This document shows, piece by piece, positions 1 through 64,000 of a stretch of DNA of 64,000 nucleotides (positions are counted from its first letter, which is position 1; every line of letters begins with the position of its first letter). Below the pieces are notes generated by a model. The model was given only the letters and a program-made list of their open reading frames with translations. It was not told the DNA's origin and ran no database searches. The translations under genes were made by a program, and so were the position numbers. Location: assembly GCA_963846575.1 (NCBI GenBank), contig CAWJWJ010000002.1, positions 1,024,001-1,088,000 of the forward strand, given 5' to 3'. This stretch comes from an uncultured Nitrospiraceae bacterium (GTDB lineage Bacteria > Nitrospirota > Nitrospiria > Nitrospirales > Nitrospiraceae).

Positions 1-2
1 AG

Positions 3-569
3 TCCGTCGAAGGCATGGCTGCTCCGCAATATGCGGACGCAGAGGTCCAGGCCATCAGGACCTTGTACGGCGGACGACTCTTGATGAACAAGCAGTTCTC
101 CACGGCCACCCTCGAGGAAGAAATCAAGGATCAGGATGTGGGCATCGTCCACGTGGTCTCGCACACGGTCGTCGCGAACGATCCACGGGAATCGTTCGTG
201 CTGGCCCATGACGGTCGCATTACCATGGATCGGCTGGCCCAACTCGTGGGACTGCAACAATACCGACAACAACCGCTCAATCTTCTGACTCTCAGCGCCT
301 GTGAAACTCCGGCCGACGATGACCGTGCGGCACTCGGCCTGACCGGTATTGCGGTGAAGACTGGCGCAAGAACCGCATTGGCTTCGCTGTGGATCGCGGA
401 GGATGAGACCACATCCGAGCTGATCACCGAATTTTATCGACAGTTGCAGGATCCCGGGACTTCGAAGGCAGTTGCCCTGCAGCGGGCTCAGCAAAAGATC
501 CTGGCGCAACGCGGTCACGGCCATCCAAGCTATTGGGCAGCCTTTCTGTTAATCAACAACTGGATGTGA
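3..569 (+). CDS. CHAT (caspase-like) domain protein, C-terminal part; 5' end outside window
   Basis: IVHVVSH, LLTLSACET, ASLW, FY, ALQRAQ and HPSYWAAFLL motifs typical of CHAT domains; frame open to window start. Confidence 0.85.
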   Translation, partial: SVEGMAAPQYADAEVQAIRTLYGGRLLMNKQFSTATLEEEIKDQDVGIVHVVSHTVVANDPRESFVLAHDGRITMDRLAQLVGLQQYRQQPLNLLTLSACETPADDDRAALGLTGIAVKTGARTALASLWIAEDETTSELITEFYRQLQDPGTSKAVALQRAQQKILAQRGHGHPSYWAAFLLINNWM

Positions 570-711
570 TCAGGAAGCTGCTTCTGATCGCTGAGGCTCA
601 GTGCGGTCCGTTCGCAGGCTGGAATGGATAGCAGGCGATATTCCGAAGGCTTCAACCCCGGAAGTCGTGATGCTGATGAACCGGAAGACGCAGGCGGGAC
701 CGCTCAGGATG

Positions 712-1386
712 TTACAGTTTCTTTCCGGTCATGATCTCGTAGGCTTCCTCAATCGTGCCGACTTCTCGAACCCAAACATTCGATTCAATATTGAACGCCA
801 CTCGATTGATTCGAGGGGCGTAGAACTGACCCCTCGGAACCAACAGCATGCGGTATCCTGCACGAGCCGCTGCCGTCGTCTTCTCAGCTACCTGCGTGAC
901 GTGACCGATCGTACCATCATTTTCCAATGTGCCGGTGATTGTGATTTCCTTGCTCAACGTATCTCCCTTGAGCAATGCCAGAAAACCGATAGTCAAACCG
1001 GCTTCTGCAGTTGAGCCTTCCTGGCTGAGCGGCCCGGCAAACGAGGCATACAGGGAGACGACACCGGTCGGACGGACCGACGGGGCGAGACGCCCTACCG
1101 CAAACCGGAACGCGCGGTGAATGGAGCCCATGCCGGCGCCTCTCACGGGCACTTGGCTCCTTCCCCATCGCAAGGCCAACGGGTCCGGCTGGTTCCCCTC
1201 GTCCCATTTCATCACGAAGGTGGGAAATCCTGCGTGATGGTCGATGGCGATCGTGAGGGAGATCGGCACTGTGACGGTTCGACTGGCGGAAGCTGCGGGG
1301 GCAAGCAGTAGCAGGAAGCCAATCAGGGACGTCATGACGACAGTAATTGTCGATGTGAACGACGGATGGATAGTGATTGTGCGCAT
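712..1386 (-). CDS. Secreted stand-alone Lon protease C-terminal (S16) domain protein
   Basis: Signal-peptide-like N-terminus; ITGTL..DGTIGHV..V.EK..AA..AG motif of Lon_C. Confidence 0.75.
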   Translation of the reverse strand: MRTITIHPSFTSTITVVMTSLIGFLLLLAPAASASRTVTVPISLTIAIDHHAGFPTFVMKWDEGNQPDPLALRWGRSQVPVRGAGMGSIHRAFRFAVGRLAPSVRPTGVVSLYASFAGPLSQEGSTAEAGLTIGFLALLKGDTLSKEITITGTLENDGTIGHVTQVAEKTTAAARAGYRMLLVPRGQFYAPRINRVAFNIESNVWVREVGTIEEAYEIMTGKKL

Positions 1387-1667
1387 GAATCAAGTCTAGA
1401 TGAGGGTTGTCGATTGTCAAATGGAGGCCGGCCAACCCTCACGCACGCCCCTGGTCCCCGTCAGGCGCTGCTGGCATGAGTCAGGTAAACCGCGAAGATT
1501 ACAGTATTCTTGTCGCTGCCCCTGCCGATTCCCTACTGAAAAATCCAGCCGGACGAATCACCGCAGTCTAGGATGTCTCTTGCACGATGCGCATGGTACT
1601 CTGAGACCGTTTTCATCACGACAGTGCGGTCACCAGGGTCGAGAAGGCGCGAGAAACATGCATGCCC

Positions 1668-2531
1668 ATGTCTGAACAGCGCACGGTGGTCATCACCGGG
1701 GCCTCTTCGGGAATCGGAGCGGCCTGTGCGCGATATCTTGACGCACGCGGGTTCACGGTCTGGGCCGGCGTCCGGCGCAAGGAGGACGGAGAGGAGCTTG
1801 CACGTTTGAGTTCGACCCGTCTCCGTGTGCTCATGCTCGATGTGACGAGTGAGGGGTCGATCGCTGAGGCCGCCCGGATGCTCACGGACAGGCTTGGCGA
1901 GGCGGGGCTGTCAGGCCTGGTGAACAATGCCGGCATCTCCGTTGCAGGACCTATGGAACTGCTGCCCCTTTCTGACGTGCGCGCTCAATTCGAAGTCAAT
2001 GTCATCGGCGTGCTGGCGATGACTCAGGCATTGTTGCCATTGTTGAGGAGAGGGCAGGGGCGTCTCGTCAATATCAGCTCGATTGCGGGAAGAGCGTCGA
2101 CTCCGTTTCTCGGTGCCTACTGCGGCTCGAAGTTTGCGCTCGAGGCGATGAGCGACGCCTTGCGCTTGGAACTGGCACCATGGGGGATCGCGGTTTCCCT
2201 GGTGGAGCCAGGCGCGGTCCAGTCGCAGATCTGGGAACGTGCCTCCATGTCGGCCGACCATCTGCTTGGCGGCGTGGCGCCGGAACTGTTACGGCTCTAC
2301 GAAGCACCGATCGCGCGTATGCGCGATGTGATGGCGAGGGCGGCTGCACGTGCGATCCCGGCCGATGTCGTTGCGCAGGCCGTGACCCATGCACTGACCG
2401 CCTCCCGTCCACAGGAACGGTATCTGGTGGGTAAAGATGCGCGGTTCAGGGCCTTGCTGAAATGGATCCTTTCCGATCGTGCGCATGATCGCCTGATTGC
2501 ATGGTTCTTGGGATTGTCGCACCATGGGTAA
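1668..2531 (+). CDS. Short-chain dehydrogenase/reductase (SDR)
   Basis: TGASSGIG, NNAG and YCGSK (YxxxK) motifs. Confidence 0.93.
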   Translation: MSEQRTVVITGASSGIGAACARYLDARGFTVWAGVRRKEDGEELARLSSTRLRVLMLDVTSEGSIAEAARMLTDRLGEAGLSGLVNNAGISVAGPMELLPLSDVRAQFEVNVIGVLAMTQALLPLLRRGQGRLVNISSIAGRASTPFLGAYCGSKFALEAMSDALRLELAPWGIAVSLVEPGAVQSQIWERASMSADHLLGGVAPELLRLYEAPIARMRDVMARAAARAIPADVVAQAVTHALTASRPQERYLVGKDARFRALLKWILSDRAHDRLIAWFLGLSHHG

Positions 2532-2639
2532 GCAGTGACGATTTCCGAGACATGACCAGCCAGCTGTCCTATTTCCGGGGAGGGCGGCAGCATTTCGAAC
2601 GGAGCAAACGGGGATGCGTCAATCACGTGGAAACATCTC

Positions 2640-3062
2640 ATGTCTGAACCAGGGCTAGTGCGGTCTGCGGGTGGCGTTGTGCTACGGCAACAGGACGTCT
2701 TGCTGATTCGCGTGTCTGATCTGAAAGGCCGTGCGATCTGGTCATTCCCCAAGGGCCGGTTGGATGCCGGCGAGACTCCGGCCCAGGCCGCGATACGGGA
2801 GGTGTTGGAAGAAACAGGGTGGCGCTGCCGCATCGAGGCAGATCTGTCGACCACGGAATATTGGTTTCAACGAGAGGGCCGACGGTTCCGTAAAACGGTC
2901 GTATGGTTCAAGATGATCCCGATCGAACAAGCCGGTGTGCCTGACGGAGAAGTTGAGGATGTGCAGTGGGTGGAACGTCAGGAGGCACTCGCCCGTTTAA
3001 GTTATGCTTCGGATGTGGCCTTATTGTCTCTAGCCATGGCGCACCGACCCTCCGCTTCGTGA
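2640..3062 (+). CDS. NUDIX hydrolase
   Basis: Nudix box GRLDAGETPAQAAIREVLEETG. Confidence 0.92.
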   Translation: MSEPGLVRSAGGVVLRQQDVLLIRVSDLKGRAIWSFPKGRLDAGETPAQAAIREVLEETGWRCRIEADLSTTEYWFQREGRRFRKTVVWFKMIPIEQAGVPDGEVEDVQWVERQEALARLSYASDVALLSLAMAHRPSAS

Positions 3063-3314
3063 CCTTCCGTTCTCCGTGATAGTGTCGGTGTGGAATGTTC
3101 CAGATTCCCTTGCGTCGCAGGAGGCCCGGTGCGGCCTGCTCGTCTTGACAAGCCTTTTTCCCTTTACTAGACTCGCGCGATGATGATCTTCTGTCTCGAT
3201 CTGCAAGGTAGTGCCCGGTAACGCGCCTCACCCTCGCGCTCGGCATCATCGAACGAACGTCAGGCGACGGCACGGCCGGTATCAATCCTCAATCGTCGAT
3301 GAGAGGGTCCGTCT

Positions 3315-6300
3315 GTGTATAGTCTGGCTCGCTTTTCCTTACTGGAAATGACCGAATGTTCGGCTGTGTTGCGCCAGCTCGGAGAGCATTCCCGGTCACT
3401 GCGGGATGTCGCCGAACGCACGGTGGACTATCTGTATTCCATCCTTGGAGATCCCCATACGGGGACGCGCGATTGTGTCTTGGTTCGCTGTTTCAGGACC
3501 ATGGCTTATAGTCGTCTTGAGCCGCTGGTGCAGCAGATCGCCCGTGAAAAATTGGGCGGTCTCAGTCCCTCTCCGGACTTGAAGTGCTTCGCGTTGATCG
3601 CAACGGCTGGTGAACAGCCGGATTGGAATCGGGTTGAATTGTCACATCATTATCGGGTGATCCCGATGGTCAATGCCGATTTCGTCAAACAATTCCCGAT
3701 GTTCTCCCAGCTCCTGCATCAGTTCGGTGTGCCCGCGGCTTTCGACGTGACCCCTCATGCCGAATGCCTGGTCGATCTCGAAGAGAAAACCTACAACGTC
3801 TTTTATGTGCCGGACGCCCTGGACAGTCCCTACGTACCCGTCCAGGAGGAGTTTGTCCGGAAGCATGGGGTGAAGTCAGTCCTGTGTTTCGGCGGCATGT
3901 TACCCTCGCGGGATTTGTTTGCCGTGATTTTGTTTTCGAAAACTGCGGTGCCCCGTGAGACGGCGACGCTGTGCAAGTCGTTGGCGCTCAGCATGAAGAC
4001 CTCACTGCTGGCCTTCGATGAAAGGGCTGAAGAAGAGCCCGGAACGGAGAGGCGATCAGCAATGCCGGTCGGAGCGAGCCCGGACCGCGCGCTGACGGCC
4101 AGACAGCAATCCCGCATCGGGGTTGCCGAACAGTTGCTGCAGGTCTATGAAGACGCGGTTCGGACTCAATCGGCCGGCATTGCGCAAGCCCAGCAAGCGT
4201 TTCGGGACCGGGCCGATGCGCTGGAGCGATCCGAACGTGCATTGCATGAGCAGACTCGAATCGTGAACTCCATTCTGCGAAGTATGGGTGACGGCGTAGT
4301 AGTCACGGATGAAGGGGGCAGGTTAGTGGTCGCGAACCCGGCCATCGAGAGTATCCTGGGATTTTCCCCGGGGACCGTGCCTCCTATCGAATGGCCTCAG
4401 CACTATCAATTTTTCCATGCCGACATGGTGACCCCGTTTCAACGACACGAATGGCCGTTGGTCCGCGCGCTGGAGGGAGAGAAAATCGATTGGCTGGAAG
4501 TGTACATCCGGGCTTCGCACGATGCGCCAGGGCGCTGGATCAGCATCAATGCTCGATCGATGACGGACGATGACGGCACGGTGCGAGGGACCGTGGCGGT
4601 GTTTCATGACATCACCTGGCTCAAACGGGCGCAGGATGCCCTCTCTGAATCTGAAGACCGATTCCGTAGTGTAGTGGAGGGCGCGCGGGACATCATTTTC
4701 ACCATTTCCGTGGATCGTACCGTGACCTCGCTCAATCCTGCCTTCGAGTCGGTCACCGCCTGGCCGCGTTCGCAATGGATCGGAGAGCCGTTAGTCGACC
4801 TCTTGCATCCTGACGACACCGGCTTTTGTCAGGATGTCGTGCAGGCCATACTCGAACGCGGGGCGCCGCTGACCTGTTCCATGCGAATTCGTATGAAATC
4901 CGGCGGGTACATTACGGGAGAATTCGTGGGAACTCCCCAAATCCTGCAGGGCCGGGTGGTCGGCGTGTTGGGTATCATCCGGGATGTCACGGAACGGCGG
5001 CGGATCGAAGACGCATTACGCATCAGCGAAGAACGGCTGCGGTCCATTGTTCAGTCGACGACTGATGCCATCGTGCTGGTGAATGTGCAGATGAAAGTGG
5101 CCTTCTGGAACAAAGGCGCGGAAGAGATTTTCGGCTATGGAGCCGAGGACATCATCGGGCAGCCGGCGACCACCTTCATACAAGGCCGGCATCATGAGCA
5201 GTTGGAACGTCATGTGCAGTACGTGCGATTGCTCCATGGCCCGCACCTGGCGAACAGGACCCTGGAACTGGTGGGGAGGCGAAAGGCCGGCAGCGAATTT
5301 CCGCTGGAGTTGAGTGTGACATCCTGGAAAGGGAAGGCGGATCTTTTTTTTACGATCATTATGCGCGATATTAGTGAACGGCGGTCAGCAGAACAGCAAC
5401 TGGATCGCTTGCATCACCACAATCAGGTTGTGCTGAACTCCGCAGGCGAGGGGATCTACGGATTGGATCGTGACGGCCGCCTGACGTTTGTTAATCCGGC
5501 GGCAGCCAAAATGTTCGGTTGGGAGGCCCAGGCCCTGATCGGCCAATCGCTCCATGCCCTGGTGCAGGCGGCGGATTCCCGTGAGGTGCCGTTGGCGGAT
5601 CAGGGATGTCCCATTGTGGAGACGATTACGAAAGGCGACCTGCGGGAACATGTGGATAGTACCTTCTGGAGAAAAGACGGAACCAGTTTTCCCGTTGAGT
5701 ATGTCAGTACGCCGATTCACGAGCGGGGGGAGATCGTCGGGGCCGTGGTCGTGTTCAAAGATACGACAGAGCGCAAACGTGCGGAGGCGCAGTTGCAGGA
5801 CTCATTGCGGCGGTTGCGAAAACTTTCGGGCCGGATGGAGGGAATTCGAGAGGAAGAGCGAGGACGCATCGCGCGTGAATTGCACGATGAACTGGGCGTC
5901 GGATTGACCTGCCTGAAGATCGATCTGTCTCGACTGGGCGGGCTGATCGGGGAACGTCTGACATCGCGGGACCGTGCCAAGGTGGACGAAAAAGTCCGGG
6001 GCATGAAAGAACAGATCGATAGCACGATCACTTCCGTCCAACGGATCGTGGCGGAATTGCGCCCCGGCGTGCTCGATGACCTGGGGCTGGTGGCGGCGAT
6101 CGAATGGCAATGCCGTGACTTCCAACGGCGCACCGGGATGGTATGTTGCTGTACCGTCAGTCATGAAGATTTACGGGTGAACCCCGAGCATGCCACGGCG
6201 GTCTTCCGGATCTGTCAGGAGGCGCTGACCAATGTGACACGCCATGCTCATGCGACTGAGGTGCACGTGCGGTTGGACGACGAAGGCGTGGGGTTGATGT

Positions 6301-6467
6301 TGCAGGTGAAGGACAACGGCCGGGGCATTCCGCCTGATCGGCTGACTGGTGCCAAGTCGTTCGGCCTCTTAGGCATGCGTGAACGCGCCGGGTTGCTGGG
6401 CGGAGACGTACAGATCATTACCCGCGAAGGCGAAGGGACCACGATCCTGCTCCATTTGCCTCGGTGA
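3315..6467 (+). CDS. Cytoplasmic multi-PAS sensor histidine kinase (HisKA_3/NarX-UhpB type)
   Basis: Four PAS/PAC repeats ending DIT/DVTER/DISER/DTTER; ERGRIARELHDELG H-box; QEALTNV, DNGRG, GLLGMRER ATPase motifs; no TM segments seen. Confidence 0.93.
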   Translation: MYSLARFSLLEMTECSAVLRQLGEHSRSLRDVAERTVDYLYSILGDPHTGTRDCVLVRCFRTMAYSRLEPLVQQIAREKLGGLSPSPDLKCFALIATAGEQPDWNRVELSHHYRVIPMVNADFVKQFPMFSQLLHQFGVPAAFDVTPHAECLVDLEEKTYNVFYVPDALDSPYVPVQEEFVRKHGVKSVLCFGGMLPSRDLFAVILFSKTAVPRETATLCKSLALSMKTSLLAFDERAEEEPGTERRSAMPVGASPDRALTARQQSRIGVAEQLLQVYEDAVRTQSAGIAQAQQAFRDRADALERSERALHEQTRIVNSILRSMGDGVVVTDEGGRLVVANPAIESILGFSPGTVPPIEWPQHYQFFHADMVTPFQRHEWPLVRALEGEKIDWLEVYIRASHDAPGRWISINARSMTDDDGTVRGTVAVFHDITWLKRAQDALSESEDRFRSVVEGARDIIFTISVDRTVTSLNPAFESVTAWPRSQWIGEPLVDLLHPDDTGFCQDVVQAILERGAPLTCSMRIRMKSGGYITGEFVGTPQILQGRVVGVLGIIRDVTERRRIEDALRISEERLRSIVQSTTDAIVLVNVQMKVAFWNKGAEEIFGYGAEDIIGQPATTFIQGRHHEQLERHVQYVRLLHGPHLANRTLELVGRRKAGSEFPLELSVTSWKGKADLFFTIIMRDISERRSAEQQLDRLHHHNQVVLNSAGEGIYGLDRDGRLTFVNPAAAKMFGWEAQALIGQSLHALVQAADSREVPLADQGCPIVETITKGDLREHVDSTFWRKDGTSFPVEYVSTPIHERGEIVGAVVVFKDTTERKRAEAQLQDSLRRLRKLSGRMEGIREEERGRIARELHDELGVGLTCLKIDLSRLGGLIGERLTSRDRAKVDEKVRGMKEQIDSTITSVQRIVAELRPGVLDDLGLVAAIEWQCRDFQRRTGMVCCCTVSHEDLRVNPEHATAVFRICQEALTNVTRHAHATEVHVRLDDEGVGLMLQVKDNGRGIPPDRLTGAKSFGLLGMRERAGLLGGDVQIITREGEGTTILLHLPR

Positions 6468-6486
6468 GAAGGAGAGCTCTGGAATC

Positions 6487-7146
6487 ATGGGAACGACAGT
6501 GCGAACAACAGCAGCGGTGCGGATTCTGGTCGTCGACGATCACCCCTCCTTCCGTCGCGGCGTAAAGGATATTCTCGAGGAAGGATTTGAAGGAGCACGG
6601 ATGGCAGAGTGCGGGAACGCCCAGGAAATGCTCGATCACGTCCGCGATCATACCTATGATCTGGTGGTGATGGACATCAGTATGCCGGGAAGAAGCGGTC
6701 CCGAAGCGCTGAAGGAACTGAAGCAGCTTGCCCCGACGTTGCCGGTCTTGATCCTGAGTATGCATCCCGAGGACCAGTATGCCATTCGCATGTTCAAAGC
6801 GGGTGCGGCGGGATACTTGACCAAGGCGAGTGCGCCGGAAGAGTTGGTGCATGCCGCGAAAAAGGTGCTGGCCGGGGGGCAATATGTCAGTGCCTCCGTA
6901 GGAGAGGCCCTGGCGCTCACGGTCAGGAGTGGGGTCGATAAGTTGCCGCATGAGCGATTGTCGGATCGAGAGTACGAGGTTCTCTGCCTGATTGCCTCCG
7001 GGCAGACCGTTAGCGACATCGCCGAAAATATTCATCTCAGCGTAACGACGATCAGCACCTATCGGGCCAGAATTTTGGACAAGATGAGTCTAAAGAATAA
7101 TGCGGAGTTGACCCGGTATGCCTTACAGCATGGCCTGGTCGTTTAA
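6487..7146 (+). CDS. NarL/LuxR-family (UvrY/GacA-like) response regulator
   Basis: VVDDH...MDISMPG...K receiver; LSDREYEV...HTH; AAGGAG upstream; adjacent to kinase. Confidence 0.93.
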   Translation: MGTTVRTTAAVRILVVDDHPSFRRGVKDILEEGFEGARMAECGNAQEMLDHVRDHTYDLVVMDISMPGRSGPEALKELKQLAPTLPVLILSMHPEDQYAIRMFKAGAAGYLTKASAPEELVHAAKKVLAGGQYVSASVGEALALTVRSGVDKLPHERLSDREYEVLCLIASGQTVSDIAENIHLSVTTISTYRARILDKMSLKNNAELTRYALQHGLVV

Positions 7147-7493
7147 TAGTCAAATGTCGTCGAATAAACCATGACAGAGTCATGGGTAAATATGTGACAT
7201 CGGAATCCGACACCTGCTGATAGTCCCTCCCTCGCGCCCACTGTATTGTCCCCTCATGCAGCATCCTGGATCTCAAGCGGGTCGAGCCTCCCGGTCGTTT
7301 GTCAGGCTGTCCTTGGAAGTGGATCATCCGAGCGTTTCCTCCTGGTTCGTTCGGTCTGGATCCTTTTAGGTCGACGCCCGCCCTTTCCAGGCTTTTGCGA
7401 GTTTGCATGGTGGAGCCCGCTCAAGGAACATCGGCTCCGACATGTGATGGCCATTATTAATGGACATTCGGACCGGCCGGAAAGGGGGCATGT

Positions 7494-7883
7494 ATGGTGC
7501 GACTGACAAATCTCAGGGACAGAAGTCCCGCCAAACGCCCGAAGGTTGCCGTGGTTCATGAAGACGTATCGACGGGCTTTCGCTTTGCTGATTGGTTCGC
7601 CCAGCGCGGATATCAACCCACGCTGACATCGATGGTGCCGCAACTGGAGCGCAACCTGTTGGAACTCCACCCCGACGTCATTGTGGTCGGCTTGTCCGGC
7701 ATGCCCACGCTGCTTCACAGCACCGTGCCCCGTCTCAGAACCACCTGTCCGCATGTGCCGATTATCGCGGTTGTGGAGGAAGGCCTGACGGATTGGCGGC
7801 CCGGCCCTGATTCAGATTTGATCAACACACTTGGTGCAGGGGTCTTCATGTGCCGCTCTCTTGACCCGTTGGCGGCCCAGTAG
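7494..7883 (+). CDS. Hypothetical protein, degenerate receiver-like domain
   Basis: KVAVVHED...HPDVIVVGLS...CPHVPIIAV resembles a CheY fold without the phospho-Asp; AAGGGG RBS. Confidence 0.5.
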   Translation: MVRLTNLRDRSPAKRPKVAVVHEDVSTGFRFADWFAQRGYQPTLTSMVPQLERNLLELHPDVIVVGLSGMPTLLHSTVPRLRTTCPHVPIIAVVEEGLTDWRPGPDSDLINTLGAGVFMCRSLDPLAAQ

Positions 7884-7987
7884 GATTCGTTTTTCCGTAC
7901 GAAGTTATTCGATTCACATGGAATGAAAGCGGGACGATGGAGCGATCGTCGCATAGTGACCAGCTGGTGGAGTGAGAAAGGAGCCGT

Positions 7988-9403
7988 ATGGTGTCGAAAC
8001 CGAAGGTCTTACTCGTTGAGGACGATGAAACGATCGCCACTGCACTCCGTTCTGCGATGGAAAACGAGTGCACGATACTTATCAGTGGACGAGCTCAGGT
8101 TTCTGAGACCGCGGGACAGGAACCAGAACCGCTCGTCACGTTGGTGGACCTGGAGTCCCCATCTTGCCCGGACCCTGAAGAGGGCCTCCGCATCCTGCGA
8201 GAGAGGCAGCGGGCAGGGCATAGCGGAAAACTTATTGTCTATACCGGCAGCCCTGATCGTCGCGTGGCCATTCAGGCTGTCCGCCATGGAGCCGCTGAAA
8301 TCCTTTCCAAACCGCTGGACATGACGCTCCTCAAAGAAATCATGAGGCGGGCCCTGCGAATGGCCGATCTGGAACAGGAAGCGCGCGCAGGCCAAACCGC
8401 AAGCCATCATGAAGAAGTTGCAGGGATGCTGGGCACCAGTTCGAGCATTCACCGGATTTTTGAGGCGATCAGGAAGGTCTCGACGAACGACGCACCGATA
8501 TTGATTACAGGCGAAAGCGGAACGGGCAAGGAACTGACCGCAAAGGCGATTCACGAACGAGGCTCACGCAAACGGGCGCCGTTCATTACCATCAATTGCG
8601 GGGCGATTCCTGAGAGCCTCCTGGAAGCGGAAATGTTTGGTGACGAGCGGAGTGTTTCTCCGGCAGTTGAGGGTCGGACAAAGGGAAAGGTCGAACTCGC
8701 TGATGGGGGAACCCTGTTTCTGGACGACGTGGGAGAGCTGCCCCTGTTGCTACAGGGCAAAGTGCTGCGGTTGTTACAGGACCGCACGTTTGAGCGAAGC
8801 GGCGGCCGGCAGCGCCATGAAGTGAACGTCCGCGTCATTGCGGCCACCAAGGTGAACCTTCAGGAATCCATTGAGAAGGGTACATTTCGAGAGGATCTCT
8901 ACCATCGGCTTGGAGTGGTGCATATCAACGTACCCCCTTTACGGGAACGAGGCGAAGACACCGTGCATATCGCCACAGCCTTTCTTCGCCATGCCTCGGC
9001 TCATCACGGCAAGTCCATTCATGGATTCACCCGGGAAGCCTTGGAGGCAATGCAGCTCTACTCATGGCCAGGGAATGTTCGAGAATTGTCCGAGAGGGTT
9101 GGGCGCGCCGTGGTGATGGCGGCAGGCACTCACATCAGACCCGCAGATCTGGACATACCTTGCCAGCTCGCGCACCAGAATCAGGGATCGATTTCTCTCA
9201 AAATCAACCAGCAGCGAATCGAGACTGACCTCATCATGAAGGCGTTCACGCTCTCCCATGGGAACCTGAGTCGCGCCGCTCACGAACTCGGGATCAGTCG
9301 CTCCACTCTCTATCGACGCCTGCGTCAATATGGCATGGATCGTACGCTTGATGCGCGCAGGATCCCCGGTGTCTCACCCCGAGCCTGGATGGCTGATCAC
9401 TGA
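7988..9403 (+). CDS. Sigma54-type (NtrC/PrsR-like) response regulator with atypical AAA+ domain
   Basis: Receiver; GESGTGKE Walker A; FREDLYHRL; WPGNVREL; Fis-type HTH; AGGAG RBS. Confidence 0.9.
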   Translation: MVSKPKVLLVEDDETIATALRSAMENECTILISGRAQVSETAGQEPEPLVTLVDLESPSCPDPEEGLRILRERQRAGHSGKLIVYTGSPDRRVAIQAVRHGAAEILSKPLDMTLLKEIMRRALRMADLEQEARAGQTASHHEEVAGMLGTSSSIHRIFEAIRKVSTNDAPILITGESGTGKELTAKAIHERGSRKRAPFITINCGAIPESLLEAEMFGDERSVSPAVEGRTKGKVELADGGTLFLDDVGELPLLLQGKVLRLLQDRTFERSGGRQRHEVNVRVIAATKVNLQESIEKGTFREDLYHRLGVVHINVPPLRERGEDTVHIATAFLRHASAHHGKSIHGFTREALEAMQLYSWPGNVRELSERVGRAVVMAAGTHIRPADLDIPCQLAHQNQGSISLKINQQRIETDLIMKAFTLSHGNLSRAAHELGISRSTLYRRLRQYGMDRTLDARRIPGVSPRAWMADH

Positions 9404-9712
9404 GAGGGAGATGGGTTGCAGGTTGAACCGTAAGGTTTTGATAACCTGTACGACCGGCGAAGCGAAAAGTGTAAAATGGTTGACCGTTTCACAGGTATTT
9501 GTTAAGTACTAGCTTCCATATACAGGACCATCCTCGTGCGTTCCGAGGCGTTGGGAGGAGATCCCCTGATGGATCTCCCTGAGACGCATCTCCTTGAGAA
9601 ACATTTTCAAAGGAAGGGTGGGCGACCGGCCCATCTGCGTCCTGTCGCTTCCGTTTCGGATGGACGCCCTGACGAACAGGCCGTCGTCCGAAACCAACGT
9701 AGGAGAACAGCA

Positions 9713-10279
9713 ATGTCATCTGAGGCCCCATTCCTCTGGACTCGACGAGATCTTTTGCGCACCAGCGCGGTGGGAATGGCGCTGGCGGCCGTACGTCTGG
9801 CCCTTCCGCTCGATACCTGGGCGGCGCGGCTCCCCGAAGGCCGCGTGAGTCTTTACAACCTCCAGACGGACGAACGATTGTCCGTCACATACCGAACCGA
9901 AAGCGGCACCTATGATCAAGGGGCGCTGAACGATCTCAACCATCTCCTGAGGTGCCATCACACCAATGAATCGACCATTATGGACGTGCGGCTCATTGAG
10001 TTCGTGAGTCTGGTCCAACGCCGGATCGGCGGTCGTCGCGATGTGCACATCGTATCCGGCTATCGTTCGCCAGAATACAACGAGCAGTTGATCAGAATGG
10101 GCACTCGTGCGGCCCGCAATAGTTACCACGTGTTAGGCCAGGCCATGGACGTGCAGATGCCCGGTGTGCCACTGCGTACCCTCCGTGAGGTCGCATTGCG
10201 ATATAGATGCGGAGGCGTGGGCTACTATCCGCGCGGCAAGTTTGTCCACCTTGATTCCGGTCCGTTTCGATATTGGTAA
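9713..10279 (+). CDS. YcbK/DUF882 (M15-family, MepK-like) peptidoglycan peptidase with Tat-like signal
   Basis: TRRDLL Tat-like motif; SGYRSPEYN, SYH..GQAMD, GGVGYYP..FVHLDSG; AGGAG RBS before ATG 9713. Confidence 0.88.
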   Translation: MSSEAPFLWTRRDLLRTSAVGMALAAVRLALPLDTWAARLPEGRVSLYNLQTDERLSVTYRTESGTYDQGALNDLNHLLRCHHTNESTIMDVRLIEFVSLVQRRIGGRRDVHIVSGYRSPEYNEQLIRMGTRAARNSYHVLGQAMDVQMPGVPLRTLREVALRYRCGGVGYYPRGKFVHLDSGPFRYW

Positions 10280-10489
10280 TCCGCACAGTCGGCTCCTCTG
10301 GCTCTTCCTCGATCGAGTGCTCTCCCTCCGCCGGCCCCGGCTGAACCATGATGTGAGTAGCACCATTGCGTAGAAGGGATTCCTTCCTGGTATTTGCATG
10401 ACACCCTCGCATTCGCGTGGTAGGGTGGTTTCGCCCGGTCGGCAATAGAAGCGCTTGACGGTGAGATGTGCGAGCAAGGAGTAACGAGC

Positions 10490-10966
10490 ATGGTGGTATC
10501 ACAGGGAGATGTCGTCTCGGTCGAATACACTATCCGGTTGTCGGACGACCGCGTCATCGAGACGACCGTGGGCGATTCACCTTTGACCTATACCCATGGT
10601 CACAATGAAATTTTGCGGGGGCTGGAGGCGGGCCTCGATGGGATGGCGATTGGCGCGTCTAAGAGCGTTACCGTTCAACCGGTGGACGCCTATGGGGAGA
10701 TCCATCAGGAAGGTTTCTTCGAGGTGCAGCGGAACCGGGTCCCGCAGGAGGCTCAACGCATAGGCGTGAAACTAGAAGCAACGGCGCCGGATGGTAGGAC
10801 GGTATTTCCGTATGTCGCTGAAATCAAACCGGAGGTCATCGTCCTGAATCTTAACCACCCGCTTGCCGGGCAAGTTTTGCGATTCGATGTCCGCATTGTG
10901 GACATCAGGCGGAGCGATCAGCAGCTTGTCACGGGAATCTCGGATGGGCGGCTGGAAGCGCGTTAA
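10490..10966 (+). CDS. slyD: FKBP-type peptidyl-prolyl isomerase (SlyD-like, no His-rich tail)
   Basis: VSVEYT, PLTYTHG, GLEAGL.GM, AYGE, LNHPLAGQ.L.F.V motifs. Confidence 0.85.
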   Translation: MVVSQGDVVSVEYTIRLSDDRVIETTVGDSPLTYTHGHNEILRGLEAGLDGMAIGASKSVTVQPVDAYGEIHQEGFFEVQRNRVPQEAQRIGVKLEATAPDGRTVFPYVAEIKPEVIVLNLNHPLAGQVLRFDVRIVDIRRSDQQLVTGISDGRLEAR

Positions 10967-11403
10967 CCCACCAGGTCCGGGTTCATCCTGGCCATCGATT
11001 GGACGGAAGTGGCCTTAATTTCATTGTAGACGATGGCACGACCGGCTTGACGCAAGCGGCTGAAGATTCCCTCCACTACGACATAGTCGCCTTCACGTAC
11101 GTCTGCTTTGCCAAGCCCCACAACCTTAACTGTTCCGGCGCTGTCCTGCAGCAGGAAACCGAAGGCGGGATGTCCGTCCCGATTGGTCGCGAGTTGAAAA
11201 CTCGTCACGCGCCCGCTCACCGTCACCGATTGATGATCATAATGGTCGGGATGGGCGAGGAGTTCCGTGACTTCCACCATTGCGGAGGCAGAAATGGGCA
11301 GGGGATGAAGCACCCATCCTACGAGGGCCCACATGCCGAGCACGAGCATGGTATGGACACATTTCGATTGAAGACTATCCTGGGCGGTGGTCCGCGACAT
11401 CAT
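10963..11403 (-). CDS. Membrane-anchored or secreted OB-fold hypothetical protein
   Basis: Hydrophobic N-terminal segment; ELLAHP..YD..SVTVSGRV...F.LQD..G.V.V...EGD.V.VEG pattern; start uncertain. Confidence 0.65.
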   Translation of the reverse strand: MMSRTTAQDSLQSKCVHTMLVLGMWALVGWVLHPLPISASAMVEVTELLAHPDHYDHQSVTVSGRVTSFQLATNRDGHPAFGFLLQDSAGTVKVVGLGKADVREGDYVVVEGIFSRLRQAGRAIVYNEIKATSVQSMARMNPDLVG

Positions 11404-11535
11404 CAACCAATTATACAAAATTCACCTCGAGCTGAGAAGGCAGTCCTGAAAAAAACCTCAGAAGCCGGATGGCTTCCACCATCGCGGGGCGGCGTCAACT
11501 CGCCAGCCCACAATGCTCACGAGGAAATTACCATG

Positions 11536-12705
11536 TCATCGCTGGAGATCGTTGTGCAGCTCGCCCATGAAGCTGTTCAGCACATGTTGTTTCATTTGAC
11601 CGACTTCCTCTTCGGTCGGCTGACCTGCTTGATCGGTGAGCTCTAACGCCTCTTTCGCCACCGGCGCAGTGCGACTCAGCAATACTTCTTCAAGCGCCTC
11701 AGGGCTCTGGTCGATTTCCGAGAGCGTCGCCATCAGTCGCTGCAAGCCGAAAAGCGACCGGGTATTCTCCGAGTGCACGGCATTGGAGCTGGCTCCGTGG
11801 ACCAGCGAGAGCCAGAATTTCGCTTCGAGATCCTCGCCCAGTGTTCCCCAGACAAATGCGCTGAGCTTTTCCAGCAGGGCCTGCTCGGTACGCTCTAACC
11901 CGTCGTAGAGTGCAACGGATCGTTCCACCGGACGTTCACTGAGGACAGCCAGTGTTTCCTTCCAAAGGTCGAGCGACGCAGTGGCGGGCAAGGTCTTTGT
12001 CGAATCGCGTTGCAGCGCGGTCTGGATGGATTGTAAATATTGGTGGAGATGTTTGACTTTTCGGCCGGCAAGACTCCCGGCGGGAATTCCCCAAATATGC
12101 CCTATTTCGTGATCCTGCAACGGGGCAGCGTTCAGTGACTTCCACTCCCGTTCAGAGAGCTCGAACCGCTTGCGGTACTTGTCGAGCAGGCGGAGTTGCG
12201 TTTGTATTTCGAGCCCCAGCCTGGCTTCCTGGTACGCCTCGGCAGAGATATCGTTTTCATCCCAGCGCCGATCGAGGAGTCGAATGGCCGGTTTGGGGAC
12301 GGCCGCGCGGGCCTGTTGCTTGATTATGTCGATGGCCTCCGGGGTGACCTTGTACCGCGATTGCAGAAGCGCTATCGCCGAACGAACCATCCCCTCGGCG
12401 AGGGCGGTCATGCCCTTCATACCTTCCATTTGAAGCCAGAGCCGTTCCCTCCGCAACCGGACTCGACGGCGATACTCGTCCCGGCGGCTGGTGACATCGC
12501 GCAAAGCATCCTGCTTTACCACCTGGTGCAGCGGCTTGGAGCCAGCGACACAACGAGGATCGGGACGGTCCGCTGCAATGTGAGTGATCTCTTCCGGAGT
12601 GATATCGAAATGCTGCAGCAACAGGAGCTTGAGCATGATCCGACCCTGGATAGCGGATTGTTCGATGGTCGTAGCGATGAGTTCCGGCGTGAGCAAAGCA
12701 GACAT
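11536..12705 (-). CDS. Hypothetical helical protein with possible sigma70 region 4-like HTH
   Basis: 389-aa ORF with GAGG RBS; EIGHIWGIPAGSLAGRK segment. Confidence 0.7.
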   Translation of the reverse strand: MSALLTPELIATTIEQSAIQGRIMLKLLLLQHFDITPEEITHIAADRPDPRCVAGSKPLHQVVKQDALRDVTSRRDEYRRRVRLRRERLWLQMEGMKGMTALAEGMVRSAIALLQSRYKVTPEAIDIIKQQARAAVPKPAIRLLDRRWDENDISAEAYQEARLGLEIQTQLRLLDKYRKRFELSEREWKSLNAAPLQDHEIGHIWGIPAGSLAGRKVKHLHQYLQSIQTALQRDSTKTLPATASLDLWKETLAVLSERPVERSVALYDGLERTEQALLEKLSAFVWGTLGEDLEAKFWLSLVHGASSNAVHSENTRSLFGLQRLMATLSEIDQSPEALEEVLLSRTAPVAKEALELTDQAGQPTEEEVGQMKQHVLNSFMGELHNDLQR

Positions 12706-12738
12706 GGTGTGGGACCTCGTGCGATGTAAAAGGTTCGC

Positions 12739-12951
12739 TTAGGCCGTGCCCTGATGGCTGTTCTCAAGGTAGACCGCGACATATTCCCGAATTTCCTGGA
12801 TGCTGCCGCTTATGAACATTTCTCGCGGAATCTCGACGCGCACCAATTTCGCAGGGTCGACCCCTCGATCGATTGCGTATTCTTCGTCGATGTACAGAGT
12901 CACCGAACCGTCGGGAAAGCGGATCGCATAGACCGCATTGTTTTCAGCCAT
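12739..12951 (-). CDS. Small hypothetical protein (70 aa)
   Basis: GGAG RBS, plausible composition, co-oriented with neighbours. Confidence 0.65.
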   Translation of the reverse strand: MAENNAVYAIRFPDGSVTLYIDEEYAIDRGVDPAKLVRVEIPREMFISGSIQEIREYVAVYLENSHQGTA

Positions 12952-13231
12952 GGGAGCTGCTCCGTCTGAGTTGTGGATGGTAGAGATAATAGAGGTAACA
13001 CAGGCTCAACCTGGCTGTCAAAATGAAGCCTGCGGCCCGCCGACGCTGGAGGCAGGAGCAAAATCAGAGAGCGCCGGCATGGCTCCTGGCAGGAAACATG
13101 CTGGCCAGACCTGCAGCGTGACGCGACTGAATGGGAGAGAAGCGAGCCTCACGGTCGCCCACGAGGTCGAACGCAACGCGGCCTCCGGTCTTGGACCGAA
13201 GGCCGCGGAATGACACCGGCTGAAATATCTT

Positions 13232-13939
13232 TTACCCACCCAGGGTGTCGAGGGCTTCCTTCAAACTCTTGCGGATACAGGTGAAAATGGGCGTATCACG
13301 CAAGGTATAGCGGCTGCCTTCAGTTTCGCGCAAGGCCATGACAAGGTCGAGGAAGTCTTCGGGCTTATCACTTTCGAACGCGACGACCCATTCCTGGTCG
13401 TCAAGACCAAAGGAGTACGTGGTATTGAGCTTGACCGAGGGGAATCGATGACCGACCTCGATGTGTTCGTCCATCATGCCCTGCCGCGCGGCCTTGGTGA
13501 GCAGGAACCATTCGCGGGTTTTGACGAACGGGTAGACAAAGATGTACTTGGCCTTGCCCGGGACCACGGTCAGCCGCTTACTTTCCTGATTTTCGTGCGT
13601 GTGGTGGTCGACGTAGATGGATCGTTTGGTGATGGCCAAGTAGGAATAGGGATTCATGATGTATTTCCCCAAACCGGAGGCCATGATTTTGGTGCTCATC
13701 TCCTGGAACAGTTCGAGTTCATAGCTGATACGCCAGAGCATGAGATCACAGTCGCCTCGAATACCGACTGTCGTATAGGCGATCACAAGGACCTTGCCCT
13801 GGTATTCTTCCACGGCCCGGAGGAATTCCTGTTTGCCGCGCGTGCGTTCATCTTCGGGGAGTCGCCGCCAAGCTGGATCGATCTTATAGAAGGTAAAATT
13901 GACGTATTGGCGGCGGGGTGGTTGTTCGGGGCTGGACAT
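13232..13939 (-). CDS. Chlorite dismutase-like heme protein, probably coproheme decarboxylase (ChdC/HemQ)
   Basis: YPFVK..EWFLL...R..MM.EH...G...NTTYSFGLDDQEWVVAFE; catalytic-type Tyr of YP retained; distal Arg of true Cld absent; GGAGG RBS. Confidence 0.85.
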   Translation of the reverse strand: MSSPEQPPRRQYVNFTFYKIDPAWRRLPEDERTRGKQEFLRAVEEYQGKVLVIAYTTVGIRGDCDLMLWRISYELELFQEMSTKIMASGLGKYIMNPYSYLAITKRSIYVDHHTHENQESKRLTVVPGKAKYIFVYPFVKTREWFLLTKAARQGMMDEHIEVGHRFPSVKLNTTYSFGLDDQEWVVAFESDKPEDFLDLVMALRETEGSRYTLRDTPIFTCIRKSLKEALDTLGG

Positions 13940-14045
13940 GACGAACCCTCCAGGCAAGTTCTTGATAATGTAAAAGAATAAGAGTTAGAGTGTTTAGCAT
14001 TTCATCTCGCGGGCTGTCAACAGAGCCGCAGTTGAGGACTGTGAA

Positions 14046-14696
14046 GTGATCGACCAAAACCAAGTTAACACCCGGGTCAGCATGAGGGGGCTCCGACGAT
14101 TGTCCGCCGGAGCATGCCTTCTATCCAGTCTGACGGTGCTGGTGAATGTCATGATGGGCGGGCCCTCGCACGCGATCGAGATCCAGCCGACCGCTGAACA
14201 AATTCAGGCTACTGTCGAGCGAGGAAAGGCGACGGCCCAACAGCGCTTGTCTCCGGATCAGCTTCATACCGCGTTTGGCTCTAAGGAAGACCTCGCGCCC
14301 CATGGGTTCATTATGACCAAGCTGGGGAGTCTCCTTGTCATGGCTAATCATCTGGCTTTGCGGAAGCTCTCGCCGACCGACCAGGACATTACCCAAGTCA
14401 TGGCCAACGAGCTTCTTCTGGTGAATGTCGTGATCTTTGGTGACCGGGTGAATTTCGCCGCCGATAGTTATGTGGTTATGGAGCAGGCCGGCAGGACGGT
14501 GAAACCCGCGACGGTGCGGTTCGATGCGCGGGGTGATCGGACGGCACTCTGGCCGCAGCAGCCGGCCTACCGGGCCAAAGTCATCGCGCAATTTCCCTAT
14601 GCCGAGCTTGACCCGCGAGCGCCGACTACCCTGACCGTTTTTCCTTCCACGGGGGGACAGGTCACCTTCCATCTCGACTTCGCTCATATCGAATGA
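14046..14696 (+). CDS. Exported hypothetical protein
   Basis: 216-aa ORF with signal-peptide-like segment ending SHA; start uncertain. Confidence 0.65.
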   Translation: MIDQNQVNTRVSMRGLRRLSAGACLLSSLTVLVNVMMGGPSHAIEIQPTAEQIQATVERGKATAQQRLSPDQLHTAFGSKEDLAPHGFIMTKLGSLLVMANHLALRKLSPTDQDITQVMANELLLVNVVIFGDRVNFAADSYVVMEQAGRTVKPATVRFDARGDRTALWPQQPAYRAKVIAQFPYAELDPRAPTTLTVFPSTGGQVTFHLDFAHIE

Positions 14697-14751
14697 CCGC
14701 GCCTGTCCTACTCCGGTCCCAGCTAGAAATGTTGAAAAGGTTTCGACCTTC

Positions 14752-16041
14752 ATGAGCCAGCCGGGAATCTGGGCCGCTGAAACCATTGCCATCGGATCGG
14801 AGCTTCTGCTCGGTGGCCGTCTCGACACCAATTCATTTTTCATCGCCGAACAATTGGCGGCCTATGGCATAGAACTCCGGTACAAGACCGTGGTGGGTGA
14901 CCATCTGCCTGACATCGTGACGGCGTTGAGAGCCGCAGTGCGACGATCCCGTGTGGTGATGATCACGGGCGGGCTGGGCCCGACAGTGGATGACCTCACG
15001 CGCCAAGCCGTCGCGCGAGCCACCGGGCGCAGACTGGTTCGCCGCAAGGCGGCGCTGGACGAAATGGTGGCGCGCTTGGCCGAGTGGGGGCGTACTCCCA
15101 ACAAGTCGCAGTTCCGGCAAGCCATGATTCCCTCCGGCGCGGATGTGTTGTCGAACCCGGTGGGCACGGCCCCCGGATTTGCGCTCACTTGGAAAGGATC
15201 GTTTCTCGCGGCCTTGCCGGGTGTACCGCGTGAAATGGAGCCGATGGTCAGACAGTCAGTAGTGCCAGGGTTGCAGGCATGGCTGCAGGCACAGAAGGCC
15301 GGAAGTAGGATGCCCATGATCCGGCGGGTGCTCCACACCTCCGGTGTGCCGGAGTCCATCGTGGATCAGCGCCTTGTCGGGCTCCTTCCAGAAAATAGTC
15401 CGATTCAACTCGGCATCTACGCCTCTCCAATAGAGATTATGGTTTCGTTAACCGGACCCGCGGGAATCAATGGGCCGGCGGTCGAGGGTATCGACCAGTT
15501 GTTCAATGAAGCACGGACACGCCTGCGCGACATTCTATATGGAGAAGGAGACGATACGATGGAGTCGGTGGTCGGCCGGCTGCTCGGCCAACAAAAACTG
15601 ACCCTCGCCGTGGCCGAATCCTGCACCGGTGGATTGATTGGCCACCGGTTAACACAGGTCCCCGGCTCGTCAGCCTATCTGGATCGGGTGGCGGTCACCT
15701 ATAGCAATCGCGCGAAGATTGAGATGCTAGGAGTGCCATCGCCCATTATCGATCGGTATGGAGCAGTCAGTGCAGAGGTTGCCGCAGCGATGGCCCGCGG
15801 TATCCGTGAACGAAGCGGGGCTTCCATCGGGTTGAGCGTCACAGGTATCGCCGGCCCAGGCGGCGCGACCGACACCAAACCTGTGGGGTTGGTGTATGTA
15901 GGCCTGGACGGTGGCCCGAAGGACGCGTGTACGAAGGAGTTCCGTTTTCATGGCGGAGATCGCAATGTTATCAAGCAAAAATCTTCCCAAGCTGCCCTCG
16001 ATCTGCTCCGCCGCTGGTTGACTCAAAGAGCTCAGGAATGA
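14752..16041 (+). CDS. cinA: Competence/damage-inducible protein CinA (MoCF domain + NMN deamidase)
   Basis: IGSELL.G..DTN, GGLGPT.DD, LPGVPREM, AESCTGG, TGIAGP.G. Confidence 0.95.
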   Translation: MSQPGIWAAETIAIGSELLLGGRLDTNSFFIAEQLAAYGIELRYKTVVGDHLPDIVTALRAAVRRSRVVMITGGLGPTVDDLTRQAVARATGRRLVRRKAALDEMVARLAEWGRTPNKSQFRQAMIPSGADVLSNPVGTAPGFALTWKGSFLAALPGVPREMEPMVRQSVVPGLQAWLQAQKAGSRMPMIRRVLHTSGVPESIVDQRLVGLLPENSPIQLGIYASPIEIMVSLTGPAGINGPAVEGIDQLFNEARTRLRDILYGEGDDTMESVVGRLLGQQKLTLAVAESCTGGLIGHRLTQVPGSSAYLDRVAVTYSNRAKIEMLGVPSPIIDRYGAVSAEVAAAMARGIRERSGASIGLSVTGIAGPGGATDTKPVGLVYVGLDGGPKDACTKEFRFHGGDRNVIKQKSSQAALDLLRRWLTQRAQE

Positions 16042-16649
16042 TCCGCGCGTTTCTCGCAATCCAATTGTCCTCGGATTTGCGGGATGCTTTGGCCACGATT
16101 CAAGATGAAGTCAAACGGAGACTCGAGCCGGGGTGTGGTCGCCAGGTGAAGATCAATTGGGTTCGGCCTTCCTCAGCCCACCTCACCCTTAAATTCCTTG
16201 GCGACATTCCTCATGAATCGGTCGAACCCCTCCGTGCCATGATTGAGCAGGCTGTGGCTGGGCACCGGACCCTATCGATTCCCTGCACGCGGATCGGTGT
16301 CTTTCCGCGCCCGCAGCAACCGCGCGTGTTGTGGGTCGGACCGTCCGAGAGCTGGGAACAAGGTCAGGAGGGACAACGGCTCCTGTCCTTGCATTGCGCG
16401 ATTGAGGATAGTTGCGAGGCAGCGGGCTTCCAGTCGGAGGGGCGCCTGTTCACTGCCCACGTGACTCTTGCGCGAATCAAAGAAGGCGAGCGACAGGTCG
16501 GGCAGGCTTTGCTTCAGAGCGGCTTGCTGGATCGACCGACGGCAGCCAGCCTGCTTTCGGTATCCACGATTGTGCTGGTTAAAAGCGAACTCCGCCCGAC
16601 CGGGTCGGTCTATACGAATCTCTGGGAAGTCCGGATCGGCGACGCTTGA
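16038..16649 (+). CDS. thpR: RNA 2',3'-cyclic phosphodiesterase (2H phosphoesterase)
   Basis: Two HxT motifs (HLTLKFLG, HVTLAR); ATGA overlap with cinA stop. Confidence 0.92.
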   Translation: MIRAFLAIQLSSDLRDALATIQDEVKRRLEPGCGRQVKINWVRPSSAHLTLKFLGDIPHESVEPLRAMIEQAVAGHRTLSIPCTRIGVFPRPQQPRVLWVGPSESWEQGQEGQRLLSLHCAIEDSCEAAGFQSEGRLFTAHVTLARIKEGERQVGQALLQSGLLDRPTAASLLSVSTIVLVKSELRPTGSVYTNLWEVRIGDA

Positions 16650-16865
16650 CCTGGGTCGGCTCAAGGTTTCCAGACGTAGGGACCAGGACTTTGTAAGGGA
16701 CAATGGGAGGTACAGGTACTAGAGGGGCGCGCGGGCGCGGGCTGTACGACACACCCTGACAATACACAGGCAAAGCGCACCCGAATGAGGACATTCCTGC
16801 GGCAAGGCGTCCGGGAACTGCCTCCGTATCGTCAGTGCGACATGAATCAATTCCATGTGTTCACC

Positions 16866-17120
16866 TTACCGCCCGGCCACACACTCCTGACTGGTCTCCA
16901 AATCGGCGAGTTCAGCAGCATCCTTCTGTTCCAGAGCCAGTTGGATTCCTGCATAGACCCTGGCCGCGGCGACGGACCAAGTGGGATTGAACGGCTCCCC
17001 TCGGAATGCCGCTTCGGCAGCCTTCCTCTCATCGTGAGTCAAGGCGCGTGGGCGTTCTGTTGGGAGGTCTTTCGCCGTGACCTCTTCGCTGATTTCATTG
17101 GCCCGTAATTCCTGTTCCAT
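16866..17120 (-). CDS. Small hypothetical protein (84 aa)
   Basis: Strong AAGGAG RBS 7 nt before ATG. Confidence 0.65.
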   Translation of the reverse strand: MEQELRANEISEEVTAKDLPTERPRALTHDERKAAEAAFRGEPFNPTWSVAAARVYAGIQLALEQKDAAELADLETSQECVAGR

Positions 17121-17513
17121 GAGGTATCTCCTTATGACTCGTCATCGTCCGCCTGGCGGATGATGCGGGTCATGTCAAGCCGAGGTTGACACTGGTTCGA
17201 GTCTCGTTCGCTCATGTCAGCATACCGCACGTTATGCGAATTGGGACAGTGCCAGGCTGTTATTCATCACATTGCCCGTCTCTCATGTTCCATTTTCCTA
17301 CACGTAACGGCCCGAGTGGTCTCGAAAAGCCCCTAGGGTGGCGGTAATTTGACCCTGGTGGTCCTTTTCAGTCCGCTAGGGTCCCGTTCACGTGACAACT
17401 ATCTGGAATTCCATCAATACAGGGCATTTGACCCGTCCGCACGCTTTCCGAAGCTGTGATGGCGATGTGGGGGAAGCCCACACTCGGGTCAAAAAGGAAT
17501 GATCGATTCCCCA

Positions 17514-18902
17514 TCAACCCGGGGTGTCTGCCGCCGGGGCGGGACCGGCGGGCTTTTCGTCTTTTCGGATGGTGCTCCTGAGAAGCACCCACCCCCCAAC
17601 TCCGGCCACAAGGGATGCCAGCAAGATGCTGATTTTGGCTAGCTCTAAGATCGCTCCTTCACCGAATGCCAAGTTCGCGATGAAGAGCGACATGGTGAAC
17701 CCCACGCCGGCCAGCATGGAGACGCCGAGGATGTGGCGCCACGACGTGTTGTCGGGCAGATCCGCGATGCCTAAGCGGACGCAGATCCATAGAGCGAGCA
17801 TGATGCCCGTCGGCTTCCCGATCAACAACCCCGCCAGGATGCCGAGAGAGGCTGCTTCCTGAAACAATGTCATCGGGTCGACGTGCAGCAGGACGCCAGC
17901 GTTAGCCAAGGCGAAGAGCGGCATGACGCCGAGTGACACCCAAGGTTGAAGCGCATGTTCCAGTCGCTGAAGAGGGGTTTGCGCGAGCGCGGTGGAGACT
18001 TCGAGCGCTTGTGAGGCGTCCGCTTTTTTTGGATCGGCGAGCACCCCGTCGCCCTCCGGATTCGACTGTCTCAGAGTGTCGAGAAAGTGTTGTCCTTTTT
18101 CGATCAGCTCCGAAGGGGTCAGCCGCGCCCGCGCCGGAATCGTCATGGCCGCCACGACACCGGCTACGGTCGCATGTACGCCGGAGAGAAGAAAGGCCAG
18201 CCAGAGGCCGCCAATGCCCAAAACCGAGTACACCAACGGGTGCCGGACGCCGGCAATATTTGCTCCCACCAGGGCGGCCAGGAAGCCCAGACCGACGGTC
18301 AAGCTCGTCAGTGAAATATCGGACGTATAGAACAATGCAATGACGAGCACGGCCCCAAGATCATCGGCGATAGCGAGACTGATCAGAAAAATCTTCAACG
18401 ACCAAGGTACTCGCTTGCCGAGCAGTGCCAGGATACCGACGGCGAATGCAATGTCGGTCGCCATTGGAATACCCCAGCCGGGCTGGGCGGCGCTGTTCCA
18501 ACTAAAGAAGAGGTAACAGGCCGCGGGGGCGACCATCCCCCCGACAGCTCCTGCGATGGGCAGAATCGCCTGCCGTGGCTTGGCCAATTCTCCGACGAGA
18601 AGTTCCCGTTTGATTTCCAGTCCGACCACGAAAAAGAACATGGCCATGAGCCCGTCGTTGATCCACAGCCGCATTGGTTTCGCGAGAATGAAGTCTCCGA
18701 TGCCGATGCTGACGGGAATCTGCCAGAGTTCGTGATAGGACTTGCTCCATGGGGAGTTCATCCATGCGAGGGCCACCACCGTAGAGAGCAGTAGAACGAT
18801 CCCACCCGCCGCTTCATTGTGAATGAAGGTCCGGATGGGTTCCAACGCCTTCTGGATTGGAGGGTTGATCTCGGAGCTGCTGGCATGCCTGAGCGAATCC
18901 AT
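17514..18902 (-). CDS. nhaA: Na+/H+ antiporter NhaA
   Basis: WINDGLM..FF..VGLEIKRE, GWGIPMATDIAF, LAIADDLGA, GVGFTMSLFI motifs. Confidence 0.96.
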   Translation of the reverse strand: MDSLRHASSSEINPPIQKALEPIRTFIHNEAAGGIVLLLSTVVALAWMNSPWSKSYHELWQIPVSIGIGDFILAKPMRLWINDGLMAMFFFVVGLEIKRELLVGELAKPRQAILPIAGAVGGMVAPAACYLFFSWNSAAQPGWGIPMATDIAFAVGILALLGKRVPWSLKIFLISLAIADDLGAVLVIALFYTSDISLTSLTVGLGFLAALVGANIAGVRHPLVYSVLGIGGLWLAFLLSGVHATVAGVVAAMTIPARARLTPSELIEKGQHFLDTLRQSNPEGDGVLADPKKADASQALEVSTALAQTPLQRLEHALQPWVSLGVMPLFALANAGVLLHVDPMTLFQEAASLGILAGLLIGKPTGIMLALWICVRLGIADLPDNTSWRHILGVSMLAGVGFTMSLFIANLAFGEGAILELAKISILLASLVAGVGGWVLLRSTIRKDEKPAGPAPAADTPG

Positions 18903-19622
18903 ATCTCCTCAAAATGTACTGCTGACAGACCGAGACGTTCGGACCGACTGGTTCTCACGACGGGGCATGCTCGATGAGCCCGGGCCGATGTTCGTCGGCG
19001 AGTGGATCACAGGATGCGGACGGGGAGAGGGAAATCCATGAAAGCCGTCCACAATCCTCGTACTAGTAGATAGGCACAACTGCCTGCTGGATGCCTCGAT
19101 CACAGGTCGAGCCGAAGCTGTCCTATAACAGAGCGGAATCCGGGAGGACCAGGAACCCGCCAGGCATGTGAAACACCCTGACATATATTGCGGGACTCTC
19201 CCGCGCGGTCGCTACCAATGTGGGCTGCTCGCGGTGGTTTCCTGAGTAGACTCTGAGGTATCGGGCCTCTTTTGGTTCACCCACGGGCCGTTAGGGCAGT
19301 CGCGATCAAGGCGAGATATCCCATCATGTATCGATTCGAGAGCATGAGGGACGCGCTCCGGATGGTAGATGTGAAGTCGTCCAGAGACCGGCACTTATCC
19401 GGCTTCCTCAGAGACCTGCTGGTCATCGTGACGGGTCGTTTCCCTTGAATACTCTTCGTTCGCAGGCGCATCCTTGAAGGTCCGGACGCTCGCAGACAGC
19501 AGGGGATGCCCTGTCCGGCCACTTCAAGAATGCCCCTCTGCGACTCCATCCCAGGAATTCTGTGCTTCCCTCGCGGGACCACCCTCACAGGGTCCCTCTC
19601 CCGTTCACGATTAACAACGAGA

Positions 19623-20573
19623 TTATCTGTCCTGCTCGGCCCGCGAGACATCGATGACAGTATTGTTCGTATCGATCAACAGCGTTAAACTTTCGCCCTT
19701 TTTAAAGGCGCTCAGCCGATCCTCGACAAAGGGACGCACGGGATAAGTCCACTTGGTGCCTGCCGAAGTCTCGATCGTGATCTTGCCCTCCTCCAAAGGA
19801 TCGAAGACCATGCCATTGATCCTGGTATGGGGAGATTTGGGATTGGACATGCGTTGATACTCGTGCGTCGCCTGATCTACCGCTGCCTCGCTTCCAAACG
19901 TGACATCTACGATTTTTCCGGTCTCATCCGCCAGAAACACGGCATCCACTCCCACCGGCATTGAAGCCATTTTGCTACGCGCGAGGGGGCGCAATGAATA
20001 GTTCACCGTTTCTCCAGCCTTGGTCTTGATGACGACGTGTTCTTGCCCGACGGGCATCTGTTGGTCGATGACCCCGCGAATCACCTGATGATGTCCTTCA
20101 ATATGTCCGAGTGGGTGGAAGTCCACGAGCACATGTTGCGCATTAAACACCATCTTGATCTTGTCTCCCGCCTTGATCTCCAAGCCTTTTTCCTTCGCCT
20201 GCTCAAGAGGCAGGAATCGCGGCTGCAAGGAGTCAGGATAATCCACCTTGATCTGATCGCCCTTGATCGATTCCACGGTTCCGATAACTACCCGGCTGCC
20301 GGACAGGAGCTGCTGTCCTTCCGATTCCATAACAGGCCGGTACTGCCGGTCGGTCGAAGATACCGTGGCTAATTTTCCCACTTGCGCCTTGTCATAGGCT
20401 CGTCCATCAGCCTGCTGCCGAGAACCGCCTTGTGAAGCGGTACAGGCAGCCGTCAACGTCACGAGGAACCCCAGGCACAGGATCATCACGCGGCCTCGCG
20501 GGTTTGTTACCTCTCCATTACCAAACCAGTGACGCTCGTCGATCGCTCCTTTTGCAGGTCCCTTCCTGGTCAT
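19623..20573 (-). CDS. Putative lipoprotein with three tandem OB-like repeats
   Basis: Lipobox-like LTAAC; three ~60-aa repeats ending LVDF/IVDV/VIDV; AAGGAGGAG RBS before ATG 20573. Confidence 0.7.
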   Translation of the reverse strand: MTRKGPAKGAIDERHWFGNGEVTNPRGRVMILCLGFLVTLTAACTASQGGSRQQADGRAYDKAQVGKLATVSSTDRQYRPVMESEGQQLLSGSRVVIGTVESIKGDQIKVDYPDSLQPRFLPLEQAKEKGLEIKAGDKIKMVFNAQHVLVDFHPLGHIEGHHQVIRGVIDQQMPVGQEHVVIKTKAGETVNYSLRPLARSKMASMPVGVDAVFLADETGKIVDVTFGSEAAVDQATHEYQRMSNPKSPHTRINGMVFDPLEEGKITIETSAGTKWTYPVRPFVEDRLSAFKKGESLTLLIDTNNTVIDVSRAEQDR

Positions 20574-20912
20574 ATTGCTCCTCCTTGTTTCCTCTGCTGA
20601 CTGAATCATGTTTGCTCGTCTGAATCGATTGGCCCAGCTGTGTTCAACGATGTATTTAACGTCTGATGACGCCCAAAATTCATTCTGTGCTGGATTGACA
20701 GAGTCTGGTACTAGGGAATTCCCGCAGAGCGGTCTCCTGCTCGCAGCTCCCTCTGCCGTGAGAGTTCTACAAGCGCTCTAGAGAGATTGCCAGTTCACGC
20801 GCCTCCCATCAAAAACTTAAAGTTTGAATCAGTAGGGGACGGAACGACCGGCGATTGACGGTCGTTCTCAGTTAGGGGGATTCGGACCTATCACCCAGAA
20901 AGGAGGAATGAC

Positions 20913-21374
20913 GTGAACACAGTGAGACAGATTCTCCAACCCAGGGGAGCCGTGATTGCGTGCGTCGCGCTAGGGAGCCTCGTCGTGGCCGGCCAGGTGG
21001 AAATGACACAAGGCGAGGAGGGTACGCGCCTTGGTGCGATGCAGTCAGGAACTTCCGACTATGAGGTCAAGTCGAGAATTGAGAAACGCCTGCGGCTCGA
21101 AGACGATGTTCAATGGAACGATTTGTCGATCCAGGTGCATGACGGTCGCGCGGTTATCCAGGGCATCGTCAGCACAGTGGAAGGCAAGGCTTTGGCAACC
21201 AAACTGGCCTCGACGGTGCCGGGTGTCACGCAACTGGAGAACCGCATCATTGTCGATCCTCGGTTGTTGCGTCCGGATCCGGAGGGGATCACTCATTCGC
21301 ATATCGAGACGACGAGTCGCGATCGTGTGCTCGAAGCGGCTGAGCCTTTGAAAGACCAACAGATCATGCCTTGA
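20913..21374 (+). CDS. Exported single BON-domain protein
   Basis: SDYEVKSRI...I.VHDG..V.QG.V...A..LA..VPGV..LENRI; AAGGAGG RBS. Confidence 0.85.
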   Translation: MNTVRQILQPRGAVIACVALGSLVVAGQVEMTQGEEGTRLGAMQSGTSDYEVKSRIEKRLRLEDDVQWNDLSIQVHDGRAVIQGIVSTVEGKALATKLASTVPGVTQLENRIIVDPRLLRPDPEGITHSHIETTSRDRVLEAAEPLKDQQIMP

Positions 21375-21403
21375 TCGAAGATGTTTTGCAATGGAGTTAC
21401 GTT

Positions 21404-22834
21404 ATGCAATGGAGATTAGACTGTCGTCCATCCATCATCGTGGCGTTTGCCGGAATACTCCCCACCTGTCTAATGGATGCCGGCCTCGCCTCGGCGCAAG
21501 ACCTTCGCGACCGTGACATTAATTTTGCCGTGGAGCGAAGCCTGTTTGGCGACAACATGATTTCGCATGACAGCATTGACGTGTCCACGACACGGGGAAT
21601 CGTCACCCTCACCGGGACGGTTCCGACCCTTTTCGCCACCGAGCAGGCCGTTCGTCACGCTCAGTCGATCAAGGGGGTTCGTGCAGTGGTGAATAATATG
21701 GAAGTGCGCAGCAGGCAGCGGACGGATGGAGAAGTGGCCCAGGATGTCTCGAAGGCCCTGGTGGTCGATCCCGCCACAGACTCGTTTGACTTGACCGCGA
21801 CCGCCTCGAACGGAGTGGTGACGCTTAAGGGCACGGTCCACTCCTGGGCCGAGAAAGAATTGGCCCAATCGGTGATCAAGGGAGTCAAAGGAGTCAAGGG
21901 CATCCGGAACGATGTCCAGGTAAACCCGAGGATGGACCGGGCCGATGATGAGATCAAAGCCGATATTGAACAGCGGTTCAGCAGCGACGTGTATCTGGTA
22001 GACGACGTCTTGGAGGTGGAGGTGAAGGAGCGGGTCGTCGCGCTCAGCGGGACCGTTGGGAGTGCGCTGGAGAAGTCGCGTGCGGCGACGCAGGCTTATG
22101 TGCTCGGCGTGAAGTCGGTCGACGATGAAAAAGTGACCGTCGAGACGGGCCACCGCGCGCGCCGCACGCAATATCCGGACAGGACGGATGCACAAATCAA
22201 GCGTGCCGTCAAAGATGCGTTCCTCTATGACCCGCACGTCTGGTCTTTCGAGCCGGAAGTCAGGGTGCATCAGGGCAGCGTCATGCTCTCGGGCATCGTT
22301 GGCAATCTAAAAGCCAAAATGGCGGCAGAAGAAGATGCCAACAACACGGTCGGAGTCAGAGTCGTCAAAAACTATCTCAAGGTCAGACCTTCTGTGCAGT
22401 CTTCGGATGAGAGCCTGGCGGCCGATGTCCGGTCGGCTTTGGGGCGCGACCCTTTCGTCGATCGCGACCAGATCACGGCGAGTTTGCAAGATGGCACGGT
22501 CTGGCTCTATGGGAGCGTGGACTCCTATGCCGAGAAATGGCACGCAGAGGATGTGGTTTCCGGCGTGAAGGGCGTCACGGCAGTGAAGAATCATCTTGCC
22601 GTGCAAAACGATTGGACGTGGGCACGCGACTGGGAAATCCAGGCGGAGATCGAAGACGAATTGTGGTGGAGCCCGTTTGTCAATGAGGAGCAGGTGCGGG
22701 TTTCGGTGGTCGATGGTATTGCCACGTTGAAGGGCACCGTCGATAGCTGGTGGGAGCGAAAGATGGCCGCTGAGAATGCGTTCGAAGGCGGGGCCAAGAG
22801 CGTCCGGAACCATCTCGCGGTGGCTGCTAATTGA
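21404..22834 (+). CDS. Exported protein with six BON domains (OsmY-like)
   Basis: Six repeats of D..I...V....G.V.L.G.V...K..A...A..V.GV..V.N.L; signal peptide ending ASA. Confidence 0.92.
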   Translation: MQWRLDCRPSIIVAFAGILPTCLMDAGLASAQDLRDRDINFAVERSLFGDNMISHDSIDVSTTRGIVTLTGTVPTLFATEQAVRHAQSIKGVRAVVNNMEVRSRQRTDGEVAQDVSKALVVDPATDSFDLTATASNGVVTLKGTVHSWAEKELAQSVIKGVKGVKGIRNDVQVNPRMDRADDEIKADIEQRFSSDVYLVDDVLEVEVKERVVALSGTVGSALEKSRAATQAYVLGVKSVDDEKVTVETGHRARRTQYPDRTDAQIKRAVKDAFLYDPHVWSFEPEVRVHQGSVMLSGIVGNLKAKMAAEEDANNTVGVRVVKNYLKVRPSVQSSDESLAADVRSALGRDPFVDRDQITASLQDGTVWLYGSVDSYAEKWHAEDVVSGVKGVTAVKNHLAVQNDWTWARDWEIQAEIEDELWWSPFVNEEQVRVSVVDGIATLKGTVDSWWERKMAAENAFEGGAKSVRNHLAVAAN

Positions 22835-22954
22835 TACGTAGGGTGAACATTTCTCCGAGTGTGTGGATGGGCAGGGAATACATCCTATGCGGTAGGGCAC
22901 AGCCCTATTTCGACAATCGCAATACACACGCACTAGACAAAGGAGGGACAAGCC

Positions 22955-23830
22955 ATGAAATTAGTCAATGCCGGCACTCGATTCGGGGCAGGAGTCTTAC
23001 TGTTGTGCGGCAGCGCAGCGGTCAATATGGGAGACCTTTCGGCGGAAGCACAGGCCGCTCCATGGTTGGCGCCGGCTGCAGATGAACATGTGACGGCTCA
23101 GTGGGTGCAGGACGTGGCACAAGAGCTGAGCCGGGAGCGAAACCGGCAGGTTCTGATTAACACTCCGTCCGGACATCCGCAAGCGACGATTCTCGGGTAT
23201 TTGAATGATGCGGCGGACGCCCTGGAGGCGCATCAGGAACGGTCTGCCAAGGACCTGATTCGTCGGGCTCTTGGGGTCCTGGAAGAAGGCGTGGAATACG
23301 GATGGCTTTCCGACTCGGATATCAGACCGATCAAGCGCACTATCTTGTCCAGTTTTAACCGGGCCATGCGGGACGGTATGAAGGGCCAGGCGGACCAGGG
23401 TGATGACCCAGCAGCGAGCAGGACAGGAGAACGTTGGACCGGTTACACGCAAAACCGACCGTTAGGGTTGACCGAGCGTTTGGACGTCGACCGGCGCTCA
23501 CGACAAGGGGGCCAGCGGAGCCAAGCGTCATACGAGGGACGGTCTGACGACCGCGACCGACAGCGAGAAAACGACCGGAGTCGTGGCCGCGATCACCAAG
23601 CGCGAGGTGAGCGCGGCGGGACCTCCCGTTACTATACCGACGACTTCTATTATCCCGACGACGCCGCCAGGCCATCACGCCAAGGGGATGGCCGTCGAGA
23701 GGCCACCGATCCCAGAATCTCGCAGGACCGGGCCCAGCATCAACGAGGCCGGGATCGCTTCTACCAGGATGGCGAGCAGGCGAATGAGGGTCCCTATGAT
23801 GGCGAACGGCAGCGAGGAGACAGAGGATAA
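22955..23830 (+). CDS. Exported hypothetical protein with disordered R/D/G/Q-rich C-terminus
   Basis: AAGGAGG RBS; signal-like N-terminus; low-complexity hydrophilic tail. Confidence 0.7.
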   Translation: MKLVNAGTRFGAGVLLLCGSAAVNMGDLSAEAQAAPWLAPAADEHVTAQWVQDVAQELSRERNRQVLINTPSGHPQATILGYLNDAADALEAHQERSAKDLIRRALGVLEEGVEYGWLSDSDIRPIKRTILSSFNRAMRDGMKGQADQGDDPAASRTGERWTGYTQNRPLGLTERLDVDRRSRQGGQRSQASYEGRSDDRDRQRENDRSRGRDHQARGERGGTSRYYTDDFYYPDDAARPSRQGDGRREATDPRISQDRAQHQRGRDRFYQDGEQANEGPYDGERQRGDRG

Positions 23831-23858
23831 ACCATCCAATTGAGAGGAGGATTGTGAG

Positions 23859-24281
23859 ATGGAAGCACCACATACGTATGTACTGGGCCTCTCGGTGATG
23901 ACTCTGTGGCTTACCACTTCGGTGTTCGGGGGCCAGACGACAGCAGTCGCCGGCGGGCAGGAGCAGACGAAGAACATGTCCGCCATGACGACTCAGGAGA
24001 TCAAGCCGATGGTGAGCGAAGCTATTACCCATGCGAAGAAGGCCGTTGATGCCGGACAGCAAGGCGATGCCATGGCCCTTGTCAGCCATGCGGAAAAGGC
24101 GATGGCGAAAGCAAAACAGGCTCAGTCGGCCGGGCTCAATGAATATCTCAATGAAGGCGCGTATGAGTTGGGGGAGGCCATCGAACATGGGCAGAAGCAG
24201 GAGACGAAGGATGCCACTGAGCATATGAGGCATGCCATCATGCGACTGTCGCAGGCGGCTGACATCCAGATGCCCAACTAG
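23859..24281 (+). CDS. Small metal-binding protein SmbP-like, exported
   Basis: EAITHAK.A..AG..G.A.ALV.HAE.A...L.EAIEHG...A.EH..AI four-helix pattern; AGGAGG RBS. Confidence 0.75.
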   Translation: MEAPHTYVLGLSVMTLWLTTSVFGGQTTAVAGGQEQTKNMSAMTTQEIKPMVSEAITHAKKAVDAGQQGDAMALVSHAEKAMAKAKQAQSAGLNEYLNEGAYELGEAIEHGQKQETKDATEHMRHAIMRLSQAADIQMPN

Positions 24282-24371
24282 CGTTGCCGATGGCTATCGG
24301 CCTGACCGGTGCGGACACCTGATGCGCACCTTAATAGAACCGACAATGTCAGGCCCAGAAAGCAGGCCGGT

Positions 24372-24399
24372 CGGGGGCACGTCGAAAGACGTGTCCCCC
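24372..24399 (+). terminator. GC-rich hairpin with GAAA loop downstream of the SmbP-like gene
   Basis: GGGGGCACGTC-GAAA-GACGTGTCCCC; no immediate U-tract. Confidence 0.4.
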
Positions 24400-24775
24400 G
24401 CCGCTATTCACCCCGTTTTCCTCATCACTGGAACCCTCACATCGCTATGGTCGGATCAGAGTCACCGGATAGTCCCGCCAGGGACTGAGGGGTTCATCTA
24501 GTCGGCTGGGGCACAGGGTTATACAGTAAGCCTGAACGATGCAGGTTATTCCTGGTGTGTTCCTTTTTCACGCGTGAGTTCATGAGCCTCCGGCGGCGGG
24601 TTTCCGTTTGCGGCCCTCGTCGAGGCGTGTTACTGTTCGACCGGCCCGGCGTGAGCGCCGGGAGAACGCGGACTGAAAGGGCCGGCTGGCCTGATCGACC
24701 TGAAGCGATAACGTGCGAGGGCCTGTCTGGCCTCCTGTCTCAGGGGCGTCGGGACCGAAGAGAGGGATGGTAAAC

Positions 24776-24988
24776 ATGGCACGTCGGCCGACTATTGTTT
24801 ATTGGTCATGGGTATTTCTGGCCCTGGCGGTTGTGGCCGGCGTCCTGGCTTTGTCCGGGGTGGCCGGTGCCACAGGATTTTCCTACGTGTTGTTCATCCT
24901 GTTCTTTGTGGCATATCTTGTGAGTTTCTTTGTGGGACGTAGACCGCCACCGATAGCCTGTCTCTTGTTTCTCCTGGGCATTGCCTGA
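24776..24988 (+). CDS. DUF1328/UPF0391 family small membrane protein (possibly degenerate)
   Basis: YW..VFL.LAVVAGVL.L.GVAG...LF.LF...LVSF..GRR pattern. Confidence 0.65.
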   Translation: MARRPTIVYWSWVFLALAVVAGVLALSGVAGATGFSYVLFILFFVAYLVSFFVGRRPPPIACLLFLLGIA

Positions 24989-25255
24989 GCCGGTACGCCA
25001 CGGCTTCGTCAAGCTGGGTGAGGCGAACTGAAGTTTTCAAAACGCGTCATGACCTGGCGCCTTCCTGCATGGGCGCGCCGCAACGCGGACTAGGTTTCTC
25101 CATTCAGACTCCGGTATAATCCACAATTCGCTTTGTTTCCCTAGCCTGGGCCCGCGCTCAGTTCCCGACGGTCAACTCATGACCGGATGGTGCGTTGTCT
25201 TCCCCGGCGGAGACGAGTGACGCCTCACGAGGCCTGCTTCCATAAGGAGTTTGGA

Positions 25256-26368
25256 ATGACTGAAAAAGACGAGAAAAAGCGCGCGCTGGACCTGGCTTTG
25301 GCTCAAATCGAGAAGCAGTACGGCAAGGGCGCGGTGATGAAATTGGGGTCCGAAGATCGCGCGGCCGATGTCCCTGCGATTTCAAGCGGCTCGCTGGGTC
25401 TGGACATCGCACTGGGGGTGGGTGGATTTCCTCGCGGCCGCGTCCTCGAGATCTTCGGTCCGGAATCGTCGGGGAAGACAACCCTGACGCTGCATGCCAT
25501 CGCGGAGGCCCAAAAGGCTGGCGGAGTGGCGGCTTTTATCGATGCCGAACATGCGCTGGATCTGACCTATGCGAAGAAGCTGGGCGTGCAGACGGACGAT
25601 CTGCTTGTGTCCCAGCCGGATACCGGAGAGCAGGCATTGGAAATCGCTGAAACACTGGTCCGCAGCGGCGCGATCGACGTCATTGTCGTCGACTCCGTGG
25701 CGGCTCTGGTCCCGCGTGCGGAGATCGAAGGCGAGATGGGTGACGCCCATATGGGACTTCAGGCGCGGCTGATGTCGCAGGCGCTTCGCAAATTGACGGC
25801 GGCCATTTCCAAGTCCCAGACGACCCTGATTTTCATCAATCAGATCAGGATGAAGATCGGCGTGATGTTCGGCAATCCGGAAACGACGACGGGCGGCAAT
25901 GCATTGAAATTCTATTCGTCCGTGCGGTTGGACATCCGTCGTATCGAATCGATTAAGGATGGACAGGATGTGACGGGCAGTCGCGTCCGGGTCAAGGTGG
26001 TCAAGAACAAGATGGCGCCGCCGTTCAAACAGGCGGAATTCGACATTATGTTTGCGGAAGGCATTTCTAAAGCCGGTGAGTTGGTGGATATGGGCGTCGA
26101 CAAACGCGTGGTGGAAAAGGCCGGCGCCTGGTATTCCTACAAAGGCGAGAGACTGGGCCAGGGGCGCGAAGCGGTTCGCGATTTTCTGAAGACCAACCCT
26201 GCGATTGCGAAGGAGATCGAGGGGAAAGTTCGCGACCTGGCCGGACTGCCATCCCGAGCAACCGAGAAAAAGGGCGACGTGAAGGAAGCCAAGGACGAGA
26301 AGCCCGAACGGAAGCCGGAAGGACGCCAGGAAGAAAAACGCAGCCACGGTGCCAGAGTCACGAGCTAG
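25256..26368 (+). CDS. recA: Recombinase RecA
   Basis: [52 protein letters not shown]. Confidence 0.99.
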
Positions 26369-26377
26369 GTGGCGGCC

Positions 26378-26863
26378 ATGCCGACAAGAAACGGTGTCAG
26401 ACGGCCGGCGGCGGCGATGCCGGACCATCTCGATCTGGCGTTACGCTATCTGGCGCGCACCGACAGGACTGCGGCGCAGGTCGAGCGATATTTGGAGGAC
26501 AAGGGCGCCAGCCGTTCGCAGGTTCGTGTGGTGATCCGGGAGTTGGAGCGGCGTGGTTACCTGAACGATCAGGCTTTTGCGACGCGGTGGGCGGAAGCGA
26601 GGCTGTTGCGGCGTCCGATGGGACGTGAACGGCTCAAAGCGGAATTGCTGATGCGGGGATTCGAAGCCAGTGTCACAGAGCGCGCGTTGGGGAAAGCCTT
26701 CCAGTCGATCTCCGAGCAGGAGTTGGCCTGTCAGGCACTCGAAGGACGCGTCCGTCGCACGCGTCCGCTTCAGTGGGTGCGTTTTCTGCGGCAGCGCGGG
26801 TTTGATGACGATACGATTCAACAAGTCACGCAGGTGAATCTGGAGACGGGGTTGGACGCATGA
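26378..26863 (+). CDS. recX: RecA regulator RecX
   Basis: ALRYLA..DR, GYLND..FA, L..RGF; directly after recA; start uncertain. Confidence 0.88.
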   Translation: MPTRNGVRRPAAAMPDHLDLALRYLARTDRTAAQVERYLEDKGASRSQVRVVIRELERRGYLNDQAFATRWAEARLLRRPMGRERLKAELLMRGFEASVTERALGKAFQSISEQELACQALEGRVRRTRPLQWVRFLRQRGFDDDTIQQVTQVNLETGLDA

Positions 26864-29493
26864 AGAGCCAGAATGTGAACGATCTGCGGCGAGCCTTCAT
26901 TCAGTATTTTGAACAGCAAGGGCATCGGGCCGTGCCGAGCGCGCCACTCATCCCTCAAGCCGATCCGACGCTGCTCTTCACCAATGCGGGGATGAACCAG
27001 TTCAAGCGCGTATTTCTCGGTGAGGAGACGCGGACCTACAACCGCGCGGTGACGGTACAGAAGTGCCTGCGGGCCGGCGGCAAGCATAACGATCTGGAAA
27101 ATGTGGGGTACACGAGGCGGCACCACACCTTTTTCGAAATGCTCGGCAACTTCTCTTTCGGAGACTATTTCAAAGAGGACGCTATCCGGTTCGGGTGGGA
27201 GTTCCTGACTTCCGTCGTCGGCCTGACGAAAGACCGGATGTGGGTCACCATTTTCCGCGAGGACGACGAGGCCGATCGCCTGTGGAGAAAAATCGGGGTG
27301 TCACCGAATCGGATCGTGCGTTGCGGCGAGAAGGATAATTTTTGGCAGATGGCCGACACCGGGCCCTGCGGTCCCTGTTCGGAGCTTCATTTCGATCAAG
27401 GCCCGGCCGTGCCGGGTGACGCGACCCCCAATGGAGAAGGAGACCGGGTCATCGAAATCTGGAATCTGGTCTTCATGCAGTTCAATCGTGACAGCGCGGG
27501 AACCCTGAATCCATTGCCCAAACCCAGTATCGACACCGGCATGGGATTGGAACGGTTGGCGGCGGTGGCACAGGGCAAACTCAGCAACTACGACAGCGAT
27601 TTATTCGCACCCCTCCTCGCGGCGATCGGGACCAGAGCCGATGGCCGATATGGCCTGAAGGACACAGCGGACCGCTCCATGCGGGTCATCGCGGACCACC
27701 TGCGGGCCATCACCTTCCTCATGGCCGATGGAGTGCTGCCCTCTAACGAAGGACGGGGCTATGTGCTGCGCCGCATTCTTCGTCGTGCGGCCAGGCACGG
27801 CCGCCTGCTGGGCATTACAGAGCCCTTTCTACATGGTCTGACGGCGAGCGTCGTGGATCAAATGGGGGAGGCCTATCACGAGCTGCGGGCCGCGGCCGGC
27901 ACAGTGGCCGAGGCGACTCGCGGCGAAGAGGAGCGGTTTATCGCAACGCTCGACCAGGGACTGCCGATTCTGAACGATATGCTGGCGAAGGTGCGAGCGG
28001 CGGGGCACCAGACGCTTCCGGGAACGGATATCTTTAAATTGTACGATACGTACGGCTTTCCGATGGACCTGATTGCGGAAGCCTGTCGTGAGCAGGACAT
28101 CCGGCTTGACGAGACCGGCTTTGACGCGGCGATCGAAGAGCAGCGGACGCGCGCTAGGAAGACCGGCGGTTTCGAGACGGAAGCCGCCCGTCCGGCGTTG
28201 CGTGATCTTGCCACTCGCGTGGGGACGACGGCATTCGTCGGGTACGACCAGCTGAATTCAGAAGGGGTCGTGCAGGCCCTGCTCAAGGGCGAGCAGCTCG
28301 TCAAGGAAGCTCGCGAGGGTGATGAGATTGAAGTGGTGCTCGACGTGACGCCCTTCTATGCGGAGGGCGGCGGGCAAGCCGGTGATCAAGGTCTCCTGAC
28401 CGGCACCGACGGAACTGTGGAGATACGTGAGACCACAAGGCCTGTTCCGACCTTGATCGTCCATAAGGGCGTCGTCCGATCCGGCTCGGTTCGTGAGGGA
28501 GAGCGGCTACAACTATCTGTGAATCGTCGGACCAGGCAGGATGCGGCCCGGAACCATACGGCCACCCATCTGGTCCATGCGGCGCTTCGCGATCTGCTGG
28601 GGCCGCATGTCAAGCAGTACGGCTCGCTGGTGGCGCCCAATCGTTTGCGATTCGACTTTGCCCATTTCCGGCCGCTCGGATCACGCGACATTGATGAAAT
28701 CGAGTCCCTGGTGAACGAGCAGGTGCGTTACGACCAGTCCGTGCAGACAGACGTAATGGGAGTGCAGGAGGCTGTAGCTGGCGGAGCCCTCGCCTTTTTT
28801 GGCGACAAATATGGCGATCAGGTTCGTGTTGTCCACATCGATTCGTTCAGCAAAGAGTTATGCGGCGGGACGCATTGCCGTCGCACCGGAGAAATCGGTC
28901 TGTTCCGGATCGTATCGGAAGCGGGAGTGGCTGCCGGTGTCCGCCGGATTGAATGTCTGACGGGTAGCGGCGCATCCGACTCGGTCAAACGTCTGGAGGC
29001 CGATGTCCGCGAACTCTCCGATCTGCTGAAGGTGGCTCCGTCGGAGGTTGTGTCACGTGCGCGCAAACTGACCGAGCAGTTGAGGGAGAAGGAACGCGAG
29101 CTGGCCGAGGTGAAGCTGAAAATGGCGAGTTCCTCGTCAGGTGACGCGCAGGTTCGTGAGATCAACGGGGTGCAGGTCCACGCGCAGCGCACGGACGGTC
29201 TTGATGTCAATGGCATGCGAGCCCTGGCGGATCAACTGCGTGATAAGCTTCGTAGCGGCGTCGTCGCACTGGGCGCAGCGAATGATGGCAAAGTGTCGTT
29301 ACTCGTGGTGGTGACCAAAGATCTTGTCGGTCGTCTCAAGGCTGGTGACCTTATCAAGGAGATGGCCACCGACGTCGGTGGAACCGGAGGCGGACGCCCG
29401 GAAATGGCGCAGGCCGGCGGGAAAAATCCTGAAGGGCTCAGTATCGCGTTGGAAAAGGTTTTTGGACTGGTTCAGAAGGCCTTGGAGCGGTAA
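26860..29493 (+). CDS. alaS: Alanine--tRNA ligase
   Basis: DPTLLFTNAGMNQFK, RHHTFFEMLGNFSFGDYFK, HTATHL, ELCGGTH, GGGRP.MAQAGG. Confidence 0.99.
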   Translation: MKSQNVNDLRRAFIQYFEQQGHRAVPSAPLIPQADPTLLFTNAGMNQFKRVFLGEETRTYNRAVTVQKCLRAGGKHNDLENVGYTRRHHTFFEMLGNFSFGDYFKEDAIRFGWEFLTSVVGLTKDRMWVTIFREDDEADRLWRKIGVSPNRIVRCGEKDNFWQMADTGPCGPCSELHFDQGPAVPGDATPNGEGDRVIEIWNLVFMQFNRDSAGTLNPLPKPSIDTGMGLERLAAVAQGKLSNYDSDLFAPLLAAIGTRADGRYGLKDTADRSMRVIADHLRAITFLMADGVLPSNEGRGYVLRRILRRAARHGRLLGITEPFLHGLTASVVDQMGEAYHELRAAAGTVAEATRGEEERFIATLDQGLPILNDMLAKVRAAGHQTLPGTDIFKLYDTYGFPMDLIAEACREQDIRLDETGFDAAIEEQRTRARKTGGFETEAARPALRDLATRVGTTAFVGYDQLNSEGVVQALLKGEQLVKEAREGDEIEVVLDVTPFYAEGGGQAGDQGLLTGTDGTVEIRETTRPVPTLIVHKGVVRSGSVREGERLQLSVNRRTRQDAARNHTATHLVHAALRDLLGPHVKQYGSLVAPNRLRFDFAHFRPLGSRDIDEIESLVNEQVRYDQSVQTDVMGVQEAVAGGALAFFGDKYGDQVRVVHIDSFSKELCGGTHCRRTGEIGLFRIVSEAGVAAGVRRIECLTGSGASDSVKRLEADVRELSDLLKVAPSEVVSRARKLTEQLREKERELAEVKLKMASSSSGDAQVREINGVQVHAQRTDGLDVNGMRALADQLRDKLRSGVVALGAANDGKVSLLVVVTKDLVGRLKAGDLIKEMATDVGGTGGGRPEMAQAGGKNPEGLSIALEKVFGLVQKALER

Positions 29494-29497
29494 ACTG

Positions 29498-30100
29498 ATG
29501 AAAGTCCCGCGCATTCTTGCCATTGACCATGGCTCCAAGCGGATCGGGTTTGCACTCAGCGATGAATTGGGGTGGACGGCTCAGCCGCTGGAAACTTTTC
29601 ACCGGCGTAATCCGGATGCCGATATCCGGCATATTCAGGACTTGGTACGTGAGCACGAGGTGGGGCAGGTTCTTGTTGGAATGCCGTTTCGGCTTGATGG
29701 CGAGGTCGGGCCCGCCGCCAAGGTTGTCGAAGCCTTTATCCAGGTGCTGGAATCGGCCCTCCCGGTCCCGGTAATCGCCTGGGATGAGCGAATGACGACC
29801 TGTGCGGCAGAGGATCTGCTGATCGCAGCGGATGTCGGTCGTCGGAAGCGGAAGGGCATCGTCGACCGGATTGCCGCGGCGATTCTCCTACAAAGTTATC
29901 TGGCTAGCCTGGAAGTTCCGGTGACGGCAGTCCCGGGTGATGGTCCGAGCGAGCCAGATAGTTTCGATCCATGGTCTCTGAACGAAGAACAAGTCAATGA
30001 GGCAGATGACATCGACCCAAAGACTGATCCTGCTGGCAGTGATTCTAGTCTCCCTCGCAGGGTTTCAAATCCTCCGGTGGGCTCAAAGCCCCGTCTCTAA
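29498..30100 (+). CDS. ruvX: YqgF/RuvX pre-16S rRNA nuclease with C-terminal extension
   Basis: ILAIDHG.KRIG.A.SD, VG.P, WDERMTT, D.IAA..LLQ.YL. Confidence 0.93.
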   Translation: MKVPRILAIDHGSKRIGFALSDELGWTAQPLETFHRRNPDADIRHIQDLVREHEVGQVLVGMPFRLDGEVGPAAKVVEAFIQVLESALPVPVIAWDERMTTCAAEDLLIAADVGRRKRKGIVDRIAAAILLQSYLASLEVPVTAVPGDGPSEPDSFDPWSLNEEQVNEADDIDPKTDPAGSDSSLPRRVSNPPVGSKPRL

Positions 30101-31067
30101 GGCCTCACCCAAGCCGCCGTCTCAGATTGTCGTCATTGCTGAAGGCAGCACTTACCAGCAGGTTGCGTCTTTGCTCAAGCGCGAGAATCTGATTCGCAGC
30201 CGTTGGGCATTCCTCTTATATGGCAAAACGCGAGAGGTCGATCGAAGAATACGCCCCGGGGAGTATGAGCTGAGCCCGAGTATGACGCCGAAGGAGATCC
30301 TCGCCAGGCTCCTAGCCGGTCGGGTCATTCTGCACCCCGTGACCATTCCTGAAGGGTTTACCCTGATGCAGATCGCCGAGGTTTTGGCGGCGCAGAATGC
30401 TACGGACGCGAAGGAATTCTCAAAACTGGTTCGTGATCGTTCCTTTATCGCGAGCCTCGGCATCGAAGCCGATTCGTTGGAGGGATATCTGTTTCCCGAA
30501 ACGTATTCTTTTGCGCAAGGAACCAAGGCCAAGGACGTCATCAAGGCAATGACGGACGGTCTGTACCGTGTGTGGGGGAGCGATCTGCAAGCTCAAGCAG
30601 CTCGTATGAATCTGTCCTTGCACGAGGCGTTGACGCTGGCGTCGGTGATCGAAAAAGAAACCGCGGTGAATGAGGAGCGCGAGCTCATCGCGGCGGTCTT
30701 CCACAACCGGTTGCGAAAGAAGATTCCTCTTCAGAGCGACCCGACGGTCATTTATGGCTTGCCTTCATTTGACGGAAACATTCATAAGCGCGATCTCTCC
30801 AGCCTCAGTCCTTACAACACCTACCGGGTGCAGGGTCTCCCCCCCGGACCGATCGGAAGCCCCGGTGCCCGGTCGCTGCGTGCGGCGCTCTTTCCTGCCG
30901 AAGCCCCGTACCTGTATTTCGTGTCACGTAACGACGGCACCCATCACTTTTCCTCCACCCTGGCCGAACATAACCAAGCCGTGGAAAAGTATCAAAAACA
31001 GCCGTTCCGCAAGCGAGCGAAGGGGAATCTTGTGGCTCACGCGCCTGAGCGTGTAGACAGACTCTGA
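29997..31067 (+). CDS. mltG: Endolytic transglycosylase MltG (YceG)
   Basis: N-terminal TM; TIPEG, LEGYLFPETY, LASVIEKE, LQSDPT, SPYNTY..GLPPGPI. Confidence 0.95.
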   Translation: MRQMTSTQRLILLAVILVSLAGFQILRWAQSPVSKASPKPPSQIVVIAEGSTYQQVASLLKRENLIRSRWAFLLYGKTREVDRRIRPGEYELSPSMTPKEILARLLAGRVILHPVTIPEGFTLMQIAEVLAAQNATDAKEFSKLVRDRSFIASLGIEADSLEGYLFPETYSFAQGTKAKDVIKAMTDGLYRVWGSDLQAQAARMNLSLHEALTLASVIEKETAVNEERELIAAVFHNRLRKKIPLQSDPTVIYGLPSFDGNIHKRDLSSLSPYNTYRVQGLPPGPIGSPGARSLRAALFPAEAPYLYFVSRNDGTHHFSSTLAEHNQAVEKYQKQPFRKRAKGNLVAHAPERVDRL

Positions 31068-31125
31068 GCGGCGGCCGGTGAGTATCTGACCATTCCAGAC
31101 GACCATATCTGAAAGGGAGAGTCCT

Positions 31126-31815
31126 ATGGGGGAGACATCCTGGCAACAGGCATTACCGCGGTATCTTGATCACACCGTGCTGCGACCGGAGGCCACGAAA
31201 GCTGATGTATTGCGGCTCTGCGCAGAGGCGAAAGAGCATGGATTCGTCGTCATTTTCGTTCCGCCCTGTTACGTGGATGAGGCGGTGGGGGCCGTAGCCG
31301 GAACCGAGGTTCAAGTCGGAATTCCCATCGGGTTTCCGCTCGGCGGACATTCAACCCAGGTGAAGGTGGCAGAAGCCCTGGAGGCGGTCGCTCATGGGGC
31401 GAGGGTGCTGGACATGGTCATCAATATCAGCCGCTTGAAATCGGGCGACTACGACCTGGTCCGGAGCGACATGGCCGCTGTGGTTCAGGCGACGCCCGGC
31501 ATCAATCATAAAGTGATTTTGGAGACCTGCCTGCTGACGCGCGAAGAGAAAATCACGGCCTGTCGTTTGGCCGTCGAGGCGGGCATGGATTATGTGAAAA
31601 CCTCCACAGGCTTTAACCGGGCGGGGGCCACCGTGGAGGACGTCCGGTTGATGAAGGAGGCAGTTGCCGGTCGCGCTAAGGTCAAGGCATCGGGCGGGAT
31701 CCGAGATTGGAAGGCGACGCGAGAGTTGCTCGAGGCGGGCGCCGACCGGATCGGAACCAGTGTGAGCCTTACGATAGTGAACCAGTGGGCGGCGCAGCGA
31801 GGAGTAGGCCGGTAA
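31126..31815 (+). CDS. deoC: Deoxyribose-phosphate aldolase
   Basis: DHT.L.P, GFPLG, DMVIN, KVILET, YVKTSTGF, KASGGIR, RIGTS. Confidence 0.96.
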   Translation: MGETSWQQALPRYLDHTVLRPEATKADVLRLCAEAKEHGFVVIFVPPCYVDEAVGAVAGTEVQVGIPIGFPLGGHSTQVKVAEALEAVAHGARVLDMVINISRLKSGDYDLVRSDMAAVVQATPGINHKVILETCLLTREEKITACRLAVEAGMDYVKTSTGFNRAGATVEDVRLMKEAVAGRAKVKASGGIRDWKATRELLEAGADRIGTSVSLTIVNQWAAQRGVGR

Positions 31816-31936
31816 CCGGCGAGGCGGACCGGAAGGTTCTCCCGGACAAATCTGTGTTCCGGCGACAGGCGAATGTAGGTGCGGCGCGGAGGCGTGAATG
31901 TCTTGCTCGTCCCAAGGGATTTGATATAGTGCGCCC

Positions 31937-33091
31937 ATGATGACTCGAATTGTGCTTCTGGTCTTAGATGGTTTCGGTATCGGCGCCTTGCCCGACGCGG
32001 AATCCTACGGCGACGGCGGCTGTAACACACTCCAGCGATTGGCTGCCATTTCCAAAGGGTTGGCCCTGCCGAATCTCGAACAACTCGGTCTGGGACACCT
32101 GGGACAATTTCAGGGCATCCGTCCGATGGTGCAGCCGGATGGCTGCTTCGGCATGCTCGGATTTGCTACCCAGGGGAAGAATTCGCTGTCCGGACATTGG
32201 GAATTGGCCGGCCACATGATTGAAAACGGGGAGCGGCCCTGCGAGACGTTCACGGCCGAGTTGGCGACCGCCCTGGAAGGTGCGTTGGGCCAGAAGACGC
32301 TCGGCAATTGCCGGGCCGTACGCCTGGAGCCGATTGCGGAGTTCGGTGGACCGCATCACAAATCAGGTGCTCCGATCGCCTGGATCGATACGACCGGCAC
32401 CATTTTTCTGGCGGCACATGAGCAGGTGATTCCCGTGGAGGAACTCTATCGCCTGGCGCGTGAAGCCAGAAGGTCGTTGAAGCAACTCGCGCCGATCGTG
32501 CGTATCGTGGCCTGTCCATTTGACGGGCAGCCAGGCGCGTGGATGGCGACGCAGCGGAGGCGGGATTTTGCCGTAGAACCGCCGGGGCTTACGCTGCTCG
32601 ATCATTTGAGCCGGGCCAGTCAGCTCGTGATCGGTGTGGGAAAGGTCGGCGACCTGTTCAGCGGGCGCGGAGTCACGAGGTCCGTGCCGTTGTTTCAGGC
32701 GGATGCGGTCATGGATGAAGTCACGGGGATGTTCAGTAAAGTGCCCCGTGGTTTGATCTATGCCAGCCTGCCGATGATGAGCCCTGATCTCCACACCACG
32801 GTCTCCACCCTGCAGCAATTCGATCGCAGGCTGCGGGATCTTCAGGCATGCCTCAAAGTCGGTGATCTCCTGATCATTACCGGCGACCATGGTTTCGATT
32901 GTGCCAGGCCCGCGCCCGGCCATTCGCGAGAGTACGTCCCCTGTCTTGTGACCGGTCCACGGCTCGCGCGCGGCGTGAATATAGGCGTCCGGCCGACCGC
33001 CGCGGACCTCGGCCAGACGATCGGTGAAGCTCTCGGGGCGACGAGACTGCCCTGGGGCGACAGTTTTCTCGACGCGCTTCGTCCCCGCTAA
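31937..33091 (+). CDS. deoB: Phosphopentomutase-like protein with divergent active site
   Basis: LDGFGIGALPDA..YGD.G.NT, GHWE, RRDF, GKVGDLF, ITGDHG.D, HSREYVP; adjacent to deoC. Confidence 0.8.
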   Translation: MMTRIVLLVLDGFGIGALPDAESYGDGGCNTLQRLAAISKGLALPNLEQLGLGHLGQFQGIRPMVQPDGCFGMLGFATQGKNSLSGHWELAGHMIENGERPCETFTAELATALEGALGQKTLGNCRAVRLEPIAEFGGPHHKSGAPIAWIDTTGTIFLAAHEQVIPVEELYRLAREARRSLKQLAPIVRIVACPFDGQPGAWMATQRRRDFAVEPPGLTLLDHLSRASQLVIGVGKVGDLFSGRGVTRSVPLFQADAVMDEVTGMFSKVPRGLIYASLPMMSPDLHTTVSTLQQFDRRLRDLQACLKVGDLLIITGDHGFDCARPAPGHSREYVPCLVTGPRLARGVNIGVRPTAADLGQTIGEALGATRLPWGDSFLDALRPR

Positions 33092-33112
33092 TATGCGCTT
33101 GAAAGGATTCCT

Positions 33113-33577
33113 TTGTCGGTAGAGGCCACCTTGAAAGCTCTCGGGATCGAACTGCCGGCTGTTCCGAAGCCGGTGGCGAGTTACGTGCCGGCGGTCCTCG
33201 CCGGTGACTTGCTTTACCTCAGCGGTATGTTGCCGTTTCGCGATGGGCAGGTGGTCGTCACGGGAAAGCTCGGTGCCGGTGTCACGGTGGAACGGGGAGC
33301 GGAGGCCGCCCGATTGGCGCTCCTCAATGCCCTGGCCGTCGTGAAGCACGAATTGGGTTCATTGGATCGCGTGCAACGTATCGTGCGTGTGGTGGGTCAC
33401 GTCGCGTCGGCCGCAGGATTTGTGCAGCAGCCCGCGGTGATCAATGGAGCATCGGATCTGCTCGTGCAGATCTTCGGCGAGAGTGGTCGGCATGCGAGAG
33501 TGGCGCTCGGTGCTGCGGAGTTACCGCTGCAAGCCGCGATCGAGCTTGAATTGCTGGTCCAGGTCAAAGCGCATTGA
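33113..33577 (+). CDS. RidA/YjgF family protein
   Basis: P.PVASYVP, SG.LP, NGASDLL..IFG..G.HAR.A.G..LP...IELE; TTG start with AAAGGA RBS. Confidence 0.92.
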   Translation: MSVEATLKALGIELPAVPKPVASYVPAVLAGDLLYLSGMLPFRDGQVVVTGKLGAGVTVERGAEAARLALLNALAVVKHELGSLDRVQRIVRVVGHVASAAGFVQQPAVINGASDLLVQIFGESGRHARVALGAAELPLQAAIELELLVQVKAH

Positions 33578-33619
33578 CACGTTCTTGTTCACCGTTCGGT
33601 TTCCCGTGCACCACTTGCC

Positions 33620-33649
33620 TTGACATCAAAAAAATCCGCTTGTTATAGT
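33620..33649 (+). promoter_or_regulatory. Sigma70-type promoter for the IPT/TIG-YCF48 pair
   Basis: TTGACA-18 nt-TATAGT with extended -10 TG. Confidence 0.65.
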
Positions 33650-33816
33650 TCCACTGCTCGGAAATTGACGTCGCACCCCCCATCCGGCCTTTCTGCCTCA
33701 GTTGCGTGGGGTTTCTGTGCCACGTGCGGGGCGCTTGTCTACCTTGCACTCACGTAAGCCGACCCAGGCCATCAGGCCTGGCATACTCGTTGGTTCTTGT
33801 TAGGGAGTACCATCCC

Positions 33817-35493
33817 ATGAAATCCATCGCAGGTTTGATCATCGGAGCCACGCTTCTCGCGGGACCCTTTCTTTCCAACATTGCCCAGGCCGAGGCGCCG
33901 GCGCTTCATCCTCAGGCTGCCGTGCCTGGCGCGACACTTTCAATCACCGGAAAGGGCTTCGGTCCGTTTAAGTCAACGCGTTACAATCAGGTGTTTTTCC
34001 AGGGGGCGCCGGCGCTGATCCAACGCTGGGATCCTGATCTGATCGAAGTGCGCGTGCCGTCCCAGGCTACCAACGGCCCTGTGGAGGTCGTGATCGGGAA
34101 AAAGCATGTGACAACCGGACCCTTCACCCGCCTACAACCGACGATTCACTCATTGACGCCGGCGGAAGCCGAACCGGGAGCGATTCTGGAAATCAGCGGC
34201 GAACATTTTGGCAATACGGCAGGCCCTCGCGACCCCAATACGATTTTCGGCGTCAATAGCGTGGTGGTCGGCGACGTGACCGTGCGCGTGCGCAAATGGC
34301 GAGACGACAAGATCGAGGTCGAACTCCCGGCCAATGTTCAGACCGGGGAAGTGATGGTTCGTATGGCATCATCTGATCCGCTTGCCGATGGATCCTGTTG
34401 CGCGCCGGTTCAGCAGGTGGTCAGCAATTCGATGCCGGTCAAGGTTCTTGCCTCCGTCCGTGTGGATCCTGTCAGTGGTCCTGTGGGAACCAAGGTGGTC
34501 ATCTTCGGGAAGGGATTTGGCGCGACCAGGAATCCTGAGGATGGGGTTATGTTCGGCGGTCGCCTGGCGACGGTTTCCCAGTGGAAGGATACTGCCATAG
34601 TGGTCCACGTGCCGTTGGATGCGGAGAGCGGTCCAGTCGTGATTAAACGGAATGGCGAGGAGCGGACGGTGGGAACCTACACAGTGCAGACCCCTGTGGC
34701 GACCGGCATCACCCCGGCGGAGGCTCCGATCGGAACCTTGATGAAGATTACCGGCGAGAATTTCGGTTTTTATTCGGAGGCCGGATCGACCCCTTATAAT
34801 TTTCTGGACTTTTCATTGAGTGAAAATACGGTAGAGATCGGTGGCGTGCCGGCCATTGTGTATCGGTGGGGTCATGACCGGATCGACGTCTGGGTACCCT
34901 ACAGCGTGAAAAGTGGACCGGTGGTCGTGAAGCGTGCCGCTAACAAGCCTAAACCTGACGGCACCTGCTGCGCGGAAAAACAGGTGCTTGAGACGGAAGT
35001 GGGCAACTTTACTTTAGTCACTCCCAAGGTCGACTCGTATAGCCCGACAACGGGTGGGCTGGATGACGTCGTCACCATCAAGGGAAGCGGCTTCGGAAAG
35101 TTTCTCAAGACCGCAGAGCCCAGTAAGCTCATCACTGATAGTGTCTACGCGCGGAAGGCTCCGGAGTTGGGCGAAAACGTCTCGCGCACCGAAGTGTTGT
35201 TCAACGGGGTGGGAGCGATTGTGCTCTCATGGACGGATGATGAGATTAAGGTCCGCATCCCGCACCGTAATGTCTACGGGATCGGCAAGCCTGGTGAATT
35301 CAACCCTGATCTTTCTTCCGGGCCTTTGGTGGTCCGTCGAGGGTCGTGGGACCTTCTTCCGGATGGATCCTGCTGTACTCCGAAAAAATGGATCACTCTG
35401 GAGGCGGGGCCGTTTAAGATCCAATCAGTCGGCCTGCCTGATGCGAGTTACTGGCGCAATCCGAAAACTGAAAACACTGACCATCAACAATGA
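33817..35493 (+). CDS. Secreted protein with five IPT/TIG domains
   Basis: Signal peptide ending AQA; five G...I.G..FG...W....I.V..P....G.V.V repeats; AGGGAG RBS. Confidence 0.85.
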   Translation: MKSIAGLIIGATLLAGPFLSNIAQAEAPALHPQAAVPGATLSITGKGFGPFKSTRYNQVFFQGAPALIQRWDPDLIEVRVPSQATNGPVEVVIGKKHVTTGPFTRLQPTIHSLTPAEAEPGAILEISGEHFGNTAGPRDPNTIFGVNSVVVGDVTVRVRKWRDDKIEVELPANVQTGEVMVRMASSDPLADGSCCAPVQQVVSNSMPVKVLASVRVDPVSGPVGTKVVIFGKGFGATRNPEDGVMFGGRLATVSQWKDTAIVVHVPLDAESGPVVIKRNGEERTVGTYTVQTPVATGITPAEAPIGTLMKITGENFGFYSEAGSTPYNFLDFSLSENTVEIGGVPAIVYRWGHDRIDVWVPYSVKSGPVVVKRAANKPKPDGTCCAEKQVLETEVGNFTLVTPKVDSYSPTTGGLDDVVTIKGSGFGKFLKTAEPSKLITDSVYARKAPELGENVSRTEVLFNGVGAIVLSWTDDEIKVRIPHRNVYGIGKPGEFNPDLSSGPLVVRRGSWDLLPDGSCCTPKKWITLEAGPFKIQSVGLPDASYWRNPKTENTDHQQ

Positions 35494-36473
35494 GGCGACG
35501 AATTGTGCCTACCATGTCGCTTGTAGTCTGTCTGTTGGCCGCATTATCCCTCGGTAGCGCGGCAGAGGCTGCATCTCCGGATGCGCAGATCGCGGTGGCC
35601 CTGCAAAAAAGTGGCTCTGAAGCGACGCTCCTGGGGATGTTCTTTCATGATCCTCAACTCGGGTGGGCCGTCGGGTCCGGTGGCACCATTCTCAAGACGA
35701 CCGATGGCGGCCGCAAATGGAAGAAAGTGTCCAGCGGCACGACGGCGTTGTTGACGGCTATCCATTTCCGAGACGCCCGCCGGGGCTGGGTGGTGGGTGC
35801 CAACGGCACGGTGCGTCTGAGTCAGGATGGTGGAGAGACCTGGAGTCCGCTCGTAGTATTTACTCAGGCACCTCTGTACGCGATCACCTTTATCTCTCCC
35901 CTTAAAGGCTGGATGGTCGGCGGAAACGGCACCATTCTCCAGACGACGGATGGCGGAGAAAACTGGGTGGATCAGACCAGTGGGACAAATGCGGCATTAC
36001 ACGCGATCGCATTGACCGACGAGCAGCATGGGGCCATCGTGGGTGCGTTGGGCACGATCCTCAGCACCTCGGATGGCGGGGTGACATGGTTGCCGCAAGT
36101 CAGTCAGAGTTCCGCGACGTTTTTCGACGTGGCCTTTGCAGATAATTCAAACGGCTGGGCGGTGGGGAATGCCGGAGCGTTGTTTCAAACCACCGACGGG
36201 GGAACTCATTGGATTGATCGCACTTTGCCATGCGGCAGGACCTGCAGCCGCCTCACAGACCTGATTCGCGTGCGGTTCACCGATGCGCAGCAGGGCTGGA
36301 TTGTAGGAGAGCATGGCCAGATTCTGAGAACGAGCGATGCCGGATATAACTGGGTCGAAGAAACCAGTCCGGTCAAACGTTCCCTCATGGCCTTGAGTTT
36401 CCCCCGCACGACCGCCGGATGGGCGGCCGGAGAGGGAGGAACTATCATCTCGATCAGCGCGAATCGACGTTAA
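35490..36473 (+). CDS. YCF48-like BNR/Asp-box beta-propeller, secreted
   Basis: About seven repeats of GW.VG..G.IL.T.DGG..W; signal peptide; ATGA overlap with upstream gene. Confidence 0.9.
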   Translation: MRRRIVPTMSLVVCLLAALSLGSAAEAASPDAQIAVALQKSGSEATLLGMFFHDPQLGWAVGSGGTILKTTDGGRKWKKVSSGTTALLTAIHFRDARRGWVVGANGTVRLSQDGGETWSPLVVFTQAPLYAITFISPLKGWMVGGNGTILQTTDGGENWVDQTSGTNAALHAIALTDEQHGAIVGALGTILSTSDGGVTWLPQVSQSSATFFDVAFADNSNGWAVGNAGALFQTTDGGTHWIDRTLPCGRTCSRLTDLIRVRFTDAQQGWIVGEHGQILRTSDAGYNWVEETSPVKRSLMALSFPRTTAGWAAGEGGTIISISANRR

Positions 36474-36496
36474 CGAGTCTGATTCACCCCCGCCTC

Positions 36497-37234
36497 TTAT
36501 CCTAAGCGCCCCAAGCGACTCTGCACGATGCTGAGCGCGGTCACGGCAGCGGTATCCGCACGCAGGATGTGCGGGCCGAGGCTTGCCGCCTGATAGCTCT
36601 TCGCGAAAGCGAGTGCGAGTTCATCCTCCGACCACCCGCCCTCAGGGCCGATCACCAGCGCCAGACTGTCGGAGTGAAGCGAAGGCAGAGGTAGAGTGGC
36701 TAATGCCATGCTTTCCCTGCGTTCGGCGAGAATGATCGAATGGGTAGTGCCCCCCAGCGTAAAAAACCGTTTCGAGTCTAGGGGTTCCAGCACCTGAGGA
36801 GATTGCCACTGTTCGGATTGCTGCGCGGCCTCCGTCGCGATGCGCTGCCAGCGCGAGACCTGCGTCGCAATACGTCCTGGTTGGGGCCGCACGACTCCAT
36901 GCTGAGCGATGAGTGGCAGGATGGTCCGGACGCCCAATTCACTCGCCTTCTGTACGACCCAATCCATGTGATCGCCTTTGAGCAGGGCCTGGGCGAGCAG
37001 CAGCGTCGGACCCTGGTCAATCGGGCCGTCGCGACGGTCGAGTATGCGAGCGGTCATCCGCTGCTGTGTGACTTCTGTCACGTCCACCCGGTACCGTCGC
37101 CGATGTTCGTCCGTGAGCCACAAGCCTTCTCCCGGTTGAACCCGGAGGCTGGCGCGCAAGTGGTGGCAAAGATCCCCGGTGAGTGTGATCTCGGTGCCGT
37201 GAATGGCGGATGAAGAAATGAAAAATGCCGGCAT
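36497..37234 (-). CDS. rsmE: 16S rRNA m3U1498 methyltransferase
   Basis: HHL..SLR, KASELGV, EAAQQS, IGPEGG, SLGP.ILRADTA. Confidence 0.96.
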   Translation of the reverse strand: MPAFFISSSAIHGTEITLTGDLCHHLRASLRVQPGEGLWLTDEHRRRYRVDVTEVTQQRMTARILDRRDGPIDQGPTLLLAQALLKGDHMDWVVQKASELGVRTILPLIAQHGVVRPQPGRIATQVSRWQRIATEAAQQSEQWQSPQVLEPLDSKRFFTLGGTTHSIILAERRESMALATLPLPSLHSDSLALVIGPEGGWSEDELALAFAKSYQAASLGPHILRADTAAVTALSIVQSRLGRLG

Positions 37235-37272
37235 GGTGGTCGGCGAAATGAGGCGGGGGTGATAGGGTCGGT

Positions 37273-38385
37273 CTATTCGAAGAACGTTTTCATCTTGTCC
37301 AGAAATCCTTCGCCCTCAGTGTCTTTGGTATAACCACTTTCTTTCGCGAAATCTTCGATTAGCTCTTTTTGCCGCGCACTGAGCTTCGTGGGAATTTCGA
37401 TCTTCACGTTGAACAGTTGGTCTCCGGTAGACCCACCTTTGAGGCTGGGAAATCCCAGTCCCTTGAGCCGAAGGACTTTGTCCGGCTGGGTGCCGGCGGG
37501 AATTTTCATGAAGGTATTACCCTTCAGAGTCGGCACTTCCACCCGCCCACCAAGAATGGCGGTCACGAGATTGACCGGCAGATCACAGGCGATATCCTGA
37601 CCCTCGCGGCGAAAGAGGGGATGTGGTTTCACCGTGACGGCGACATATAGGTCCCCCTGCGGTCCACCCTGCATTCCGTGCTCACCCTCATTGGCCAGGC
37701 GCAATCTCATGCCTGACTCGATGCCTCCCGGAATTTGCACGGAGAGCATGCGCTCTTTACGGAGGCGTTGGCGACCGCCGCAGACCTGACAGGGTTCCGT
37801 AATGATTTGGCCCACGCCCTCGCATTGACCGCAGGGCCGGCTGACGCTGAAAAAGCCCTGTTGAAAGCGTAACTGCCCTTGGCCTTTACAGGCCGGGCAC
37901 ATCTTAATCGCGGTGGCCGACTTCGCGCCCGTGCCTTTACAGTCGGAACAGGTTTCCCATCGCGGAATCTTGAGTTTGGCTTCCTTGCCGAACACGGATT
38001 CTTCGAAGGTAAGCTCGAGGTTGTACTGCAGGTCATTGCCGCGTTCGGCCCGTGCCCGTCCGCGAGGCTGGCCGAAGAAATCCTCGAAAATATCGTTGAA
38101 GATGTCGCCGAAGCCACCCTGGCTACCAAAATCAAAACCCTCCGCTCCTTGCGGACCACCCGCGTGGCCGAAGGCATCATACCGGCGACGCTTCTCCTGG
38201 TCGCTGATAACCTCATACGCCTCGTTGATTTCCTTGAACTTTTCCTCGGCTGTTTTCTTATGTTCAGGGGAAGCGTGGAGATCTGGATGGTGCTGGCGGG
38301 CGAGTTTACGGAATGCCTTCTTAATTTCCTCGTCGGAGGCGGTCCGTTCAATGCCGAGAGTTTCGTAGTAGTCGCGCTTAGCCAC
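37273..38385 (-). CDS. dnaJ: Chaperone DnaJ
   Basis: RDYYE.LG, HPD motif, four CxxCxGxG-type zinc motifs; start GTG 38385 or 38415. Confidence 0.98.
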
Positions 38386-38468
38386 GGGAGATATATCCGG
38401 TCTATTGTGCGACACGACCGGGTCTCACAGTTACGTGAAACCCGGTCGCCTGCACAATTACGAGAAGG

Positions 38469-40397
38469 TTACTTCTTATCCTTATCCACTTCTTCGAATT
38501 CCGCATCCACGACTTTTTCATCGGTCTTGGCCTGCGAACCATCGCCGTCTCCGGCAGAAGCGGTCGCATCCGGCCCGGCACCGGCTGAGGCGGAGGCTTT
38601 CTTATACATCTCTTCGGCCAACTTGTGAGAAGCCGCCGTCAAGGTTTGTGTCGCCGTCTCGATTGTACCCGGATCATCGCCTTCCATCGCCTTACGCAAA
38701 CCGGCGATCGCTTCGGTGATCTTGGTTTTATCGTCCTCAGTGATCTTATCGCCGTGCTCGCTCAGGTTTTTCTCGGTCGTATAGAGCAACGAGTCAGCCT
38801 GGTTGCGGGCCTCGGCCACACGACGTCGTTTCTTGTCATCCTCCGTGTGGGACTGGGCGTCCTTGACCAGCTTATCCACTTCTTCCTTGCTGAGGCCGCT
38901 GGAGGCCGTGATTTTAATCGACTGTTCCTTCTGCGTGGCCAGGTCTTTCGCCGCGACATGGACGATACCATTGGCGTCGATGTCGAAGGAGACTTCCACC
39001 TGAGGCATCCCGCGCGGGGCCGGTGGAATGCCGACGAGATCGAATTGTCCCAGCAACTTATTGTCATTGGCCATTTCCCGTTCGCCCTGGAAAACCCGGA
39101 TGGTCACGGCCGTCTGATTATCGGCGGCGGTTGAGAACACCTGGCTCTTCTTGGTGGGGATCGTGGTATTCCGCTCGATCAGCTTGGTGAAGACACCGCC
39201 GAGTGTTTCGATGCCGAGGGACAGCGGCGTGACGTCCAACAGCAGGACATCTTTCACTTCACCCTTCAGTACGCCGCCCTGCACGCCTGCTCCAATGGCG
39301 ACTACTTCGTCAGGGTTCACACCGCGATGCGGTTCTCTGCCGAAAAAGTCCTTCACGACCTGGATGACTTTCGGCATCCGCGTCATACCGCCGACCAGGA
39401 CCACCTCTTGAATGTCCTTGGCGGTCACGCCCGCATCGGCCAGCGCCTTGCGGCAGGGCTCGATTGTGCGCTGAATCAAATCGTCGACGAGTTGCTCCAG
39501 TTTGGCGCGGGTCAACTTGAGCACCATATGTTTGGGACCGCTGGCATCCGCTGTGATGAAAGGCAGATTGATTTCGCTTTCCTGTGAAGAAGAGAGCTCA
39601 ATCTTGGCTCGCTCGGCTGCCTCCTTGAGGCGCTGTAGCGCCATGCGGTCCTTCCGCAAGTCGATTCCCTGATCTTTCTTGAATTCTTCGACCAGCCAAT
39701 CCATCACGCGCTGATCGAAGTCATCGCCGCCGAGATAGGTGTCGCCATTGGTGGACTTCACCTCAAACACACCCTCACCGATCTCGAGAACGGAGACGTC
39801 GAAGGTACCGCCGCCAAGGTCATAGACGGCAATGCGCTCGTCTTTTTTCTTATCGAGTCCGTAGGCGAGGGAGGCTGCCGTCGGTTCGTTGATGATGCGA
39901 AGCACGTTCAAACCGGCAATCTGTCCCGCGTCTTTCGTCGCTTGGCGTTGGCTGTCGTCGAAGTAGGCGGGGACGGTGACTACGGCTTCGGTGACCTTTT
40001 CGCCGAGGTAATCTTCGGCCGTCTGCCGCATCTTCTGCAGAATCATGGCGGACACTTCCGGCGGGCTGTAGCGTTTCCCCCGCAGTTCCACGTGCGCGTC
40101 GCCGTTGTCCGCTTCCACCACTTTGTACGGGAGCCGTTTCATGGCTTCCTGCACCTGAGGGCTCCGGAATTTTCGTCCCATGAGCCGCTTGACGGAGAAA
40201 ATGGTGTTATCGGGATTGGTAATGGCTTGCCGCTTGGCAATTTGCCCTACCAGGCGCTCGTTCTTATCGGTAATGCCGACCACGGATGGGGTGGTTCGGC
40301 TACCTTCCGCGTTGGCGATGACGACCGGGTCTCCACCGCTCATAATGGCGACGCAGGAGTTCGTCGTACCGAGGTCGATTCCAATAACTTTGCCCAT
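38469..40397 (-). CDS. dnaK: Chaperone DnaK (Hsp70)
   Basis: [36 protein letters not shown]. Confidence 0.99.
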
Positions 40398-40483
40398 GGG
40401 GTGACTCCTTCGCAAAAGATATCAATATGTGAACGTGTCAGCTGTGTTTGTGACCCTCGTCGGGCATGCGTGCCGCTGGATCG

Positions 40484-41041
40484 CTAGTTTGGCGCTCCCG
40501 TTGAAACGGTCACCATCGCGGCCCTGAGGATGCGATCTTGAAGGAGATAACCTTTTTGATACTCCTCCACGACATGGTTCTCCGGGACGGTATCCGACGG
40601 AACCTGGGCGACCGCCTGCTGGGTAGCGGGATTGAAAACCTGGCCGACACTCTCGACTGCTGTGACGCCGAATTTGTTGAGCGCGCCCACTAGTTGTTTG
40701 AGCGTCAACTCTACGCCTTGTGTTAGCGCCTCCACGGCCCCGGTTCCTTTGGACGACTTAATGGCGCGCTCAAGGTTATCCACCACCGGCAGGAGTTCCT
40801 TGAGAATCTGTTCATTGCCGAATTTGATCTGATCGCGTTGGTCCCGCTGGGCCAGCCGTTTATAGTTGTCGAATTCGGCCGCGAGCCGCAAATATTTCTC
40901 ATTCAGAGACTTACACTCCTCGGCTTTTGCATCGAGCGAGTGCTGGAGTTCGACGGTCTCCAAAGTGGATTCTTCCACCGGACCGTCGAAACTTCCTTCT
41001 AAGTTATCGATACTGTGTGTCTTATTGTCGTCTTCGGCCAT
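40484..41041 (-). CDS. grpE: Nucleotide exchange factor GrpE
   Basis: LRLAAEFDNYKR, LPVVDNLERA, QKGY.L.DR.LR.AMV.V. Confidence 0.97.
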   Translation of the reverse strand: MAEDDNKTHSIDNLEGSFDGPVEESTLETVELQHSLDAKAEECKSLNEKYLRLAAEFDNYKRLAQRDQRDQIKFGNEQILKELLPVVDNLERAIKSSKGTGAVEALTQGVELTLKQLVGALNKFGVTAVESVGQVFNPATQQAVAQVPSDTVPENHVVEEYQKGYLLQDRILRAAMVTVSTGAPN

Positions 41042-41168
41042 AGTTCACCTACACTGGGGAGTGAGATAGCCACGTAGGAAACGAAGTCAACCGGGAAGGT
41101 GAAGAATTCATCGTTTTTTCCGATCGGTATAAGGGATCAGGAGGGGACGGGCGAGGAAGGATGATCAC

Positions 41169-41939
41169 CTAGGTCAGGCGGTGACGCCGGTACAACAGCT
41201 CCAATCCTTCCAAAGTGAGGAATGGACGGACTTCGCGAATGGATTCCGTTTCCTGAGCAATGATCGAGGCGAGCCCGCCGGTCGCGATGACGGTGGTGGA
41301 ATGTCCCAACTCCCGTTCCATGCGACGGACGATCCCGTCCACCAGGCCCACATATCCGAAGAGAAGGCCGCTCTGGATCCCTCCAATGGTATCGGTGCCG
41401 ATAACGGTTTTGGGTCGGATGATCTCCACCTTGGGCAGCTTGGCGGTTCGGGAAAAGAGTGCGTCGGCTGAGATACCGAGGCCTGGTGCGATGACCCCGC
41501 CGAGATATTCGGCGGATCTCGTGACGGCGCAAAAGGTCGTGGCGGTTCCGAAGTCGACGATGATCAGGTCACACTGATAACGCGCATAGGCTGCGGCGGC
41601 ATTGACGATGCGATCACTCCCGATTTCTTTGGGATTGGCGTACCGCATGATCAGCCCGGAGTCGATATCGGGGCCCACCGTGACCGGAATGTGATGAAAG
41701 TAGGTCTGTACCATGCATTCGAACGTGGCGGTCAGCGCGGGTACGACGCTGGATAGAATGCAGCCGGTGATCTGAGCCGGGACGAACCCGGCGTTCTGAA
41801 GCAAGTTCAACAGCAGAATGCCGTACTCATTGTCGGTTCGCCGTGATTCGGTGGCCAACCGCCAGTGACCGCGCAAGGTGGAACCTTCAAACAGGCCCCA
41901 GACCACATTGGTATTGCCGATGTCGATTGCCAATAGCAT
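41169..41939 (-). CDS. coaX: Type III pantothenate kinase
   Basis: IDIGNTN, SSVVP, GSDR, DFGTATT, ATGG. Confidence 0.96.
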   Translation of the reverse strand: MLLAIDIGNTNVVWGLFEGSTLRGHWRLATESRRTDNEYGILLLNLLQNAGFVPAQITGCILSSVVPALTATFECMVQTYFHHIPVTVGPDIDSGLIMRYANPKEIGSDRIVNAAAAYARYQCDLIIVDFGTATTFCAVTRSAEYLGGVIAPGLGISADALFSRTAKLPKVEIIRPKTVIGTDTIGGIQSGLLFGYVGLVDGIVRRMERELGHSTTVIATGGLASIIAQETESIREVRPFLTLEGLELLYRRHRLT

Positions 41940-41973
41940 AGGTTTTTACTCTAGCGCAGTCGGGTGGGAAAAT

Positions 41974-42852
41974 TCATCCTCGCAGGTGTACGACCTCCGC
42001 GCTTCTGACTTCCAGAATCGAATCCGGTGAAGTGGAAGCGTCGCCTGACCGCACTCGAAGGCAGAGGCATCCATCCCGGCCGATTGATTCAGCGACCCCT
42101 TGCACGACGCCTTGCTCCTCTACTGTCACCCGCACGGTTTGGCCGAGCGTAGAGCAGCGTGCCGCGAATTCCTCCGTCATTTCCTGCGGGCCGTCGAGAA
42201 CGAGGCGATCCATGCGCTGTTCAAGCCGTAACAAGAGGTCGGCCAGTATCGTCACACGATCGAATAGCCGTCCCTGGTCTGCGGCCAGCGAAGTGGCCCC
42301 GACCCTGAGTGCTTCCGGAAACGTTTCGACATCGGCGTTGATGTTCAAGCCGATTCCGATCACGACGGCCATGACCTTGTCCGGCGTGGATGTCTGTTCG
42401 CAGAGAATGCCGCCGATCTTTTTCTCGCCGATCAGGAGATCGTTCGGCCATTTCACGGAGACGGCCGTGCCCGCATGATGCGAGAGGCAATCGGCCGCCG
42501 CGAGGGCTGAGAACAGTGGAATCCAGGATAGCCAGGAGCCCGGGCGCGTGGATCCCGGTTCCGGCACCATGATTACGGAGCAATAGATGTTGTCCTGGAC
42601 CGGAGAGTGCCATCCACGCCCCCGTCGTCCACGGCCCGCCGTCTGACTGTCGGCGAGTATCGTCAGGCCATGAAGCGCCGATGGCCCGATGTGTTGTTGC
42701 AGACATGCCAGCGCGTCGGCATTGGTCGACCCCGTCGAGGGGGTATATCGCAAGAGCCTTCCGAAGGCGCGCGTCCGCAAGGCGGCTTGAAGCCGATCGA
42801 GTTCCCACCGATGACCGGATGACGCCTGCGGACCGTTAGGGGATTCGCCCAA
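41974..42852 (-). CDS. birA: Biotin--[acetyl-CoA-carboxylase] ligase (no HTH)
   Basis: STN, QTAGRGRRGR.W.SP, KWPND, KK..GILCE, GIGLN. Confidence 0.93.
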   Translation of the reverse strand: MGESPNGPQASSGHRWELDRLQAALRTRAFGRLLRYTPSTGSTNADALACLQQHIGPSALHGLTILADSQTAGRGRRGRGWHSPVQDNIYCSVIMVPEPGSTRPGSWLSWIPLFSALAAADCLSHHAGTAVSVKWPNDLLIGEKKIGGILCEQTSTPDKVMAVVIGIGLNINADVETFPEALRVGATSLAADQGRLFDRVTILADLLLRLEQRMDRLVLDGPQEMTEEFAARCSTLGQTVRVTVEEQGVVQGVAESIGRDGCLCLRVRSGDASTSPDSILEVRSAEVVHLRG

Positions 42853-43730
42853 GGCGCCCTCGTGGTGCGGAGAGGTCCATGCTGAGGTTGGCGGCCGGCG
42901 CGGAGTGGGTGAGGGCGCCCACCGAAATGAAGTCCGCCCCCGCCTGGGCCATGTCTTTGACGGTTTGAAGAGTCATTCCACCGGAAACTTCGACCAGGGC
43001 TCGTTTCTGTATGAGCTCCACGGCCTTCCGCACGAGGATAGGGGACATGTTGTCCAGCAAAATGATGTCGGCTCCGCCGGCCAACGCTTTCTTCACTTCG
43101 GGCAGGGTCTTGGCTTCGACTTCAATGCGAAGGGCATGCGGGGCGGCGGCGCGAGCGAGTCGGCAGGCGGCTGCCACGTCGACACCCTTTGCGCCTAATA
43201 TGGCAAGATGATTATCCTTGATGAGCAGGCCATCGCCGAGAGAAAAGCGGTGGTTCTTGCCGCCACCCAGACGAACGGCCCATTTCTCCAGCGCCCGGAG
43301 GCCCGGCGTAGTCTTGCGGGTATCGAGGATCGTCGTCGGATGGCCGTGAACCGCGTCACAAAATTGTGCCGTGAGTGTAGCGATGCCGGACAGGCGTTGG
43401 AGGAAATTCACCGCGACGCGTTCGGCCATGAGCAGAGATCGCGCATCCCCCCGGACCACCATGACCGGAGTCTCCGCCGGGACGCTGTGGCCGTCATGGA
43501 GGCTCTTGGTGATGCGCAGCGAAGGGTCGATGGCCAGGAAGACCTCGCGCGCGACCGCAAGCCCTGCCACGATCATCCGATGATGGGCGAGAATCGAGGC
43601 TCGTGCAGGAATGGCGCGTGGAAACAGTGCGGCCGTTGTCACGTCGCCGTGAGTCAGGTCTTCGTCGAGCGCCTGCCGTACCGCGCATCGAAGGGTTTGG
43701 AGGTCAGGCGGTGCTGATGGTGTGTTTCGT
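42836..43730 (-). CDS. nadC: Quinolinate phosphoribosyltransferase; true start unresolved
   Basis: ER...NFLQRLSGIAT, DTRKTTPG.R, NHR..L.D..LIKDNH, LLDNM, SVGALTHS; conserved ALDEDL..GDVT lies upstream of first GTG (43642). Confidence 0.93.
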
Positions 43731-46457
43731 TCAAGGGTACATTCGTTTCAGCGCTTGTTCAAGTAAGTGGATCATTCTGGTTTCGCGGCCGAGGCGAGCT
43801 TGATGGTCGATCAGCACATCAGGGGGAGCTTTCGAGACGAAGTCGGGATTGCCGAGTTTTTGTTGGGTGCGCGCCACTTCCTTCTGCAACAGCGCGATCT
43901 GCTTCAGCACGTTTTCCCTGGCCTTCTGAAGATCCGCGCCTTCCATTGTTGTGCCTACTTCGGTCGAGCCGCTCGTCAGCGTCAGCAGGTGAGGCGCGGT
44001 GATCTCCGCGGTGCTGCCGACCCACAGATCGTCCACGTTTTCCATATATTCAATCAGCGCTTTGTGTTTCCTGAACGCTGACTGAGCCTGGTCCGTCTGT
44101 CCATGGACCTTGAAGTGGAGACGTTTTCCGGCGGCATAGTTCAGGATCGCGCGCTCCTGGTTCATCAGGCCTCTGCATTCTTCCAGGAGGGCGAATTCTT
44201 CCTCCGCTTCAGCCGCGTCCCAGTCGGCCCGGACCGTCGGGTACGGTTGACGGACGATGCTGGAGCCCTCATGAGGCAGGGTTTGCCAGATCTCCTCCGA
44301 AATAAACGGCATGAACGGATGGAGCATCCGCATCATGGTTTCAAAGGTCTCGGCCAGGTTATGCCTGGTGGCCTTTGCGCTGCTGGACGTGGCTTCCTTG
44401 AGGTCGGGTTTGACCATCTCGATGTATTTGTCACAGTACTCATGCCAGATGAATTGGTAGAGCGCGCTCGATGCTCGATCAAAGCGATACTGTTCCAGGT
44501 CCTGATTGACCGTCCGGATGGTGGCATTCAATCGGCTAAGAATCCAGCGGTCGGGAAATGACCTCTGACCAGGCGGAACGTCGGCTCGTTCGCCATCGAG
44601 GTGCATAAGCAGGAAGCGGGCGGCATTCCAGATCTTATTAGTAAAGTTGCGATATCCTTCGATGCGTTCTTCAGCCAGCTTGACGTCCCGCCCCGGCGAC
44701 GCCATGGCCGCCATGGTAAACCGCAAGGCGTCAGTCCCGTACTGTTCCATCACATGCAGCGGATCGATGACGTTGCCCTTGGACTTGCTCATTTTCTGTC
44801 CTTCGGCATCGCGGACCAGGGCATGGATGTAGACGTCGCGGAACGGGACCTCCCCCATGAACTTTAAACCCATCATCATCATGCGGGCGACCCAGAAGAA
44901 AAGAATGTCGAGTCCGGTCACCAGGGTGGAGGTGGGATAGAACGTTTTCAACTCCGGCGTCTGCCGGGGCCATCCCAGGGTCGAAAAGGGCCAGAGGGCG
45001 GAGGAGAACCAGGTATCCAGCACATCGGGGTCTTGAACCAAGGCATCCGAGTGGCCTTTGGGACAGGCAGTGGGTTTGGTTTTCGCCACAATGGCGGACG
45101 CGTCGGATGGAATCAGGGGAGCCCCGTCTGACGTTCGCCGCAAGAAGGCGGTTCCGTGGCAGCTCTCGCAATACCAGGCCGGAATTTGATGGCCCCACCA
45201 GATCTGCCGTGAGATGCACCAGTCCTTGATGTCTCGCATCCAGCCGAGATAATTGTTTTTCCACGTCTCGGGAATGATCCGGACCCGACCGTCCTCCACG
45301 GCCTGCATGGCCGGTTCAGCCAGAGGTCTGATCTTCACAAACCATTGATCGGATAGAAGCGGCTCGACGATCGTTTTACACCGATAACACTTGCCGAGCG
45401 CTATCTTGTGAGGCTCCGATTTCTCGAGCAGGCCTCGATCTGTCAGGATCTGCTCGATTTTCGGCCTGGCCTTCGCGACGGGAAGTCCCTCGACTGCCTC
45501 GACCACGTCCGGCTCCGCCAGCGCGCCTGCCACCCGGATGTCGGCATGGATATCCATGATTTTGATGCGCTTGAGTTCATGCCGCTCCCCCGCCTCAAAG
45601 TCATTAAAGTCGTGAGCGGGCGTGATTTTGACCGCGCCGGTCCCGAATTCACGGTCCACGAGAATCGAATCACCCACGATGGGGATGGCCCTTGTCGTCA
45701 GGGGCAGCCGGACATGTTTGCCGATGAGGTGCCGATAACGCTCGTCGTTGGGGTGCACGGCCACAGCCGTGTCGCCGAGCATGGTCTCGGGTCGAGTGGT
45801 CGCGACCAACAAAAATTGCGAGGGGTCCTCAACGAGTGGATAGCGAATCGTATAGAGCTTTCCGGTGATCTCTTCGTGTTCGACTTCAATGTCGGATAAT
45901 GCGGTGAGGCAACGCGGGCACCAGTTGATCAATCGTTCGCCACGATAGAGTAACCCGTCCTCATGCAAGCGGACGAAGACCTCTCGAACGGCTTCCGATA
46001 GTCCCTCGTCCATGGTGAAACGCTCGCGCGTCCAATCACAGGAGGCCCCGAGCCGTTTGAGTTGGGAAATGATTGTCCCCCCGGACTTCTCCTTCCACCG
46101 CCAGACACGCTCGATGAACGCGTCGCGTCCGAGAATCTCCCGCGACGTGCCTTCAGCTTGAAGCTGCCGCTCCACCACGTTTTGGGTCGCGATACCCGCA
46201 TGGTCCATGCCCGGCATCCAGAGCGCATTGCGACCCTGCATCCGGCGCCACCGGATTAAAATGTCCTGAAGGGTGTTGTTCAATGCGTGGCCGACGTGTA
46301 GCGAACCGGTGACATTCGGCGGGGGGATCACGATCGAATAGGGTTGTCCAGGGTCGGAAGGGTTGGCATGAAACAGTCCGGCGTCGATCCACCGCTGGTA
46401 CCAGCGGTCTTCCACGTCATGCGGACTATACGTTTTGTCGAGTTGTGGCGTGGACAT
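43731..46457 (-). CDS. valS: Valine--tRNA ligase
   Basis: PPPNVTGSLHVGHA, DHAGIATQ, DWCISRQ.WWGH, KMSKS, C-terminal coiled coil. Confidence 0.99.
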   Translation of the reverse strand: MSTPQLDKTYSPHDVEDRWYQRWIDAGLFHANPSDPGQPYSIVIPPPNVTGSLHVGHALNNTLQDILIRWRRMQGRNALWMPGMDHAGIATQNVVERQLQAEGTSREILGRDAFIERVWRWKEKSGGTIISQLKRLGASCDWTRERFTMDEGLSEAVREVFVRLHEDGLLYRGERLINWCPRCLTALSDIEVEHEEITGKLYTIRYPLVEDPSQFLLVATTRPETMLGDTAVAVHPNDERYRHLIGKHVRLPLTTRAIPIVGDSILVDREFGTGAVKITPAHDFNDFEAGERHELKRIKIMDIHADIRVAGALAEPDVVEAVEGLPVAKARPKIEQILTDRGLLEKSEPHKIALGKCYRCKTIVEPLLSDQWFVKIRPLAEPAMQAVEDGRVRIIPETWKNNYLGWMRDIKDWCISRQIWWGHQIPAWYCESCHGTAFLRRTSDGAPLIPSDASAIVAKTKPTACPKGHSDALVQDPDVLDTWFSSALWPFSTLGWPRQTPELKTFYPTSTLVTGLDILFFWVARMMMMGLKFMGEVPFRDVYIHALVRDAEGQKMSKSKGNVIDPLHVMEQYGTDALRFTMAAMASPGRDVKLAEERIEGYRNFTNKIWNAARFLLMHLDGERADVPPGQRSFPDRWILSRLNATIRTVNQDLEQYRFDRASSALYQFIWHEYCDKYIEMVKPDLKEATSSSAKATRHNLAETFETMMRMLHPFMPFISEEIWQTLPHEGSSIVRQPYPTVRADWDAAEAEEEFALLEECRGLMNQERAILNYAAGKRLHFKVHGQTDQAQSAFRKHKALIEYMENVDDLWVGSTAEITAPHLLTLTSGSTEVGTTMEGADLQKARENVLKQIALLQKEVARTQQKLGNPDFVSKAPPDVLIDHQARLGRETRMIHLLEQALKRMYP

Positions 46458-46799
46458 AGTTACCCGGATACTAAGCACATTCCCGAGCGGCCGTCTCTCG
46501 TCGCTGTAATGCTACCGGTAGAGAGCGGAGGCCGCATTGCCTCGCGCTTGCGGTGGCCGTGCCGTCCGTCTAAGCATCGTGTGGGGGTATTCGTCCGCGG
46601 TCCCAACTGTTTCGATGCGTCCAAGGCGCGACGCGCGCGCATCTTACCATGTGCCGTGCGGGCTCACAAGATAACGGCTGCCCGTCTGCTCCGGTTCTAA
46701 AGGTTGTAGCGGACTGAAGCCCTGTGATATACATCCGGCGGTTCAGATAGGTTGACCAAATCGCCAGCCTGACAGCCCATTACCGTCGAAGGAGACACT

Positions 46800-46919
46800 A
46801 TGCCGAGGGGACGAGAGAAGGATCGGAAGACCCGTAAGAAGCATCGGAAGAACGTGGCGCGTGTGAAGGCGCTGGCCAAGTCGCGCCGAGCGGCGGCGAA
46901 AAAAGTGAAGCGAGGGTAG
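46800..46919 (+). CDS. 39-aa Lys/Arg-rich small protein (absent from ORF track)
   Basis: AAGGAG 5 nt before ATG; MPRGREKDRKTRKKHRKNVARVKALAKSRRAAAKKVKRG*. Confidence 0.7.
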   Translation: MPRGREKDRKTRKKHRKNVARVKALAKSRRAAAKKVKRG

Positions 46920-46931
46920 GCGAACGGGACG

Positions 46932-48107
46932 TTAGGCGGCAGAGCTCAACCGTTTGATCTCCGCCCGTATCTGAGTGTCTGCCATCTCCGGAACGATCCG
47001 CCGGACTGCCTGTTGGATCGGATCCTGTGCCATTTCGTGGACAATTTCCTCGGCTGCCTGCCGCGCACAGGTCGCGGCGACCTGGCCGACTTCTTCTTTC
47101 ACCAGCTGCTGGACCATTTGGAGATGTGCTTGCAGGGCCTCCGGCAGGTGCTTCTTCACCCCGGTCTCCGCGAGGTCACCCAGTCGCTCCACTGCGGACC
47201 GTTCCAGGATCGCCGGCGCCATATCTGAGACGGTCTGACGGATCGTCGTTTCAACGCCCGCGCGGTAGGCGGGGGCCTGTCGTCCAAGTTCGTCTAGAAT
47301 GAGGTCACGCATGGCCGTGCGGATACGTTCCGGGGCGAGTGCTTCCGCTAGTTGCCTCGACACTTCCCTTTGTACCGCCGCCCGGACTGCCATGCCTACC
47401 TGCTCTGTCACTGCTCTGGTAACGGCTTCTGGCAATCGCTCGCTGAGATCCCGGTCGGTTTGCAGGGCGACTGACTGCACAAGGTGCTCAAACAGTCCCT
47501 TCATCATGGCCTCTCCGCTGACCGGGGCCTGCGCCGGGTTGGTAGGAGTAGGGGGCGTTGTGTCAGCGGGTAATGATGCCATGGATGTCGCTTCCTTCTC
47601 CGTTTCGTCGCGGATGGCGCTCGCGGCGGCAACAGTCCGCGGCGGATCGTCATCCCCGTCGTCAATGACGGTGGAGACGGGTGGCCAGGTGCGGGCCTTC
47701 GCCGATTTTCTACCGTCTGGTGTTCCTGGAGCGCCGTTCAGGATGCCGTTAATCGTGTCGAGGAGCTGCTCGCTGCGGAAAGGTTTCTTGAGAACGGCTT
47801 GCACACCAAGGGCGCGTAGCGTGCCCTCGTCCAGCCGATCGGATGCGTTTACAATGGAAATGAGTAGCGTTTCGGCCAAATTGTCCTGCCGGCCGACCTC
47901 CTTGCAGAATCCCGAGAAGGTCATGTTTGCCAGATGAAAGTCGGCGATAATGAGCGCAGGGCTTTCATTGCGGGCAGCATCCAAGGCCGAAGGGCCATCC
48001 GGAAATCCGATCACCCTGAAGCCTTTGGGCGTGGAGAACTGTTCCACCATGCGACGCACGGCGGGACTGCTGTCGACTACGAAGATGGTGGATCCCGTCA
48101 CAGTCAC
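46932..48107 (-). CDS. RomR-like response regulator (receiver + Pro-rich linker + helical C-terminus)
   Basis: VVDSS...IIADF..KKPF receiver; C-terminal IQQAVRRIVPEMADTQIRAEIKRL. Confidence 0.8.
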   Translation of the reverse strand: MTVTGSTIFVVDSSPAVRRMVEQFSTPKGFRVIGFPDGPSALDAARNESPALIIADFHLANMTFSGFCKEVGRQDNLAETLLISIVNASDRLDEGTLRALGVQAVLKKPFRSEQLLDTINGILNGAPGTPDGRKSAKARTWPPVSTVIDDGDDDPPRTVAAASAIRDETEKEATSMASLPADTTPPTPTNPAQAPVSGEAMMKGLFEHLVQSVALQTDRDLSERLPEAVTRAVTEQVGMAVRAAVQREVSRQLAEALAPERIRTAMRDLILDELGRQAPAYRAGVETTIRQTVSDMAPAILERSAVERLGDLAETGVKKHLPEALQAHLQMVQQLVKEEVGQVAATCARQAAEEIVHEMAQDPIQQAVRRIVPEMADTQIRAEIKRLSSAA

Positions 48108-48297
48108 CTTCCTATGTCACTCAGCCGACGCTAACAAAGGCTTCTCGAACTGTCAAAGAAAAGGCCGATTCTGACGCCGATCCGCCGCTGCGGACGGATA
48201 GAAAGCTGGCGGACGTTTTTCCCATCCTGATAGAATCCGGCATCGTGCAGATGCGCAGTCCATCGGCGAACGGGAAGCTTGAGGAGTTCAGAACACG

Positions 48298-49023
48298 ATG
48301 ACGGAGAGTCGAATCCAAGTTGTATTTTTTGATGCGGCCGACACCCTGTTTCACATTCACGGGTCTGTCGCGGACATCTACCTGCAGTATGCCGAGAAGC
48401 ACGGGTTCAAAAAGACCGGGGAGTCCCGGGGATCAATCAAGGCGGCGTTCGGGCGCGCCTTCCGTGAAGCTCCACCGTCCGTCTTTGCCGCCACGGAGCC
48501 GCCGGCCATCAAACAATCGGAACGGTTGTGGTGGTTCGACATCGTCCACAATGTGTTCTATCGCGTGGGCATGTTCGAAGGGTTTGACGATTTTTTTGAA
48601 GAGGTCTTCGGCGTTTTCGAGCGGCCGGACTCATGGCGGCTGTTTCCGGAGACGCGAGAGGTGCTCACCGCGTTAAAAGACCGGGGGTACGAGTTGGGGA
48701 TTATTTCGAATTTTGACTCGCGGCTGTTTTCGGTGTTGCGGGGACTGGGGATTGCCGAGTTGTTCGATACGATCACGATCTCGAGTATGGCTCACGCCGC
48801 CAAACCGTCTGCCCGCATTTTTCAGCAGGCGTTGGATAAACACGCGGTCGACCCTTCGGATGCACTCCATGTCGGAGACAGCGAGCGTGACGATGTGAAG
48901 GGGGCGCAGGCGGTCGGTCTGACCGGGGTGCTGATAGCGCGGGGCGAACCGTCAGGTCCTTCAACGGGGACGACGATTTCAAGCCTGGACAAACTGCTCC
49001 CGCTTCTCTCACGACTCCAGTAG
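48298..49023 (+). CDS. HAD-IA family hydrolase
   Basis: FFDAADTL, ISNFD, KP...IF, HVGDS..DD..GA. Confidence 0.93.
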   Translation: MTESRIQVVFFDAADTLFHIHGSVADIYLQYAEKHGFKKTGESRGSIKAAFGRAFREAPPSVFAATEPPAIKQSERLWWFDIVHNVFYRVGMFEGFDDFFEEVFGVFERPDSWRLFPETREVLTALKDRGYELGIISNFDSRLFSVLRGLGIAELFDTITISSMAHAAKPSARIFQQALDKHAVDPSDALHVGDSERDDVKGAQAVGLTGVLIARGEPSGPSTGTTISSLDKLLPLLSRLQ

Positions 49024-49740
49024 TAATGGCACGATGTCTTTGGCGCGGCCTTGAAGCGCCGCATCGACAAGGCCCGTATGGGGCGTGGGATCAAGATTGA
49101 TCTCCACGACGAAGGCCCCGGCCTGTTTCGCAATGGAAGCAAACCCCGCCGCCGGATAGACCAGGCCTGACGTGCCGATTACGAGGCAGAGGTCGCTGGA
49201 CTGCAAGGCGTCGTTGCTCCGGCGAAGATCTTCAGCCGCCAGTGATTCTCCAAACCAGACAATGTGCGGTCGAAGAAGCGCGCCGCAGCCGGCACAGAGG
49301 GGGAGAATGGTGATGGGTACCTGTCGATTCTCGGCTACGCTTCCGCACTGAGTGCATCGTACCATCCAAATGTTACCGTGAATTTCTGAGAGATTCTGTG
49401 ACCCGGCGTCGCGGTGAAGTCCATCCACGTTCTGGGTGATCAGCCAGAACCGACCGACGCGCCGCTCCATGTGTGCCACCGCGTCGTGCGCGGGGTTGGG
49501 TCGTTTTGTGGCAATCAGTTCACGCCGCCAGTTGTACCACTCCCAGACCAGACGTGGGTCCCGCTCAAACGCTTCTGGTGTCGCCAAGTCCTCCGCGCGA
49601 AATGTTCGCCAGAGACCCTCGGAACCGCGAAAGGTCGGCACGCCGCTGTCGGCTGAAATGCCGGCACCGGTGAGCACGGTCACGGAGCGTGCCGCCGAAA
49701 GCTTTTTTTGAATCAGGCCGAGAGTTGATCCGTCTGGCAT
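49009..49740 (-). CDS. cobB: NAD-dependent protein deacylase (class III sirtuin)
   Basis: TGAGISADSGVPTFRG, Y..R acyl-pocket residues (WYNWRR), TQNVD.LH, HG, CxxC x2, RP.IVWFGE, GTS. Confidence 0.95.
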   Translation of the reverse strand: MPDGSTLGLIQKKLSAARSVTVLTGAGISADSGVPTFRGSEGLWRTFRAEDLATPEAFERDPRLVWEWYNWRRELIATKRPNPAHDAVAHMERRVGRFWLITQNVDGLHRDAGSQNLSEIHGNIWMVRCTQCGSVAENRQVPITILPLCAGCGALLRPHIVWFGESLAAEDLRRSNDALQSSDLCLVIGTSGLVYPAAGFASIAKQAGAFVVEINLDPTPHTGLVDAALQGRAKDIVPLLLES

Positions 49741-50250
49741 GTTCGTGGGGTAACGGCAAGGCAGAATAAAATTGAGACTACATCAAGCGCCCATATACGG
49801 GCGCTTGCCGTGATCACGCATTCTGGGTTGAGCCCGACCGCAGTATGGGCGAAGGGGAGTCGAACAGTCCAGTCCTTCCTCGGGCCTGGTCTGCCGAAGC
49901 ATGGATGCCACCCGTTCTCCTCTGGCTCGGCGCGAACGTAGGCGCCGGCAGCTCGTTCACGGGTGAATTTCATGAGTCGTGCACTGACGTTTCCCCCTCT
50001 CTCTGGGTTCCGCTCGCACCCGCCTCCACCCGAAACGGTCGATCAATCTTCGGCGCATCCTTTGTGCACAGTGCGTAGGATCGGAATCGGATTGTTCTCC
50101 GCCGGCGACGGGCCTGCCGACGCGTTGTAAGAGTTTTCTGTCATCGAGACCTCTTGGTAATTCTCCGAGTAGACAACGGCTCGTGTCCTGGTACACAGTT
50201 GCGTGTTTTATCGTACATTGCGGTTGCTCATCCTGGACTATTGAAAGGCC

Positions 50251-51357
50251 ATGGCCGTGAATGCCGAGAGCGGGCGATAGGGTGTTGCTGAAGCGAGAAT
50301 CCGAGTTGCCTGGAAGTCTTGATGTCCTTCCTGCTGCGGTGGTCTCGGCCGTCCGGCCACTAACAGACGGTTGTTCTGGACGGCGGAGATGCCGAACGTT
50401 CTGCGTCAGGTAGGGCGTACGGCCGAGGCGGATTGCGTGTGTGTGTTTGAGAACATGTCCTTCGGCCCGGCAGGCTGAGCACGAGCCTGTGCGCGCAATG
50501 GGTCGTTCAAGGAATGCCGTCGCGGTTGATGAACCCGGAACGCCAGGCTGTAGCCTATGAGGAGCGGGAGCCTCAACGGGGGCTGGATCTGTCTGCAAGC
50601 GCTCTCCCCGTATAGGGCCCGGTCAAGGATTTCTCCTGGCTCGAGCAGTGTCTTCTGATGTCGCTTGGCCTTGGATCTGCTGCGGTGTTTCCCATTTTTG
50701 ACGAACGGTCATGGTGGGGTCTTCTCGTTTGTGGAGTGGTTCGGGCGGGGGAGGGTGTGGCTGAACTCGGATCTGGCTGCGCTGCCCGTGGCAGCCGGCA
50801 CGGTGGGGTCCGCCGGCCTCGTGAAGCGGATGTACGGCTTGTATCGAAATGAATCGCAGCCAGCCGAGGTCCTTTCGCTCGAGACGGTCACTGAAGATTG
50901 TGCCTGTGTGCTCAAGTCAAAGCTGGCGCAGCGAAAAGTCATCCTCCAGACCAGGATTGCTCCGACTATTCCGCCGTTGCGACTGGTCCAGCGAGACCTG
51001 CTTCAAGTATGACTGAACCTGGTTCAAACGCGGTGGAAGCCTCGTTGGAGGGAACGATCATCGTGATTGATATCAGCCATGATGAAGACCATGTCCGCAT
51101 CGGTGTGTCCGACCAGGGATCCGGTATCGCGCCTGCCGAACTGCCTCGTATTTGTGAATCATTTTTTTCCGGAACGCGGAAAGCGCACACAAGGAGGGCT
51201 AGGCCTCGGGCTCTCCGTCTCCCACAACCTCCTGCAGGTCATGGGTGGAAAGATCGAGGTGGTCAGTGTCCCTCATAAGGGGTCGACCGTTACCGTGGTG
51301 CGCTCCCCGGCACCGATGACGCAGATGGGAACTCAGACGGAAGGACAGATTCGATGA
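50251..51357 (+). pseudogene. Decayed GAF-domain sensor histidine kinase
   Basis: GAF fragments (VLRQVG..AE.D..CVFEN; PIF...WWG; RVW..SD..AL) and HATPase fragments (LQV*LNLVQ/NAVEA; VSDQGSGI; GLGLGLSVS....MGG.IEV.S...GS) split by stops (50476, ~50613, 51010) and several frameshifts. Confidence 0.8.
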
Positions 51358-52118
51358 TCCACGAGCCAGCGCGTATTTTGATTGCCGACGACGACGAGAC
51401 GTTTCGATTGTCCACCGCTGTTCTCCTGCGGCAGATGGGTTATATCTGTGATGATGCCCAAGATTCGGACGAAGCCGCGAAACACTTGGAGCAGTCCTAT
51501 GATTTGTTGATTGCGGACATCCGTATGCCGGGTAATACTGAGTTAGAATTTCTTCGGTCCGTGCATGACCGCCTACCGGAACTTCCGGTGATCGTTTTAT
51601 CGGGCTATCCTTCCTTGGCGACGGCAATCGCTGCCTTGCGGTTGTCCGTCAGCGACTATCTCTTCAAGCCGGTCGAGTTCGCTGAACTGAAACAAGCCGT
51701 CGCCCGCGCGTTACTGAAGGGACGACTCTTGCGAGCGGTCCGCGATGCCTCTGTTGGAACCGCTCAATTGACTGCTGCGCTGGGTCACCTTAAGCAGGCT
51801 GTCACCGTCAGAGGTGGCGCCGAGCGACCTCCGTTGGTCGAGTGGACCGCCAAACGATATGTGGAGCAGGCCGTCTCACACATCGCACAATTATCGCTGG
51901 TCGTCGGTCAGGTAGTGGGGGGTCTCGAAGAGACCGAGAACCAAACAGCGGACGTCTGCCGAGTCATGCGGTGCGAGCGGTTGGCGGTCTATGAGGAGGC
52001 GCTGGAGGAGACGGTGGAGGTGCTGGCCCGCACCAAGAACGCATTCAAGTCGAGGGAATTGGGCGACTTGCGAAAGCGTCTGGAAACGGTCTTGAAATCG
52101 TCCCGGCGATTTACCTAG
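51354..52118 (+). CDS. Response regulator (receiver + unknown helical output domain)
   Basis: ILIADDD, LIADIRMPG, LSGYP, YLFKP; ATGA overlap with kinase remnant. Confidence 0.88.
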   Translation: MIHEPARILIADDDETFRLSTAVLLRQMGYICDDAQDSDEAAKHLEQSYDLLIADIRMPGNTELEFLRSVHDRLPELPVIVLSGYPSLATAIAALRLSVSDYLFKPVEFAELKQAVARALLKGRLLRAVRDASVGTAQLTAALGHLKQAVTVRGGAERPPLVEWTAKRYVEQAVSHIAQLSLVVGQVVGGLEETENQTADVCRVMRCERLAVYEEALEETVEVLARTKNAFKSRELGDLRKRLETVLKSSRRFT

Positions 52119-52214
52119 CCGATGTCGGATTCGGCCCAGGAGTGGCCTTCAGAGCCTGCCCCTGCATGTAAGCCCCCTGACAACTGGTTGTCTGCTGCAG
52201 GACCTGCCGCGGAG

Positions 52215-52239
52215 GCCGCCATCCGTGCAGGATGGCGGC
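52215..52239. terminator. Hairpin between convergent response regulator and cheW
   Basis: GCCGCCATCC-GTGCA-GGATGGCGGC perfect 10-bp stem; no clear U-tract. Confidence 0.45.
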
Positions 52240-52302
52240 GAACTCCTTCCATCGTAACTGGAACAGGTCTTGGCACGACCCTATGGGCCTGACTGATCGG
52301 TT

Positions 52303-52821
52303 CTAGGCTGCCTCCCGGGCAAGGAGCAGGCGGTTCAAATCAAGGAGGATGAGAAGGCGATCCTCGATTCGTCCCACGCCCTGCATGAATTCTGCACCCG
52401 CCAATGTGCCGACCGATGGGGGAGATTCAATGGCGCTTTTGGGAATGCGCAACACTTCCTCGACCGAGTCTACGACCAATCCAACCAGCTTGGCTTCAAC
52501 GGATACCACGACGATGCGGCTCTCTGTGGTTTGGGTGACACCGGTGAGGCCGAACAGCTTCCGAAGATCCAGTACCGGAATGATCCGGCCTCGCAGATTG
52601 ATCACGCCCTCCACATAATGTCGCGTCTTGGGGACGCGGGTGACCTCCGCAATCCGGTTGATCTCCTGTACCCGCAAGACATCCACCGCGAACTCTTCAC
52701 TGCCGATCCGGCAAATGACCAATTGGCAGAGATCGTCACCCGCGCGCTCGGCCAGACGGTCCGCAGAATGTTCTGCGTCCGCCTGGCCCTGGGCTTGCAC
52801 CTGTTGCTCCATGGCACTCAT
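52303..52821 (-). CDS. cheW: Chemotaxis adaptor CheW
   Basis: V.EI, T.VP, GVINLRG.IIPVLDLR, GLVVDSV; AAGGAGGAG RBS. Confidence 0.95.
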   Translation of the reverse strand: MSAMEQQVQAQGQADAEHSADRLAERAGDDLCQLVICRIGSEEFAVDVLRVQEINRIAEVTRVPKTRHYVEGVINLRGRIIPVLDLRKLFGLTGVTQTTESRIVVVSVEAKLVGLVVDSVEEVLRIPKSAIESPPSVGTLAGAEFMQGVGRIEDRLLILLDLNRLLLAREAA

Positions 52822-52851
52822 GCTGAATGGCTCCTCCTTCCGGTTGGTCCC

Positions 52852-54537
52852 CTAGATCTTGAAACCACCCACAATGCCCTGGAGTTCGACTGCCAACTGA
52901 CTCAGGTCCTGACTGGCCTTCGCGGACTCATGCGCTCCGGATGACGAGTCCTTGGTGACCTTTGCGACCTGCTCGATGTCGCTCGCAATCTGCTGGGTCG
53001 CCACCGACTGCTCTTCCGAGGCGACGGCAATCTGCCGGATCATGTCGGCGCTTTCTGAGACCATGCGTACGATCTGCGAGAGGGCCTCGCCGGTCCGATT
53101 GACCAGATCCACGCCGGCGGTCACCTTCTGCGTCCCTTGTTGCATGGACTCGACGGCACCCCGGGTATCCTGCTGGATCTGTCGAATCATATCGCCGATT
53201 TCCTTCGTCGCTTTGGTCGTTCGCTCCGCGAGTTTGCGGACTTCATCGGCCACGACGGCGAATCCGCGCCCCTGCTCACCGGCACGGGCGGCTTCGATTG
53301 CCGCATTGAGGGCCAGCAAGTTCGTCTGATCGGCAATATCCTCGATCGTTCCCACGATTTCCCCGATCTGATCGGATGACTTGCCGAGTGCAGAAATGAT
53401 CGTTGCTGAGCTGGAGACGGCGTCAGACAGCTGCTGCATGCCGGAAATGGTGGTGGACACCACAGTCCCGCCCTCTTGCGCAGTTTTGACCGTCGCTTGC
53501 GCCAGACCGGCCGCTTTGTTCGAATTTTGTGCTACTTGCCCGACGGTCGTTGTCATTTCCTCCACCGCGGCAGCCGTTTGAGTGGCTCGTGACGTCAGGC
53601 TGTCAGTCCCCTTGGAAATTTCTTCGGCCGTCGCGGACAATTCCACCGACGCGGAGGCGACCTTGTCCGTGACGTGAGCCACCTTCTTGATCATCTGTTG
53701 CAGCTTTCCGATGAATTCATTGAAGTAGTTGCCCATGTGCGCGATTTCGTCGTTGCCCTCACAAGGCACACGCTTGGTGAGATCGCCCTCGCCCTCCGCA
53801 ATATCCTTGGAGATCTCGCTCATCCGTGCCAGCGGCTTCAGCACGATGTTGCGCAGGAGGAAATAGGTCACGGACATGATGATCACGACAATACCCGCCA
53901 TCAGTCCGCCGGTCTGCCACATGGAGCGATTGGACAGGGCAATCGCTTCCCCCATCGGAATCGTGAGGGTCAACATCCCCAGCGTATCGCCGACTTTGTT
54001 GTTGGTATGGCAGCTCAAGCAGGCGACGGTCGTGGCTTTGTCCGCCACGGCCCGCCGGAACGTTTCGACGCCATTCACGTCGTCGCGGCGTGTATAACTA
54101 TCGGCTCCGCTCATAATGGCTCTGATCGCCTCGTTCTCAAAATTGTCTTTCGGTGCATTCATGGGATTCAACGGACTTTGACTGACCAGGCGGGCATTAT
54201 AAGACCCGGTTTTAGACGCTTCCTCTCCCATTTCCCTGACGGCTGTTGCGGGTAATGGAATGGCATCGGGCAGGCCCATGTGGTCCTTGACCACCTGGAT
54301 ATCTCCTCCGGCTTTTGATTTTTTGATTTTGTTCACATAGTTCTGGGTGATATACGCCCGTGTGATCATGATCTGCGTGCTGATGACGTTGGCGCGCCCC
54401 GTCAGCATCGTCCCCATCTTGCTCTCTTCCTGCTGGTACAGGACAAAGAGCCCGAGCATTACAACCAGCAACGACACAGCAAGGATTGATATCGTGAACT
54501 TGGGCCCAATCGTCATATTCTTCATGATGCTCCCCAT
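52852..54537 (-). CDS. Methyl-accepting chemotaxis protein with periplasmic c-type heme (DUF3365-like) sensor
   Basis: Two TMs; CLSCH (CxxCH) in sensor; [55 protein letters not shown]. Confidence 0.93.
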
Positions 54538-54850
54538 GATGCTGCCGACCTCCTCCATTATGATTGATGAAACAACGTGTCGCGCCCACGAGCCAGAGGT
54601 TTGCCGTCCACTCTGAAAGGCCAACCCGCTGTCGCTTCGCACCCGACTTCCATCCCGGCATGTGCCATGCCGCCGATGGTCTACGAACTCTTTGACTACG
54701 GCTCTACTCCTCCTCGCTGTCTTCCTGGCGCATGCATTCGCATGTCACTCCCGCGGGCCCTCTTCACCTGTTGGTATGGGAGGTCGCGTCGGACCGAGCC
54801 CTCGGTGACGAGGGCTCAGTGCGGTTGTTCCGGCCTGCCGGACGTCGAAT

Positions 54851-55831
54851 TCAGGCTGCCTTGCTGGTCTCCTGTGCGGGGGGACTGAGATGAGTGGTTA
54901 GTTTTTCGCGCAGGATTTTTGCGTCGAACTTGGTGATGTAGTCCGATGCGCCGACCATTCTTCCCTTCTCGATGTTGCAGGTGCCTGTGAGAGAAGAATG
55001 GAGGATCACAGGGAGATGGGCGAGCCTGGGATCTGTCCGGATGTGCTTGGTGAGCGTGAACCCATCCATATCCGGCATCTCGATGTCGCTCAGAATGCCA
55101 TGAATCTGATCCACTCGCGACTTGCCTTCTTCCGTGGCCTGATCCGCGAGTTCCTGCAATTTGGTCCAGGCCTCCCCGCCGGTGGTGGTCATGATGTACG
55201 ACATTTCAAAACGATCCAGCGCTTTGCGGATTTGCGTTCTTGCCACGGAGGAGTCGTCTGCAAACAGAATACACTTCGCCTGCAACGCTGGAGATGCGAC
55301 CAGGCCTGCGAAGAGGTCATCGTCGGTCCGGGGGCAGATATCATGCAGCACTTTTTCCACGTCGAGAATGAGCACCATGCGACCATCGTCCAGCATGGTG
55401 ACGGCTGTGACCGCCCCCTTACTATTTTCTCTGACGATGGTCGGCGGCGTTTTGATGGCCGACCAGGAAAACCGCATGATGCGATCGACGCCGGCTACGA
55501 GGAATCCCTGCAGGCTGGCGTTGTATTCGGACACGATCAGATAGGGGGAGGTTGCCGAGAGGCTTGTGTCTGGTTCCAGGTCAGACCCGAGGTTCATGCT
55601 GCTTCTGAGGCCGACGACAGGAACCATCACACCCCTGATATTGGCCATGCCCACGATGCGGCTGTCGGCCTCCGGAACCTTGGTGAGTTCGGGAAGTTTC
55701 ATGACTTCCCGGACCTTGAACACGTTGATGCCGAAGATTTCGTTGGTGCCCAGCTTGAACAGCAGGAGTTCCATTTGATTCGCGCCGGCCAGCCTGGTCC
55801 GGGCATCGATTTCAGTGATGAGATTTGACAT
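54851..55831 (-). CDS. cheV: Chemotaxis protein CheV (CheW + receiver)
   Basis: ELLLF.LG, FGINVFKVREV, DVEK; ADDS..AR, SDIEMP.MDGF, HSSL, TKF. Confidence 0.95.
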   Translation of the reverse strand: MSNLITEIDARTRLAGANQMELLLFKLGTNEIFGINVFKVREVMKLPELTKVPEADSRIVGMANIRGVMVPVVGLRSSMNLGSDLEPDTSLSATSPYLIVSEYNASLQGFLVAGVDRIMRFSWSAIKTPPTIVRENSKGAVTAVTMLDDGRMVLILDVEKVLHDICPRTDDDLFAGLVASPALQAKCILFADDSSVARTQIRKALDRFEMSYIMTTTGGEAWTKLQELADQATEEGKSRVDQIHGILSDIEMPDMDGFTLTKHIRTDPRLAHLPVILHSSLTGTCNIEKGRMVGASDYITKFDAKILREKLTTHLSPPAQETSKAA

Positions 55832-55911
55832 GGTTCCTCCGATGACCTCCGCTCTCATTCATGGTGTTTGTTGGGTGATACTTGCCAGGCCTCTCGCCGG
55901 CGTCTCTTGAT

Positions 55912-57783
55912 CTAGGCGGCAGCTCCAATGGCATGCCAGGCGCGGGCGTTCTGGACCAGTTCGGAGGTGTCGAGGATGAGGACCACCTTGCCCTCGCCGG
56001 TGATCGTGGCGCCCGAGACGCCCTTGACGGTTTCGAGATAATCCCAGATGGACTTGATGACGACCTCCTCCTGGGAGCGCAGCTCGTCGACGACCACGCC
56101 GACCCGGCGATCGCCCAGGGCGGCCACCACGACATAGAACCGCTCGCGGTCGGCATCGGTGGGAATGTCGAACTCCTGCGCCAGGCGGATCAGCGGCAAC
56201 ACCCGATCGCGCAGGTGCAGCACCTCCCGCCCGTTGATGGTCTTGATGTCGCTCCGGGAAATGCGGACCGCCTCGATGACGGTACTGAGGGGGATGGCGA
56301 AAATCGACTGTTCCACCTCCACCATCAGGGCCTGGATGATCGCGATGGTCAGGGGCAGCTTGATGATGATCTGGCTGCCCTTGCCCGCCTCGGATTCGAG
56401 GTCGACGCTGCCGTTGATCTTCCGGATGTTGGTGCGGACGACATCCATGCCGACGCCGCGGCCGGACACGTCGGTGACCTGCTCGGCCGTGCTGAAGCCC
56501 GGCAGGAAGATGAGGTTCAGGACTTCGCGATGCTCCATGGTCGCGAGCTCGGCCTCGCTGATGAGGCCCTTGGCCAGCGCCTTGGCCTTGATCTTGTCCA
56601 CCGGAATGCCGCGCCCGTCGTCGTTGATCCGGATGACGATGCTGTTGCCCTCCTGGCTGGCGGCAATGGTCAACTGCCCCTCGCCGGGTTTGCCCTTGGC
56701 CTGGCGTTCCGCCGGGGTTTCGATGCCGTGGTCGATGGCGTTGCGGACCAGGTGGACGAGCGGGTCGCCGATTTCGTCGGCCACCGACTTATCGAGTTCG
56801 GTCTCCTCGCCGCGCATCTCCAGCCGCACCTGCTTGTTCAATTTCTGGGAGAGGTCCCGGACCATGCGCGGGAGCTTCGCAAAGACTTTTTTGATCGGGA
56901 GCATGCGCGTCTTCATGACGGCCAGTTGCAGATCGGTCGTCACCAGGTTGAGTTGGGCCAGGGTTTCGCTCAGGACGCGGACCTGCGGATCCGACTCATG
57001 GTTCTGCTCGAGCTGCGTGCCGATCTTGATCAGGCGGTTGCGGCCGAGGACCAACTCGCCGACGAGGTTCATGACGCTGTCGAGGCGCTTGGTTTCCACG
57101 CGGATGGTGGCGTCTTCTTCGGCCGGTTTGGGCTGTTTTTCCTGTTTGTGGAGGGCCTGATCCAGCGCGCGCTCGGTAATGGCCTTGGCCTGGAGGAGAA
57201 TCTCGCCCAGGGGGGTCTTGGGGTCCGGCTGATGTTGCTGCGCATTGAGGGCATCGAGCACCTGATCCTTGGAGGCCAGGCCCTCGGTCACCAGAATCTC
57301 GCCGAGCGTGGGGGCCGGCTCGGGCGGGGCGACGGGGGGGCCGGCCGCCGGGGCGGCCGCGGGCGGCGGCGTGGCGGGCGCCGCTGCGCCGGACTTCCCC
57401 GCCAGAATCTCGTCCAACGTGGCGGCGATGGCCGCGGTCGCGACATGGGTGTCGGTGCCGGACTCCCGGATGTCGGCCATGAGGGCCTTGATGACATCGA
57501 CGGTCTCGAGAATGACGCTGATGATGCGGGGGCTCACGGCCATGTCGCCCTGCCGCAGTTTGTTCAGAATGTTCTCGCCCCGATGGGCGACGTCCACCAG
57601 ATGGGTAAACCCGAGAAAACCGGCCGAGCCCTTCATGCTATGCATGGCCCGGAAGATCTCGTTGAGCAGGGCCGTGTTGCCGGGGTCGGCCTCCAACGTC
57701 ACGAACCGCTGATCCAGCACCTCCAGCATCTCGTGCGACTCGGTCAGAAAGTCGTTGAGTATTTCCTGCATTTCATCGCTCAT
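55912..57783 (-). CDS. cheA: Chemotaxis histidine kinase CheA with MshEN-like insert
   Basis: IFRAMHSMKG (Hpt), IRV...RLD..MNLVGELV, HLVRNAIDHG, SGRGVGMDVV, C-terminal CheW domain. Confidence 0.97.
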   Translation of the reverse strand: MSDEMQEILNDFLTESHEMLEVLDQRFVTLEADPGNTALLNEIFRAMHSMKGSAGFLGFTHLVDVAHRGENILNKLRQGDMAVSPRIISVILETVDVIKALMADIRESGTDTHVATAAIAATLDEILAGKSGAAAPATPPPAAAPAAGPPVAPPEPAPTLGEILVTEGLASKDQVLDALNAQQHQPDPKTPLGEILLQAKAITERALDQALHKQEKQPKPAEEDATIRVETKRLDSVMNLVGELVLGRNRLIKIGTQLEQNHESDPQVRVLSETLAQLNLVTTDLQLAVMKTRMLPIKKVFAKLPRMVRDLSQKLNKQVRLEMRGEETELDKSVADEIGDPLVHLVRNAIDHGIETPAERQAKGKPGEGQLTIAASQEGNSIVIRINDDGRGIPVDKIKAKALAKGLISEAELATMEHREVLNLIFLPGFSTAEQVTDVSGRGVGMDVVRTNIRKINGSVDLESEAGKGSQIIIKLPLTIAIIQALMVEVEQSIFAIPLSTVIEAVRISRSDIKTINGREVLHLRDRVLPLIRLAQEFDIPTDADRERFYVVVAALGDRRVGVVVDELRSQEEVVIKSIWDYLETVKGVSGATITGEGKVVLILDTSELVQNARAWHAIGAAA

Positions 57784-57862
57784 AACCCACCTCAGTTAAA
57801 CCCAATTGTGCCGCCGGATCATGGCCGGCTCCCGTGGTGTGAACCTATGTATGAGGAATCCA

Positions 57863-58243
57863 CTATTTGAAGATCTTGTTGATCTTTTCCTGCATCGTCT
57901 CGGCGGTGAAGGGTTTGACCACGTAATTGCTCACGCCGGCCTTGACGGCTTCCATCAGATTCTCTTTCTGCGCCTCGGCCGTCACCATCAACACGGGGAT
58001 GGCTTTCAGCTTCTCGTCGGCCCGGATGGCACGCAACAGGTCGATGCCCATCATGACGGGCATATTCCAGTCGGACACGACGAAGCCGTAGTTGTCGGCC
58101 TGCAGTTTCGTCAAAGCGTCCTGACCGTTTTCCGCTTCTTCCAGGTTGTTGAAGCCGAGTTGTTTGAGGATATTCTTGACGATCCGCCGCATGGTGGACA
58201 TGTCATCGACGACGAGAATTTTCATATTGAGGTCTGCCGGCAT
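57863..58243 (-). CDS. cheY: Chemotaxis response regulator CheY
   Basis: [39 protein letters not shown]. Confidence 0.97.
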
Positions 58244-58325
58244 GTAGCGTTCTCCTATTGTCGCGCAAGCGTGCTTCGTCGGACCGGTGGATCCTGTTCA
58301 CTGTTGAGTCGAGATGGAGCCGGGC

Positions 58326-58378
58326 AATAAAAAAGCGCAACCTGCAATCTCAACTGTGAGACTGCGTGAGTGCGCCTT
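58326..58378 (-). terminator. Intrinsic terminator within the 5' region of the cheY operon
   Basis: Minus strand AAGGCGCA..GCAGTCTCA-CAGT-TGAGATTGC..TGCGC followed by TTTTTTATT; no minus-strand gene upstream. Confidence 0.65.
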
Positions 58379-58783
58379 CCACTTGCAGGTCTGTCTCCTG
58401 CCCGCTCAGGCCGGCCGGATCTGCAACCCGACCATGCTCGTTATGTAGGAGGACTTCTCGGTCGGTTATTGCGGAAACTTTACCGGCGGCCCGGTGGAGG
58501 CCTTGCGGCGGGGGCAGGCCGGCCTGGTTTTCCAGGCTGAAGTGGGCGGAAGACAGAGCCGAACCGGCTGCCAGTAGACCAACCGTCCACCGGGGGAAAT
58601 GGCGGACTCAAGTAGGCAGATGAGTCCATCATCCCCTATGTGGGAAGAGGTGAGGGTGGTTCCCCAGTAGGGGCTACCATTCCAAGCCTCCAAGGGTCGT
58701 GTGAGATGGCGCTGTCACTGTTTCCGCTGCGAGGCTGCATGCTATAGTACGCTCCTTTCTGAACGTAACGAGTGAGGATTTTC

Positions 58784-60172
58784 ATGAAGCAGATCATGAT
58801 GGTCGGAGCCGGTTCAGTAGGCGGTTTTTTCGGGGCGCATCTTGCCAAGCAGGACCCCAACGTGTCGTTGTTGCTTCGTCCGGGAACGTTGGCGGCGGTG
58901 CAGCGCCGGGGCCTCACGATCAAGAGCGCCAAGGGAAATTTCACCGTCCATCCGCCGGCCGCCTCCGACCCGCGACAACTGGCCAGGCCGGATCTCATCA
59001 TCCTTGGCGTGAAGGCCTACGACCTGGACGAGGTCATGGCACAGCTGGAGCCGGTGCTGACCGACCGGACCGTCCTTCTCACGCTGCAGAACGGCATCGA
59101 TACGGAGGATCGCATTATTGCGCGACTGCATCGCGACTGTGTGGTCGGCGGGGTGGCCTTCATCTATTCGAAGATCGTGGAGCCGGGGGTGATTGAACAT
59201 TACAAGCGCGGCGGAGTGGCGATCGGCGAACTGATGGGGCACAAGAGCGAGCGTCTCCTGCAGATCGCGGAGATCTTCAAGCAGGCCGGCATCCCTTGCC
59301 AGATCAGCGAAGATATTCGGAAGAGCAAATGGGAAAAGATGTGCTGGAATTGCGTCTTCAACCCGGTCACCGTGTTGATCGACGACAAGGTGGCGAAAGC
59401 ACTCGACCATCCGGAAATGGCCGGCGTGATCCGTCAGATTGTCGGCGAGGTCGCAGCCCTGTCGGCCGCGTTGAAGGTTCCACTTGCGCCGGATATGGCC
59501 GAGAAGGTGGTGAAATGGACGCAGGAGCTCCGCGACATCCACACGTCGATGTACGACGACTGGAAAGCCAAACGGCCGACCGAGATCGACTATTTGAACG
59601 GCTACATCGTGCGTCTGGGACGGGAGCTGGGCATTCCGACCCCGGTCAATGAAGCGCTGACGGCCATGGTAAAGGCCGTCACGGAAAGAGAACCGTCCGG
59701 TCCCGGGGTCATCCGGATCGATGGCGCCGTCGTTCAGCCGGTGTCCCTGACCCGTGCGGCGTTATCGCAATTGCCGCAGGAACATCACGTCCCGGACGTC
59801 AGCCAGGTGATGCCGGCCATGCGGGGCCGGGCGATCAGGGTCAAAGGCCTCCTCGAAGTTCCGGCCCTCGCGGTCGATGCCGACCACGTCACCTTCCATT
59901 CCGTCGACGGCCAATATGCCGCGACCTTGACGCTTCAAGAGGCGCAGAGCTTCGGGTTGCTGCTTTACGAACTCGACGGACAGCCCCTGCCGGACGGCAA
60001 GGGCGGTCCCTATCGATTGGTCGCACCCGGCTTGGGCGATCTCTGCGCGAATGTGAAGGGTGTCGGGCGGATCGAATTGCGGGTGGGTCGCGGAAAGGAT
60101 ACGAGGCCGTCGGTCAGGCCTCCCGAGTGCACGCCAGGCGGGAACAGCCGGGGAGACTCAGGTGGCGGATGA
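58784..60172 (+). CDS. panE: 2-dehydropantoate 2-reductase fused to a molybdopterin-oxidoreductase-like domain
   Basis: GAGSVGG, VKAYD, LQNG, KWEK...N...N, SM..D, TEIDYLNG; C-terminal GGPYRLVAPG...NVK....IEL. Confidence 0.85.
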   Translation: MKQIMMVGAGSVGGFFGAHLAKQDPNVSLLLRPGTLAAVQRRGLTIKSAKGNFTVHPPAASDPRQLARPDLIILGVKAYDLDEVMAQLEPVLTDRTVLLTLQNGIDTEDRIIARLHRDCVVGGVAFIYSKIVEPGVIEHYKRGGVAIGELMGHKSERLLQIAEIFKQAGIPCQISEDIRKSKWEKMCWNCVFNPVTVLIDDKVAKALDHPEMAGVIRQIVGEVAALSAALKVPLAPDMAEKVVKWTQELRDIHTSMYDDWKAKRPTEIDYLNGYIVRLGRELGIPTPVNEALTAMVKAVTEREPSGPGVIRIDGAVVQPVSLTRAALSQLPQEHHVPDVSQVMPAMRGRAIRVKGLLEVPALAVDADHVTFHSVDGQYAATLTLQEAQSFGLLLYELDGQPLPDGKGGPYRLVAPGLGDLCANVKGVGRIELRVGRGKDTRPSVRPPECTPGGNSRGDSGGG

Positions 60173-61495
60173 ACGGAACACCTGAATCGATTTCCATCGT
60201 TCCGACCGATACCGCCACAACATCAGTCCCATCCGCACGGTCCAGTCCACGATCATTGCCAGCCAGACATAGAACACTCCCAGGCCCAGCCAATAACCGG
60301 TGACAAAGGCGATCGGGATCCGTACGCCCCACATGCCGATCATTGTGGCCATCATGATGAATCGGGTGTCTCCTGCGCCGCGCAACGATCCGGCCAAGAC
60401 CATGGTGAGTGCCAGCGGCACTTGGAGCAGTGCCACGATCTTCAGAAAGACGGTGCCCAAATCGATGACCGCTTCATCGCTGGTAAAGGCACGGAGCAGG
60501 ACGTAGGGAAAGAAAAAAAACACCACCCCCATGGTGGACATGATGTAGGTAGCCAGCCGGTTCGCCTCCCAGTTTTCAAGTTTGGCCCGGGTATATTTTC
60601 CGGCCCCGATACTCTGCCCCACCATGGTCGCGGCGGCGATGGCAAAGCCGTACCCCGGCAGAAAGGAGAGAGATTCAATCGAAAGTCCCACCTGATGGGC
60701 GGCATAGGAGATCGTGCCGTAGACCAGCACAATCTTCGTGTACAGCAGAATTCCGGCCTGCTGGACGATGCGCTCGCCCGAGACTGGCGCGCCCACAGTC
60801 CAGATGGTGCGGACCAGATCGAATCTGAGCCGCTTCGAGGGTCGAAGGATAGACCGGCAGCGGGAGAAGAGAAAGAGCGAGCCGGCCGCTTCCGCAATTC
60901 CGACGGCAACGGCGGCGCCCGGCACGCCGAACGCGGGAAATCCCCACCGACCATAGATCAGCGGATAGGCAATGGAGATGTGAAGCAGATTGACCATGAT
61001 CATGGCGTACATCGGCGTCTTGGTGTCGCCGGTGCCCTGGAGAATCGACGAGAGCACCGCGAGAAGTATGGTGAACGGAATGACCAAAAAGATCAGAGTG
61101 GAGTAGGGCAGTGCGAGAACAATGACCTCTGCCTGCGCGCCGAGTGACTCCATGACCAGTCTGTTCGCAGATAGGCCGAGTATGGCCAGCCCGACCGAGA
61201 CCAGGACGGACAGACCAAGAAAGTGCCGGGCGGCCTGTCCCGCCTCTTCATAGCGACGGGCACCCCACTGTTGCGCAATAATGACGTTTGTTCCGACCGA
61301 GAGTCCGGAGACCAGCGTGGTGGCGATAAAGGCGAGTAATTGGCCCAGGCCGACGGCAGCAATAGGAATGGCGCCAAGTCCTCCCACCAGAAAGACCGCG
61401 ACAATGCCCTCAGTCCGTTGCAGCAGGCTGCTGACTGTGACGGGGAGGGCAAGGCTCATCACTGAGCGTCGGATTTGCGCGATACCGTTGGCCAT
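60158..61495 (-). CDS. MATE family efflux transporter
   Basis: About 12 TMs; LALP, GTGDTKTPM, G..GAA.A, VGQSIGAG, LRGAGDT. Confidence 0.95.
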   Translation of the reverse strand: MANGIAQIRRSVMSLALPVTVSSLLQRTEGIVAVFLVGGLGAIPIAAVGLGQLLAFIATTLVSGLSVGTNVIIAQQWGARRYEEAGQAARHFLGLSVLVSVGLAILGLSANRLVMESLGAQAEVIVLALPYSTLIFLVIPFTILLAVLSSILQGTGDTKTPMYAMIMVNLLHISIAYPLIYGRWGFPAFGVPGAAVAVGIAEAAGSLFLFSRCRSILRPSKRLRFDLVRTIWTVGAPVSGERIVQQAGILLYTKIVLVYGTISYAAHQVGLSIESLSFLPGYGFAIAAATMVGQSIGAGKYTRAKLENWEANRLATYIMSTMGVVFFFFPYVLLRAFTSDEAVIDLGTVFLKIVALLQVPLALTMVLAGSLRGAGDTRFIMMATMIGMWGVRIPIAFVTGYWLGLGVFYVWLAMIVDWTVRMGLMLWRYRSERWKSIQVFRSSAT

Positions 61496-61596
61496 GGGGC
61501 GTCATCCTACCAGAAGTCGACCGGATGCGCGGGTGTCTCCTGTCCGGCGATGGGACTGGACAATCGAATGAAAGCTTCGGTAGCCTGCAAGATCCT

Positions 61597-63102
61597 ATGC
61601 TGATACTGCCCGAGCCTGTCGCTCGTTCCTCTCACCGGCTGTCAAAGTCGCGCTACCTCTCCGGGCTGCAGTGCCACAAGCGTCTCTACCTGGAAATTCA
61701 CGCGCCGGCACTGGCTACTAAGCCTGACGCTGCCACGCAGGCCATTCTTGATATGGGCACAGACGTCGGTGAACTGGCTCGACAACGTTTCCCCGGCGGG
61801 CGGTTGGTCACGGCCGGGTATCGTCAATCACAGGAGGCGTTGGCCCAGACCGCGGACCTCCTTCAGGATCCGACTCTGCCGGCTATCTTCGAGGGCGCAT
61901 TTCAGTTCAATCAGGTACTGGTCCGCGTCGATGTCCTGCAACGGGTAGGCGTGAACGAACTGGGCCAACCGACATGGCGGCTCGTGGAGGTGAAATCATC
62001 TACGAAACTAAAAGCCACGCATCTGGATGATCTGACCATTCAGAGCTACGTTCTGGAGGGGATCGGCTTGGCCCTGGTGGATATCTGTCTGATGCACGTC
62101 AATACGCAATACGTATTCGATGGCCGGGAGCTCGATGTCGCACAACTCTTCACTGTGCGCTCCTTGAGCGAGACGGTGCGGCAGCGGTTGGCGGAAGTGC
62201 CTTCCCGATTGGCCGCGATGCACGGGATGCTGGGAGAGATGTCCGCTCCCCCCGTCACTCCGGACGAGCACTGTCAAAGTCCCTATGAATGTCCGTTTTG
62301 GGCCCATTGCACGCAGGAGAAGCCGCCCCGGTGGATCTATCACCTGCCCGGAAGCAGTAAAACCGTCACCCTGTTGCGTGAACTGGGAGTGGAGACCATC
62401 GATGAAATTCCCGCCCATATAGATCTGACGCCGGTGCAGCGGCGGGTGAAGGATAACCGGGAATGGATCGGACCGGGCTTAAGATCGGCTTTGTCCGGCA
62501 TTCGTTATCCCGTTCACCATCTCGATTTTGAAACCTTCATGCCGGCTGTCCCGAAATTCGTCGCGACCAGACCCTACCAGGTGATTCCTACTCAATGGTC
62601 CAACCACATCGAGCAGTCTGATGGAACCTTGAGCCATGCCGAATATCTCTGTCGGGACAGTCGGGACCCTCGCGAAGAATTGACCGTCAGTCTGTTAGCG
62701 TCGCTTGGGCAGGAGGGGAGCATCTGCGTGTATTCGAGTTACGAGCGCTCGATTCTGGAACGGCTCGCCGAAGATTTTCCGTTGTTCAGAAAGGATCTCA
62801 AAAACGTGATCGCCAGACTGTGGGATCTCCATGTGGTGATCCGGGATCATTATTATCATCCCGCTTTCGACGGGAGCTATTCGATCAAGGCCGTGTTGCC
62901 GGCGGTCGTGCCCTCCCTGAGTTACGGGGGTCTGGTGATCCGGGATGGCGGGGTGGCGGCCTGTGAGTACGCCCGTATGATCTTCGCCGTCAGCGACTGG
63001 ATTGAGAAGGCACAGATCGGAGAGGCATTGCTGCGGTATTGCGAAAGGGATACATTGGCGATGGTCGAACTGCGGAAGGAACTACGGAAAAGAGTAGATT
63101 AG
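61597..63102 (+). CDS. DUF2779-containing putative nuclease (Cas4/RecB-like + RNase H-like)
   Basis: LSKS.Y..GLQC.KRL; RVD.L...VEVKSS; HC..PYECPF..HC; LDFET; SIK.VLP; YC..DT. Confidence 0.85.
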   Translation: MLILPEPVARSSHRLSKSRYLSGLQCHKRLYLEIHAPALATKPDAATQAILDMGTDVGELARQRFPGGRLVTAGYRQSQEALAQTADLLQDPTLPAIFEGAFQFNQVLVRVDVLQRVGVNELGQPTWRLVEVKSSTKLKATHLDDLTIQSYVLEGIGLALVDICLMHVNTQYVFDGRELDVAQLFTVRSLSETVRQRLAEVPSRLAAMHGMLGEMSAPPVTPDEHCQSPYECPFWAHCTQEKPPRWIYHLPGSSKTVTLLRELGVETIDEIPAHIDLTPVQRRVKDNREWIGPGLRSALSGIRYPVHHLDFETFMPAVPKFVATRPYQVIPTQWSNHIEQSDGTLSHAEYLCRDSRDPREELTVSLLASLGQEGSICVYSSYERSILERLAEDFPLFRKDLKNVIARLWDLHVVIRDHYYHPAFDGSYSIKAVLPAVVPSLSYGGLVIRDGGVAACEYARMIFAVSDWIEKAQIGEALLRYCERDTLAMVELRKELRKRVD

Positions 63103-63233
63103 TACCTGGTTCTCGTCCTGATCCATTTCACCATCTGCACGCACGTCGTCTCGATTTTCTCGTCTGCCATCAGGGCAATGCCACCAAGAGCCAGAAGCGT
63201 CATCACCAGCGCGAAATCGGTTTGTTCAAACAT
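63099..63233 (-). CDS. 44-aa single-TM small protein
   Basis: GGAGG 5 nt before ATG; hydrophobic FALVMTLLALGGIALM. Confidence 0.5.
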   Translation of the reverse strand: MFEQTDFALVMTLLALGGIALMADEKIETTCVQMVKWIRTRTRY

Positions 63234-63619
63234 GCGGCCCTCCCGTGTGAAGCAGAGACTAACCCGGCCCTCCGCACGCGAACAGACCACTAGAGGCGGG
63301 GGATAGCCCTGTCCTCGGTAGGTGAGGACTCGCTGAACCAGTTCCTTTCGCCGGGGTTGAGCAGGAGGCCACAGGTCGAGAGAAACCTGATAGGACCGGT
63401 GATGCGGGGGGCATGTATCCGAAGCGACGGGCAGGTGACTTGTGAGCCCCGGCCGGGCAGGTGCTGTGTGACGGAGAAGTGTTGGACTGCCGAACTGAAG
63501 CGGCTGCCTGGGCGACGTGACCGATCCCGCTTACCTACTTGGAATCTAGACTGACTAAGAACAGATGGTTCAAGTTTCGTATTGCAGGAAAAGAAGTTCC
63601 CGGCATAGTCCGGGAACCA

Positions 63620-64000
63620 TCATCCGTCGATCCCCTTGGTTCGTCTCTGACGAGCGGCTTCCACTGCGTCTAGAATCCGCTTCTCGCGCGTCCCGGATCT
63701 CGCGGCCTCCTCGATCCGGCGCAGGATGTAGTTCCGCGCGCCCGGAGGGATAGCGGTGAAGTCGTCTAAGACACCTTCACCGCGAAGAGCCTTTTCGAGG
63801 TCGTTGGGAATCGCCGAGTCTAATTCCCGATCCAACACTCGCAAGTGCACTTTTACACGATCACCTTCTTGAAGGTTCGCTGCCGTGCGGATTTTCTTAC
63901 GGATGCGGATGTAATGCCTTCCGCTTCCGACAGGAGAGACGCTTACCTTAAAGGGTGCCGATTTGTTAATATGCGCCATAACCAGAACGGCCGCCTTCGT
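63620..64000 (-). CDS. DUF1905 / YdeI-OmpD-associated family protein; possibly 5'-partial
   Basis: IR.AANL..GD.V.V.L; IP.DL..AL; F..IPPG.R...L..I..A....TR.KRI; frame open to window end. Confidence 0.8.
   Translation of the reverse strand, partial: TKAAVLVMAHINKSAPFKVSVSPVGSGRHYIRIRKKIRTAANLQEGDRVKVHLRVLDRELDSAIPNDLEKALRGEGVLDDFTAIPPGARNYILRRIEEAARSGTREKRILDAVEAARQRRTKGIDG

Follow-up and report, generated by a model that had tools for sequence, protein, structure and literature searches.

The question raised by this locus is what kind of element precedes the chemotaxis genes of an uncultured Nitrospiraceae bacterium, and by what it is read. The window, that is, the whole stretch of DNA analysed, comprises 64,000 nucleotides of this genome and contains a leader located between divergent panE (58772+) and the minus-strand cheY-cheA-cheV-mcp-cheW cluster (Table 1). 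An earlier sequence-only reading had proposed a novel attenuator or riboswitch, or else an sRNA gene. What stands of this proposal is an uncatalogued terminator/antiterminator leader controlling cheY; as for the rest, comparative evidence speaks more for reading by a protein than for a free sRNA or a riboswitch with a metabolite ligand. Judging from sequence comparison, the leader is probably a phosphorylation-controlled, protein-mediated antitermination switch read by the co-occurring response regulator (51354-52118).

Table 1. Features of the leader and of its neighbouring genes (positions in the window).
Feature	Coordinates	Strand	Basis or remark
panE, divergent from the cheY leader, nearest recognised upstream gene	58772-60172	+	
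Predicted sigma28 (FliA)-like promoter, TAAAG ... CCGAGA	58455..58482	-	conservation with G026 begins here
Predicted leader RNA, ~120 nt	58326..58446	-	start placed from the promoter
5' hairpin H1, sequence-variable, covarying	58413..58433	-	
Conserved 38-nt irregular antiterminator hairpin	58374..58411	-	
Intrinsic terminator	58329..58378	-	5' arm = AAGGCGCA
cheY, first gene after the leader	57863..58243	-	NCBIfam PRK10610 above cut-off
cheA with MshEN-like c-di-GMP-binding motif	55912..57783	-	
cheV-like (CheW + REC)	54851..55858	-	
MCP chemoreceptor (Tll0287-like sensor, HAMP, MCP signal)	52852..54642	-	
cheW	52303..52821	-	
Response regulator: REC, helical hairpin and unclassified C-x4-C...TKxxF[KR]S[KR]EL tail; candidate RNA-binding antiterminator	51354..52118	+	
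Broken histidine-kinase gene, at the site of the cognate kinase in relatives	50454..51348	+	tblastn with the G233 kinase; stop counts

The regulator gene is found 6 kb from the leader RNA and faces the far end of the chemotaxis cluster, so the leader RNA is not the terminator of that gene here. The histidine-kinase remnant next to it (50454-51348) contains stops in all three frames, with its pieces lying in different frames; this gene has decayed, so the regulator is orphaned in the window's genome. The C-terminal part of the regulator shows 72% identity to the copy of G233 (L171), from another genus, versus ~33-40% to two compared copies from its own genus, a difference hinting that the 51354-58482 cluster was acquired laterally. 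Residues 191-217 of CheA, between the Hpt and dimerisation domains, match an MshEN-related c-di-GMP-binding motif (44.1 vs the NCBIfam cut-off of 38). The Tll0287-like sensor domain of the MCP chemoreceptor is a lead for the sensed signal, and PanE carries an extension of ~160 residues that weakly resembles a SorT sulfite-dehydrogenase domain (E 5.6e-4).

The conserved element is real but, on the evidence of the alignments, shorter than first described, as it covers only 58326-58482 of the minus strand instead of 58326..58630. Among 39 genomes of the genus, a long match to the whole region was found in G026 only, covering just 58490-58318 at 91%; since this match stops at 58490, the 5' half (58490-58630) is genome-specific. 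The conserved half, on the other hand, has matches in 39 of the 371 genomes of the window's family. Regarding structure, the stems that had been listed are all present in the sequence where they were placed, and a 321-nt stretch of the region folds better than its shuffled versions (z -5.99, 0/100). The long stem thought to close the element did not hold up, because the inverted repeat was equalled by 82/1000 shuffles and by 4/93 upstream regions of other homologs. Neither the multi-stem 5' element nor its c-di-GMP-like words, both of which precede the predicted promoter, are conserved. Thus the structural conservation expected in relatives exists for a hairpin/terminator unit, but not for that long stem and those motifs.

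All 30 aligned family loci have the same layout: the sigma28-like promoter comes first, followed by a 5' hairpin of variable sequence, the conserved core and an overlapping terminator whose 5' arm starts inside that core. The promoter was called with the general sigma28 consensus, and the pattern is found upstream of 28/33 family copies and of 48/93 copies overall, versus 24/5000 random genome windows; the spacer in the window is atypical, being one base longer than in most homologs. FliA is encoded in the window's genome, and sigma70-like promoters are often seen before the RNA copies of other phyla. The predicted leader RNA, single copy in this genome, folds better than all of 200 shuffled versions (z -3.78). 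Within it, H1 shows two-sided changes in 8/8 pairs, with 75% of cells paired; in some distant copies it is weak or seems to be absent. The 38-nt hairpin that follows is formed by P1 (GCCU/AGGC), an irregular internal loop with an invariant C-G and G.A, P2 (GCAGG/CCUGC) and a variable apical loop. No shared reading frame for a leader peptide is apparent in the alignment of leaders (A1). A simple sigma70/terminator scanner called nothing at the leader, and the terminator was probably missed because of its long, bulged stem.

The intrinsic terminator that had been noticed about 80 nt before cheY is real: the segment 58378-58329 has z -5.04 (0/200 shuffles) and ends 86 nt before the cheY ATG. In line with the earlier statement that no minus-strand gene lies upstream, the nearest recognised gene there is divergent panE. 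Its 5' arm, AAGGCGCA, contains the P1 3' strand, so that the antiterminator hairpin and the terminator are mutually exclusive. In a nascent RNA of 75 nt the predicted fold consists of H1 and P1/P2 (-16.2 kcal/mol for the core), and in the full-length leader it is the terminator (-23.1), which captures the P1 3' strand. The antiterminator had previously been assigned to ACCTGCAA, pairing with TTGCAGGT in the 3' arm of the terminator, but a 7-of-8 complement test was passed in just 1/76 terminator-bearing copies; the alternative fold is made instead by the GCCU/AGGC pairing, which takes the 5' arm. A terminator beginning at the P1 3' strand is present in 76/94 copies versus 32/1993 random GGC sites; of the two folds, the terminator has the higher stability in 73 of those 76.

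Several features of the core point to conservation at the RNA level. On 95 copies, 85.7% of the cells are paired and 17/19 pairs show two-sided changes, a level of pairing reached by 0/500 shuffles, in an alignment (A6) that was fitted to the structure model. P1 is almost invariant and consequently shows little two-sided covariation (3 cells). At core pairs G.U exceeds A.C by 61 to 14, and the apical loop varies from 5 to 65 nt without sequence conservation (7-8 nt in 76/94 copies, 6 nt in 1/94); both the G.U excess and this range of loop lengths argue for an RNA rather than a DNA palindrome. In five relatives (L140, L141, L142, L169 and L100, from G198, G194, G218, G230 and G264, respectively) decay has jointly affected the P1 3' strand and the terminator but spared the promoter, a pattern in which the genes downstream may be expressed as if constitutive.

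The candidate reader is a response regulator of 250-280 residues in the family loci, present as a single copy in the window's genome. In most family loci the RNA is located directly after the regulator gene and before MCP, HD-GYP or sensor genes, and a kinase gene is directly upstream of the regulator in 35 of the 58 loci with a picked upstream gene. The phosphorylation site is largely preserved (D55 in 92/105 proteins, K105 in 92/105), and D55, S83 and K105 are intact in the window's copy. The tail is predicted to comprise a helical hairpin, then C-x4-C and, after it, two helices; the two cysteines occur without exception (105/105 proteins), and the basic TKxxFKSK...R motif is nearly invariant (T, K, F, K, S, K, R). 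For this tail, 1150 clusters at 50% identity score E≤0.001. No Pfam family or solved (PDB) sequence matched the tail, searches of the ESM Atlas and by fold also left it without a family, and no DNA-binding Pfam family came near cut-off in any of 93 tail sequences. The fold search, which also bears on likeness to the ANTAR fold, retrieved nothing more specific than generic helical hairpins (best Z 7.3, rmsd 4.8, 59 aligned); a new fold should not be deduced from these blank searches. When modelled as a homodimer, the regulator scored 0.42 vs 0.00 for the best control, a mark reached by 20/30 solved pairs and 1/23 single chains; its runs agree on at least 51% of contacts with pLDDT ~61. The model lends marginal support to dimer formation alone, and the C-x4-C regulator is possibly a metal-bridged dimer.

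The association between this regulator and the RNA was approached from both sides. Starting from the regulator, the protein motif by itself was used to collect 79 loci, nearly all of other phyla (Planctomycetota, Holophagaceae, Chloroflexota, KSB1, Zixibacteria, deltaproteobacteria and others), and they were searched with a covariance model (R1) built solely from 30 family RNAs. Matches were obtained in 39/79 loci at E≤0.01 and in 54/79 at E≤10; 64/65 matches at E≤10 lie on the strand of the regulator, and 47 control loci (137,914 bases) gave 0 matches. Starting from the RNA, a core-only pattern without the terminator had matches in at least 121 stretches of metagenome DNA, and 80 of these were retrieved. 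An overlapping terminator was found in 72/80, and the regulator was located 78-658 nt upstream on the same strand in 25/80, or in 18/47 where at least 1 kb of upstream DNA was available; it was absent within the fetched DNA of 55/80. In two metagenome lineages the RNA is present but there is no regulator within 4 kb of it, one lineage being formed by L293, L301, L311, L314, L326 and related soil contigs, and the other by L295, L303, L331, L334 and L344.

At the level of genomes, the best 34-51 RNA candidates per genome were scored, model R2 having been trained partly on loci from the genome groups tested, and related genomes are not independent. With these provisos, the family of the Holophaga record (G395, 101 genomes) contains both partners in 25 genomes, RNA only in 2, regulator only in 1 and neither in 73, and the order of the Anaerohalosphaeraceae record (G396, 141 genomes) contains both in 15, RNA only in 1, regulator only in 6 and neither in 119. 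In the window's own family the regulator is present in 47/53 RNA-bearing genomes, including 43/43 of those at least 90% complete, vs 81/371 overall, the list of RNAs having been compiled after dropping 35 false or weak matches. Of the 61 genomes matched by a loose IUPAC pattern, 31 were dropped as false: inspection of five placed them within ORFs and showed no terminator, and the others were judged from the matched string alone. The remaining four were weak blastn matches, one of them inspected. The regulator was not detected in G476 and G510 despite an intact RNA, nor in G473, which has a degenerate RNA copy. Conversely, the regulator lacks a nearby RNA in 26/67 family loci (E≤0.01), many of them in the window's genus with the RNA degenerate or missing, and in 6/21 cases in the G396 order. 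Co-occurrence is confounded, both because kinase, regulator and RNA often form one cassette and because of kinship.

Some RNA copies are unlinked to the regulator and constitute dispersed regulons, with five copies in G443 and eight in G398, which has four regulators. Besides, in L198, L202, L204 and L210 the RNA precedes the regulator gene itself. The genes downstream of the RNA are mostly involved in signalling and include the regulator; 43 of 54 picked ORFs were scanned, 19 of them being without a family at threshold. In the planctomycete loci L203, L209, L211-L214, L216, L219, L226 and L448 the RNA precedes a gene of 100-145 residues with no Pfam match at E≤1e-6, which by eye resembles an Hpt protein.

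A working model can be proposed for this switch. Transcription would start ~7-10 nt after the -10 box, and H1 and P1/P2 would be the first structures to fold in the nascent RNA. By default, the more stable terminator would take AGGC and stop RNA polymerase ~86 nt before cheY. When a kinase phosphorylates the REC domain, the regulator would dimerise, and its basic C-terminal helices would then bind the irregular internal loop and hold P1; we infer this binding from co-occurrence only. With P1 held, read-through into cheY-cheA-cheV-mcp-cheW would take place. As the cognate kinase is broken here, the input would have to come from another phospho-donor, or the circuit may be decaying.

Known systems offer partial parallels. 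PMC12591593 describes ANTAR as the RNA-binding output domain of two-component response regulators, and in PMC3369931 its targets are two hairpins with hexanucleotide loops carrying A1 and G4. As these two sources describe them, ANTAR regulators (EutV/EutW, AmiR, NasT/NasR, Rv1626) are like the present one in having a REC domain, a long helical segment and a small C-terminal domain, usually beside a kinase, and their RNA targets also overlap an intrinsic terminator and form dispersed regulons. However, PF03861 was not matched by the regulator sequences (0/27 and 0/93), the present tail is a predicted two-helix hairpin after C-x4-C, and in place of two hexaloops with A1/G4 the present RNA has a single irregular hairpin, the loop of which is not conserved; an hhalign comparison with the genome's ANTAR sequence, a single-sequence template, gave a probability of 0.2.

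The CAT-RAT systems of BglG, SacY and LicT are alike in that the base of the hairpin overlaps the terminator 5' arm (role of RAT as given in PMC12591593). Their leader also sometimes precedes the regulator's own gene, as the present RNA does in some loci. RAT is a single short hairpin with internal loops, a shape shared by the present RNA, and a conserved RNA structure exclusive with an intrinsic terminator is common to ANTAR targets, RAT and this leader. On the contrary, the genome yielded no CAT_RBD and the regulator no PRD match: PF03123 was not detected in this 99.9% complete genome by a search that detected 4/14 controls, nor on the regulator. In addition, control here would be exerted by a His-Asp phosphorelay, and instead of sugar operons the targets comprise genes for chemotaxis and signalling. 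By analogy, then, the leader would work like EutV/ANTAR in its protein logic and like RAT in its RNA logic, but by the features compared it belongs to neither.

As for riboswitches, c-di-GMP-I, c-di-GMP-II and other Rfam classes share the aptamer-over-terminator layout before chemotaxis and HD-GYP genes. The sequence-only reading had been unable to assign a family, and the Rfam scan bears this out: no known riboswitch family was matched in the window or in 36 homolog loci, and nothing relevant was found at the element with the Rfam covariance models at gathering thresholds and at E≤10. The c-di-GMP-I core, of GGMAA/GCAAA type, is absent from G026 and other homologs, its look-alike words being upstream of the promoter. 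Resemblances to 6S, SRP, RNase P, tmRNA, ZTP, glycine, c-di-GMP-II and k-turn elements were dropped for want of an Rfam match. In the openly accessible literature searched, no account of the RNA or of the tail domain was found, and a word search of the main text of PMC11109978 and PMC8632094 gave no chemotaxis or response-regulator motif. The RNA motif and the output domain are thus apparently uncatalogued, their mode of action probably being a variant of protein-mediated antitermination.

It could also be considered that the leader is a new class of ON riboswitch, in which P1 is stabilised when the internal loop binds an ion or a small molecule such as a second messenger, and the regulator just shares the signalling cassette or controls the ligand. 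The conserved non-canonical internal loop over a terminator would suit such a role, as would the MCP, HD-GYP and PAS kinase targets, which are typical of second-messenger regulons, the c-di-GMP motif in the CheA of this locus, and the intact RNA of G476 and G510. Nevertheless, a ligand sensor would not require the regulator, whereas the RNA is found in just 2/75 and 1/120 regulator-negative genomes (3 among 242 tallied), and its single hairpin, with no junction or pseudoknot and no Rfam match, is small for an aptamer. We consider this explanation unlikely; if the regulator is not the reader, the RNA would still be a strong new riboswitch candidate in many phyla. It is quite improbable that the leader is a stand-alone sRNA, for instance a decoy titrating the regulator, with the downstream genes served by other promoters. 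Its own promoter and terminator and its defined size of ~120 nt agree with an sRNA, but most copies are followed by a same-strand signalling gene, and the finished RNA would lose the conserved hairpin, which cannot coexist with the terminator. Moreover, the five relatives with joint decay have kept the promoter before the downstream gene while losing the P1 3' strand and the terminator.

It might further be supposed that the dyad is a DNA site for a regulator dimer acting as roadblock or activator, with the terminator overlap being secondary. In favour of this are the dyad symmetry of the core, the marginal support for a dimer from the model, and the fact that DNA is the usual target of response regulators. 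The G.U to A.C ratio (61 to 14) and the 5-65 nt spacer speak against it, as do the position downstream of the promoter, the terminator overlap in 76/94 copies and the 93 tail sequences free of any DNA-binding Pfam family near cut-off, and this possibility appears very remote. More doubtful still is the reading of the RNA by a different protein, either an unknown factor or the genome's ANTAR protein: an ANTAR-domain protein is indeed encoded elsewhere (G000:C2:596662-596817, L255), but the RNA has no dual hexaloop (1/94 apical loops of 6 nt), no CAT domain was found in the genome, and the distribution of the RNA tracks the C-x4-C regulator.

Antitermination by the C-x4-C regulator remains the preferred explanation. 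Held with slightly less confidence, though still considered rather likely, is its extension to a second, ANTAR-independent family of RNA-binding response regulators, in which the uncatalogued C-x4-C/TKxxFKSKEL domain recognises a so far undescribed antiterminator hairpin. In many phyla that have been little studied, chemotaxis and signalling operons would thereby be placed under a termination checkpoint downstream of sigma28. If this is true, two-component regulators would have a second RNA-binding output domain besides ANTAR, with an exact 38-nt target and a predicted ON/OFF logic for it. A function would be provided for a widespread regulator family that databases label just as 'response regulator', an orthogonal phosphorylation-controlled RNA switch would become available, and the control of chemotaxis genes would include a checkpoint at the level of transcription termination.
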